Assembly: GCA_964016885.1 (NCBI GenBank)
Contig: OZ024747.1
Span: 41,168,001-41,232,000, forward strand
Reading direction: 5' to 3'
DNA: 64,000 nt
Source of the DNA: Eledone cirrhosa
Lineage: Eukaryota
Part shown: piece after piece, positions 1-64,000 of the stretch
Position numbering within the stretch: the stretch's first letter is position 1
Layout: each line of letters starts with the position of its first letter
Made by a program: the position numbers and the translations under genes
The notes under the pieces: model-generated
What the model saw: only the letters and a program-made list of their open reading frames with translations
The model's database searches: none
Told to the model about the DNA's origin: nothing

Positions 1-1830
1 GCCGAAAGAAGTCCCGTGGTACAAAGGACCAGTTACTTATTGATAAGATGGTAATGAGGAATTACAAGAGAAGACACACTGGTCTTGCCATGGGATGGAT
101 AGACTACAAAAAGGCATTCGACATGGTGCCTCATTCTTGGATAACCAAAAGCCTAGAGATCTTCAAGGTGGCAGATAACATCAGACAGTTGTTGAGCAAA
201 AGTATGAAGTCCTGGAAAACAGAGTTAACATCGGATGGAGAATCCTTGGGAGGGGTGAAGATCAAGAGTGGTATCTTCCAGGGAGATAGTTTGTCCCCTC
301 TGTTGTTTGTCCTTGCCCTGATCCCCCTGACCATTATACTGCGAAAAGTGAGAGCAGGATACAAGTTGGGAAAGGGAGAGCTTACCATCAATCACCTCCT
401 CTTCATGGACGATCTTAAGCTCTTCGGGAAGAGTGAGAAGGAGTTGGATGTGCTTGTTGACACTGTCCGTATTTTCAGCAATGATATATGTATTAGTAAG
501 TGTGGAGTCCTAGTGATGAAGAGGGGTAAATTGAGCAGAAGCAACGGAATCCAGATACCAACAGGTGAGATGATAAAGGAAATTGACACTGAAGAAGGAT
601 ACAAATATTTAGATGTTCTGGAGGCAGATGACATCAAGAACAGAAAAATGAAGGAATTAATAAGATCTGAATACATTCGGAGAGTAAGGAGCGTATTAAA
701 ATCACATCTGAACAGTAGGAATGCCATAAGTGCAGTAAATTCCCGAGCTGTGTCTATTATTAGGTACAGTGCGGGAATTCTGAGATGGAATGTTGCTGAA
801 CAAAAAGAAATGGATAGGAAGACTAGGAAGCTATTGACTATCTACAACATGTTCCACAAGAGAAGTGATGTCGATAGACTCTACTTAAGGAGATGTGAAG
901 GTGGAAGAGGTCTTATCAGCATAGAGGACAGTGTTCAGATGGAGAAAAACAACCTACACAAATACGTGACTGATAGTAAGGAGCCAATGTCAGAACTGTA
1001 CTGAAGGAGAGGACAATAGACCAAGGGATGTCCAGGGAGGAAATAACAACAAGGAGAAAGAGCAGCCTTCAGGAAAAATCCCTTTATAGTACCTTCTTTG
1101 AGAAAACTGAATTTAGAGATCCACAGACATGGAACTGGTTGAAAAGAGGAGACCTTAAAAAGCCTACAGAAGGAATGCTAATGGCTGCGCAAGAGCAGGC
1201 CCTCAAAACGAAGTGGGTGAAACACCATATTTACAAGGAGGAGGCTAGCCCACTGTGTAGGCACTGTGGAGAGAGAGAGGAGACTGTGGCTCACATTGTA
1301 TCCGAGTGTAAACACCTAGCCCAGACTCACTATAAGGGCTGGAGACATGATGTGATGGGCAGGGTGATCCACTGGCACCTATGCAAAGTAAACAATTTAC
1401 CACATTCTGAGAAGTGGTATGAGCATAAGCCAGAGTCGGTGATAGAAAACGATCAGGTGAAGGTGCTGTGGGATTTTAGGATACAGACGGACAAGAAACT
1501 GGAACACAATAGACCTGACCTGGTGGTTTGGACAAGGAAAAAAGATCGTGCCTGATTGTGGATGTAGCCTGCCCATTCGACACGAGAGTGCAAGAGAAGG
1601 AGAGGGAGAAAATTAACCGATACCAGGACTTAAAGTGGGGGGTAAAAAGGATTTGGAACTGCCATGAAGTCAAAGTGGTCCCGATTGTCATAGGCGCACT
1701 AGGTACTATCTCAAAGAGTTTCCAAGGATGGTTAAAGAAAATTAGTCCAGCCCCTTTTTTGGAACACTTCAAAAGGCATTCTTGCTGGGAACAGCAAGAA
1801 CCCACATATATCGGCATATATCTCATAAAA
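1..1830 (+). mobile_element. R4/Dong-like non-LTR retrotransposon fragment (RT + CCHC + REL endonuclease), frameshifted, open at window edge
   Basis: ORF 48-1004 has RT motifs [26 protein letters not shown] and [13 protein letters not shown] 1028-1555 has CRHC..H...C, RHD and RPDL. ORF 1528-1944 has IVDVACP..EK..RY and PIVIGALG. Confidence 0.9.
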
Positions 1831-1831
1831 A

Positions 1832-2025
1832 TAATTGTTTCTACTTTTTTGGCACAAGGCCAGCAATTACCCAGTACATTACTGATACTTTATTTTATCG
1901 ACCCAGTAAGGATGAAAGGCAAAGTTATCCTCGGCGGGATTTGAACTCAGAATAGCAAGGGCCGTAACTCTATGCGTCAAAGCATGGCGTCCGACCCTCT
2001 ACTGATACTACCAATCCACCGCCCT
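1832..2025 (-). mobile_element. tRNA-derived SINE (family 1)
   Basis: Minus strand has A-box and B-box (gagttcaaatcc) and the conserved core gcctttcatcc..gggtcgataaa. Many copies occur in the window. Confidence 0.85.
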
Positions 2026-2072
2026 TCTCAGAAACAATAATGAAAGAAAATAAAAACAATAACAATAATAAT

Positions 2073-2255
2073 AATAATTGTTTCTACTTTTGGCACAAGG
2101 CAAGCAAGCATCAGTACATTACTGGTATTATTTTATCGACCCCGGAAGGATTAAAGGCAAAGTTGACCTCGGCGCGATTTCAACTCAGAGTGGAAAAGGC
2201 CGTAACTCTATGCGTCAAAGAATGACGTCCGACCCTCTACCGATACTGCCAATCC
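2073..2255 (-). mobile_element. SINE family 1, head truncated at the junction with the Tx1-like element
   Basis: Homologous to 1832-2025, with an (AAT)n tail at ~2055-2076. It lacks the terminal accgccct seen in other copies. Confidence 0.85.
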
Positions 2256-5200
2256 TTGGGTTCACAGACTCCGAGCAGTTTAACCGGTCCGTCTGTCCAA
2301 CGCTCTACGACGCTGTCGGACGGCATGGACTTGCCTCTCCAGGTGCCGAGTTGCAAGCCCACCGACTTTTCCTGGTTTATCTTTGCTTCTGTCACCGCTT
2401 CGTATTCCTTGAGAGTGGTGCCGAGCATCTGGACGTGTTTGGTGCTCGACACCACCACGGTGACGTCGTCGGCGTAAGCTGACACGGATCTCCCGCATCC
2501 CAGTTCGCGTGGGATCCCCCTCATCGTCTCCAACTTGTGCAGTAACGGCTCTAGGGCCAGTACATACAAGAGGGACGAAAGCGGGCATCCCTGGCGGACC
2601 GAGCACATGATGCTGAAAGGCTGCAACAGGTGACCATTCACCCTCACAATCGAGCAGATGTCGCAGTGCATCACAGCGATCCAGCCCCTAAAAACGGGCC
2701 CAAAGCCGCCCGCCCCGAGGACCGCAGCCAGATACCGATGGTCGACCCTATCAAATGCTTTAGATTGATTCAAGTTGATCAGGGCCAACCCGTGCCAGGT
2801 TCCTTAACCACCCTCTCTATGATGTATCGCATGAGATGGCGGTTGTCGTGGATGGATCTGTCCGGGATGGCGCATGTCTGCGCCTCTCCCACCAGATCAC
2901 CGACGACAAGCGCCAATCTCTTGGCCAAAATCTTAAACTCTGTGATTAGCAGAGTTATGGGCCTGGAGTTGTCTATAACGTCCCCCTTGTTCGGGTCTTT
3001 TCTCAGCAGCGCCATCGTTCCCCGGCTCACAAAACTGGGAATGCTCCCGTTCTGCTGCCAGTTGCAGTAGACATCTGCCAAGAGGTCACCGAACAAGTCT
3101 GGCATATACGCATAAAGCTCGTAGGGCAGACCATCCGAACCTAGCGATTTACCCCTCGTGCAGTCAGACATCGCGCCCCGTATTCCACCTGCTGTTATCG
3201 GCTTTTCACAGCACTGCACTGCGGTCGTCGAGAGCCGCGGCAGTCCGTCGAGGTATGCACCGAAGTCCATACTCCGATTCCGCCCGCCGCCGTTCCCGAA
3301 CAATTGAGCAAAGTGCTGTTGAAAAGCCCCACACATCTGCTCGGGTTCGAGCAACATGCGCCCGTATTGATCAGACAAAGACCGAATTGTGGACTTGTTG
3401 CCACGTCGCGCCTCCACCACCCGGGGCCCATTGAACAGCTTTCGTACCCTTGTGTTTTAGAGCAGGCGCTCTAGCTCTGACAACACAGCCTTCATGCTTT
3501 GCGTTGAAGAATTGGTCGAGTGCCAATCTCGCCGCAAGCACGTCGGTTGCGATGCCTGTCCTAAACGCCTCTTCTAGCTTTCTGACTAGCTCTCCCTCTA
3601 CTCTATTTTCCTCTATCACTAGTCCTTTGCTAAACCTAATCGACTCTACTTTAATTGCCCTTTTCAGGGCGAACCACCACCTGTTGTTGACGACCGCTCC
3701 CGTCAACGCACGCTTAACTAATACGCTAATCCGGTCTCTGTAGGCTTTGCGCGCCGGGAAAGACGCGTTCAGCTTCCAGTAACCGGGTCCTTGTCTATGA
3801 AGTCTGTCTATGTCGATCTCACAAATCACAAATTTGTGGTCTGTGTAGTCGACTATTTTAAATTGTGGACAACTTATACTACCCTTATCTAGTTCTCTGC
3901 AGAATACCCTCTCGAGATACGATCTGGATGACCCGACGCGGTTTGTCCATGTCCACATTGGCACATTCGGGTGATCCAGTCGATACCTGTCAGACAGTTC
4001 TGGTGGTGATAGTAGTGCTAGTGTGCGTGGTGATGGTGTTGGTGGTATTGCTGCTGTAAGTCTCTTTGCAGTAGCCTTTACCCTTTTTTCATTTCTTCCC
4101 TCTCTTTTCGAAGGCGACGATGCGCTGCTTCTGCGTTTTTGCCTTCTTGCGACCTTTTTGCCACCTCACACTCCATGTCCGATTCTGTGAGGTCGGGGAG
4201 GGGTACCAGCTCCACTCTTTCACTTGTTGTTGTTGGTGATGGTTGCAGTGGAGTCTCTGTTGCAGCTGCAGTTGGTATTACTGTTGTTGTTGTTAATACT
4301 TCCACTGCTGCTGCTGTTCTTGATTTCCGTGGCGTGGGTATGGGTGCCACGGACCTATCCTTGCTGCTTGCCGCCTGTTCTGTTGCTGTTAGCAGTGGAG
4401 TCGGTTTCGGAAGGAGAGGGGTTTTCTCCTTTCTCAGGGTCTTCTCATTGCAGAAGGCCCTGAGGTGAGTCTTCGACCCACAGCGAAAGCATTTCGGGCG
4501 TTTGCCCTCAACACTTATGGGAAGTTGAGTGGCGTTATCGAAGTCTATCACATCCGGGATAGCCTCGATGCACTCCTGGTTGGTTTGAATTAACATCTCA
4601 ATGGAGGCGCCGACCCAATCTTCTTGTACTTTTTTCTGTACTTGCAGTACGGTTGTTTTGTCCTCGATTCCGACGAGGACAGATGCAGCCAGCCAAAAAG
4701 GAGCCATCCCGGGGGGTACTTGGGTCAGTTTGACCCTCACAATTTTTTGCCCGCAGTAGGAGGGCACCAACACCATTTCTTCGCTCCTTAGGGTCACTAA
4801 GGATTGAGCCTTTGTCTCCTGGGGTGTGGCAAAAAGCACGTCCACGGTGGTATATTTCTTGCCTCGGGTGATATGCGTTTTCCGCTGCCACACAGACCCT
4901 AAGGCTTTTTGTATTTGAGCCTCTGTGGCTCTTTCAACCCTACGTAATTTTGTGTGCTTACTGTACGGTACGTGACCGTACAGTGCTGTTGGGTTTCGAA
5001 AAATTCTTCGGCTGCCTTGCAGATTGCTCGGTGTCCGGTTTGTTTTCGTCACCATCTTCTTTGCTTCCTGTAATTCCTCATTTGTTATAAGGATGGTTTC
5101 CAGGTTCTTTGCGATACCTGCAAACGAGATTGGTTTTTCTTTCTTGCTGTTGTTGTTGTTGTTGTCGTCAGAGCTGCTGTTACTTTTGTTGTTGCTGCTG

Positions 5201-5890
5201 GTACTACGACCGCCGCCGCCGCTATTGCTGTGGTTGTTGTTGTTGTTGTTGCTGCTGCTGCTGCTGTTGTTGTTGCTGTTGCTGCTGCTGCTGCTGTTGT
5301 TGTTTATGCTGCTGCTGATGTTGTTGTGGCTGCCACTAGTATTTTCCTCGCCACTGTTGCTGCTGCTGCTGTTATAACGGCTGCTGCTGCTATTCTTCAT
5401 GACGTCAGACGAATGAAATGGCTTTCCGTATTTACCGCACACATCTTTCGTTGTTGTCGTCGTCGTGGAGAAATGTTCCACGGTACGCGCGTTCTCTTGA
5501 TGAAGAACGCTACGAGAAACTACATTTTTCTTTTTCTTTAATGGCGTCGCTTGCGAAAGAGGCGACAGAGGCGACACCACATTTAGAGAAGGGAGGGAGA
5601 GAAAGACAATCTTTTCTCTGACGTAATGACGATTGAGGAAGAAGACGGAAGGAGTGGGAGTGACTTGTGAAAATTCTTTTTTACGATTTAAAATGAATAT
5701 TGGGCACAAAACCCCAATAACTGGTTATTTAACCCCGAAGGGCCAAATAACGGGCAGAAAGACCCCTCTCACGAGGAGGAGGGTGTCTTTATCTACAATT
5801 TGGTTCAAGTTTTAAACAATTGACAATTGTTATAAACGGTTAAAAATTACTATACCTTACAGAGCCGAGCCTCCGTCAACCATGGCATTC
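2256..5890 (-). mobile_element. Tx1/L1-clade LINE with 5' end and ORF1, partial APE endonuclease and frameshifted RT; 3' end missing
   Basis: ORF1 zinc knuckle CFRCGSKTHLRAFC. EN C-terminus WTW..SYLERVF..TDH..GPGYWKLN. RT motifs KSLGSDGLPYE, RPITLL, KAFDRVDH, VRQGCPLS and AYADDVT. Confidence 0.9.
4078..5400 (-). CDS. Tx1-like ORF1 (gag-like, CCHC knuckle, Ser/Asn-rich N-terminus); start uncertain
   Basis: Long open frame 4078-5709 with an ATG at ~5400 (MKNSSSS), a CX2CX4HX4C motif and an (AAC/AGC)n-encoded N/S tract. Confidence 0.7.
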   Translation of the reverse strand: MKNSSSSRYNSSSSNSGEENTSGSHNNISSSINNNSSSSSNSNNNSSSSSNNNNNNHSNSGGGGRSTSSNNKSNSSSDDNNNNNSKKEKPISFAGIAKNLETILITNEELQEAKKMVTKTNRTPSNLQGSRRIFRNPTALYGHVPYSKHTKLRRVERATEAQIQKALGSVWQRKTHITRGKKYTTVDVLFATPQETKAQSLVTLRSEEMVLVPSYCGQKIVRVKLTQVPPGMAPFWLAASVLVGIEDKTTVLQVQKKVQEDWVGASIEMLIQTNQECIEAIPDVIDFDNATQLPISVEGKRPKCFRCGSKTHLRAFCNEKTLRKEKTPLLPKPTPLLTATEQAASSKDRSVAPIPTPRKSRTAAAVEVLTTTTVIPTAAATETPLQPSPTTTSERVELVPLPDLTESDMECEVAKRSQEGKNAEAAHRRLRKEREEMKKG

Positions 5891-5924
<34 letters not shown>

Positions 5925-6019
5925 GCGAAGACTAAAATCCAAAGAGGGCTCGATAAGGATGAATGTATATCAAATATATAAGAACCCTAGAGCACATATT
6001 TATTAAAATAACAGATTAA

Positions 6020-6070
6020 AGTTTAAGCAAAGAATCGCTGCTTTCACCCTTAACGAGATCTTCTGAAACT
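6020..6070 (-). ncRNA. Degenerate type I hammerhead motif
   Basis: Minus strand reads agttt CAGAAGA tctc-gttaa-gggt GAAA GCA..TGC TT aaact. Stem I pairs and U4 is changed to A. A partial homolog lies at ~24291-24350. Confidence 0.4.
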
Positions 6071-6080
6071 CTGAAACTGA

Positions 6081-6197
<117 letters not shown>

Positions 6198-6790
6198 GGT
6201 GTGTGAATGGCAGCGAGTTATATTTATAAGTAAGTTTATGTGTTATAGCGTGTGTATGGATAGATAGACGAAAGACGACAGAAGATATTGCATACACGGC
6301 ATTTCCCTCCCGGATCAAATCTCCATAAAGGCATTATTCTAATGATTGAGACGAAGTCATTAACAATCTCTTTTAAATGGCTGCACAATGTCAATGGTGA
6401 CAGTTAGTATCAGTGACCTTGTCAAACGTCTCTTGTAACAGTAAATTACGCTTAGCGAATATTTGACTGCAACTTTAGTAGATTGAATATTTGATCACTG
6501 AATGTACACTGTATATAATTGATTCCTGACAGGCAGAGATTATAATACAGCTTGGTGCCATATTCAATGTCTTTTACTGTTTCGTGTTACTTTAAAACGA
6601 CCATATTAAACTGTCAACTGTGTCATTATGTAATAGGAGAAATAATAATGGATATTTGTTTATTTTATTAATCTAGAAACATTAGTTTATAAAATCTCGA
6701 CTACAACGTCGTCCTGTGAACATTTTAATATCAGTAGTAATATAGATGTATTTATAGCATTTTTATCATAGATATACATACACACAAACG

Positions 6791-6892
<102 letters not shown>

Positions 6893-6931
6893 AACACACA
6901 CACACAAACACACATATATATGTTTTTTTCC

Positions 6932-7000
<69 letters not shown>

Positions 7001-7174
7001 AAAGAATAGAGGTGTAACACACATGAAAAGCATTTAGAAATGCGCAACCGGTAAAAACTTAAAAACTTAAAACCACAACTGAATACTAACCCATACAATC
7101 ACTAATACTCTTTTATTCCTAATTAAACCATTTTTCAACTGTGAACAATTTGTCAGCATTTTCTATTCCGTTTA

Positions 7175-7245
<71 letters not shown>

Positions 7246-7420
7246 CTACCAAAATACACGGTAGTGTCCAATCCGTATGAAGAACTCAATGTAATCCAAA
7301 TATCATGAAAAGAGAAGATGTATTCAAAAGTTTTCGATGAAAATCATAGGAAAAACAGAGTCAAGATAACTTATTAAAAACAATGAATAAAAACAAAGAA
7401 CTTATATTAAAAAATTCATC

Positions 7421-7542
7421 ATTTTACGATCGTTTCTAGGATATATATGTGTGTTGGTATGTATATCATATAGATCTATGTAAAAATATTACAAACTATC
7501 AGAGGAAATATACATACCTACACATATATATGCTGTCTTCAG

Positions 7543-7546
<4 letters not shown>
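7421..7546 (-). ncRNA. Type I hammerhead ribozyme with long stem II
   Basis: Minus strand reads attt CTGAAGA cagcatatatatgt...acatatatatccta GAAAC GATC GTA aaat. Stem III is the palindrome ACGATCGT and the site is GUA. Confidence 0.6.
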
Positions 7547-7580
<34 letters not shown>

Positions 7581-9023
7581 AGAAATATTTAATCAACCCC
7601 AGGGTTTGAACTCAGCTCATGTCGATAGCATTAAATACCACAAAGAATTGTGTCCCATGCCCCCACAGAACTTACCATCCGCCGCACTATTTAACATGTG
7701 TTCAAATCAAATGTTATTGGCAAATCAACATACGCTTCCCTCAAATATGACTGTGTGCTTAAGATAAACATAATTTATAATATAGGGATTTAAAAACTCA
7801 GCGAACAATTCCCTCACAAGAAAGGTCTTTTGCGACAAAGATCAGAGACACATATTGCTCAATGGTGCTTAACTAAAGCGGTGAATTGAAGGCTGTATAA
7901 TTTCTGCTCAACTAAGAGCCTCTACAACTAAACGTTACTCGAAATATATTAGGAAATAAAATCTCAAATTTGAAGACCGCATTCGTCATCAGTTAGATGA
8001 GATCAACTTACACTGGTCATATCAGAATATATTAGAATACAAAACATGACCATTAGTTTAAATTGAAAGGAAGTGATCTAAAGAAATGAAAACTCAGCTG
8101 CAGAAAATATTCCATGAATATCTCAGAGCGAAAGATTATGTGATGCTGATGAAATCAAGTAAACTGAAACAGTCTCCTTTGCCTGCAAACGATTATCAGC
8201 CTGTCTCTTAAGCATGTAACTTTGAGAGATAATTTTTAATTTTTCTGATGATCGTTCTTATCTTTGCTAATAACTAAATTTTCTTTTCTCTTTCCAACTA
8301 AGAGGGAGATTTCAATCAATAAAGGAAGAGTAGCCTGGGGCATTCTATACCTGTCCCCTTAACTTATGTATCTTATCGAGAAAGAGAAAGTCAAGGGGAA
8401 TGAAGATGTGATTCTGTGGGATATGCAAACGTAAATAGATGCGATGATGATATTACAATACAATAGGAATTATATGCAAATAAACCAATATAAAGTGACA
8501 AAATATCCAGCTATTTTCTAACTATTAATGTCGCGTCAATAATTACATCTCCTCGAAAGACAATAGCATCTTAATAATGTAGTTTGAAAGTCTTCAAAAA
8601 CAAAGATCTAAAATCAGAAATATTGAAGATGTAGAATATAGAAAGAAGAATTGTAATTTTTTTAAACAATTGAGAGCAGTGAAATGGAATTTGAATAAGA
8701 AGATGAACAAATGCCAGAATATCTATCATATGTACTGTGCAAAGCTAACGTTCGTAAAGCGTTCATCTTCTGCAAAATGTATTAGCAGTACACTTAATCG
8801 ATTTATGTTACCCTATCTGATGAGGCAAAGTAAAATTGTTGATATAAGAGTTGGATCAAACCAAAATGGTTAATTTCACCTCCTCCTTCAGCTCTATAGG
8901 GTGACTTTCTTAATACGGCTGAAGAACAAAATTAACTCAACTTGATACAGGAAACTCGGAGTACCTAGGAATGTATACGCCAGTCTGCCACGTATTTTAC
9001 ACAATATATATATATATATATAT

Positions 9024-9344
<321 letters not shown>

Positions 9345-9353
9345 CACATATAA

Positions 9354-9406
<53 letters not shown>

Positions 9407-9416
9407 AACGAGTAGG

Positions 9417-9511
9417 ACCCCGACGGCTGAGCTCAAGCCGTTTCGACGGCTAATTCTGGACTAAATGAAAATGTTATCCTGGTATTTGAATAGCCGAGCT
9501 TCTCAAGGGGT
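9417..9511 (-). ncRNA. Hammerhead ribozyme, U3-A8 variant (inverted copy)
   Basis: Reverse complement of 10154-10249. Confidence 0.65.
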
Positions 9512-10153
9512 AATTCTATATATGGTAAAAGTGATTGTCACAAGGATTGGTCAAAAGTTTGTTGTTGAGACATAATAATTCTATCATGGCAATTTGTGGA
9601 GGGAAGGGGTAGCTGAACCTGCCAGTAGGAGAAAGGGGGAGAGGGGGTGGAAGAGACCCAGTCATGCGTTGATAGTGCCGACTACAGCTGGGCATGAGGT
9701 CAAAGAAAATACTAGGGAGGGGGAGGGGGCGGAAGTCGAAACAATAAGTAAAACAATATTGGGTAAATATATAGAAAAATACCGAGAGTGTTAAAAAGCA
9801 ATTAAATTTAAAAAAATAAATAAATAAATAAAATAAATATAATTTTTTTTTTTTTTACATTTAATTGCTTTTCAACACTCTCGGTATTTTTCTATATATT
9901 TACCCCATATTGTTTTACTTATTGTTTCAACTTCCTCCCCCTCCCCCTCCCTAGTATTTTCTTTGACCTCATGCCCAGCTGTAGCCGGCACTATCAACGC
10001 ATGACTGGGTCTCTTCCATCCCCTCTCCCTCTTTCTCCTACTGGCAGGTTCAGCTACCCCTCCCTCCACAAATTGCCATGATAGAATTATTATGTCTCAA
10101 CAACAAACTTTTGACCAATCCTTGTGACAATCACTTTTACCATATATAGAATT

Positions 10154-10249
10154 ACCCCTTGAGAAGCTCGGCTATTCAAATACCAGGATAAACATTTTCA
10201 TTTAGTCCAGAATTAGCCGTCGAAACGGCTTGAGCTCAGCCGTCGGGGT
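10154..10249 (+). ncRNA. Type I hammerhead ribozyme, U3-A8 core variant
   Basis: acccc TTGAGAA g..cggcta-ttc...gaa-t-tagccg.c GAAA CGGC ttgagctca GCCG TC ggggt. All three stems pair and the site is GUC. Confidence 0.7.
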
Positions 10250-10340
10250 CCTACTCGTTCCTATTACCCACTCTACTACCCTAGGTATTGAGTACTTTGG
10301 TGCGTTATGGTCCACCTGGTTCCTTACCACATTTCCTCCG

Positions 10341-10394
<54 letters not shown>

Positions 10395-10396
10395 AT

Positions 10397-10628
10397 ATTA
10401 GAAAGTGAGTTTTTTTTTACAAAATGAAAAATAACCGAGGTGTCCTACACGAGTGAAAGTATAAAAAAAAGATGAAATCGAAAATGCAACTGGGGTCTTA
10501 TTTTAAAAAATATATCTCAACTCTACTTTTGAAAAGCAGAAGAACTGCGAAACCGGTAAAGGAACCAAATAAATATATATATTTTTTAAAATAAGACTCC
10601 AGTTGCATTTTCGATTTCATCTTTTTTT

Positions 10629-10633
<5 letters not shown>
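10397..10633. mobile_element. Fold-back element, family B inside (TA)n
   Basis: Inverted arms at ~10460-10515 and ~10575-10635. Homologous to 47122-47490. Confidence 0.7.
10526..10561 (+). ncRNA. Minimal type I hammerhead ribozyme, U3-A8 variant
   Basis: ctt TTGAAAA gcag-aagaa-ctgc GAAA CCGG TA aag. Stem III is the palindrome ACCGGT and the site is GUA. Confidence 0.7.
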
Positions 10634-10676
<43 letters not shown>

Positions 10677-10724
10677 TTTTATGTATGTACATAAACATGG
10701 GCAAACACGCATATTCACATATAT

Positions 10725-10811
<87 letters not shown>

Positions 10812-12469
10812 TATTTTGGTGGGTGGAGATATGTATTAAATTGTTTGAAATGAAAACAATTTTAATATGGTATCATTTGTCTACACTATACGATACTTGG
10901 ATAAACTTGTGAGATTTGTGAAGCATAAAAATGGTTTTATATATAGATGCAAATGTAAATACATAGATGTGGGAATCTGTCAAAGTTAAGGCGTTGACTA
11001 TAATCAAGAATGAAAGGTCAGATGATACATTGTGTGGTTCACCAAGGTTGACTTAACCTGTCTGTAAAATATGTAAAAGTATTTGGATATGACACTAAAT
11101 TTATTGATCTGTTACAATAGCTATACTATTCCTTAAATATTGATCTTGTTCATTTTTTAAAATTATTTTTGTCTTTTTCCTTTTAGTTAAATCACTTTGG
11201 ATACAGAATATAGTTTTCGTTGAGAGGTAGACAGCATAAGCTACAAAACTGTCTGCTGAATAGAAATAATTCTAGCAGGGTCTTCTATAACAGACTTTTG
11301 TGAATACTGTCTGTATCTTAGAAGTATGGTAGGCAATGATGAATGATCGACAGAATCTACATATTATCCACTATGTTTTTGTTTTTACCTACGAAATATT
11401 CCAACTAAGCTCACTATGCTAACGGTACAAGCAGCATTTAAGCAATACATAATAACCTATACTACTCTATTAAAATACGTTCATCGTCAAGTCGGACTAA
11501 GAAACTAGGTTTACATCGGTTTTTCTATTACTGATTTTATCAGCTAGTTGCAATTCCTGACAGAAGCGTCACTACAGAAAATGATACTGCCATTTTATTT
11601 ATTGACCCAAAAACATGAAAAGCAAAGTTGACCTCGGTGGGATTCAATCTCAGAATGCAAACAGCCGAAGCAAATACCGAGTCATATAATCCGTTACTCT
11701 GCTATTCCGCCACCTATCATTAGATAAATCAACCAAAATTTAGAGATAATTGTTTGATTACTTCTAATCGTATGAGCCCATTAATATGTCGTTACTGTGG
11801 TATGCTTTAAATTCAGTGCCAGATATCATCTAAATGATATATTATGTAAGATAGGTGATTGAAGCTTACTATTATATGATTTCTACGTCAGCTTGGTAGA
11901 TAGGGTCAGAGAGGTCCCCTGGGTATTTCGCTCATAATTACACTGCAGTTGTTCAAGAACAATACATCACCTCCAGCAGAACCATCATGGTTTAGAAGTC
12001 GATGAAAGAGGAATTCCGCTATTGGTAGATATACCTTTAGTCCCATAGAGTCCACTTATCTAAAGTGCCAAAAGATGATTGATACGAGTAGTGTACTGTA
12101 TGCAGAAGAGTGGTAGATATTCAAACGTTGGGTTTGTAATGCTTAGGGTTAGAGTGAGTTTGGAGTTCTTTTTGTCGGTCCAGTCAAGAATGCATGTACG
12201 GAATGAAGTGTATATATGGAATTTAGAAATACAAAACATTTCCCTTCTACGCCGTTAGTGTCATTGTACAATGAATATGTAAGTGTTGAAGTTACGAAGG
12301 ACTCACTCTTTGAAGAAGGATGAAATAGGAAAAATATCTTTGGTACAAGAAGCTGCGGAATTGTCGATGATTGGTGATAGAGGAATGAGATCTAGTTAAA
12401 GTTTTGTGGCAGGGGATTTTGAGCAAGTGTACCTGAAAATCATTGTTGTTGATATACATACATATTATA

Positions 12470-12610
12470 GGCGGCGAATTAGTAGTCGTTAGAGCGTAGG
12501 ACACAATGCCTTGTGGTGTTTGTTTTTCTAGCAATCTTCGCTCTCTGAGTCCAAACCCCACTGAGGTTAGTTTTACAGTGTATCCCTTCAGGGTCGATAA
12601 AAAGAAAACA
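12470..12610 (+). mobile_element. SINE family 1, diverged
   Basis: tRNA-like head and the cccttcagggtcgataaaa core. Confidence 0.6.
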
Positions 12611-13392
12611 GTGCAGGGTGATGGATTAACGGAATTAACGGATTAATCTGTTGCTCAGGTTAAAACTTTCAACCAGTAGGTCACGGGTGTTTTTAATAGG
12701 GTTCACTAAAGTGCAAGTATCCAAGTCAAGTGTCTGCTTTAGGTAAACCTACTTGCCATCCACATGTCTCAGGGGCTCCGAAAAAAGATAATTGGCACTA
12801 CCCTTTTCTCTTTGACTAAAATACGGGGCAAGAGAGATGCATGGTAAGGGCTATATGGAATTCACATTAGATTTATTGTACAAGTTTGTTGTCAGGGCAA
12901 AAGAAGCAGATGAAAAATAAAGCTTGAGAGGCTTGTGTCTCGAAAAGTAATAGGGTGTATAGTTTGCATGTTAGCATGAAGTAATGTTCTTTCTATAATC
13001 ACATATTCTAAAGCATGAAGGGTTTATTTAGAGGGCAATAACATATTTTCTATGATTAACATTTCATCTGATTCTATTCAAAGTGCGGCTGTCGTAAAAT
13101 GATGAAATTAGTTTCTTAACAATGCTCTTTATTTCCCAGTCAATGAGGAAGAAAATGTGTTTCTTACGATTATTATGATTTATACATTCTGTCAGCCATG
13201 AAACCCAGCCTGCCAACAACATAACTTTACTATAGATATTAAATGAATTGCAATTGCAAAGGACAATTTACTTCTAAATATTTGGCAATATTATCAGAAA
13301 TACTACTTACTACTACTTCAATAATAGATAGACACAGAATAGCGGCTCATACATATATATACTATATATATGTGTGTGTGTATATATGTATA

Positions 13393-13500
<108 letters not shown>

Positions 13501-13837
13501 TGACCAAAATTGATATATTTTTGTATTACAGAAATTATTTTAAAACGTCGGATATTTTGGATTTTGACTTGATTCGGCAAAAGTATTTTAAAATTAGTAA
13601 TACTTTTGAAATACCACACTTACAAGTTGCTATAATATGTGTACTTCTATTTATATAATCTGGAAAATGCACGATTAATGATATTGCTGTTTGATATGTA
13701 AGACTTGTTATTTGTATGTTCAGAGAAAGATGACTGAAAGAGTTATTGTCTATTAAGCGTGGGGACACTGTAATGTTGAACAATATCCAAACAGATTAAT
13801 GTTCCTATGGTGATCATTTTAATCTGTACCTTTTGTA

Positions 13838-14025
13838 AATAATTGTTTCTACTTTTGGCACAAGGCCAGCAATTATCCCAGTGCATTACTGGTACTTTAT
13901 TTTATCGACCCCGTAAGGATGAAAGGCAAAGTTAACCTCTGCGGGATTTGAACTCAGTCCGTAAAGGGACGTAACTGTGCTGCAAAGCATGGCGTCCGAC
14001 CCTCTACCGATACTGCCAATCCACC
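13838..14025 (-). mobile_element. SINE family 1
   Basis: Near-full homolog of 1832-2025. Confidence 0.85.
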
Positions 14026-15404
14026 TTTTGTATAAGAGTATGAAGTATTGGTGGTAATCGCATGTATGAACTCTTAACTCCTGATTTAGTTGTAGGGGCG
14101 CTCTAGTAACTAAAGCTGTCAAAACTCATCCATTTCCAGGTCTGAATACAGCCGATTTCTTCTAGAGAAGGAGAGAGAGGTGGGGAAAAGGAAGTGAGAA
14201 AGATATATATTGATGATATTGAGAGGTTGGGGAAAGGGGAAATTAGAAAGATATATAGTGGAAGAATCGGTCCTAGTACTAGACTAGTAATTTTTATCGA
14301 CCTTGAAAGGATGAAAAGCAGATTTAACCTCTACATTCTTTCCGAAGTTTTAAGGACTCCGCCTTGCACTATATGTATAAAGTACATAATATTTATAAAT
14401 GGAATGCATAAACAGAAAGTAACGTTAATACACTTATCACTTGGTGTTGTTTAGCCCCAGGTCAGCTGTACTGATTGAGATGACCTTTGTCTATCATAAC
14501 GATTGACAAATTTATTTTTCTTCTGTTATTTTATAAGAAGAGGCGTGTATATTGCTTTTCTCTAAATACCTTATTGAATGCTTTCAATTTTTATATCTCT
14601 ACTATATGGCTTTACTTGTTTAACATTAATACCTCCTTAGTATTACCATCTGTTTTTCATTGCAATTTATGACTTTCGTTTACTCTGTCAAAGAAATCTA
14701 CATTTACTAGACTTTTCTGTGACTTCGATTTAAAATTACGTCCGTCGTTACATTAGCCTCTTATTTACTATAGAGAAGATTTACATTCTACAATTTAATA
14801 CTTGTCATTTTATCACTAGCTTTTATTTCATTGTTTCTCCGTTAGTGCACCCTATTTTTCAAACTTTTCATCAGATTTCCTCATCTACAGTATATTTCCG
14901 TGTATTTGTCTATTATAACATGAGCATATCATTGTCATTCCCTTTACTGTATTGTATTAGGATAATAGTGACTTTTTTCATTTAAACTATCTATTGAACA
15001 ACTGCACGTTTTTTAAAATACATTTTACAGTTGCTGTAAGCTGCACTTGATTGATTGATTAATTAATTTACTGCTTGTTTGATTGTGCCAGTAACTTTGG
15101 GAAGAACCCTGTTAGATAATAGCAGAAATGATAGTGTTAATCTATTTATGTAGTTTTAATCTATTTATGGGGGGGTGAATTGCATACCACGAGTTCAATA
15201 AATATATAAATTTCTTCGGGGGTGAATGGCGCACCACGAGTTCAGTAAATTTATAACTTTTCCCTTCAAAACGAAAAAATATTTTTCTTTCATACCAAGA
15301 CTTTCATGTGTTTATTGTATATAAATATATCATATATGTCTTCATATGCACCCATATTATGAACAGCACTGTCTTAATGCTAGTGCCAATTAAATATAAT
15401 GAAA

Positions 15405-15720
15405 GTTTAGGGAAAATACTTCAGAATATCTTTGAAAAATTTTGTATGAAATTTTAGAAAATTTTGCTGAAATATTTGGGAGGTTTTGGACATTTTTATG
15501 AAACTTCTGGAAAGTATTTTGATAAAATTTTTGGAAACATTCTCGATAAAATTTTTTATAGGTTCTTCGAGGAATATGTTTGGTAAAATATTGGGAAAAT
15601 TGTTGGTGAAATATTGTGGAACATGTTTAATGGAATTTTGTGGGAAAAGGTTTTTGCGAAATGTTCGTTGGAATTTTGTTATGAAGGCTATGACGAATTT
15701 TTTATGGAATTCACTATCAA
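15405..15720. repeat. Degenerate AT-rich low-complexity tandem tract
   Basis: Recurrent gaaaatttt/ggaaat motifs at a short period. Confidence 0.4.
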
Positions 15721-15889
15721 TGAAACCAATCATCTCAAACTGCCGATGGTAAATACATAGGTAAATGTCTTCGTATATGGATATACATATATTACAAATT
15801 GAGATGACAGATAAGAGTTATTAAACCACTTAATACTTTACAATTGTTTTAACCTATTCTTCATTATAATACATTGCCAGGATAAACAT

Positions 15890-16164
15890 CTCTTCATAGC
15901 CCTTCACCACCGGTTGTTGATGAGGGCTCCTACCAATATAACAATACTTATATGGGCATGGACAAAAAGAATGCATTTAAATGTAAATACGGCACATTTC
16001 CCTTTTTATCATAAACCACTGTGGCTGTTCTGTTTGTTGAAGCACGTATGCACAATATCCACCCTACACACAAACAGCACTTATTTTAAACTCAACTTTC
16101 CTACAAATGAATAGCATTTGGCGGAAGCCCTTGTCAACAACCGGTGGCGAAGTGCTATAAAGAG
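15890..16164. mobile_element. MITE-like element with ~48-bp imperfect inverted termini
   Basis: ctcttcatagcccttcaccaccggttgttgatgagggct versus agcccttgtcaacaaccggtggcgaagtgctataaagag. Confidence 0.55.
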
Positions 16165-18608
16165 GGCGAATACTGTATCAGAAAATCGATAAGATTTAGC
16201 AAAGAAGTAACAACAGAGGAAATAGATTTGTGAATGAACTCTTCAGCAAATTAGAAGAAAAGATTAGGAAAAGCATCAATGTTCTAGAGAGCGAGAGGTA
16301 CAGTCTTGTACTTTCTTCTATGCGAAGCATGTAGGCTGCATTGTCAGGGCTATGATGCGTGTTCTGAGACGCCAAGAAACAAAAGCCGTTCGATGGATCC
16401 GGATGACAGAAGTGAGAGGTAGCAAGGTAGTCACAATTTGTGGCTATTGGTTATTCATAAAATGATAACACGCACAAGGAATGTATATTCTTGAAAATGT
16501 AAAAGGATCTCGCCTATTATAATAAGGCAATCACAAGTCCAAAACAATATTTTCTTTTTACTGTTCTACACTTAAACATGGTGCCATTTGATTAAATGAA
16601 TTGATAAAATGACCTTAATTTAAATGTTTCATAAATAATATGGCAGAATATACTCTCCTGTGTAAACTTTAATACATTACTGAAACGTCTTTTATGCATT
16701 TCAAAATATAATCTAACCCAGAAGCGTTGGATCCCAAAGTGCACTTGAAATGCAGAACTGTGGCTCTTCATTATTTCGACAGATAATTAATAGTTAAAGC
16801 TATGAAGGAAAAGAAAAAGTACTTTGTTTTACAACCTACCAGAGATGAGTTTACATTTCATTGCTTTGAAGTCTATAAAGTATGTACGAATTCTGTATTG
16901 AAACGCCTCCTGCAAATTTATGATCTTTTCCTGGCGTGAGAAATTCTTATTAGTAACGGAATGTATCTTATTAATATTTGTATTCTTCGGTGGAAACAAG
17001 AAAGCAAGAACTCTTCAACTAAAACGTGTCCTCAACTTCGTATTCATTTACTCCTGGAAATAATTGACATCACTTACACCTTTAATGTTCCTGAAAAATA
17101 CATAAATGTCACACTATCACGATTTCTACCCCCTTAAATTTGTGAATATGTGATTAACTAAGAAGAAACTATAATTATAAGAAGCTCTGTAAACTCCTGT
17201 CCAATGAAGTAAATTTGTTTTCGTAATGTTTCGTGTCTGTTTCATTCAAGTGTTCACAGATAAATACAACTATAATATCCTACAATAATTACTCGCACAA
17301 AAGAAAAATTCCTAATATTTCCTTACAACCGTGCACTGATAAAAGCTTTACTTTGTTCAACTCTTTAATACTTAAAATGTTCTGTATTAGATAATATTCC
17401 GATTTACCCTTTCGTTAGTAATTCAAATTAACTAACATAATTGTCCAAGTGGGTTGAAATATGGCCATATGTAGATTACCTCTTCTAAGAGATGTATCCC
17501 TGATTTATTTTGATTAGATTGTTTGTAGGCATTTATTGATTAATGTATTTTTATCTAGATAGTTTTCTAACACTGCTACTTTCTGTTGAAGATTATTCAT
17601 GAGACAGCAAATTGACAGAGTTGTTGGGGCGTCGAATTAATTGCTTTAGTATTTGACCCGGCTCACTGCGCTCTGAGTTCGATATCAACTTTGCTATTCA
17701 TTCTTTAGAGGTCAAGAAAATAAAGTACCAAACTAGCTGGGGGACATGGGTTGATGAACACTATGAATATTGATAATTCTTTAGTTTAAACTAATATTCA
17801 CGATAATGATACCGCTACCTCTGTAATGAATCCTACTGAAATATAGGGAAAATACAGCAATCCTCTCCTCAGTACTTATATTAGATAAACTGAAGTAAGT
17901 CACCTCTCTAATGCTCTGTTTAGTCGTTACTATGTATAACCCGACATTGAAAAGGGCTAACATGGTTTTAAGGCTGTGATTAAACCACTCATGCATTAAT
18001 TATTTGCCAAAGATAATTGTCTGTGTGCATGGGTGTGTGTGTGTGTGAGAGAGAGAGAGCAACAGAAAAATAGGGGGAAGGAGAGAGTGAGGGAGAGTGC
18101 ATACCAAGGAAAAAGTACTCAATGTATTAATGTATTTAGTTTTGCATAAAGTATCTAATTCTTATAATGCGCACTGCCAACCATTATGGTGGTTAAATTT
18201 GACAATTAAATAGGAATCAAAATTCGTTATAAACCAGAAAGCATATGAATTAATTATATATAATCATAAAGTTGCAACGTTATTGTAATTTAATTGTAAC
18301 ATAAATGTCCTCGCCGATTAACTAACTACCAAGTCTGTAGCGACTCTAAATAGAAAACAAGTTGCTCGACATACAAGCAATACTGTGTCAACAAAAATAT
18401 CACTCGTGTTACACATTTAAAAAGTGAAGACTCCATTCCTGGAAAGCAAAGACGTGATTGTTATGGCTGGAATACCTTTAGATAGAGGTTTGCCCTATCG
18501 GGTCTGAATTACAGACCTGCCAACCTCCGAAAACCCAAACGGGGAGTACCATGAAAAACAGTGCTCCAAAACGAGGAAAAAATTAGGCAAAATGGGGAGA
18601 TTTTACAT

Positions 18609-18788
18609 ATAATTGTTTCTAGTTTTGGCACAAGGCCAGCAATTACCCAGTACATTACTGGTACTTTATTTCATCGACCCCGTAAGGATGAAAGGCAAAG
18701 TTAACCTCGGCGGGATTTGAAGTCAGATCATAAAGGGACGTAACACTATGCTTCAAAGCATGGTGTCCGTCTCTCTACCGATACTGAT
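18609..18788 (-). mobile_element. SINE family 1
   Basis: Homolog of 1832-2025. Confidence 0.85.
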
Positions 18789-19090
18789 GAAAGCTATACC
18801 CATTTTCAAAAGAGAAGACATCACTCATCCACCCCAAAGTGGGTGGGAGATCCCCCCGTCGGACAGGGAGAGTTGACTGGGCTGTAATTAGTGATATATA
18901 ACTACAGTAACAACCAAACTTTGCCTTACCAGTTGATTTATTCAAGATATTTATACATATTGTCTTACAGAGGTAAGGTGAATTTTTGACATCACTGATA
19001 CTGAATACCATTCAACTAGAATATTGAGAACTTTCTAACCCGCAAAGTAAGTTTAAGCAGATAAATGTATAAAGCATAAATATCGTCTAG

Positions 19091-19245
<155 letters not shown>

Positions 19246-19279
19246 AAGTAAACGGATAAAAACACGCGCAAACGAAACT

Positions 19280-19960
19280 GTACAAGTAAAAGCTACAGCA
19301 ATGTGGAAGGCATACATAATATAAAAGAGTATTGGTGGAATGTTCCAGTAAAAAGCTCAATAAAATGCAGGCATAATAGACCGGATATAATGATATGGGA
19401 CAGGGAAAAGAAGGCATGCACAGTAGTGGAAGTCAGCTGCCCAGCAGATGCCAATATAATATCAAAGATTAGCGAAAAGGAGAATATTTATGCAGAACTG
19501 ATGAGAAATCTGCATATACTCTACCCTAACTATGCCTTCAGATTTATACCTGTTATTATTGGGGCACTGGAATATGTTAGTAACTGCCTCTGTGCAAATG
19601 TTGAGAAGCTAGGCTCCACAGAAACAGAAAGAACATGATTAGTTAGGAAATTACAAGTACAATCCATTAATGGAACAGCAAAAATATGTAAAACATTCCA
19701 AAAATCCTGCATCTAATAACTGCATATACACATGTACAGATACAAAGCATATGCACATGCACACATACAACTCAAAACATCCACATCCACACATTCAATA
19801 ACATCCGTACCTGCACACACATCCATGCATGCAGACATGCATACATATCTACCTAGTTGATGTTGTGTAAATTCCAATGAGAGAGTCTTGTGACTATGTT
19901 AGAAAGCGAATCTCTCTCTCTATTGGCAAAAATTTGTGAAATTATAAAACCAGAAGAAAA
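19280..19960 (+). mobile_element. R4/Dong-like LINE 3' fragment (REL endonuclease + 3' UTR) ending at (TACA)n
   Basis: HNRPDIMIWD..VEVSCP..EK..Y..PVIIGAL. The 3' UTR is shared with ~22445-22668. Confidence 0.85.
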
Positions 19961-20034
19961 TACATACATACATACATACATACATACATACATACATACA
20001 TACATACATACATACATACATACATACATACATT

Positions 20035-20460
20035 TAATGTTGATCGTCTTAGGGATAATAGGGATAAGAGGACATTGTGTGAAGAAATTAATGTTGCAGA
20101 TACTGATGAAGATTGGCCGACCATTAAAAAGTCGGTTTATGATGTAGGCAGGCGTGTTCTGGGATTGGTACAAAGAAAGCATCAAGACTGGTTTAAAGAA
20201 AATGATGAACATATAGATGAATTGTTGGCTAATAAGAGGCGTGCTCTGTCACGCTACTTGGAAGCAAAGCCACAGGAGAAGAATATGTTGCATAAGGAAC
20301 TCAAGGATATCAAATCACGTGTGAGCCTGAGGATTTCTCAGATGAAGGATATGTGGTGGAGTAAGAATACTGATGAGATACAAGCTGCATTAGATTCCAA
20401 CAACATAAAGCTGTTGTACAGTCTCTTGCGTGAAGTTTATGGGCCGTCTTCTTCTCTGGT
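20035..20460 (+). mobile_element. RTE/BovB-like LINE internal fragment
   Basis: VLG..RKHQDWF.END..I...WW....EIQ...D.NN...Y..L.EVYGP, typical of the RTE EN-RT linker. Confidence 0.7.
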
Positions 20461-20472
20461 GACATACATACA

Positions 20473-20777
20473 TGGTGGCTGCCAACTCGTTTTCGAGTAC
20501 GGCCACTACTTTATATCCATGTAGGAGAACCCCTACCGATGCGCTAAACAAGTGTGATTTTTAGTCCAGCCAGCGACTTGAAAACTCTGGTACAAACACT
20601 ACACTTGTGACAATTATTGACACATAGTGCTGGGCCCATGGTACCATGTGACAACAACTGCAGAGAGATATCCAGATATAAAGCAATGCCTGTGCCGTGA
20701 AGCTTTTATAGTGAGCAAAGGCACTGCACAAAGCCAGTCCCACTCTCTTAACCAAGATGATATTTACCAAAAAGAAT
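20473..20777 (+). mobile_element. Short non-coding insert bounded by (TACA)n on both sides
   Basis: Preceded by catacatacat and ends ccaaaaagaa-(TACA)n, like the neighbouring LINE 3' ends. Confidence 0.4.
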
Positions 20778-20850
20778 ACATACATACATACATACATACA
20801 TACATACATACATACATACATACATACATACATACATACATACATACATA

Positions 20851-22668
20851 ATTGGCTCACAGGAGGACAGAAATACGAACCTAAACCATAATTTCTTTGA
20901 GGACGATCTGAAGCTCTATGCCAAGAACATGGATGGGATGAAGAAAAATCTTGACCTAGTTACAACGTTCTCAAAGGATATAGGAATGGAGTTTGGCCAA
21001 GATAAATGCTCATACATGACTGTAAAGCGGGAAAAAACAACAACCCAATCTAACAACATTGTCATCAATGGCCTAACTGTTTCTCCGATATCTGATGAGG
21101 ACTGCTACAGATATCTGGGGATAGATGAGAACATATCCTATAATGGTATCTGTAATAAAGAGCGCGTAACCAGGGAATACTACACCCGATTAAGAAAGAT
21201 CTGGTCATCGGAACTCTCCGCGCAAAACAAAACAGTGGCTCACAATGTGTTTGCTGTGCCTGTCCTAACACCAACGTTTGGAATACTCAATTGGACGATA
21301 GACGAAATCAAAGCAGTTGATGTTGGAACTCGAAAAATACTAAACAACACCGAAAACTTCCACATCAACAGTGACATAGACCGCCTTTACTTGAAACGTT
21401 AGCAGGGAGGCAGAGGCCTAACATCAGTCCAGACAGCATTTGAATGTCGCATCCTATCTCTCCGACAACATCTACGAACCTCGAAGCGTAGGAGCCCGTT
21501 TCTCGAGCAAGTCTATTTGCATGAAACAGATAAGATCATGAGAGTTGGGAAGGAACTCCTCGAGAGATATTCTCTGTGTGATAATCAAAATCTCACACCC
21601 AGGGAAGTCGCTCAGTAGTATCGCAGTGAATTCATGGATGAAAAACTGCATGCTTATCAGCAAAAAATCATGCATGGATATGTTGCCAGGAAGCTCCAGA
21701 GTGAGAGTAATATAGATAAGGAAAGTAGTCTATCTTGGACCAACAACCGCTATATTGGCTCCCACTTTGAAGGATACGTTTTTGCAATCCAAGAACAGGA
21801 GATTAACACGAAATACCTGATTCACAAAAGAGATAGGGATGCAGGCAAAACACCTAGATGTGATAACAAGTGCATATTCTGCAGAACTAACATCGGGGAT
21901 ATCACCCATGTCATCAGCAGCTGTCCAAAGATGTCATCGCGGTACTATCTACCTATGAGGCGTGATGTAGTGGCCAAAACACTGTACAATGCAGTTCATA
22001 AAAAAGATAGCCCCGATAATAAACACATTAAAAGCTACAGCAATGTGGAAGACATACATGTACATAATATGAAAGAGTACTGGTGTCCAGTAAAAACCCC
22101 AATAAAATGCAGGCATAACAGACCAGATATTATGATATGGCACAGGGAGAAGAAAACATGGACAGTAGTGGAAGTCAGCTGCCCAGCAGATGCCAATATA
22201 ATATCAAAGATTAGCGAAAAGGAGAATATTTATGCAGAACTGATAAGAAATCTGCAGATACTCCACCCTGATTACACCTTCAGATTTATGCTTGTGATTA
22301 TTGGGGCAGTAACTGCCTCAATACAAATCTTGAGAAGCTAGGCTTCACAGGAACAGAAAGAACACAACTAGTTAGGAAATTACAAGTACAATCCATTAAT
22401 GGAACAGTAAAAATATGTAAAACATTCTAAACATTTTGCATCTAATAACTGCATATACACATGTACAGATGCAAAGCATATACACATGCACACATACAAC
22501 TCAAAACATACACATCCACACATACAATAACATCGATATCTACATATGCATGCATAATCTACCTAGTTGATATTGTGTAAATTCCAATGAGAGAGTCTTG
22601 TATCTATGTTAAAAACCGACTCTCTCTTTTGGGGGAAAAAAATTTGTGAAATTATAAAACCAGAAGAA
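20851..22668 (+). mobile_element. 5'-truncated R4/Dong-like LINE (RT C-terminus, CCHC, REL), with stop codons
   Basis: DDLKLY, YRYLGI, DIDRLY, IQEQEI, CIFC..HVISSC and RPDI. Flanked by (TACA)n at both ends. Confidence 0.9.
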
Positions 22669-22680
22669 CATACATACATA

Positions 22681-23538
22681 TTGACCAATTTACAGAAAAA
22701 GTTGTGCATGGATACTTCAGACGTAAAACACAGACCATAGAGGGGATAAAACACTCAAAAAGCCTGGCATGGAGTTCCGACAAGTTTATGACATCACACC
22801 TTGAGGGATATCTCTATGCAATGCAGGAACAATAACTCTCTACCAAATATCTGCTGCACAAAAGGGGAGGGCCATAAGCTGACAATAAATGTAGGCTATG
22901 TAAAACAAAGATCGAGGATGTAAGCCACATTGTTGCCAGCTGCGAAAGAATGTCATCTCGCTACTACCTCCCCATGAGACACGATGGGATAGCTAGAACC
23001 ATCTGGAGCGCACTTCGGAAAACAAAATTAACAAACGAGGAAGAATATATTGAGACAGATAGCACTAAGGAATACTGGTGGAACCTGAAAATAAAAACTG
23101 CCACCAAATTAAAGCACAACCGGCCTGATATTGTTGTTTGGGACCACACATTGAAAACGTGTTCTGTTGTGGAGATCAGCTGCCCACTTGATGTAAACGT
23201 TGTCAGAAAAATACAGGAGAAGGAGGACATCTACGGACTATTGATGAGGAGCTTACAAATCCAGTATCCAAGATACACCTTTAGCTTCATACCCATCATT
23301 ATTGGCGCTACGGGTTATATACCAACCCGCTTGAACCAAAGTATGACTGAACTTGGATTTGCGGACAAAGAGCGCAGCTCCCTAATTCATAGTCTACAAA
23401 TGGCTGCGATAGCTGGCACCTTCAAAATTTGCAAAACATTCTTGCGATTCAAGGGATGACAATTTCTTTTCTTTTACAACCTTGCCACCAGGAAGGTGGC
23501 CGGTCAAAAAAATATACTCGAAATTAAGAGAAAGAGAT
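22681..23538 (+). mobile_element. 5'-truncated R4/Dong-like LINE of a second family
   Basis: CRLC..H...C, RHD, NRPDIVVWD and VEISCP. Followed by tacatacata. Confidence 0.85.
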
Positions 23539-24185
23539 AACATACATAAATATGTACTAAGATTAATCACTTAAAATATACGATCCCAATTTTATAGAGG
23601 ATACGATGCCTATTCATTGCTGTATGAAATAAATTTATCAACTTTGAATAATTCTCTCTGCTCAATTTTCAACAACAAGGAAAAAAACTAGTGAATATAT
23701 CAGCATCAGGAAGCGTCAGACGACCTATCTCCTTATCACACAAACGTAACTTGCTTATTAAACAATTCATGAGATTTACATAGTGAAAAACAAACAAAAC
23801 TTTGTAGAAAATTATATATTCAGGCCATGATAAAGAGAGCTACAGAATAACATGAAACAATGCTTTTATTTGTTTCTGTGTTTATTTTTCCTACTGGTTG
23901 ATAAATCATCGTGACTATGCAAGCTATACAAAATGTTTAAAAGCGGCTTATACGATATGGGGTTCGATTTTCTCATTAAGGCAATAATACACAGGAATAG
24001 CGCACACAGTAAGAAGAATATTACAAATAGATACAAAGATGTTAAAGTCAGCAAGATGGAGATGAACACAGCGATCTGTAATAATATACCGGAGTTTATA
24101 TATATAATGTATAGGTTCCGAATTTGTGATGGGGGTAACCACAGTTACTCCACTAAGTATACACCTTTCCCTATATCTAATAAGA

Positions 24186-24292
<107 letters not shown>

Positions 24293-24348
24293 ATCCCGTT
24301 AAGGGTGAAAGCAGCGATTCTTTGCTTAAACTTTAATCTGTTATTTTA

Positions 24349-24381
<33 letters not shown>

Positions 24382-26498
24382 ATATATATATACACACACA
24401 TACATACATACATACAAACATACATAGTAACAATTTCTGACATAGGATTGAAACATGAAATCATTTACAGTAGAGAAAATCGAATGTTCTAAGATGAGAT
24501 TCAAGAGTGTTAGTTATGTAAGAAAAGTTTTTAAAAAATATAAAGAAATGAGAAAAATTCACCAAAATTGCAATTGCAATTCGCTTGCAATTTCTCTCGT
24601 CGGGAAAAGTAACTTTTCAGCATTCGAATAAGTGTATATCATAGAACATAAATAATTATGAGATATAAATTATCATTCAGAATAAATTCTACGTCTAAGA
24701 AAGGTAACGGAAATATTTTTACTAAAAATATCGAGGTTGGCTTTTTTTTTTCTTTTCTTTTTTTTTTTCTTTTTGGGTTTCATTGAATTTGAAACTGTCG
24801 GAGGAAAAATAATGATTCAATGTAAACGCCAGACACATACAGCTGCGTTCTGGTTTCTTTGTATTCAATACTTTCGTGTTTATACTAAGAAGGCTTTATT
24901 AGCTTTCTTCCTTCATAACTTCAATTGAATGTCATAAAATATGAAATACGTTTGTAGAAGATGAAGAAAATGTCATTATTATACAGTGAGAATCTAATAA
25001 AAGCATGTTTATTTATTTCACTGCATTTCATTTATTTTTTATTTTTTAAACATTAGTTCACTATGAAGATATAACTGAACAATTATGTGTGTGTGTGAAT
25101 GTACGTGTGTGTGTGTGTGTGAGCGGACGCATGTATGCATATGAGTGTATGTGTATGCATGTGTGTGTATGTGTGTGTATATGTGTTTGTGTGTGTGTCT
25201 GTACGAATATAACGTTGTTTGTTTTGTTTTTTCGATCATAGAAAACCAAAAAACTACATACACAATAAATCTATGTAATTCTAAATACTATGTGATGTTA
25301 TTTGTCTTTGTTTAAATGTCTGAATACACTTTTTCTGTCAAAATTTTACTTCTGATATTCTTTCCCTTGCATTATATTTTTATTTCCTACTTCCGTTATT
25401 TCATTCGACGACTATGAATCCGTTCAGTTTTTAACATTTTTCCTCTATATGATTGCCTCAAAGTAACTAACTACAGCTCCAATAATGGTGCTGTAAATAA
25501 CCAGCAAACTACCCAAGGCACATGACAGTTGCACCGGTTCTCAACACTATGTCACGGAATAAATTCAATGGCTGCAAAAATAATATTTCAAATTAAATAG
25601 TTCTGGAACAAATAAATTCCATTGTTCCTGATCTCAAAAATCGTAGGGAAAAATTAAAATAACATTTGATTGTTGTTTTTTTTTTATAAATATCGCATTT
25701 TATATTTGTTTGCCTATTCGGTTTTAATATAATTTTTATGAATAATATTTTGAAATATGCCAAAGGATTAAGAGAAATATTTAAAATATAAATTACATGA
25801 AATGGCGTAAGAGATAAGATTAAGATAAATTAGAAATTTGTTTTGTCTTTGAATTACTTTGAGCCGAGAAAATTAATTTTACTGGGAAGACAAAGGTGAC
25901 CGTTGTAGCTACATTAATAGAATAATCCAACTATTGAGGCATGATATCGAAAATGAAACAAAAAGATAACAAATTCAATTTCAATGTTTTCGTTCTGAAA
26001 ATGTTATGAAATTAACTAAATAAAAAGCTGAATTTTAAGATTCGAAATTATGTTGATATTTAAGAAAATGATAGCTTGCAGCATTTAGTTACATCTCTGC
26101 ATGTTCTGATTTCAAAACCTATCGGAATTTACTGTGTTTCATTCTCGGTTTAAAATATGTTGTGTTTTTGTTTTTGTTGTTTTTTTTTGTTTTTTGTTCG
26201 GATGTAAAAAAAATAACTGATATATAATAAAACGGACGCGATGGCATTTCAAGTTAGGGCCTCGGTTTCAATAAAATATAGAATCAAATAATTATTAGTA
26301 AAGAAAACAATAGAAAAATATAGATTGTTAGATAAGCAAATCATCACATTATATATGCGGGATTTATTAACAGTTCCAATACTGAGACAAACGTAAACTA
26401 AATCCACATAAATCACATTGTGTGTGATTCACAAAGACAAGGCTGCGGTATGGTTCCTTAATCATTCACATCGCAGGATTTTGAAAATATATATATAT

Positions 26499-26691
26499 AT
26501 AATTGTTTCTACTTTTGGCACAAGGCCAGCATTTATACCAGTGTATTACTGGTACTTTATTTTATCAACCCCGTAAGGATGAAAGGCAAAGTTAGCCTCG
26601 GCAGGATTTGAACTCAGATCATAAAGGGCCGTAACTCTTTGCTGCAAAGCATGGCGTCCGACCCTCTACCGATACTGCCAATCCACCGCCC
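26499..26691 (-). mobile_element. SINE family 1, full length
   Basis: Minus-strand head agggcggtggattggcagtatcgg and B-box gagttcaaatcc. Confidence 0.9.
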
Positions 26692-26719
26692 TATATATAT
26701 AATATAACATTAGTAGATA

Positions 26720-27690
26720 CTTGAGCCTGCGCATATAGAAACATCAATTTTGATTGAACGTTACGGGTAATTCCAGTGGGTTGCAATGTAACTAACTTCT
26801 TCGCGGTACATGGGTAGCAGTATTCATCCTGATTCATGTGTTTGTGCTGTCTTTAATATTACACGTGATGTTACAGTTAGTGTCTGTTTATCTTTAAACC
26901 ATCATGTGTAGTTAGACAAGTTAGCGGCTGCTCTTACATATATGTTTCTGAAGGCGTAGGTGTCTAGATAAAATTTCGAGTTGAAACCGTTCTCTGTTAA
27001 ACTCTGGTACGATTTCGGTATGTTATTTTTGGTGAATACAACAGATAGTGTAAAGCATGGATTTTAAGCGAACAATTTTATGTGTTGTTGCAGTTTTTTG
27101 CTTGGAGAGAATTGGAGTTCATAATGCATTCGGCATTCAAGTTTGCTAAATGAGGTGTAACGTTAGATGTACAGCAGTAACTTGGTTTAACACGTTGTCT
27201 CTGTCAAAAGATTTATGGTATTTGTGACTGAGAAGAAATTATTTTGTATTAAGTTGAAAAACTTGCATGCGAGGCTTGTCCCGACATTGATACTAAAATG
27301 AGGAAACAAACAGCAGTTTATGTTTACATTGTTTGAGAGGAGATAGGCTACATGCAGTGTATGTTAGGTGTTGAATTTTGTCATTGAAACTGTTTAACTT
27401 CAGCACGTCTTGTTATACTGACACCTCATCTGAAGATATGCTAGAAAAGCATATGTTGGTGTTTTAACTATGTTTTTAAGGATGGAAGTGAATCATTGCA
27501 GTTTTGTTAATGTCGTCAGAATTTTTTCTGAAGTAAGGTAATTATTGCTGTCTAAGTTTAAGGAAATTCCTGTGTTTGTACGTATCGTGATTTTAAGATC
27601 AATAGATCGATAAGATTTTTTCTGAAATTCTCTATTTGGCCACCGTTTATATTTAGTTACTACAGGTTATACTGCAAGTTATTGAATGGA
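26720..27690 (-). pseudogene. Decayed Penelope-like RT thumb/GIY-YIG region
   Basis: Hand translation of the minus strand gives fragments FSSISSDE, PHFSINVGTSLACKFFNLI, HKYHKSFDRD and PCTAKK/CREE-like, resembling the Penelope C-terminus. Confidence 0.55.
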
Positions 27691-28764
27691 TATATTGTGT
27701 GTAATGTGTTTAATAATATTAAACACATTATATTATTATATTAATAATATATGTAGGTGTATGCTTTCACAAATCTCTGTCAAGTCTTTGCAACGTATCG
27801 GCTCGTATAAGTAAGGTTATATATTTTATCCATGGAGTTCTGTCAAAGGGAAATTATCAACTAACGTAGATTATGATCTCGATTACCTGGTTGAAATAAT
27901 AGTCGATCACTCAAAATAATAGTTGAGAAAATCGGGTTAATATGTTTACTCAAGGTTTTGTATAAAACAAATGAAAATTCATAAAATGATACAACTTATA
28001 CATGTTTCTCATTTATTTATAATTAGTCTTTATTGTCTATTTTTATATTCTGTTTACTGGTTTATTTCTTTACTTATTTCTGTTTGCAGATGTCGATAGT
28101 GAGTCAAGTATTCTATGAAGAGGCCGATCGTATAATATTTTTGGGGATCCCTGGCTTAGCAATATTCTGCGAGAAACTAAAATTAAACCGAAAGTCATGC
28201 TGAAGAAACAAACATCCATCATTTTACAAAACGTGTAATAGTAATGGATTTAGGAAGTAATATGAGTCTTGCTGCAATGTCATAAGCTACAATATATTCC
28301 AGCACTGATGTATTGTGCATAAACAAGAATTTAATATCGAATTGTATCTATAAGGTTTTACTCATTCCATAGATATATTGTGAATCTCATTGGTTGCTTT
28401 ATATCGGCAAAATATAGGCTATTGTAACAAAAGAAATATTCTATTGTTTCAGAGACTTACGTTTGAAAGCATTTTCTTTTGACATACAAACATAAAATGC
28501 GTTTCAAATATTTATAAGGGAACAAGGTATTTCACTTATAAAGTCATAATGTAGAGTGGCTGGTTAAGATTTTTTTAGAAATGCAATAAAAGCAACATGG
28601 TTTGTTTTATGATTGTACAGCAAAGGATTACGAGCAAAACTTTCTTTAGGCTCAACAGATTCCCATTAGGATTCATACTTTCATTGCTGCATCTTAGACA
28701 CTTTTCGCACTAATTCACTTTGAAATAATGGACGTCTCATTGCACAAATACAAATACAAAACCA

Positions 28765-28815
<51 letters not shown>

Positions 28816-29538
28816 GGGGTTGTTTCTTGTATGGGCTTCTGTGTAAGGTAAATTTACGATCCCATGCTTTTTGTAAACGCACACACAGGAGTTTACATTT
28901 CCTTTCTATGTTTCCTGGTACTGTATTAATTAATAAATTTATAAATATATATATGTGTGTCTGTGTATGTGTGTGTGTGTGTGTGTGTTGTTGTTGTTGT
29001 TAAAAACATGATTATGTTCAAGTTTTTGTTTTTTTATTATATTTTTTATGATTTCGAATAAAACCTTTCCTATCGATGCTAGCTACACAAATAGCATAAG
29101 TATATCACAAACACGTGACGTGTAAATTTCATGGTCAAGTTAGCTTCTAGTTTCAAATTCTGGTAAGAAAGCCATTACAATGCTGACGGAGAAAGAAAGA
29201 ACTGCATGAAATTTTATAAAGTACACATGACTACAATAACAAACGCAGTAAAGAAAAGCTCACAACAGGCATGATACTGTGAAAGTCTAAAAACGTCAAT
29301 TAAATAATGGATTTCGGAACTTTGTTGTTCCAAACTAGCTGAATAAGGTTTATAAGAAATTTGTATTAAAACTAGAACATAGTCGAGTTTTTGACAACAT
29401 ATCAAAAGAAAGGTTGTTCCCCATATACACATATGTCAATAACACAAAGGCTTAGTAGTTTCTCAATTAAACAGCGCTTATTTATATATACATATAGCAT
29501 ATATACATACATATACATTTATCTACGTGTGTGTGTGT

Positions 29539-29592
<54 letters not shown>

Positions 29593-29797
29593 CTATATCG
29601 GAGAAAGCTTTTTAGCGATACTCCGGCCAAATTCCAACTCACTCAACAAACATTAGGAAATAAGTGATTATATTCCCAATTATGTGTTCAGGGTGCTAAC
29701 TAAAAGTATTGCGTGGAAAATTGGCTGTATTATTTCAAATGAGACATATCTAATATATCTCTTCCCAGACGGACGTCTCGTTTCATTATAGGACTCC

Positions 29798-29839
<42 letters not shown>

Positions 29840-30014
29840 ATGGCAATTCTATTATTAACACCATCCAACCATTCCTTTCAAAGGGTCATGACCTCAACTA
29901 AAATGAATTATTTTTCATCTTAACATCATATGGAAAAAAACAATCTGATTGGTTAGATCTTCAACTACCTCCAAACATAATACTAATTTACTACTAATTT
30001 TGAATAAAATTATT

Positions 30015-30154
30015 ATTGCTTTTGACAACAGCTGGTGATATGCATGTAAGTAAATATTTTCTTTATCTGATATTTTGTAACTAGCCTTACATAGATCGAT
30101 ATCGAAGTATAGTTACAATGTATTATCATCACCTAGAAACGATCGTAAAGCAGT
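30015..30154 (+). ncRNA. Type I hammerhead ribozyme, U3-A8 variant, long stem II
   Basis: attgctt TTGACAA cagctggtgata...tatcatcaccta GAAAC GATC GTA aagcagt. Stem I is 7 bp including one G-U pair. Confidence 0.6.
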
Positions 30155-30330
30155 GAAGTATATTTCTAATGACTTGATGTTTTATTTAATTGTTTTAACT
30201 TATATCATGACTCTGTTTTCCTTTTAATGTTTTATTGTTTTCCGGGATTTATTTTAACCTACAACATTTTCGACATATGGATTACATTGAGTTCTTCATG
30301 CAGACTAGACCCCACAACTTACCGTGGATA

Positions 30331-30382
<52 letters not shown>

Positions 30383-31000
30383 CGTGTGTGTATGTGTATG
30401 TGTGTGTGTGTGTCATATCAACATTTGTGTTTCCTAAAGTAGTTTGCGTGTCTATCCTTTTATGTATATTAAAGTACAATATTCTAGCCATACTTCAGGG
30501 TAATGAGCACTTTTTATCTATATACTAAAATATTATTGTGAAACATACATACATACATACATATATACATATATACATGCATACATACATACATACATAC
30601 ATACATACATACATACATACATACATACATACATACATACATACATGCTGACAGACAGGCAGACATGCAGACATGCATATGCTAAAGATTACAATTTTTG
30701 TCAACGCGCAGCAGCAGAAACATCAGTTGTAAGGGATTATTTTTATAAGAAAAAGCATTACCATTGATACTGTATTACAGTAGAGAGGCGACCTAGATAT
30801 TATTATATTTAACATTTTGTTGTCTTAATATCAAATACTACAGACATCGGCTTTATTTTTCCTTATAGTTTCCTTATAAAATATGTACTAATGCTGCATA
30901 CCGGAACTAAAGCAATCGACTATGTTCCTTCGTCTTACAAAAGAATATGAAAAGAAAAAGCATTATTTTAGAATTACAATCCATTGAACTTTGTTTTTAT

Positions 31001-31042
<42 letters not shown>

Positions 31043-31052
31043 ACAATAGATT

Positions 31053-31152
31053 AATTGTTTCTACTTTTGGTACAAGGCCAGCAAATACCCAATGCATTAC
31101 TGGTACTTTATTCTGTCGACCCCGGAAGGATGAAAGGCAAAGTTAACCTCGG
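31053..31152 (-). mobile_element. SINE family 1, partial
   Basis: 3' half homolog. Confidence 0.8.
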
Positions 31153-31218
31153 CGGGATTTGAACTCAGATCATACAATATATTAATAAACGGAAACTATA
31201 TTTATAAAACCATATTTA

Positions 31219-31280
31219 TTTTATTATACATATTTCAAGGGCAACCAAGGCAAATTATGGTGCGCTTTCATCAGATAAAA
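31219..31280 (-). ncRNA. Type I hammerhead ribozyme (family C)
   Basis: Minus strand reads ttttat CTGATGA aagcgcacca...tggttgccctt GAAA TATGTA TA ataaaa. Homolog at 44351-44411. Confidence 0.65.
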
Positions 31281-31422
31281 TACAGATTTGTTTTATAAAT
31301 AAATATTGACATACCCGGAAAAAAGACAACCTTAACGGTTGGAGCTTCCTGGATATGAGTGCTTTATATCAGTTATAAAAATGTTTAAGCTTGTTGAATC
31401 CCAACAAATTAAATATAACTTC

Positions 31423-31469
<47 letters not shown>

Positions 31470-31474
<5 letters not shown>

Positions 31475-31661
31475 AACAAGTAAGACCCCGACGGCTGAGC
31501 TCAAGCCGTTTCGACGGCTAATTCTGGACAGAATTAGCCGTCGAAACGGCTTAAGCTCAGCCGTCGGGGTCTTACTTGTTCCTATTACCCACTCTACTAC
31601 CCTAAGTATTGAGTACTTTGGTGCGTTATGGTCCACCTGGTTCCTTACCACATTTCCTTCG

Positions 31662-31708
<47 letters not shown>

Positions 31709-31755
31709 GAAGGAAATGTGGTAAGGAACCAGGTGGACCATAACGCACCAAAGTT
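31470..31755 (+). mobile_element. Fold-back element family A, plus a short inverted 3'-end copy (31706-31755), inside (TA)n
   Basis: Palindrome centred at ~31530, homologous to 9024-9212. Confidence 0.75.
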
Positions 31756-31836
31756 ATATATATATATATATATATATATATTTCAGGATTAAACCAGTAT
31801 TATTCTAGTAAGACAATTATTCAACAGAGTACGCGA

Positions 31837-31955
<119 letters not shown>

Positions 31956-32221
31956 ATAGTCAGAGATAGAAAGACAGAGTGAGAGGGGGAGACAGAAAGA
32001 GAGGGAAGGGAGAAAAAGAAGGAGGCATGTAGTAGTTAGAACATCCAAAATTGTGTAGAGAACTTGATCTTGTGAGATTACATCGGCTTCACATCTTAAA
32101 TACATATATAAGTCATTCTGTAATGATTGACGCCTAATCTTAACAGTCTTCTTCTTACAACAACTGTTCATGAATGGACTGCGATATACAAGGTGTCTAT
32201 AAAGTCACTATAAATCATATA

Positions 32222-32640
<419 letters not shown>

Positions 32641-32654
32641 GGTACCTCTACTCT

Positions 32655-32897
32655 AGCCATATTCTGCGTCTGCCAAATGAACGTCATTCGAAAACACTGA
32701 TGAACTGGACTCCGCCTGGCGGTAAACGAAGGCGGGTTGCCCAAGGATCACCTTGCGACGAACGTTCCGGAGGGACCTGATGGCAGCCAACATCACCTGA
32801 CACGGTCTCGAAAAAGTTGCCGCTGATCGTGACCGTTGGCGAGTACTTAGTGCTCGATGCGCCGAACGGCGCGGAAGAATCTAAGACTAAGACTACT
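32655..32897 (+). mobile_element. RTE-like LINE 3' end
   Basis: HILRLPNER..NWTPPGGKRRR followed by a (ctaaga)n tail. Confidence 0.65.
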
Positions 32898-33147
32898 CTA
32901 GCACTCCCATTCACTCGTCTCTCTTCCTTTCATCACCTGTGTTTTATCATTCCAATTTCCGTGACGTGAAGGGACTGAGAGCACAAGACTTCCCTCTCCC
33001 TATTGACAATTTAACTAGTATTACGACTGTACACATATCTCATATTTCGCCAGTTTGTTTGGCATGTGTGTCTATTATTATTCGTTGACAATTTCTCTAT
33101 AACTCGTTTGAAAATATTATTCATTCCTTACATGACTATACAAAGAC

Positions 33148-33420
33148 ATGGTGGTTTTGGTGTTCAGCTCATGATCATAAGGTCATGAGATCAATCCCTA
33201 GACAAGTGATCGAGTTAAGTGGAAAACATTGTATATCATGTTGCTCCAATCCACTCAGCTAAAAAGAACTGAATACCTGCATCTGTGATGGACCTTGTGA
33301 CAGACTGGCATACTGTCCATAGAGAAATCTTGTTCTCTCAATACATTTAACACCAAGGAAGTTGAAATAAGCTCCGGTCTTGTGAGCATTTTGGCTTGGC
33401 ACAAACTAACTTACTTAAAT
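33148..33420 (+). mobile_element. SINE family 2, diverged; related copies at ~39390-39480, ~61715-61910 and ~63930-64000
   Basis: tRNA-like head and the shared motif ctttatttcacgttgctcc. Confidence 0.5.
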
Positions 33421-36400
33421 ATAACGAGAAAGTTTATTCCTTCTCATAAACTTCGAGTGATGATTATAAAATTTAGAATATTCTTATTCTATTTAAAATC
33501 AAAGATTTGATGTGAAAGAAAAAGATGCAACATAAATAAAATGAGCAAAAGAGAGATAACTAGATTGGAGCAAATGCATGAATTAGATAATTTCAGATGT
33601 GATACACTGAACGATGTACGCAAAAAGTTCTCCATTAATTCAAATTATTTACTCAATTGTTGAAAGAATACAAAAGTCTAAAATAGTTGTTAGTGACTGT
33701 CAAAGTAAACGGTAGATAATTTCAAGAAATTAAGATTTAATTTCACTAAATTAAATTAAATGCTTAGAGAAAAAATGTAATCTTTGTTTACATCAAAATA
33801 GACAACGATGAGCATTTTTTCGCCTCTGCATTGTGAATTCAAATCTCGCCTAGGTCCACTTTCCATGCCATTCTCTCGGGTTCGATTAATAAAACGTGAG
33901 TCCAGGGGTGATGGATTTGTGTAAATTATTAAAGAATCGAACGAAATGCTTTGCTGTATCTTTTCCGGCTCGTATCTTTTCCGGCTGTATCTTTTCTGTC
34001 TCCTGTCGGAAGATAAGCGGTAGTGCTTCTGGCACGAGTTGCGACTGCCAGATAGTAAAAATAATGGACAAAAATAATGAAAACATAGTTCCCTTGGTCC
34101 GATCTAATGATTGGCTGCTTCCCTTCGGTCTAATAAAACTACACAAGCATAGTATAGTATATCAAGCCTGTTTAATTAGTTAATTAGTAGGCAATACAGC
34201 TTATTTCTTCCGGAGAAGAAGAGTAAGTGATAAAAAGGAAGGGAGAAAAGATATGGAAGAAGAATCTGTTCTCAGAGGGATGAAAGGCAAAGTTGAACTC
34301 GGAGCACGACGAGCCGCAAGGAATTCGGCTGCTTCTGGGGTATAGTCTGTGTAGGGGGCGGGGGGTTAAAGGGAACAGTAGAAAAACTTCAAGTTTTGTT
34401 CATCTTGCCATTACTGTTACATAGCATTTTTACAAATACCAATTGAAAAGAAGAAAATAGAATTTATAATCAATATAATCTAATAATATAGATACATGGT
34501 ATGGTGTGCTTTGAGCATTTGATCTCTCTTGGCACCAGAGAGAATGAAGATAGCTATCTCTATTCAACGATGTCTCGTGTATAAATATTATGTTCTCATG
34601 TATAAATACACTATCCTACAGCATTCCTCTAGCTTTACATTTGATGAACAGTCCCAGAGCTTACAGCAAATGTTCTGAATACTTTCACTTATTGTTATAA
34701 TCAAATACCGTTGTTGTTGCTATTATTATTGTTGTTGTTTTTCTTGTTGTTATCGTCATCATCATTATGGTAGTCGTTGTTGTTATCGTTATTGTTATTA
34801 CACTGTCTGAGTCTGAGAAGATAAGGATTTGTACGAAATCATTGCCTAGTTTTTACACAAATCATTCGTGTATGCTGATCATAAATATAAATTTGGAAGA
34901 TTGAAAACTGTCGGTGTTGGTGGCATTTCAATTGAAGATTCGTAATTGAAAATGCCATCTATTGAAAGAATATAAAACTGAAATCTGTTCATGTGATTAA
35001 ATACACATAAATAATATCATCAATTCCTACTTTCTGTACCACGGGGACTATTCACTCGCGAGAAAACTAAGAGATTGAAATGTAACTGCTTTTACCATGC
35101 CACAATGCCAATCAGGGTATACAGCCTGCCTTTTTGTTCTGCTAGTAGAAAGCCTGCTGCCAATTTCTTATTAAAGGTTGCTTCTCCTATACTATCCTGA
35201 GTTCAGTAATAGGCATCAAACCACTTTTTGCCTCCTTTAAGAATATGTTAGTTTGATACTTTTTTATTATAGTCTTGTATAATGTCAGTGATTCTGTTTT
35301 GTCTGTACGTTAAGAAGCCGTACATTACTTATGGCCCAATATAAAGAAATTCTACAACATACCTATAGCAGTATTATCCACTATGTTCGTATTCCTATAC
35401 AATTCGCCAACTTCATTTTTCCTCATATTTCTTATTATTCGGTTTCTCCTCATTATAAATTAAGTTAAGAGCCCCCTTAACTTCCCGATAGAGTCATAGG
35501 GCGCGGTCCTGGCAGGGCGGTCTATGGTATTTTAAACCTGGCGTAGCCCATCCCCGCTTTAGGTGGGAGGCAGTCGATTTCTTCAATAGAAAGAAATAGA
35601 GAGGGAAAACTAACCCTGGGTTGACCTCGGGGGAAATTAAACTCAGAACGCAGTAAGCCGGAACAAACACCAAAGCATTTTTAATCGGCCACCCCCACCC
35701 CAACGACTCTATCAATTCGTCACATTCTGCCTAATAATAAATCTTTGAATAATTCTTCTTTTCTTGCAATCTTTACGTTTGGACCTTTTCTCTATTTTAT
35801 TCCCCCCTGACATTTATCCTGCTAAGACTACTACTTCACATTTTATTTCCCATCATTTCTTCCTTCTACTGTTTTCTCTATTCACCTATTATTTCTATGT
35901 TTCTCTGTCTTCCTTGGTTTATTAATTCTGTTATACTCCTTCTTTCTACTATCTTTTTCTCATCTAATGAAATTTTTAACTCACAAATAATTGTTTCCCT
36001 GTCAGCCACAATTTTAACGATTAATTAGATCTCAATAATTAAAACAACAAAATTATAGCCTTTAATTTTTTAAGTTATCATACTTAATTCTTTAGATATG
36101 CTGGAAACGAAACTTTGGTTAGGATCATCAATACATGTGGATTCCAGATTAAAATCTCACAAATATATTATCTCCAGTGATTTCGTTTCATTGTAATTTT
36201 ATTACTATTTCATTGCTTTGCACAAATAACTGAAGCCACTCTTTTATTTCATACTACCTATTCTAACTAAATAAACTTTCAGTCATATCCCTTCTGCACG
36301 CAAAACGACGATTTAATCTAAAAATGACTATACTCTAACTACACTAGTTCGAAAAAACTTTCACATCCTTCTCCAAGTCTGAACACAGTCGATTTCTTCC

Positions 36401-37107
36401 AGAAAAGAGAGAAAGAGAGAATCGACCTCAGTAGTGGATTAGTACTTTATTTATCGAAAGAATGAAAGACAAAGTTGATCTCTGTGGATTTTAAATTCAG
36501 AATGCAATGAGCAGGAGTGGCGTACTGAGACATTTTAATCTGGTGTTGTAATGACTCAGCCAATTTGCCGCCTTCGTAATTCTCTACTAGTAAATATTTA
36601 ATTTCCAGTAAATCACAGGAATAGTTATGACACTTCGGTGTTTGCCCGACAAACTGGTTTTTTTTTTTTTTCTTCAATACCAGAATCGTATACAACCAAA
36701 TCTCAGCATTAGCTAATATAATTTCTCATGCTTGATGTGTTTATGAATTTCTCTGTATATTTACATACAGTTTTAGAGACGTACGAACCAGAAGAAAATG
36801 AGATTATTTACCAGAATATCTTTCTGTCTCCAAAATAGCGACTCAAATCCATGAATGTCACAAAGCTTCACTCTGTGTTTAAATATAATCTATTTTAGGT
36901 AGAATGATGAAATCTGCTTTGACGTAAAATAACAGATTATTTTTAGCTGTTTTGGTTGTTTACTGATGCTTTTGGTTGTTTTCAGATATGCTAGACTGTA
37001 ACGATGCCATGGCACTGCATTCAAAGATTTTATAGGATTATATTAACACCAATGATTTTTCTGATGCTTATTTTATTAGCGACTTTTTGTCAAAAGTAGA
37101 CTCACAA

Positions 37108-37170
<63 letters not shown>

Positions 37171-37173
<3 letters not shown>

Positions 37174-37365
37174 CGAAGGAGGTGTGGTAAGGAACCAGAT
37201 GGACCATAACGCACCAGAGTACACAATACTTAGGGTAGTAGAGTGGGTAATAGGAAAATGTTTAACCCCGACGGCAGAACTCAAGCCGTTTCGACGGCTA
37301 TTTCTGGACCCAAATAGCCGTCGAAACAGCTTGAGCTCTGCCGTCGAGGTTAAACATTTTCCTAT
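37171..37365 (-). mobile_element. Fold-back element family A, diverged subfamily, inside (TA)n
   Basis: Palindrome centred at ~37307. The unique arm is the reverse complement of the family A 3' extension. Confidence 0.75.
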
Positions 37366-37506
37366 ATATATATATATAAATGAAAAGTATAGAAATTGTT
37401 GTAGCGTGAAGCTAACAGTATTCCATAACATATATATATATATCAACTAGAAATACTGGATATGGCGCATGTCTCTCAGACATGACAACCCTTAATTTAA
37501 TCTTGG

Positions 37507-37600
<94 letters not shown>

Positions 37601-38249
37601 TTGTGTGACAGACTTCAGCATGGTCTTCCCTTACCAAATTTTACTCACAAGGCATCGAAATAGTGGTGTATCTTTTACTTACTAAGATGTTACATCTATT
37701 GTATGTCACTCTTTACGCACAGTGCATCCAATGGATTTTTATCATATCTTGCTCGGCTTGTATCCGAGTATATATTGTAATTCTTACTCATTAGAAAATG
37801 GGTGGTGAAGCTAAAGAAAAAATAACGAATTAATGCTCAAGGAAATTAAACATATTTCAATATTCATTCATCAATATCTTTTTAATCGATAATTTAGTTA
37901 TTTTTGTTTTCAGTTATTAGAGTGTCGGACAAAATGGTTTCCGATATATCCGATATTTCTTCCGGCACTTTAAGTCTGTGTTCAAACCCAGCCAAGGTCA
38001 ACTTTACGCTTGCATCCTTCTGGTGTCGATAAATTAGAATACCGATCGATATAATCGGTTTCCGCTTCCTCTCCAAAAAAGGGAAATAATTATTATTTTC
38101 ACTAACATTATGATGATTGTTGTTTCTCTACTGATATCCGGTGCTTCAATATCTGTATTCGGTTTTATGGACGATTATCCCTAGGGAAATAAGTTCACTA
38201 TACCGAATTAGAATATCCAAAGGTTGGTACATATTAATTATAATAATAA

Positions 38250-38462
38250 GGGTGATCGATTGCCAGTAATCGGTAGATCATCGGACAATATGCTTTATAG
38301 TTAGGCCTTTTACGTTCTGAGTTTAAATCCCGCTGAGGTTAGCTTTACTTATCATCCATACGGGGTCGATAAAATAAAGTACCAGTAACGCACTGGGGTC
38401 GATTTAATCGACTTTACCCTCCCCAAAAATTGTTGACCTTGTGTCTAAATCAGAGACCATTA
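38250..38462 (+). mobile_element. SINE family 1
   Basis: B-box gagtttaaatccc and core catccatacggggtcgataaaataaagtacc. Confidence 0.8.
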
Positions 38463-39583
38463 ATTATAACAATGAGAGTAAAGTGTTTATGACCTTGAAT
38501 CCTTTTCTTACATTAACTTAAATGAAAAGTACTTCATACTTGGTGCTACCATATGAACGAGCTTAGTCTACATGTTGTTGTTCCTGCATTTCTTTGATTA
38601 CACTGATAATAATTTTGAATAGAGCAAAAACATCCCAATTGTCATCTTGAAATAGCTCAATAAATATCGAGGAGTCTGTGTGCTATAATGTCCTCCATGT
38701 TTGTACATTCTTATGTGTATTCCTTGTGGTTACACATTTAATGTTATGACAAGGTGGCGAGAAGGTTTAGATGTCTTCTCCTTCGCCCACTTATTCCTGG
38801 GAGGGTATTAGGAGCAGAGTCCTCAAAAGCTCCTTCTAGTAGGGTCCTATCAGAAACAACTATTTCCAACTGATCCGGCTCAATCCCCGAGCGAGACCAG
38901 CCGGGATTATGGATGTTATCCAACCATATGCTCCTAAAACCAGTCGAGCTATTCGTTCCTTGGACATTCTAAACTCATGCCCGTAATATCGGAGCTATGA
39001 TCCCTCAATTTGGAGAAGTAGTGACTCTACCTCGAGCGACTCTTTCATCTCCGAGCTACGCACTCTATCGAGTAACGTTACTTCATAGACTCATCGGAGG
39101 ACCCCATTTCGAACATATGTATTCGTGATCGTATTCTTTCGGTCACCCCCTAAGATTCATGACCATAGGGATGGTATTGCGAAGGGTATCGGTAATTAAC
39201 CACGGTTAAATAAGGTATCCAAGGCGTTAGTAGAAAATAAACATATTCATTATATAGAAATGATTTCTACAGCACTAAAACTGTTTCATTCATATAAAAT
39301 CATGGTTTCATCCTAAGAACGAAATAGCTCTAATCATGTAAAAGTCATTTCTATATCATATATATATATATATATATACACGCACAAATTTGGATTCGTA
39401 ATCTTGAGGTTGTGTGTTCGATTCCTGAACCAGGCGATGCGTTATGTCCTTGAGCAAGACACTTTATTTCACGTTGCTCCTTCTACCTGGAGTTGCGACC
39501 GATAGATAGTATTAGCAATTGGAAAGACCAACGGAAACATTGTTTCCTCGGTCCGATTTGACGAAAGTCGATCGTTCCTTATA

Positions 39584-39625
<42 letters not shown>

Positions 39626-39747
39626 AAATTAAGATAAATTAAATGAATTTAATCTAAATCAAAATTATGGGTGTCATGCCAGAAAGGCATGCGCCATATC
39701 ACCCGGAAAATAAGCTCTAAGATTCTAGCGAGTAGGTCTGAGCATTT

Positions 39748-40090
39748 TATAATAACTAGAAATTGATTAACATATATATAAACATGAATAATCACAGGAG
39801 ATAATTTTTACAAGTGTGTAACCACACATAGCTAGGTAGGTAACTAAATAAAGTTGACTAGAACTTCAAAAATAGATACCTTATAATATGATTAATCTTC
39901 CCTGTATATATTCCATTAAAGAAATATATTTCACCAATTAATCAGATGGTAAACCACGGAAGTGGATATTTTGATTTTCAATAAATTTATTTAGTTACCT
40001 ACCTAGCTATGTGTGGTTACACACTTGTAAAAATTATCTCCTGTGATTATTCATGTTTATATATATGTTAATCAATTTCTAGTTATTATA
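39748..40090. repeat. Inverted repeat with ~105-bp arms abutting (TA)n
   Basis: 39748-39852 is the reverse complement of 39985-40090. Confidence 0.75.
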
Positions 40091-40185
40091 TATATATATA
40101 TATATATATATAAAGGACGTAAAATAAGAAAATATTTTTTTAAAAAAATTTAAAAAAAAATTTTTTTTTACTTACTTAAATTTTC

Positions 40186-40267
40186 ACTCCAACTAATTAG
40201 TTTCTGCAATGGGATAAAGACAGTTACGTAATACAACTGTCGAGAATTCATTGCGTCATCAGGGAGT
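40186..40267 (-). ncRNA. Type I hammerhead ribozyme (inverted copy)
   Basis: Reverse complement of 41165-41246. Confidence 0.75.
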
Positions 40268-41164
40268 CTATTCTCAGTTAAGTCTCCAGGCAATGCGCGG
40301 ACACTGGCGGCTCATATAAAAATAATAATAATTCGGTAGATCGAACAGCTTGCGAGGACTGGATTCTATGTACCGAAATTCTCACTGCTTCAAGTCAAAT
40401 GGCCGATTCTAAAGAATCAATCACGTGACACAGAGGCTAGTTAGAAGGAATGGGATGGTAAGATGACTGACGCCTACTAACACCCCAAAAAAAATTTTTT
40501 TAGAAGTGGTTTTGACAAGTTTGCTCGACAAATCAGTGATTTGGAGATAAATATAGATAATTTAATATATCAACTAACATAAGCGCACAGATGCACGCCC
40601 ATGCCAGCAAATACACAGGTTATGTCATAGTACCTAGGTGGTTCAATGCAGGAGAATGCAGAACAATAATATAAAGGACGTAAAATAAGAAAATATTTTT
40701 TTAAAAAAAATTTTAAAAAAATTTAAAAAAAAAAAATATTTTCTTATTTTACGTCCTTTATATTATTGTTCTGCATTCTCCTGCATTGAACCACCTAGGT
40801 ACTATGACATAACCTGTGTATTTGCTGGCATGGGCGTGCATCTGTGCGCTTATGTTAGTTGATATATTAAATTATCTATATTTATCTCCAAATCACTGAT
40901 TTGTCGAGCAAACTTGTCAAAACCACTTCTAAAAAAATTTTTTTTGGGGTGTTAGTAGGCGTCAGTCATCTTACCATCCCATTCCTTCTAACTAGCCTCT
41001 GTGTCACGTGATTGATTCTTTAGAATCGGCCATTTGACTTGAAGCAGTGAGAATTTCGGTACATAGAATCCAGTCCTCGCAAGCTGTTCGATCTACCGAA
41101 TTATTATTATTTTTATATGAGCCGCCAGTGTCCGCGCATTGCCTGGAGACTTAACTGAGAATAG

Positions 41165-41246
41165 ACTCCCTGATGACGCAATGAATTCTCGACAGTTGTA
41201 TTACGTAACTGTCTTTATCCCATTGCAGAAACTAATTAGTTGGAGT
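41165..41246 (+). ncRNA. Type I hammerhead ribozyme
   Basis: actcc CTGATGA c-gcaatg...gacagtt..aactgtc...cattgc-a GAAAC TAATTA GTT ggagt. Stem III is the palindrome ACTAATTAGT and the site is GUU. Confidence 0.8.
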
Positions 41247-41725
41247 GAAAATTTAAGTAAGTAAAAAAAATTTTTTTTTTAATTTTTTTTAAAAAAATAT
41301 TTTCTTATTTTACGTCCTTTATATTATTGTTCTGCATTCTCCTGCATTGAACCACCTAGGTACTATGACATAACCTGTGTATTTGCTGGCATGGGCGTGC
41401 ATCTGTGCGCTTATGTTAGTTGATATATTAAATTATCTATATTTATCTCCAAATCACTGATTTGTCGAGCAAACTTGTCAAAACCACTTCTAAAAAAATT
41501 TTTTTTGGGGTGTTAGTAGGCGTCAGTCATCTTACCATCCCATTCCTTCTAACTAGCCTCTGTGTCACGTGATTGATTCTTTAGAATCGGCCATTTGACT
41601 TGAAGCAGTGAGAATTTCGGTACATAGAATCCAGTCCTCGCAAGCTGTTCGATCTACCGAATTATTATTATTTTTATATGAGCCGCCAGTGTCCGCGCAT
41701 TGCCTGGAGACTTAACTGAGAATAG

Positions 41726-41807
41726 ACTCCCTGATGACGCAATGAATTCTCGACAGTTGTATTACGTAACTGTCTTTATCCCATTGCAGAAACTAATTAG
41801 TTGGAGT
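41726..41807 (+). ncRNA. Type I hammerhead ribozyme (tandem copy 2)
   Basis: Matches 41165-41246. Confidence 0.8.
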
Positions 41808-42286
41808 GAAAATTTAAGTAAGTAAAAAAAATTTTTTTTTTAAATTTTTTTAAAAAAATATTTTCTTATTTTACGTCCTTTATATTATTGTTCTGCATTC
41901 TCCTGCATTGAACCACCTAGGTACTATGACATAACCTGTGTATTTGCTGGCATGGGCGTGCATCTGTGCGCTTATGTTAGTTGATATATTAAATTATCTA
42001 TATTTATCTCCAAATCACTGATTTGTCGAGCAAACTTGTCAAAACCACTTCTAAAAAAATTTTTTTTGGGGTGTTAGTAGGCGTCAGTCATCTTACCATC
42101 CCATTCCTTCTAACTAGCCTCTGTGTCACGTGATTGATTCTTTAGAATCGGCCATTTGACTTGAAGCAGTGAGAATTTCGGTACATAGAATCCAGTCCTC
42201 GCAAGCTGTTCGATCTACCGAATTATTATTATTTTTATATGAGCCGCCAGTGTCCGCGCATTGCCTGGAGACTTAACTGAGAATAG

Positions 42287-42368
42287 ACTCCCTGATGACG
42301 CAATGAATTCTCGACAGTTGTATTACGTAACTGTCTTTATCCCATTGCAGAAACTAATTAGTTGGAGT
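42287..42368 (+). ncRNA. Type I hammerhead ribozyme (tandem copy 3)
   Basis: Matches 41165-41246. Confidence 0.8.
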
Positions 42369-42556
42369 GAAAATTTAAGTAAGTAAAAAAAAATTTTTTT
42401 TAAATTTTTTTAAAAAAATATTTTCTTATTTTACGTCCTTTATATTATTGTTCTGCATTCTCCTGCATTGAACCACCTAGGTACTATGACATAACCTGTG
42501 TATTTGCTGACATGGGCGTGCATCTGTGCGCTTATGTTAGTTGATATATTAAATTA

Positions 42557-42613
<57 letters not shown>

Positions 42614-43281
42614 GATGTGTAAGTATATATATATTATATATATGTATATCTAAGGCGCTAAATTGCACGCCAGCAAGGTGTCAGACGATGTAGGAAAACA
42701 ATTACATAAGACCAACAGACAACTACCTCGTCTGCCACCTACTGGTGCGCAATGTCGCATATTAAATAATATATATATTTATATATCCTGAATCAGTTTT
42801 CTCGTTGCTTTGGTCCCTGCGGCTGGCTTATCGGTCACAATCTTCAATTTGCAAAGCTGTCTAAACGTAATGTTATTACTCAAAGGTAAAATACCTTATT
42901 GGGTGCTTAGCTGCACATTCCGATTGCATTCGTTAGCTTAGCTGCAGTCAGAGCTTCGATTATTCTGTACTTACATTTATATATATATATGTGTTTGTGT
43001 GTGTGTGTCTGTGTGTGTCTGTGTGTGTGTGTAGTGTAGGTAGCACGGTGAAATACTGGTGTTGGTTCAACAAAAATATATCTTTTTCGCATCACCAGTC
43101 TGAGGAGCAGATCGATACTGGAGTCGGGTCCATAACTCATATAGCTCACCTTGAGCCAATCCTCTGCGAAACGCGCGTAACAGGTGGATACGCAGTAAAT
43201 ATGTTTCATGTGTAAACGAAACTTCCTCATTTTTTTTTTATTATATGGCCTCAGCCGGATGGCTGAAACAGGTAAAAGAGT

Positions 43282-44117
<836 letters not shown>

Positions 44118-44350
44118 TTTAAAGAGCTCAGGATTTCTTCTCCTTTGAACTCATTATTTACAGGGAATAGCGAGGGCCTATGCCTCCGTTAATTTATCGT
44201 GATATATATATATGCAAAAGTTCTATTTAAAATTGTTGGGATACAACAAGTAAATATTTTTATAACTGATATAAAGCACTCGACAAAAAATAATGGTTGC
44301 ATGTTAATAGGGTACGTCAAAGCTTATTTGTAAAACTGTTATATATTGTA

Positions 44351-44411
44351 TTTTGTCTGATGAAGGCATACCATAATTTAATTTTGTATCCCTGAAATAT
44401 GTATAATGAAA
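44351..44411 (+). ncRNA. Type I hammerhead ribozyme (family C)
   Basis: ttttgt CTGATGA aggcatac...gtatccct GAAA TATGTA TA atgaaa. Confidence 0.6.
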
Positions 44412-44454
44412 TAAATATGGTTTTATAAATATAGTTTCCATTTATTAATATCGT

Positions 44455-44697
<243 letters not shown>

Positions 44698-44888
44698 GGT
44701 TTGAGGTTCACCACTGTATAGAGCTGGTCTATTCCGTATGGTCAATCGTAATGCAATAATATAGAGAGTACTCAACGTAAGGCAGTTCAACCGTCTTTGT
44801 TTTTGTAGTTGGTGGTGCTATTACGGAGTTAAATATTATAATGAAATGACAGGAGGCTGGATTTGTGTAAATCCTTGAAAGGTTTATT

Positions 44889-44946
44889 ATACTATGATCA
44901 TTTCAATGACCGGGTTCCATATGAATCCGGTGATATCATCAGGTAT
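44889..44946 (-). ncRNA. Type I hammerhead ribozyme (inverted copy)
   Basis: Reverse complement of 45087-45144 with one substitution. Confidence 0.7.
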
Positions 44947-45086
44947 TCGAGATATAATACGTGAATGTAATAGATAAAATCCATGGGGCTGAAAATCGAG
45001 GACCCGAGGGCGACCGCTATTCTGTTCCTTCAACCTCAGCCGGTCGCCCTGGAGTGTATCTATTACATTCACGTATTATATTTCGA

Positions 45087-45144
45087 ATACCTGATGATAT
45101 CACCGGATTCATACGGAACCCGGTCATTGAAATGATCATAGTAT
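45087..45144 (+). ncRNA. Type I hammerhead ribozyme
   Basis: atac CTGATGA t..accgg-attc..gaac-ccggt..t GAAA TGATCA TA gtat. Stem III is the palindrome ATGATCAT and the site is AUA. Confidence 0.7.
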
Positions 45145-45763
45145 AATAAACCTTTCAAGGATTTATACATTTATTTATTTATATATATATAATCATTATA
45201 GCGACAACAGAAGGCTGGACTGAAAAGTTCACTTTAGAATTTCAATTCCGCGAAAGCACTATACACTCGGGGACCGTCTGCTATCGATATAACACCATAT
45301 TATTAGGTTATTCCCGAATCCAATTTTCTATTTTCTATCTTTTATTTTATGCTTCGGTTCAACGTAATCCTGTTACATAATTCTTCAAATAACAGTTTTA
45401 CATCATAATCGGGTGGTAGGACTGGGCCTTTAAATTATGAATAGTGCTTTCGCGGAATTAATATTCTAAAGTAAATTTTATTACATTAGGTTTATCTTTC
45501 GTCCTTTTGGATTGTTTGTTAGTTGTCGTGTGTTTTGGTTTCTAGTGTCTGTGCTTTATGTTGTGCTGTTTTAGGTCATTTGGTCTGTGCAGTTCCTAGA
45601 TTGCTTGACAAGGTTATCATGGCGGGTCGACGAAGTTGAGTTCGTATGCTTTGAACTAATATATATATATGTTAGTTATTTCTGTAACTGTGGATGGATG
45701 TGAGTGTATGCATGTATGTATGTATGTATATATACATGCATGCATTTATGTATGTATTTAGGC

Positions 45764-45796
<33 letters not shown>

Positions 45797-46020
45797 TGTA
45801 TTATGTATGTATGATAGTATGTATATGCATGCTATGTCAATAAGTTGATTACTTCAATGGCTGCTACTAGATTGTATGAAGTGAATATTACTCCGAAACA
45901 TACACATACATAAATATTGAAATGGACATTTTGTTTCTAGTTTAGAAACAGCAACATATATGACATTAACATTTTGCTACTTTCCTGTATAAACGGACAC
46001 TTCTAGGCGAACTATACTAA

Positions 46021-46233
46021 AATAATTGTTTTTGATTTAGGCACAAGGCCAGCAAATTTTGGGGAGGGGAAATTCGATTAAATCGACCCCAGTGCATTAC
46101 TGGTACTTTATTTTATCGACCCCGTAAGGATGAAAGGCAAAGCCAACCTCGGCGGGATTTAAACTCAGAATGTAAAGGTCCGTAGCTCTATACTGCAAAG
46201 CATGTTGTCCGATGCTCTACTGACACTGCCAAT
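46021..46233 (-). mobile_element. SINE family 1 (long variant)
   Basis: Homolog with an extra ggggaggggaaattcgattaaatcgacccc segment. Confidence 0.85.
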
Positions 46234-46533
46234 GGTTTAATAGTTTTTGACAAAGCATATTGCCTGATGCTCTACCAATACTGCCAATCCACCTGATAAA
46301 GTTCTCTGCATTTCTACAGTATAAAAGTAACCGAGACTGCGTAAATGTGTATATATTAATTTGTTTTACATTTATATAGGTATTTACACAATTTTGGTTA
46401 CCCCCTGTACTTTATATATACAGATTAAATATTATCAAATACTTCGGCTGCTTAGTGCACAACTTAATAGACGAAATAATTGTGTGCAATATTTTCAACA
46501 AAATGGAAAGAAATGGTAGCGTGTTTTACAGTA

Positions 46534-46713
46534 TACGATGGCATACTGAAAATTCCATAGGCTGACTATAAAGGAGTGATGGTAGGGTTGTGAAATGTTG
46601 CATAGATTAATTTCATTAATCTTATTAATAACTGCATTGTTTTTTTCCATGGACTATGTTGAAAATTAAACCTCATTTGGTCATTCCATGAGAATACCTT
46701 GGTCAGCCTCGTA
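46534..46713. mobile_element. Possible mariner-derived MITE
   Basis: Starts TAcgatggcatactgaaaattccataggctgac and ends gtcagcctcgTA. Confidence 0.35.
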
Positions 46714-47097
46714 TAATTAGATTTTGCTTTTCTTAGTTAAAACGTCGACAGCCTATAATTTGCATCTCTTCGTCAATGTACTAAACCTAGAAATGTACTA
46801 AACCTAGAAATAAATATTTACTACTAGAACAGTTCAGCAGAGTTCTTAACACTCAAGTAGTCTCAGATGGAGAAACTAGCCAACTATAAATGCAACAAGT
46901 GTTTAAATTAAACTTTTAGAAATACAAATCTCACATGTTCTATATATATATATATTTGTATGCATATATATATGTATGTGTGTGTATGTATGTATGTTTA
47001 GATGTATATATTAAATATATATATATGTGTGTGTGTGAGTGGTGTGTGAGTGTGTATAGAGAGATAGAGGGAGGGGGAGAGAGAAAGAACAAGAGAA

Positions 47098-47121
<24 letters not shown>

Positions 47122-47129
<8 letters not shown>

Positions 47130-47483
47130 GTGAGGTTTTTTTTACAAAATGAAAAATAACCGAGGTGTCCTACACGAGTGGAAGTATAAAGAAAAAGAGA
47201 TGAAATCGAAAATGCAACTGAAGTCTTATTTTTTTTTTAAATATATATATTTATTTGGTTCCTTTACCGGTTTCGCAGTTCTTCTGCTTTTCAAAATTAG
47301 AGTTGAGATGGAGGGTCTGTGGTTTTTCTCACATCTGGTGATGTGAGAAAAACCACAGACCCTCCATCTCAACTCTAATTTTGAAAAGCAGAAGAACTGC
47401 GAAACCGGTAAAGGAACCAAATAAATATATATATTTAAAAAAAAAATAAGACTTCAGTTGCATTTTCGATTTCATCTCTTTTT

Positions 47484-47490
<7 letters not shown>
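47122..47490. mobile_element. Fold-back element family B inside (TA)n; U3-A8 HHR cores at 47262-47297 (-) and 47378-47413 (+)
   Basis: Arms ~47185-47335 and ~47340-47490 carrying TTGAAAA gcag-aagaa-ctgc GAAA CCGG TA. Confidence 0.8.
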
Positions 47491-47565
<75 letters not shown>

Positions 47566-48235
47566 CCATCTACAATTTATGAGACAATCTAAATACTTGT
47601 TGATTTTGTAGCAGATCCGTGTTTCCGTCTGAATCCACTTCACTGTAAGCAGTCTGCTACATTTTTGCTCTTAAGTGTTATTCATCACTTTATATATATA
47701 CATTCATATATATATAAATATATATATGAATGTATATATATTGTATTTGGCAATACACTGTATGTTTAATTAAAAGCATTTTGAAGACCTTACGCTATTG
47801 TTTTAAAGTAGTGACTATGTCACTTACTTCTTTTTTTCAACAAACAAAGGGAGACAAGCTGACTGATCTCTGTTTCATACTGTTGGTATTCCTCAGAGCT
47901 TAACACTCCCCATTCAACAACCAACCAAATCTTAATACCTCTGGCGCCACTTTTTTCACATAAAACAGGAAGAATTTCCAAAACTGATCAGATCAGGGCA
48001 AACATCACGAGCGCTCTATCTCAAAATTATTTTTGAAAAGCATTAGAAATGCGCATCCGGTAAAAACTTAAAACTAAAACTGAATACTAACCAATACTTA
48101 TTACTAATTTATACTTATTCCTAATTAAACTATTTTTCACTGGGAAAAATTTATCAGCATTTTCTTTTCCTTTTTACTAATATATCACAACTCGTGTGTC
48201 ACACCTCTATTTTTTTAAATATATATATATATATA

Positions 48236-48491
48236 TAGTTATGTAATAAACAACATAAGGCAATTATTCCATTTACCAGTGGTTTCTTAAAAGCAAAAAA
48301 TGTTGCTTTCAATCATCAGAATGAAAAAATCCTGGTCTATTTTTTCATTCTGGTGATTGAAAGCAAAGTTTTTGCTTTTAAGAAACCACTGGTAAATGGA
48401 ATAATTGCCTTATGTTGTTTATTACATAACTATTAAGCTCTGTTACCTACATAGAGCACTCTTTTTTCCTGGACTTTTCCGACGGAATTAC

Positions 48492-48495
<4 letters not shown>
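48236..48495. mobile_element. Fold-back element family E between (TA)n tracts
   Basis: Arms ~48236-48330 and ~48339-48432. Confidence 0.7.
48270..48323 (-). ncRNA. Type I hammerhead ribozyme; the plus-strand twin at 48346-48398 has CTGGTGA
   Basis: Minus strand reads catt CTGATGA ttgaaagcaa...ttgcttttaa GAAA CCACTGG TA aatg and the site is GUA. Confidence 0.7.
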
Positions 48496-48587
<92 letters not shown>

Positions 48588-49123
48588 TTAGTTAAGCAAA
48601 ACAAGACCACAAATTTCACAAGGAAGACATTATTAAAAGATTGTCAACATATTTTAGATACTCTCCTGATACTGCCAATGTCCGTTTACAATTGTTTCGC
48701 TACTCCATATGATATTTCTGGATCAGATGACTATATATCATAATTGATCTGGTTCAGTTGAAAATAATTAACATATTTAAAAGACAGAGCGGCTCATCGG
48801 AACTTCAAAGGAATATAAATTAAAATAATGAGAGAATGTTACATAATATAATGTTCCATATATTGGTTTTCACTATGGTGTCTTGGTTGCATCAGTTGTC
48901 AGCCATAATCAAGCAGTATTCATCTGTCGAGGCTGCATTGTGTGAGAGCTGCCTATGGGTCAGCGCACCTAACTTCTGCATGAATCCAGCCACCTAGCTG
49001 CTTTCTACTGCATATTGCACATTGAGCACATGCCCTGATGCTTTGGCTTCTTCTAACTAATTCACCAATCTCTCCTCTCTTATCTCCATCTCTCTCTTTA
49101 AGATTGGTTACTCTTGAACTGTG

Positions 49124-49173
<50 letters not shown>

Positions 49174-49923
49174 CGTGCGTGCGTGTGTGTGTGTGTGTGC
49201 GCGTGCGTGCGTGTGTGTGTGTGTGTGTGTGTCTGTGTGTGTGCGCGTGCGTGTGTGTGTGTGTGTATGTGCGTGTGTGTGTGTGTGTGCGCGTGTGTGT
49301 GTGTGTGTGTGTGTGCGTGTGTGTGTGTCTGGCTGAATGTGATACGGCGGCTGTAGCGTGATGACGTCCATCACTCCTACGCCAATTTTGGCACGTATTT
49401 TACTAGGAGGGCTGGAGGCTGGAGTATAGTTTTGAAAAACTTGAGTGCTTTTAATTTACGTCTTAGGCATGTATGTGGAGGAGGGGGTTCATTGTAGTAT
49501 TATGGTTTGCTTGAGATATACATAAGGATGAAAGGCAAAGCTCAGAACATGAAGGAACATAACTCTATGCTGCGAAGCTTAGTGTCCGACACTCTACCGA
49601 TACTGCCAATCCACCGCCTTGATAATTCAACCTAATAATAACTAAAGAATGTAAGGGTGAAAATAAAGCATACCGTGCATATAGAAATTATTGTATTCAC
49701 CTATAAATTAATATATATATATAATGAAGTTTTTAACATATATCCTTCTGCGCTTGAACTGATTACATCGAGGAAAGAATTATCTGAACCTCTTCCAGCA
49801 AGAATTTAAAAGGAAGATTAAGGATATATTTGAGAATCCTATGGTATTTAAGTCGACTCAGATATAACGGATAAAATGTATCATGTTGATAACGCTGCAT
49901 ACCATCGCTTTTAGTAGTAATTC

Positions 49924-50199
49924 TGTTGTATGGACTGGGAATCGAACTCACAACCTCATTGTTGTATGGACTGTTAAATTTCTATTCAATTTACACGTGC
50001 TCACACATTTGCATATGAATCACGTGACCTGGGCAGTCAGTCAGCGTTGGTATTAAAAACTCGGTCACAGACTGCTACTGACTTACTTTATGTTATTCTG
50101 TTACTGCGAGGAGGGGCGTTTTGGTTGTTTCGCAAATTACACAAATTATTTGATATAACTCGTTGTGTTTTCTCTGCGAATACCGAGAGGAATACAACA
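49924..50199 (+). repeat. 5' LTR (276 bp)
   Basis: tgttgta...tacaaca. I counted five transitions versus the 3' LTR. Confidence 0.95.
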
Positions 50200-50207
50200 G
50201 AGTTTAT

Positions 50208-50226
50208 TGGCGTCGCTGATAGGATT
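50208..50226 (+). promoter_or_regulatory. Primer binding site, tRNA-Ser-like
   Basis: TGGCGTCGCTGATAGGATT begins 8 nt after the LTR. The tRNA identity is inferred. Confidence 0.55.
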
Positions 50227-50306
50227 TACCTACATTGCCGATAGTATTTACCTACATTGCTGATAGGATTTACCTACATTGCCAGGAAATTGTTTATCAC
50301 AAAAAC

Positions 50307-53300
50307 ATGGCGGAACAACAAACAGCGGAGCTAATAAAGTTGTTTAGAGAACAGATGGAACAACAAATGCAACAACAGGAACAACAAATGCAACAACACA
50401 AGAAAGATATGAGCACTCTGATAAAACTGTTTGGTGCTCGAGATTCTGAACAACAGAGTTTATTGGCGTCACCAGTTGCTTCGACACCAACAGCATTCAT
50501 CCCACCATTTGCTGCTTTTGATTCAACAACAGAACTGTGGCCTGATTACTGGTCAAGATTCTGCACGTTTGTGGCTGCTAACGCTGTACCCGAGCAACGC
50601 ATGGCACAAGTGTTCCTGACTAATCAGACGGCTGCTATCTACAAACAACTTGCAAATCTGGCTGCTCAACAAAATCCGCCTTAGAATATCAACAAGTTGA
50701 CAATGGACGAAATTGTTGACTTCATGAAAGAACAGTTCGACCCAAAACTTTTCATTGTGAGAGAACGTTTCAAGTTCTGGAGTGACATGCAACGGAAGCC
50801 AGGCGAAACTCTCCAGGAGCTGGCAGCACGTATACGTCGGGATGCAGCTACCTGTGATTTTCCTTCGATCACAAATCCACAAGATGAAGCTCTAAGACAG
50901 AGATTTATATGTTCTGTCAATAATGAAGCTGTGTTGAAGGCTATTTTCAAGATCAAGGATACAGAACTAGATTTCGCCCGTGCTGTCCAAGTTGCCATCG
51001 GGACCGAAGACGCAGCAAAGGTTGCCAAGGAAACTGTTTACGGTTCCAAAACCAAGCAAGTCTCCAAGGTCCAGCAGAACAAGAACAAGGGTCCTCGAAA
51101 GAACTATCAGCAGTCTTATTCCACAGACCAGGAGATGTGCTACTGATGTGGAAAGGCCCACAAAGCGACAGACTGCCCCTTCAAAGAAGCCAAATGTCAT
51201 TTCTGTGACAAAAAGGGACATTTGTAAGCGGTGTGTAGAAAGAAACATCAGCAACGTAATCATCGCTCACAAAATTACGTGAAAAGAATCACGAAAGCTG
51301 AGCTAGTCAAGGCGATCCTTGGTGAAGTTCCCCACGATACTCATAGTTTGAATGTGCCTATAACAACCCAGAACAGACTTTTCACAATGGAATTGGACAC
51401 AGCTACTACAGGCAATTTTGTTTCCTTGTCAGTTTGGAAACAATTAGGAAAACCGAAGCTGCAAGATGTCAAACATCGGTTTGAATCTGCCAGCAAGCAC
51501 GACCTGCTCGTTCTGGGAACTTTCATGGGCCAAACCAAGGTTCCAACGACCGGTAAACGGAATTCAATACCTTACATCGTCACCAAGATCCCTGATCTTA
51601 ATTTGCTGGGACGAAACGCCATCCAGACTCTGGGAATTTCCGTGGACAATGCTCTAGGATTGAAAAGCATAGACAGCCAGGCCAAGAGTGAGGGTGCAGA
51701 AGTGCTGCATCCAAAGACCTCAAATGAGCCCTATATTTCCATGCAACGAGATTGTCACAACATGTGTGATGAATTCCCAGATCTCTTCAAGCAAGAATTG
51801 GGATGTCTTAATGACTTCGAACTGGAAGTGAAGTTCAAGTCGGACGCGACACCGGTCTTTCACAAGGCTGCCCGGTCCCGTTTGCTCTTCGTGATGACCT
51901 GGTCAAAGGTTACGAAGAAGGCATCGCCAAAGGAATCTGGAAGCCAATACAGTTCAACGAATACGGAACGCCAGTGGTACCGATTCGTAAAGCACATACT
52001 TCAGGCAACCTGAAGCCCAAACTACGGATTTGTGGTGACTACTCTGTGGGAATTAATGACCAACTTGCAGATCATCGTCATCCAATGCCACTCCCAGAGG
52101 AACTGATGCAGAAGCTCGGAGGTGGATTCGGATACACAAAGATTGATCTTGCTGATGCCTATAATCAGATCAAGCTGGCTCCAGAAAGTCAACGCAGGCT
52201 TGCACTCAGCACTCACCGTGGGGTGCTCCTGCAGGAACGACTCCCTTTCGGAATCAAGTCAGCACCTGGTTACTTTCAGGAGATCATGGAAAACCTGACT
52301 CAAGATCTACCTGGTGTGGCCGTCTTCCAGGACGACATGCTCGTCAGTGGGAAAGATGCAAACGATCACCTGAACAAACTAAAGTGTCTGCTCACACGTC
52401 TGTGCGACAAAGGACTCAGATGTCGCCGTGACAAGTGCCAGTTTGCACTACCCAGTGTGGAATACCTTGGATACACCTTGTCGGCTGAAGGGATCGCGAA
52501 GGGATCCAAGGTCGAAGCAGTTTTAAAGATGCCACCTCCAACGAACGTCTCAAGCTTGAAGTCTTTCCTGGGTTCAGTTCAGTTCTATGGAAAGTTTATC
52601 CCAAACCTGGCCAGCATGGCAGAGCCACTCTATTTCCTTACGAAAAAAACGACTACTTGGAAGTGGGGAGATGAAGAACAGTCAGCTTTCGATCAGTTGA
52701 AAAATGTGCTTTCATCGGATCGAGTTCTGATACACTTCGATCCAAACAAAACTTTGGGACTGGCTTGCGACGCGTTAAACGTTGGTATTGGAGCAGTCCT
52801 GTTTCATCGCTATCCTGATGGAAGCGAGCGCCCAATATCCAATGTGTCCAACACTCTTACTTCTGCACAGCGTAACTACGGCCAAATTCAAAAGGAAGCC
52901 CTGGCCATCATATTTGGCTTGCAGAAGTTCTATCAGTATCTGTACGGACATCAGTTTATACTCGTAACTGACCACAAGCCACTGACATCACTGTTCAGTC
53001 CGAGGAAAGGGACGCCACTTCTCGCTGCTAACCGACTAGCACGGTGGGCCCTGTGGCTGAACCAGTTTGACTACACCATCGAATATCGGAAAACAGCGGA
53101 TCATGGCAATGCAGATGCCCTCAGTCGCTTGCCATTTGGTAATGACATCGACTTTGACAGGAAGGAAAATGGTGAAGACATGGACATGGTGTGCGCCATC
53201 AAAGCTCTCAGTCTTCAAGTCCAACCTATCGATTCTAACGTCCTCCGTCAAGAGTCAGGGAAAGATCCAGTGATATCTACAGAGATACGCTACATCCGTG

Positions 53301-53980
53301 AAGGCTGGCCACCAAACAATACTGAGATCAATGACGAAGTCAATAAGTTCCGGAAGTTATCGGATTCACTCAGTATCTGCCACGGATGCCTTATCCATGG
53401 GTCGAGAGTTGTGATTGCACATAGCTTACAGCCAAAGATCCTCAATCTTCTGCATCTCGGACACTTTGGCATGGAGCGCATGAAACAATTGGCAAGAACT
53501 GCTGTTTATTGGCCTGGTATCGATGCTGCTATAGAGAAAACCAGTCGACAATGTGATTCGTGTGGTGAACATCAAAACCAGCCATCCAAGTCTCCAGTTC
53601 ACCCATAGATGTTACCTGAAAAGCCGTGGAGCCGCTTACACCTGGACCACGCAATAAATTTCATGGGCAGTAATTGGTTGGTGATCACGGATGCTTATTC
53701 CAAGTATCCATGCATTCATCCTACGTCATCCACGTCCTCCAGGGCCACTTTAGATCTGCTTGAAGAAGACTTTGCGCACTTCGGATTTCCTCACACGCTA
53801 GTCACCGATAACGCACCAACTTTTATTTCTGAGGAGTTCCAGAGCTGGTGTAAAGAACGTGGGATCACGCACCTGACAGGGGCACCTTACCACCCAGCTA
53901 CTAACGGAGCAGCGCAACGTTTGGTGCAGACCTTCAAACAAGCTCTGAGGAAGACTTCTCTTCCGCCGAAGCGAGCACTG
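50307..53980 (+). pseudogene. gag-pol polyprotein with stop codons, a frameshift and an integrase C-terminal deletion
   Basis: Split across ORFs 50235-50684, 50697-51146, 51231-52013, 51974-53608 and 53609 onward. Confidence 0.9.
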
Positions 53981-54021
53981 CTGTTGATGCTTCTTTTGTC
54001 GCATCAATTTCGGTGGGGAGG

Positions 54022-54297
54022 TGTTGTATGGACTGGGAATCGAACTCACAACCTCATTGTTGTATGGACTGTTAAATTTCTATTCAATTTACACGTGCTC
54101 ACACATTTGCATATGAATCACGTGACCTGGGCAGTCAGTCAGCGTTGGTATTAAAAACTCGGTCACAGACTGCTACTGACTTACTTTATGTTATTCTGCT
54201 ACTGTGAGGAGGGGCGTTTTGGTTGTTTCGCAAATTACACAAATTATTTGATATAACTCGTTGCGTTTTCTCTGTGAGTACCGAGAGGAATACAACA
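54022..54297 (+). repeat. 3' LTR (276 bp), preceded by polypurine tract ggtggggagg
   Basis: Direct repeat of 49924-50199. Confidence 0.95.
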
Positions 54298-54302
54298 AAT
54301 TC

Positions 54303-54870
54303 TATTATCAAGGATTATAGAACTGTATTGAAAACACTTAACAACATCAAAAACATCGGTTTACAAACTATGACAACACTGCATTTAACATTATCCTGGA
54401 CCTCTTAGACCTAAGCAACCTTACTTCACACTGAATAATCCCAAGAAAGACTTTAATAAGAACGTCTCTTCTATTAGGACTAATAACTCTGCCAGATCAG
54501 ATATTGAACGTATTTGTGAATTAATCCTAGAATAGGATCTTACCAAAAAGTAAAGAATTATGGAAAAGTATCCACTGATTTGTTTAATAGCATTCCTAAT
54601 AAAATAAGTACTATGTAGGTCACCATTAAGGATTTATATGCATGTATAACGCTATCGTTTTTAAATAAAGCTATTGAGTTCACTAAATCTATTACTAATA
54701 TTAAGCAGTTCAAAATCGACATCAACTTTTAGTCTATAAAAAACTATTATTTACTTTGATCAATCCTTCTGGATCAATAAAGAAAAGCATCTGGAAAACA
54801 TTTTGATTTTAGTGCGGGTGTACGTGATTCCGCCGAGATTACGAATTTAAGTGGGCTATATTTTTAAGAT
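54303..54870 (+). pseudogene. Decayed Penelope-like RT
   Basis: Hand translation gives PKKDFNKN..NSARSDIERICELIL, DLYACIT..LNKAIEF and FDFSAGVRDSAEITNL, paralleling the Penelope RT motifs NPAKSEIG, FYPSI and FDVTMGSYDGAE. Confidence 0.55.
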
Positions 54871-56199
54871 CAATTTGAAAATTTGTCAAATTTGTCATAT
54901 TGACCAAAATAGCATATTCACATGATAGTTGTGGCCCTGTACTCTGGTGAGTTTTACTTCATTTTTCATCTCATATAAGTGGTTGAGCATGCTTTCTTTA
55001 CTTAGCCAGTGAACAAAATCAGAGTCGAAATAAACTCCCAAATTCCACTTTGAGATTTTTCAAAATTATTTTAATTCTGTGTTGTTCGAGTTCTTATTGT
55101 TTCTAAAATGAATACATTTTGCCGTTTTTATCACTTTTCAATCTTAGAAAATACGCGCATAAATTAAGTTGATTAAAGTATTAGAATCCAAATGACGGTT
55201 CTCCAAGTTTGTCTTGGTCAAAGCAACAAGTCTACTTTGAGATCTTATCATAGATGGCAGTACCGTTACGTTTGTCCTCGTGTGCATCGAAATAACTATT
55301 GCTGATTTGACTTCAGAAAAGCATTCTCACCTTTGATACTTCCATCAATTGTTTTGCAATTCACTTCTCGTAAAGTTTACCGTTATACCACGCACAAATG
55401 TAGCCAACTGTGCTGTATTTATCATATCTGTTCCCACTTACAGCTATCGAATAAAACACACATTCTGATTGTATTTGTGTATTGTTAGTCATGTCTTTTA
55501 TAAGATCATTCTCAATAAATCTGACTTTTCCTGGAATTATAATCCTTACAGTGACAACTATATTCTTTAAGAAACACGCTTGCGTGGTTTCACATTTCTT
55601 GCAATTAGCTCACATCTAATAACTTGCGGATATATTTTCCTTAATGTCATTTCAAAATAGATTGCTGTTACATAAAGAATGTTTTTATTTTTATTACTAT
55701 CTTGCCGAAACGTGGGCTCGCTTTCTGTTTGTGTATTCCTTAGGCTAAATAGTGTTCACCTTTTATAAAAGGCAACCGAATGTTTACAATTAAAACACAC
55801 ACTGTTTCATTTATTTCTATTTAAATATAGCTATTTGTCTATTTTTCTTTGGATATAGTATTATTGCCGGCAACAATTTCTTTTCTTTTATCAGTGCTAG
55901 TTGTTGCACTTTACAGTGTTTATTAAACTCTTTAATACAAATAGGGAAACGATACGCCAAATATCAAATATTAATTAGCTGTAAATGAATATGACCTCAT
56001 TAATTTGTACGTATTCCAACTCATGATTAATGTCACAAACATGAAGAAGTTGTTCGTGCCATATGGCAAGAGTGTTGAACATGACACCTATCATCCTCAT
56101 ATACAGCTGCTTCAATCATATTTTGTGCTTTACAATACAATACATTTTTTAATACAAAAATTGTCGATGCTTCTATTTCTTTTACATAATACTAGCTAA

Positions 56200-56790
56200 G
56201 GTAATACACACATCTAGGACCATATACAACACACAGGCAGGCAATACATACATCTAGGACCATATACAACGCACAGGCTGGTAATACATACATCTATGAC
56301 CATATACAACACACGGGCAGGCAATACATACATCTAGGACCATATACAACACACAAGCAGGCAATACATACATCTAGGACCATATACAACACACAAGCAG
56401 GCAATACATACATCTAGGACCATATACAACACACAGGCTGGTAATACATACATCTATGACCATATACAACACACGGGCAGGCAATACATACATCTAGGAC
56501 CATATACAACACACAAGCAGGCAATACATACATCTAGGACCATATACAACACACAGGCTGGTAATACATACATCGAGGACCATATACAACACACAGGCAG
56601 GCAATACATACATCTAGGACCACATACAACACACAGGCAGGCAATACATACATCTAGGACCATATACAACACACAGGCTGGTAATACATACATCGAGGAC
56701 CATATACAACACACAGGCAGGCAATACATACATCTAGGACCACATACAACACACAGGCAGGCAATACATACATCTAGGACCATATACAAC
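56200..56790. repeat. 40-bp minisatellite, ~14.8 copies
   Basis: Unit catatacaacacacaggcaggcaatacatacatctaggac. Confidence 0.95.
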
Positions 56791-57316
56791 AAAAGGCAGG
56801 AGAAAGGGGTGGACAAACAAGCTACTACCAGAGCAAAAGATAGCAATATTACGGGGAGCACTGGGAAACCTCTCTAATAATTTTTTAGGCAAGCCAGTAC
56901 ACTCGCAGCGTTACCTCGGGTGAAGGCGAGGCTAAGGTACTGGAACAACCAAGCGCCCTCACGAGCTTCACCGGTTACCTCTGTAAGGCGAGCCGCCAGT
57001 GAAGATAAGAATCTCGCAGTCAGTAGCCCGACTCCCCCAAACGTCTCGACCGCCACAGGCTGGAAAATATAGTTAGCCAACAGATCACGGTATTTGAGGA
57101 TTTTGTTCTGTTCAGCTATGGATGCTGTGGCTCTCGCCCTTACCGCTGCGTCCAGGATGTGGGAAGAAACCAAAAAGTAACTAACTGTGATGTCCCAGAC
57201 AAGGCATCTGCTTCTTGACCAGGAGCACAGGGTAAGACCGTCAGGTCTTTTCCCGTCAATTCTGGACAACCCAGACGGTTTCAAAATTGAAGGGATGTTT
57301 GCCGGGGCCAAAGCTT
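56791..57316 (-). mobile_element. CRE-clade LINE 3' fragment (REL endonuclease)
   Basis: DGKRPDG..LVWDITV..AEQNK..KY..FQPVAVETFG..RGNAASV. Confidence 0.8.
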
Positions 57317-57579
57317 TTCAGTGGTAATAGGGCAGTGTGTGTAGGTGTGTGCGCGTGAGTTTGTCGGCATTCTTAAATTAGAGACGTGTCTGTTATATAT
57401 ATGTGTGTGTGTGTCATATATATCTATACATATATCTGTGTGTGTATGTATCACCGTTTTTAAGTTAGAGACATATGTGTGTGTATCCCCTTGCTTCTTT
57501 TTACACACACATACATTCACACAAACACACACACACATTTTGTGACGGACGGATGGACAGAAGTCGCTCAAATTTATAT

Positions 57580-58210
57580 ACAAGTGAATGGAGTTCCACT
57601 GAAGCAGCTGGAGAAGTTCAAGTATCTCAGGGCCGTGTTCATGAGTGATGGAAGGTAGGAGGCTGAATTAAGTGCAAGAATTGCAAAAGCTGATGCAGTA
57701 ATGCACCAGCTTCAGCATTCAGTAATCAGAAGAACGGGGGTAGGTGTAAAAGCCAAACTCGCTGTCTTCCTGGTATTTCTGCTAACCCTTACCGAGGTTC
57801 ATAAATCTTGGGCAATGACCGAAAGAATACAATTGCAAATACAAATGGCAGAAATGGGGTTCCTCAGAAGGGTCTTTGGAGTAACGTTACTCGATAAAGG
57901 GCATAGCTCAGAGATCAGAGTCACTCCTGGTAGAGACGCTACTTCTCCGGATTGAGAGATCATATTACGAGCATGAGTTTAGAATGTCTCAGGAAAGAAT
58001 CGCTGGACAGATTTTACAGGCAAAACCAACCAGCAAGAGGCCCAGAGGTAGACTCCAATGAAGATAGTTGCATAACATCCATGAGTTTGGCTGGTCACGC
58101 TTTGGGATCCAGCTGGATCAGAGATGTTGCTTCTGACAGACTAACTGGAAAGAGTGTTTGAGGAAGACTCTGTCCCCATGACCTTCTCGGAAATATGTGG
58201 GTGAAGAAGA
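57580..58210 (+). mobile_element. RTE-like LINE 3' fragment, decayed
   Basis: EKFKYL, AEMGFLRRV.GVTLLDK and a gaagaagaa tail. Confidence 0.7.
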
Positions 58211-59485
58211 AAATATTGTCAATTTACTTTTCAATTTACATATCATATCTATAAGCATATATATTTGCGTATAAAACCAATATGCACACTACATATGCTA
58301 GCAGAAAACCAGCAGAAGGGCGGTTTTTCTGCTAGTAAATATAATAGTAGTTATCAGCAGCACGTGATCAAATCAAAACAAACGCAAGGGAGATAAAATT
58401 ATTTTTAAATGTGTATTGCTTTTGGAAGAGAAGAGCAGTTGATGAAGTGCTTCTTGTGGTGCAGGAAACGTGGAAAATCTTGTAATTTCTCATTGAAATG
58501 AATCGAAAATTAACGGGGTTGGTTTCTATGCAACATATAACTGAAGCAATTTTATTAATTGCTATGTAAAATACAACTATCTATGCAATGGAAAGAAAGG
58601 GGTATGCACATATTGAAAGAAAATGAATAGTTTCAAAATGTAACTGTCATTTAGGCTTTTGGGGCCTAGGCAACGTCTGTGGATTCGTGATATGTTCGAA
58701 CCCCTAATTATAGGTTTAAAAATTGGTCTCATAATGTCGACAGGGCAATTATGTGATCTGGCACACATTCTGTGTATTTACATAATAATTGTAAATGAGT
58801 TGAGTTTGACACTCAGCTCTTATGACTTAATGAAAGCAATTTACGTTTTAATTGTTTTAATTGTCATTCATTGGAAGTTTTAGAGAACGTAGTTAGCAAT
58901 CGGTTTCGAATATGAATGCTAGGGGAAGTTTGCCCACAGGCGAGAGTTTCACCACCTCCGTTCTACGTGATTGATTGATCTGCTAAAAATACCAGCTAAT
59001 TCTTTTCTAATATCACACCTGTAGTCTTTGAAAAAGGAAGGACGCATATTTTGAAAAAAATACGTGATTGTCATAGCTGTAAATCTTTCAGTCATGATTT
59101 ACACAATCAGGGACAAAAGCAACTTAACAATAAATATCACCTGTTGTATATGCCAAAATAATGATTTCTTTATTTGTATATGTCAAATATAACAGTTATT
59201 GAAAACAGTAAGTAGATGAACGAACTGCTGGTTTGTAATTTGAATAATATATTTAGATATTTAGATGTATCTCGTTGGAACAGCTATAACGTAAATAATT
59301 TGACGTTTAATGATACATTAATATTCAATTCATATACCAAAAGTATTGTTTTTTGTGTTTTTTTACTTCAAACTTCACATGGATAACTGTGTAAATCTTG
59401 TTTGTCAGATACGTATATTGGTATATATACAAATACATCTTCAAGTGTATATTAAGTACTTTTTCACGTTTGTACATTCATAGGA

Positions 59486-59598
<113 letters not shown>

Positions 59599-60369
59599 GT
59601 TTGACACATAAAGTAGGCTCTGAATACCATCTTTAATTTTTAAATCATAATAAAATCCACGCTAAAATAAAAAATATATATATATATGTGTGTCTCGGGT
59701 ATTTACAGATGCGGTACTTTATGTTTTTTAATACATGAATATATTTTGTCTTCATTTCAAGTGTGTAAATGTATTTTGTTTGTATATGTAATTACATTTA
59801 TATCCTGAAGTAATTGAAACTGATGGAACAGCATTATAATTTTTCAGAAAACGAAACGGCGAAATGCTTTCAAGTAGAAGCAAAATATAATTATTATCTT
59901 CTTTTATATGTACTTCAGCTATAAATGCTCTAACTTAATCGATTTATTATTTTGAAAATAAATCAATTTAAATTTTGTTTTTCAGATTTTCAATACTTGA
60001 TGTTCATAACTTAAAAATCCAAGAAGCGACAAAGAAAGGTATCTAATGAAACATAAAGCTCTGAATACCAACTTTTTTTAAAAATCATAATAAAATTCAC
60101 GTTAAAACAAATAAATGCAAATATTTGATTTGCTGGGAATATAACTAAATCACTGTTACTTTTGTGTCAAAAATAATTATTTAAAATTTGAAACAATTAT
60201 AATTTGTTTTGTTTTTTTTTTCGTCTATTGACGTGTTACAATTCGCCCGCGTAAGTTTGTCGTTATTTCCATTGTTAGCCAACGTAATTTGTTGAACATT
60301 TAATATTCTTTTATAGTTAAACTAACCAGTAACTTTGTGAGCTGGTTAGTTTTTCTCTATTTATAGCCC

Positions 60370-61490
60370 TTAGAGACTAAACACCAACAACAGCGGCACC
60401 AACCCCGGCAGCAATGTCAACGACAGTGACAGCAAAACCAACAACTCTACCAGCAACACCAATACCAACAACAAACACAAAACCAAAAACACCACCTACA
60501 GCACCAATAGAAGCACCACCACAACCACCAACATCAGAACAAAAGCCACGGTCGTCGTGAAAACACCCAAGGGATCTCCCAACGAAGCTCTACCTCTCTT
60601 TCTTTCCGTCTCTTCAAAACACAAACACACACATAGGCAATTACACAAACACAAACATATCCCCACCTATATCTGGGACAGATTCTACGGACACCGGTAA
60701 CTCCTCATTTCAAAGTGAAGATGAAGGGGAACCTTCACCCCAAAAAAGAAATCACGCAAAAAAACATCTTGCCTCACACTAACACAAATCAGAAAAAGCA
60801 GAAAACACACCCATAGCAAATACAGATACATCTACAACACCAACCCCACCAACACTACAAGCGCGTCAACACAGCCACCGCTATCCCCACCAGCACCACC
60901 AACACTACCACAACCACAACTACCCACAAAAAGAACACAAACAACAGCAAAAACCAACAATACAGACACCAAACTTCGTGCTAGTGAGGAAGGCCAACGA
61001 AGAAATATCTGTCATAGCACGAAGAGAGGATATTGGGAAAGGAGCAATTTGGGGCACCAGCATGTTTAAAGTGCTACAAATTTTGGTGGTCATGTCTCTT
61101 GAAAGATACAAAAACATTTGGGATAGTTTCCCCTACGACATGGGAACCCGTAATGTAAAAGCCGCCAGTAGGCTTTTAAGAGGTTCCCAATGGAATCCCA
61201 ACTAGATATGGATGTCGAACCAACCAATCTCCAACAGCGCCAGGAGGGTAAGTAGCCCCCCCCCCCCCACACACACACACCTTTTTTTTTAAATTTTCCG
61301 GCCATTATGGCAATTTTAAGAGTATGTTGCATAAATGTACGTAGCCTAGGGTCATGCTGGAAGCAAGGTCGCTTGCTCACTGACCTCAGGACACTAGCGA
61401 TAGATGTGACAGTTGTCGGCGAAACCAGGATTTCCGACACGCTCACTCTAAACCCCATTTTTGACAAATTTAAGATCTGCGCATCAGTCT
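60370..61490 (+). mobile_element. Tx1-like LINE remnant (low-complexity ORF1 and start of APE endonuclease)
   Basis: MAILRVCCINVRSL..GRLL.DL...DV...ETR at 61307-61492, with an upstream (ACC/AAC)-rich tract. Confidence 0.6.
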
Positions 61491-62591
61491 AGATATTTTT
61501 CTTATCATACTTCTAAATTCTAGAGATTCATTCTACTTCTATTACTTCTATAGTCGAGAAAATGTGTGTCAGACGTTATATTCGACAGCGAGATGATGTT
61601 CGTTACCTGAGCAGCCATCAGTTCAGTAACGATCTGTTGCTAAACAATGGAGTTAACTCTGACGGCACATTGAAATCTATACTTTGGTGTGGAGGTTCTA
61701 AGGATGTAGAGGCATGTGGCTTTGTGTTTAGAGTATGCGACTTATAGTCTTAAGGTTGTCAGTTCGATTCCTGGCTATACATTGTGTCTTTGAGCAAGGC
61801 ACTTTATTTCATGCTTCTCTCTGGCAAAAATTAGTTATAATTCAGAGGGCCACATCCTCTGTCACGCTGAATCTCCCTGTTAGCTACTTTAAGGATACAC
61901 GTATCTGTGCTTGAGCTTCAGAGCTAGAGGGCGTCCATGCTGACAGTAGTTTCATGGGGGTCAGCTTTGTTCTGCACCCACAACATAACAACTTATCTCT
62001 CTAAACGCCTGCGCATTAAGAGCTCATGGAAAAAAATCTATTTTGCATAATCCATGCTGTTTTTGTGACTGATTTTTCAAAAAATGCTTACGCAATTTTG
62101 ATGTTCTTATTGTGTAACAGTTTATAAAATGTTTAAAATATATTTCTCTTTCGAGTATATTCTATGAATTTCTACAACTTTATTCTGATATATTCTTTAT
62201 ATGTTTGCTTTTCTCGCCATAATCATTTATCTCTCGCTTTTTAATGGAAATTTTCTCTATTCTTACATTTGCTCTCTGTCAGGAAATTGATTTCATATTA
62301 CGAATATATCCATTTTTGCTTCTAATTCTCTGCAATATATGCGCTTGCTATCAATAAATTATTTATAGTGATGTAATAATTTATGTATCTAAATATATTT
62401 TTTTCTTATATTATATTAAATATTCTATTTCTTGCTATGTCTTTCCGCCTGTGATGGAGGTAATTGGAATAGACAATATAAATCCAGCCAGGAAGCCACT
62501 CATAAATATATTCCGGAGTTGTACTTGCTTGGCAAATAATATAAACCGTTATCTTCATTCAGTATGTTTTCTTCTTGGTATAGTATACTAT

Positions 62592-62750
62592 AGGTGGCAA
62601 ATTGGCAGAATCGTTAGAACATCTGATAGAATACTTTGCGGTGTTCGTTCCGGCTCTCTGCTCTTTGAGTTCAAATTCCACCAAAGTCAACTTTGCATTT
62701 CATGCTTTTAAGGTTGATAAAAAAAATGCCAGTCCAGTACTGAGTCGATT
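62592..62750 (+). mobile_element. SINE family 1, diverged; other diverged copies at ~11590, 17610, 33800, 35570, 36420, 37920 and 49520
   Basis: Head ggtggcaaattggcagaatcgttaga and B-box gagttcaaattcc. Confidence 0.7.
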
Positions 62751-64000
62751 CTTCCACTAATTCTCTCTCTCGCCTACTCTCTGTCACTCTTTCTTCTTCT
62801 CTAGTAGAAATCGGTTGTATTCAGACCTGGGAAGGAGGTATGGGTTCTGTTAAGTTTTACATACCCAAGACACACGGCGTCTCTACGATTCTCTCACGAG
62901 TTACGGAACAAAGAGGAAAGTGATTGAATTGAAATATGTCACCAACTGGCCGTACATATTCGTATTCATGTTTGTATTACGTCTCTTCCTCGGCTTTTTC
63001 CATTCTCTTTCATGTTTGCACGTTATGAATAGCTTTTCTCTTTTATATTGTTATCATATATTGATTTCGTATTGTTCCTTTTATCCACTCTCTTTTGGGG
63101 TTCTTTTTCTACGTATACCTTATATCGGATTCCATAATTCTGACCACCCCTGTCGATCCATCTACTCTCACTTCATCCTATTATTCCTTTTGTATTGTTC
63201 TTTGTCTTCCATATTTCCTGTCTATCCTCCTCTTCCTCCTCCCTATTTTCCTTTTATCCCTCCCCCTCTCTTTCCTTGGTTTTGTCACCCCTCCCATCCC
63301 ACTATACTACTACTCTCCTCTCAGAAACTGACATGTCATCCATTTTTATCTATTATTGAACTGATTTTCAGTCGATGGATCAAGAATATTCTAGAATTCT
63401 TTTATCTGTTACTTTGTTTTCTCAAACAGCTTGACAAATGGGAGCTGTCATGATCATTCCATTTCATGAGTTAGAAAATAACAAGATATCAGGGATTAGA
63501 ATCACAATAGATAGATTGTTGCAACTATAGAGCTTTTCCATATTCACACAAAACACAGTCAATTAGTCCACGAAGTTATGTTTCCATGCAATATGAAAAC
63601 CAATGTCTGCAGATGCTCCCATCAAGTTGCATTGGAGCGTAATCATTCAGCTATCCGAATCTGGAGAGCTTCTGTGTGGTCGCGTAGCCTGCTAGAAATA
63701 GTAGCCAATTATCCTATAAAAATTAAGAAACATGGTAATAAAAAGAAAAATGAGCTGATAATGCTGAATTTCAACATAGGTCTGCTTGTTCAAAGTTGAT
63801 CTCGGGGTTAAGCAACAGCAATAACCATCTCCTAGGCCTGCCCACCTATACTATTCATCTCTTAAATCAGTTTTATTTTATTTTTTCTAATACATGCTAT
63901 ATTTCATTAACTATATCTGTGCTGAAAGCTCGTGGCTTACTGTTTAAGGGTGTTGGGCTTACAATCGTAAGATCACAAAACACCTTGTCCAAGCTTCCCC

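What the first reader, a model, noticed from the sequence alone, without database searches (positions are those of the whole stretch)
10154..10561. Compensatory U3-A8 hammerhead cores (TTGANAA) in three independent families
Seen: TTGAGAA (10159), TTGAAAA (10529, 47381) and TTGACAA (30022) each occupy the CUGANGA position between a paired stem I and stem II, followed by GAAA, stem III and a GUC or GUA site. Known: positions 3 and 8 form a Watson-Crick pair in the active fold, so a joint C3U and G8A change keeps the pairing. Inference: these are selected functional variants that canonical motif searches would miss, and they may be common in this lineage.
Basis: partly seen in the sequence, partly recalled or inferred. 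Interest (0 to 1): 0.75.

Follow-up and report, generated by a model that had tools for sequence, protein, structure and literature searches.

The report
Penelope hammerheads with wandering core pair
These are predicted self-cutting RNA motifs (hammerheads) at the ends of three abundant jumping-gene families; their U-A core pair is an already published variant, and one family kept multiplying for a long time with that pair mismatched, so the pair is likely favoured rather than essential.

Summary
The four TTGANAA sites are real. They are type I hammerhead motifs in the terminal repeats of three Penelope-like retroelement families (F1 10159; F2 10529/47381; F3 30022), each with hundreds to more than 11,000 copies. 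U3-A8 is the family state, not decay: F2 11,625 of 11,772 exact matches; F1 4,676 of 6,193. F3's sister lineage, also in the window (7542, minus strand), carries C3-G8 with covarying stem I, a true paired change. U3-A8 is already in print, in natural hammerheads (PMC3088659) and in Penelope-like elements (PMC4209133), so it is not new. They form a ladder of successive, ORF-selected source elements between older and younger U3-A8 lineages, and the most divergent subfamily sampled is U3·G8 (26 of 29). The pair is likely under weak selection, not strict. Cleavage is untested. The scan noted the same mismatch-then-restoration pattern before, on another piece of this genome (e1-10307551).

The parts
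10154..10249 (+). F1 type I hammerhead motif: stem I 10154-10158/10245-10249, core U3-A8 10159-10165, stem-loop II 10166-10221, GAAA 10222-10225, stem III to 10243, predicted cut after 10244
   Evidence: hammerhead-shaped fold -23.3 vs MFE -24.0 kcal/mol
9837..10342 (+). 5'-truncated F1 Penelope-like terminal repeat with the long tail (10265-10342), ending in (TA)n
   Evidence: two discrete 3' ends about 20 and 100 nt past the cut site
9402..9829 (-). Inverted partner of the F1 repeat, same U3-A8 motif (core at 9506-9500), short end without tail
9024..9212 (.). F1 mini-palindrome holding only the 3' half of the motif (no core); similar ones at 31470-31660 and 37170-37350
10526..10561 (+). F2 minimal hammerhead motif: stem I 3 bp, core U3-A8 10529-10535, stem II 10536-10548, GAAA 10549-10552, palindrome ACCGGT, predicted cut after 10558
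10400..10631 (.). F2 head-to-head end fragment (inverted tailed arm plus direct arm) inside (TA)n
47124..47490 (.). Second F2 palindrome with U3-A8 motifs at 47381(+) and 47294(-); stem I only 2 bp
30015..30154 (+). F3a hammerhead motif: stem I 7 bp, core U3-A8 30022-30028, long stem II opening with C.A, GAAA 30136-30139, palindrome ACGATCGT, predicted cut after 30147
7420..7550 (-). F3b, the sister lineage of F3a, with canonical C3-G8 core (CTGAAGA at 7542)

Best explanation
The sites are hammerhead-shaped motifs in the terminal repeats of three Penelope-like retroelement families whose source elements carry U3-A8 in place of C3-G8; they are predicted to self-cleave weakly after GUC/GUA, and the 3-8 pair is likely favoured by weak selection rather than required. 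Shown: position in the pLTR on the strand of an RT plus GIY-YIG-like ORF, the family-wide core states, and the F3 double change. Inferred: F1 can fold as a monomer; F2 and F3 need a second copy to pair their palindromic stem III; cutting would trim element RNA out of read-through or tandem transcripts, perhaps with help from the element's protein. Inferred: insertion uses RNA uncut at the 3' motif, because copies run intact through the site and end about 20 or 100 nt beyond it. That would let a lineage survive single-step intermediates. In F1 the order is inferred as U3·G8, then U3-A8, then C3·A8, then U3-A8 again (the window copy is in the last group).
For: PLE anatomy: direct repeats 3,057 bp apart round a 695-codon stop-free frame (L031), inverted partners, two 3' ends, (TA)n targets. 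A full-length homologue of the F1 ORF hits Pfam RVT_1 above cutoff. GIY-YIG-like ends lie upstream of F2 and F3 motifs. Core states: F2 11,772 exact matches, 101 non-U3 and 46 non-A8. F1 4,676 U3-A8, 1,433 non-U3 with A8 (92 of 100 listed are C3), 84 non-A8. F3a 98 of 100 listed U3-A8 of 934. F3 anchored on its 3' side only: 22 C3-G8, 4 U3-A8, 0 mixed, 4 without a full core, of 30. N7 takes all four bases across F1 subfamilies (counted by eye), which fixes the register. C3·A8 copies form a ladder under the young U3-A8 clade; holding them as one clade is rejected (AU p 8e-57). Their shared ORF changes fall at third codon positions 44 of 60 against 99 of 246 for singletons (p 5e-6), and they are older (1.8% vs 1.0% private changes). 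U3·G8 in 26 of 29 matches of the most divergent subfamily. In a lizard PLE, dead-ribozyme mutants still insert in vitro (PMC11167929, passages).
Against: No cleavage assay. In a pairwise mutational scan of one type III hammerhead only the G:C swap rescued this pair and all other double mutants were low (PMC9901934, passages), so U3-A8 may be much weaker than assumed. Copy starts did not show a clean peak at the F1 cut site; junctions there coincide with microhomology. My F1 and F2 patterns fixed U4, G5, A6, A9 and GAAA, so their conservation was imposed, not measured. The F1 order rests on 26 and 48 hand-picked rows, a midpoint root and possible recombination between ORF and pLTR. F3 lacks G10.1-C11.1. 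F2 stem I is 2-3 bp.
Confidence: 0.6

Rival explanations
1. U3-A8 is a strictly selected, well-active core; the C3·A8 copies are passengers mobilised by intact elements or rescued in mixed dimers.
For: F2, F3a and a fourth family are 98-100% U3-A8. F3 sisters show only paired states. Family-level association of 3 and 8. F1 returned to a Watson-Crick pair. U3-A8 cores were reported active in vitro (PMC3088659 section 8, citing Przybilski and Hammann 2007).
Against: C3·A8 elements are paraphyletic ancestors of the young clade and show purifying selection on their own ORF. A whole older subfamily is U3·G8. Uniform copies only reflect the source element, not selection on each copy.
Confidence: 0.2
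2. In these families the motif no longer cuts; positions 3 and 8 drift by single transitions, and the fold is kept for another role such as protein binding or setting the reverse-transcription start.
For: Three of the four C/U x G/A states amplified within F1. U-A did not rescue in one mutational scan. Inserts come from uncut RNA, and no read ends were found at the site in a lizard PLE.
Against: No majority-mismatched family among the 15 clusters kept, and F3 sisters differ at both positions with no intermediate seen. F1 reverted to a pair. Stems covary (F3 stem I; F2 stem II variant).
Confidence: 0.18
3. The motifs are chance matches or decayed canonical cores.
For: TTGANAA occurs 94 times in the window; F2 stem I is short; Rfam has no hit.
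Against: Thousands of near-identical copies carry the same core; controls are near zero; the F3 sister has the canonical core in the same place.
Confidence: 0.02

Closest known systems
U3-A8 minimal hammerheads of Schistosoma mansoni Cercyon Penelope-like elements (Cervera and De la Pena 2014, PMC4209133; parts 1-2 of 4 of the text read, supplements not seen)
   Same: Type I motif in PLE terminal repeats, U3-A8 core (about 1,300 hits there), palindromic or absent stem III, mostly solo truncated copies, opposite-strand pairs close together.
   Different: Here at least four families and about 18,000 exact matches. F1 has a stable stem III and a 56-nt stem-loop II; F3 has a long stem II opening with C.A. 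The text read describes no amplified mismatch lineage.
Natural U3-A8 core covariants (Perreault et al. 2011, PMC3088659; section 8 and passages read)
   Same: Same double change, stated there to be natural and active in vitro.
   Different: Not linked there to PLE lineage history; no C3·A8 or U3·G8 lineages in the section read.
PAc hammerhead of the Anolis Poseidon PLE (PMC11167929; passages read)
   Same: pLTR hammerhead upstream of two 3' ends that define a tail; AT-rich targets; uncut RNA as template.
   Different: C3-G8 core, tested in vitro (protein-assisted); the families here are untested.
C-terminal-EN PLE clades Neptune and Nematis (PMC8557442; passages read)
   Same: pLTRs, inverted 5'-truncated partner, one-sided tail, Cys-rich linker before GIY-YIG, (TA)n targets.
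   Different: Clade names for F1/F3 (Nematis- or Hydra-like linker) and F2 (Neptune-like) are by motif only, partly from recall; no reference tree was built.

Membership tests
Type I hammerhead ribozyme | Core U4 G5 A6 N7, A9, G12 A13 A14, A15.1-U16.1, H17 in order between three stems | tested here: met
   All three families; N7 varies across subfamilies
Type I hammerhead ribozyme | Consensus C3 and G8 | tested here: not met
   U3 and A8 instead; a published natural covariant
Type I hammerhead ribozyme | Watson-Crick pair possible between 3 and 8 | tested here: met
   U-A in all window copies; not met in about 21% of F1 copies genome-wide
Type I hammerhead ribozyme | G10.1-C11.1 closing pair of stem II | tested here: inconclusive
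   Present in F1 and F2; F3a and F3b have C.A there
Type I hammerhead ribozyme | Rfam hammerhead model match | tested here: not met
   No hammerhead family at E<=1 in the window, canonical-core motifs included
Type I hammerhead ribozyme | Self-cleavage after H17 | not testable with these tools
   No assay; genomic junction test inconclusive
Minimal PLE hammerhead (Cervera 2014) | Short palindromic stem III requiring a dimer | tested here: met
   F2 ACCGGT, F3 ACGATCGT; monomer fold costs 14.5 and 5.0 kcal/mol over MFE. F1 differs: stable monomer stem III
Penelope-like element (EN+) | Direct pLTRs flanking one RT plus GIY-YIG ORF | tested here: met
   F1: L031, L086; RT by homologue P0092; the F1 ORF itself has no Pfam hit. 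F2 and F3: only EN-end fragments linked upstream
Penelope-like element (EN+) | Inverted 5'-truncated partner and one-sided tail | tested here: met
   F1 and F2; tail not examined for F3
Penelope-like element (EN+) | RT groups with known PLE clades in a reference tree | not tested
   No named reference PLE sequences were in hand

The most novel reading that the evidence does not exclude
One autonomous retroelement lineage preserves a dated, stepwise walk of the hammerhead's core pair (U·G, U-A, C·A, U-A), with about 1,300 copies made over many successive source elements while the pair was broken. It is a natural fitness series showing that Penelope elements spread without efficient self-cleavage, while weak selection pulls the pair back.
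Probability: 0.55. Interest if true: 0.62.

Novelty: new member of a known kind. Interest (0 to 1): 0.42.

Why it matters
The U3-A8 core itself adds only more examples, though about 18,000 exact matches in four families show that CUGANGA-only searches undercount hammerheads in such genomes. The useful part is F1. What the hammerhead does for Penelope-like elements is an open question, and F1 offers four natural subfamilies in nearly the same scaffold that differ at the 3-8 pair, each with a measurable record of amplification. Measuring their cleavage rates would directly test whether self-cleavage matters for spread.

Tried and rejected
Rfam scan: no hammerhead hit. Pfam and PDB searches of the F1 ORF: nothing; the identity rests on motifs and one homologue. 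Protein atlas: not available for either query. Test for copies starting at the F1 cut site: 1,011 matches with three foreign bases before the site, but the 100 listed of 3,190 junction copies were spread over about -20 to +8, and those at the site coincide with microhomology or G-run slips; inconclusive. An endonuclease fragment beside an F2 copy (L082) proved to belong to a C3-G8 family. Row L233 in the tree is likewise not F2's ORF and should be ignored. An alternative F1 register with N7 deleted was rejected because the base after TGA varies freely while the next two A's do not. CpG decay does not explain C3U in any family (no CpG there). The pattern caught only F3a by my error; F3b counts come. 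The F3 constrained fold was mis-set and redone. Clusters dropped before the family count: cl5 (antisense of the cl6 satellite), cl16 (weak, C3-G8 and C3·C8), cl17 (A3·A8, G-U-only stem I; unresolved and against my reading if real). Three primary biochemical papers (PMC1986816, PMC2271363, PMC4447102) were not held, so I have no rates for C3·A8 or U3·G8. Searches for a natural C3·A8 lineage in print found none among the listings; subscription papers and unseen supplements may hold it.

Full report
Observation. The heptamer alone is common, 94 times in the window. The full shape is not: 47 hits in 400 kb of unselected genome against 5 in reversed sequence. Rfam reports no hammerhead in the window, not even the nine canonical-core motifs that my scan found there. 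The genome is an unnamed 3.0-Gb, AT- and microsatellite-rich assembly.

What carries them. F1 lies in a head-to-head pair of truncated repeats (9402-9829 minus, 9837-10342 plus). Elsewhere the same repeat flanks, as direct copies 3,057 bp apart, a frame of about 700 codons with YRDD, a Cys-rich linker and a GIY-YIG-like end. The frame has no Pfam hit itself, but one of six full-length homologues tested passes RVT_1. Copies end at two fixed points about 20 and 100 nt past the predicted cut and sit in (TA)n, the tail signature described for Penelope-like elements (PMC11167929 and PMC8557442, passages). F2 shows the same two ends and palindromes; three long copies lead upstream into a different GIY-YIG-like end that the F1 ORF does not hit. 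F3a and F3b each link to their own endonuclease fragments.

Core states. F2: 11,772 exact matches; 101 lack U3 (the 100 listed all keep A8) and 46 lack A8, leaving 11,625 U3-A8. Stem II variants add 1,039 matches, with 99 of the 100 listed U3-A8. No C3-G8 sister was seen. F3: among 30 loci picked by the 3' side only, 22 were C3-G8, 4 U3-A8, none mixed, 4 lacked a full core; F3a alone has 934 matches, 98 of 100 listed U3-A8. The two lineages also differ by paired changes in stem I and are sisters in an endonuclease tree (97/95). F1: 4,676 U3-A8, 1,433 non-U3 with A8 (92 C, 5 A, 3 G of 100 listed, by eye) and 84 non-A8, of which about 7 are C3-G8 and about 8 are not family cores. N7 was G 53, A 13, T 12, C 7 among 85 true copies of 100 listed (by eye).

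The mismatch phase. About 1,300 F1 copies are C3·A8. On an ORF tree of 26 copies, 12 C3·A8 rows branch off one by one below a young U3-A8 clade, with divergent U3 rows outside; forcing them into one clade is rejected (AU p 8e-57). Changes shared among 14 C3·A8 rows fall at third codon positions 44 of 60 times against 99 of 246 for singletons (p 5e-6), so their source elements had working ORFs; their private divergence is 1.8% against 1.0% for the young group. The most divergent subfamily sampled is U3·G8 in 26 of 29 matches, with no A8, and forms its own branch (100/100) when positions 3 and 8 are masked. The inferred order is U3·G8, U3-A8, C3·A8, U3-A8; the window copy belongs to the last group. 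The root is by midpoint and age, the rows were hand-picked, and ORF and repeat may recombine.

How common, how independent. Of 19 motif clusters seen at two or more loci, 11 are C3-G8, 4 are U3-A8 (F1, F2 and two more), 1 is mixed (F3) and 3 were set aside (see Tried and rejected); Fisher p 7e-4, or 1.6e-4 with F3 counted as two lineages. F1-F3 were targeted, and families are not independent. In 800 kb of unselected DNA 4 of 54 tandem-collapsed hits were U3-A8 and 41 C3-G8; the score threshold disfavours F2. A fourth family has 586 matches, 100 of 100 listed U3-A8. F2's origin is likely separate. For F1 and F3a the tree prefers two origins, or one origin and a reversal, but a single clade was not rejected (p 0.066).

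Mechanism. F1 folds into the hammerhead shape within 0.7 kcal/mol of its best fold; F2 and F3 cost 14.5 and 5.0 kcal/mol as monomers and have palindromic stems III suited to dimers. From established knowledge (recalled), G8 contributes to catalysis through its 2'-OH while its base pairs with C3, so a U-A pair can keep the fold. Print is divided on how well: active in vitro according to PMC3088659 (section 8, citing a paper I could not open), low in the one pairwise scan, where only the G:C swap rescued (PMC9901934, passages). Minimal PLE hammerheads cut poorly in vitro (PMC4209133), and a lizard PLE inserts from uncut RNA even with a dead ribozyme. Here too copies run intact through the 3' site. 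A weak, helpful but non-essential cut fits all of this (0.6). Strict selection (0.2) does not fit the C3·A8 ladder; a purely vestigial motif (0.18) does not fit the paired states between families and the return to a pair.

Known or new. I found no printed report of an amplified C3·A8 lineage in three searches; one 2026 preprint on retrozymes has no mention of the core (10.64898/2026.07.22.740005, one passage). The scan's own notes already hold the mismatch-and-restoration pattern for another piece of this genome and a similar walk in another genome; I reached the C3·A8 result before reading them. Verdict: new members of a known kind, interest 0.42, lifted by F1 as a ready natural test series.

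Noticed in passing
window 40108-42420: 561-bp tandem repeat with an inverted copy; each unit has a canonical CTGATGA hammerhead motif (40262 minus; 41170, 41731, 42292 plus), retrozyme-like.
   Followed up: partly
window 31274(-), 44357(+), 44942(-)/45091(+), 48319(-): Further canonical C3-G8 type I motifs of three more repeat families; the window holds at least 16 hammerhead-shaped motifs. The mirror copy of 48319 reads CTGGTGA (A6G).
   Followed up: partly
L262-L280 (e.g. G000:C3:181729873-181733249): A very young C3-G8 Penelope-like family: 40 of 40 scored copies about 100% identical over the ORF end, frames open for at least 625 codons; likely recently active.
   Followed up: partly
L018, L102 (cluster 19): Fourth U3-A8 family, 586 exact matches, copies often about 320 bp apart; may be the 316-bp repeat of note e1-10315689.
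   Followed up: partly
L013 (cluster 18) and L204:7641: Two more U3-A8 candidates, one seen at 3 loci and one once; not counted genome-wide.
   Followed up: no
L128, L166 (cluster 17): Recurrent motif with ATGARAA (A3, A8) and good stems II and III but a G-U-only stem I; either a mis-registered core or a mismatched family.
   Followed up: no
F3a and F3b, window 30029/30135 and 7535: Both lineages keep CAGC after A9 and CTA before GAAA, giving a conserved C.A apposition at 10.1/11.1 and a C.C mismatch inside stem II.
   Followed up: partly
L123 (G000:C3:190000001-190010000): 310-bp head-to-head satellite arrays with a canonical hammerhead motif in each unit.
   Followed up: no
window 56199-56800: 40-bp minisatellite, 15 copies, 92% matches.
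   Followed up: no
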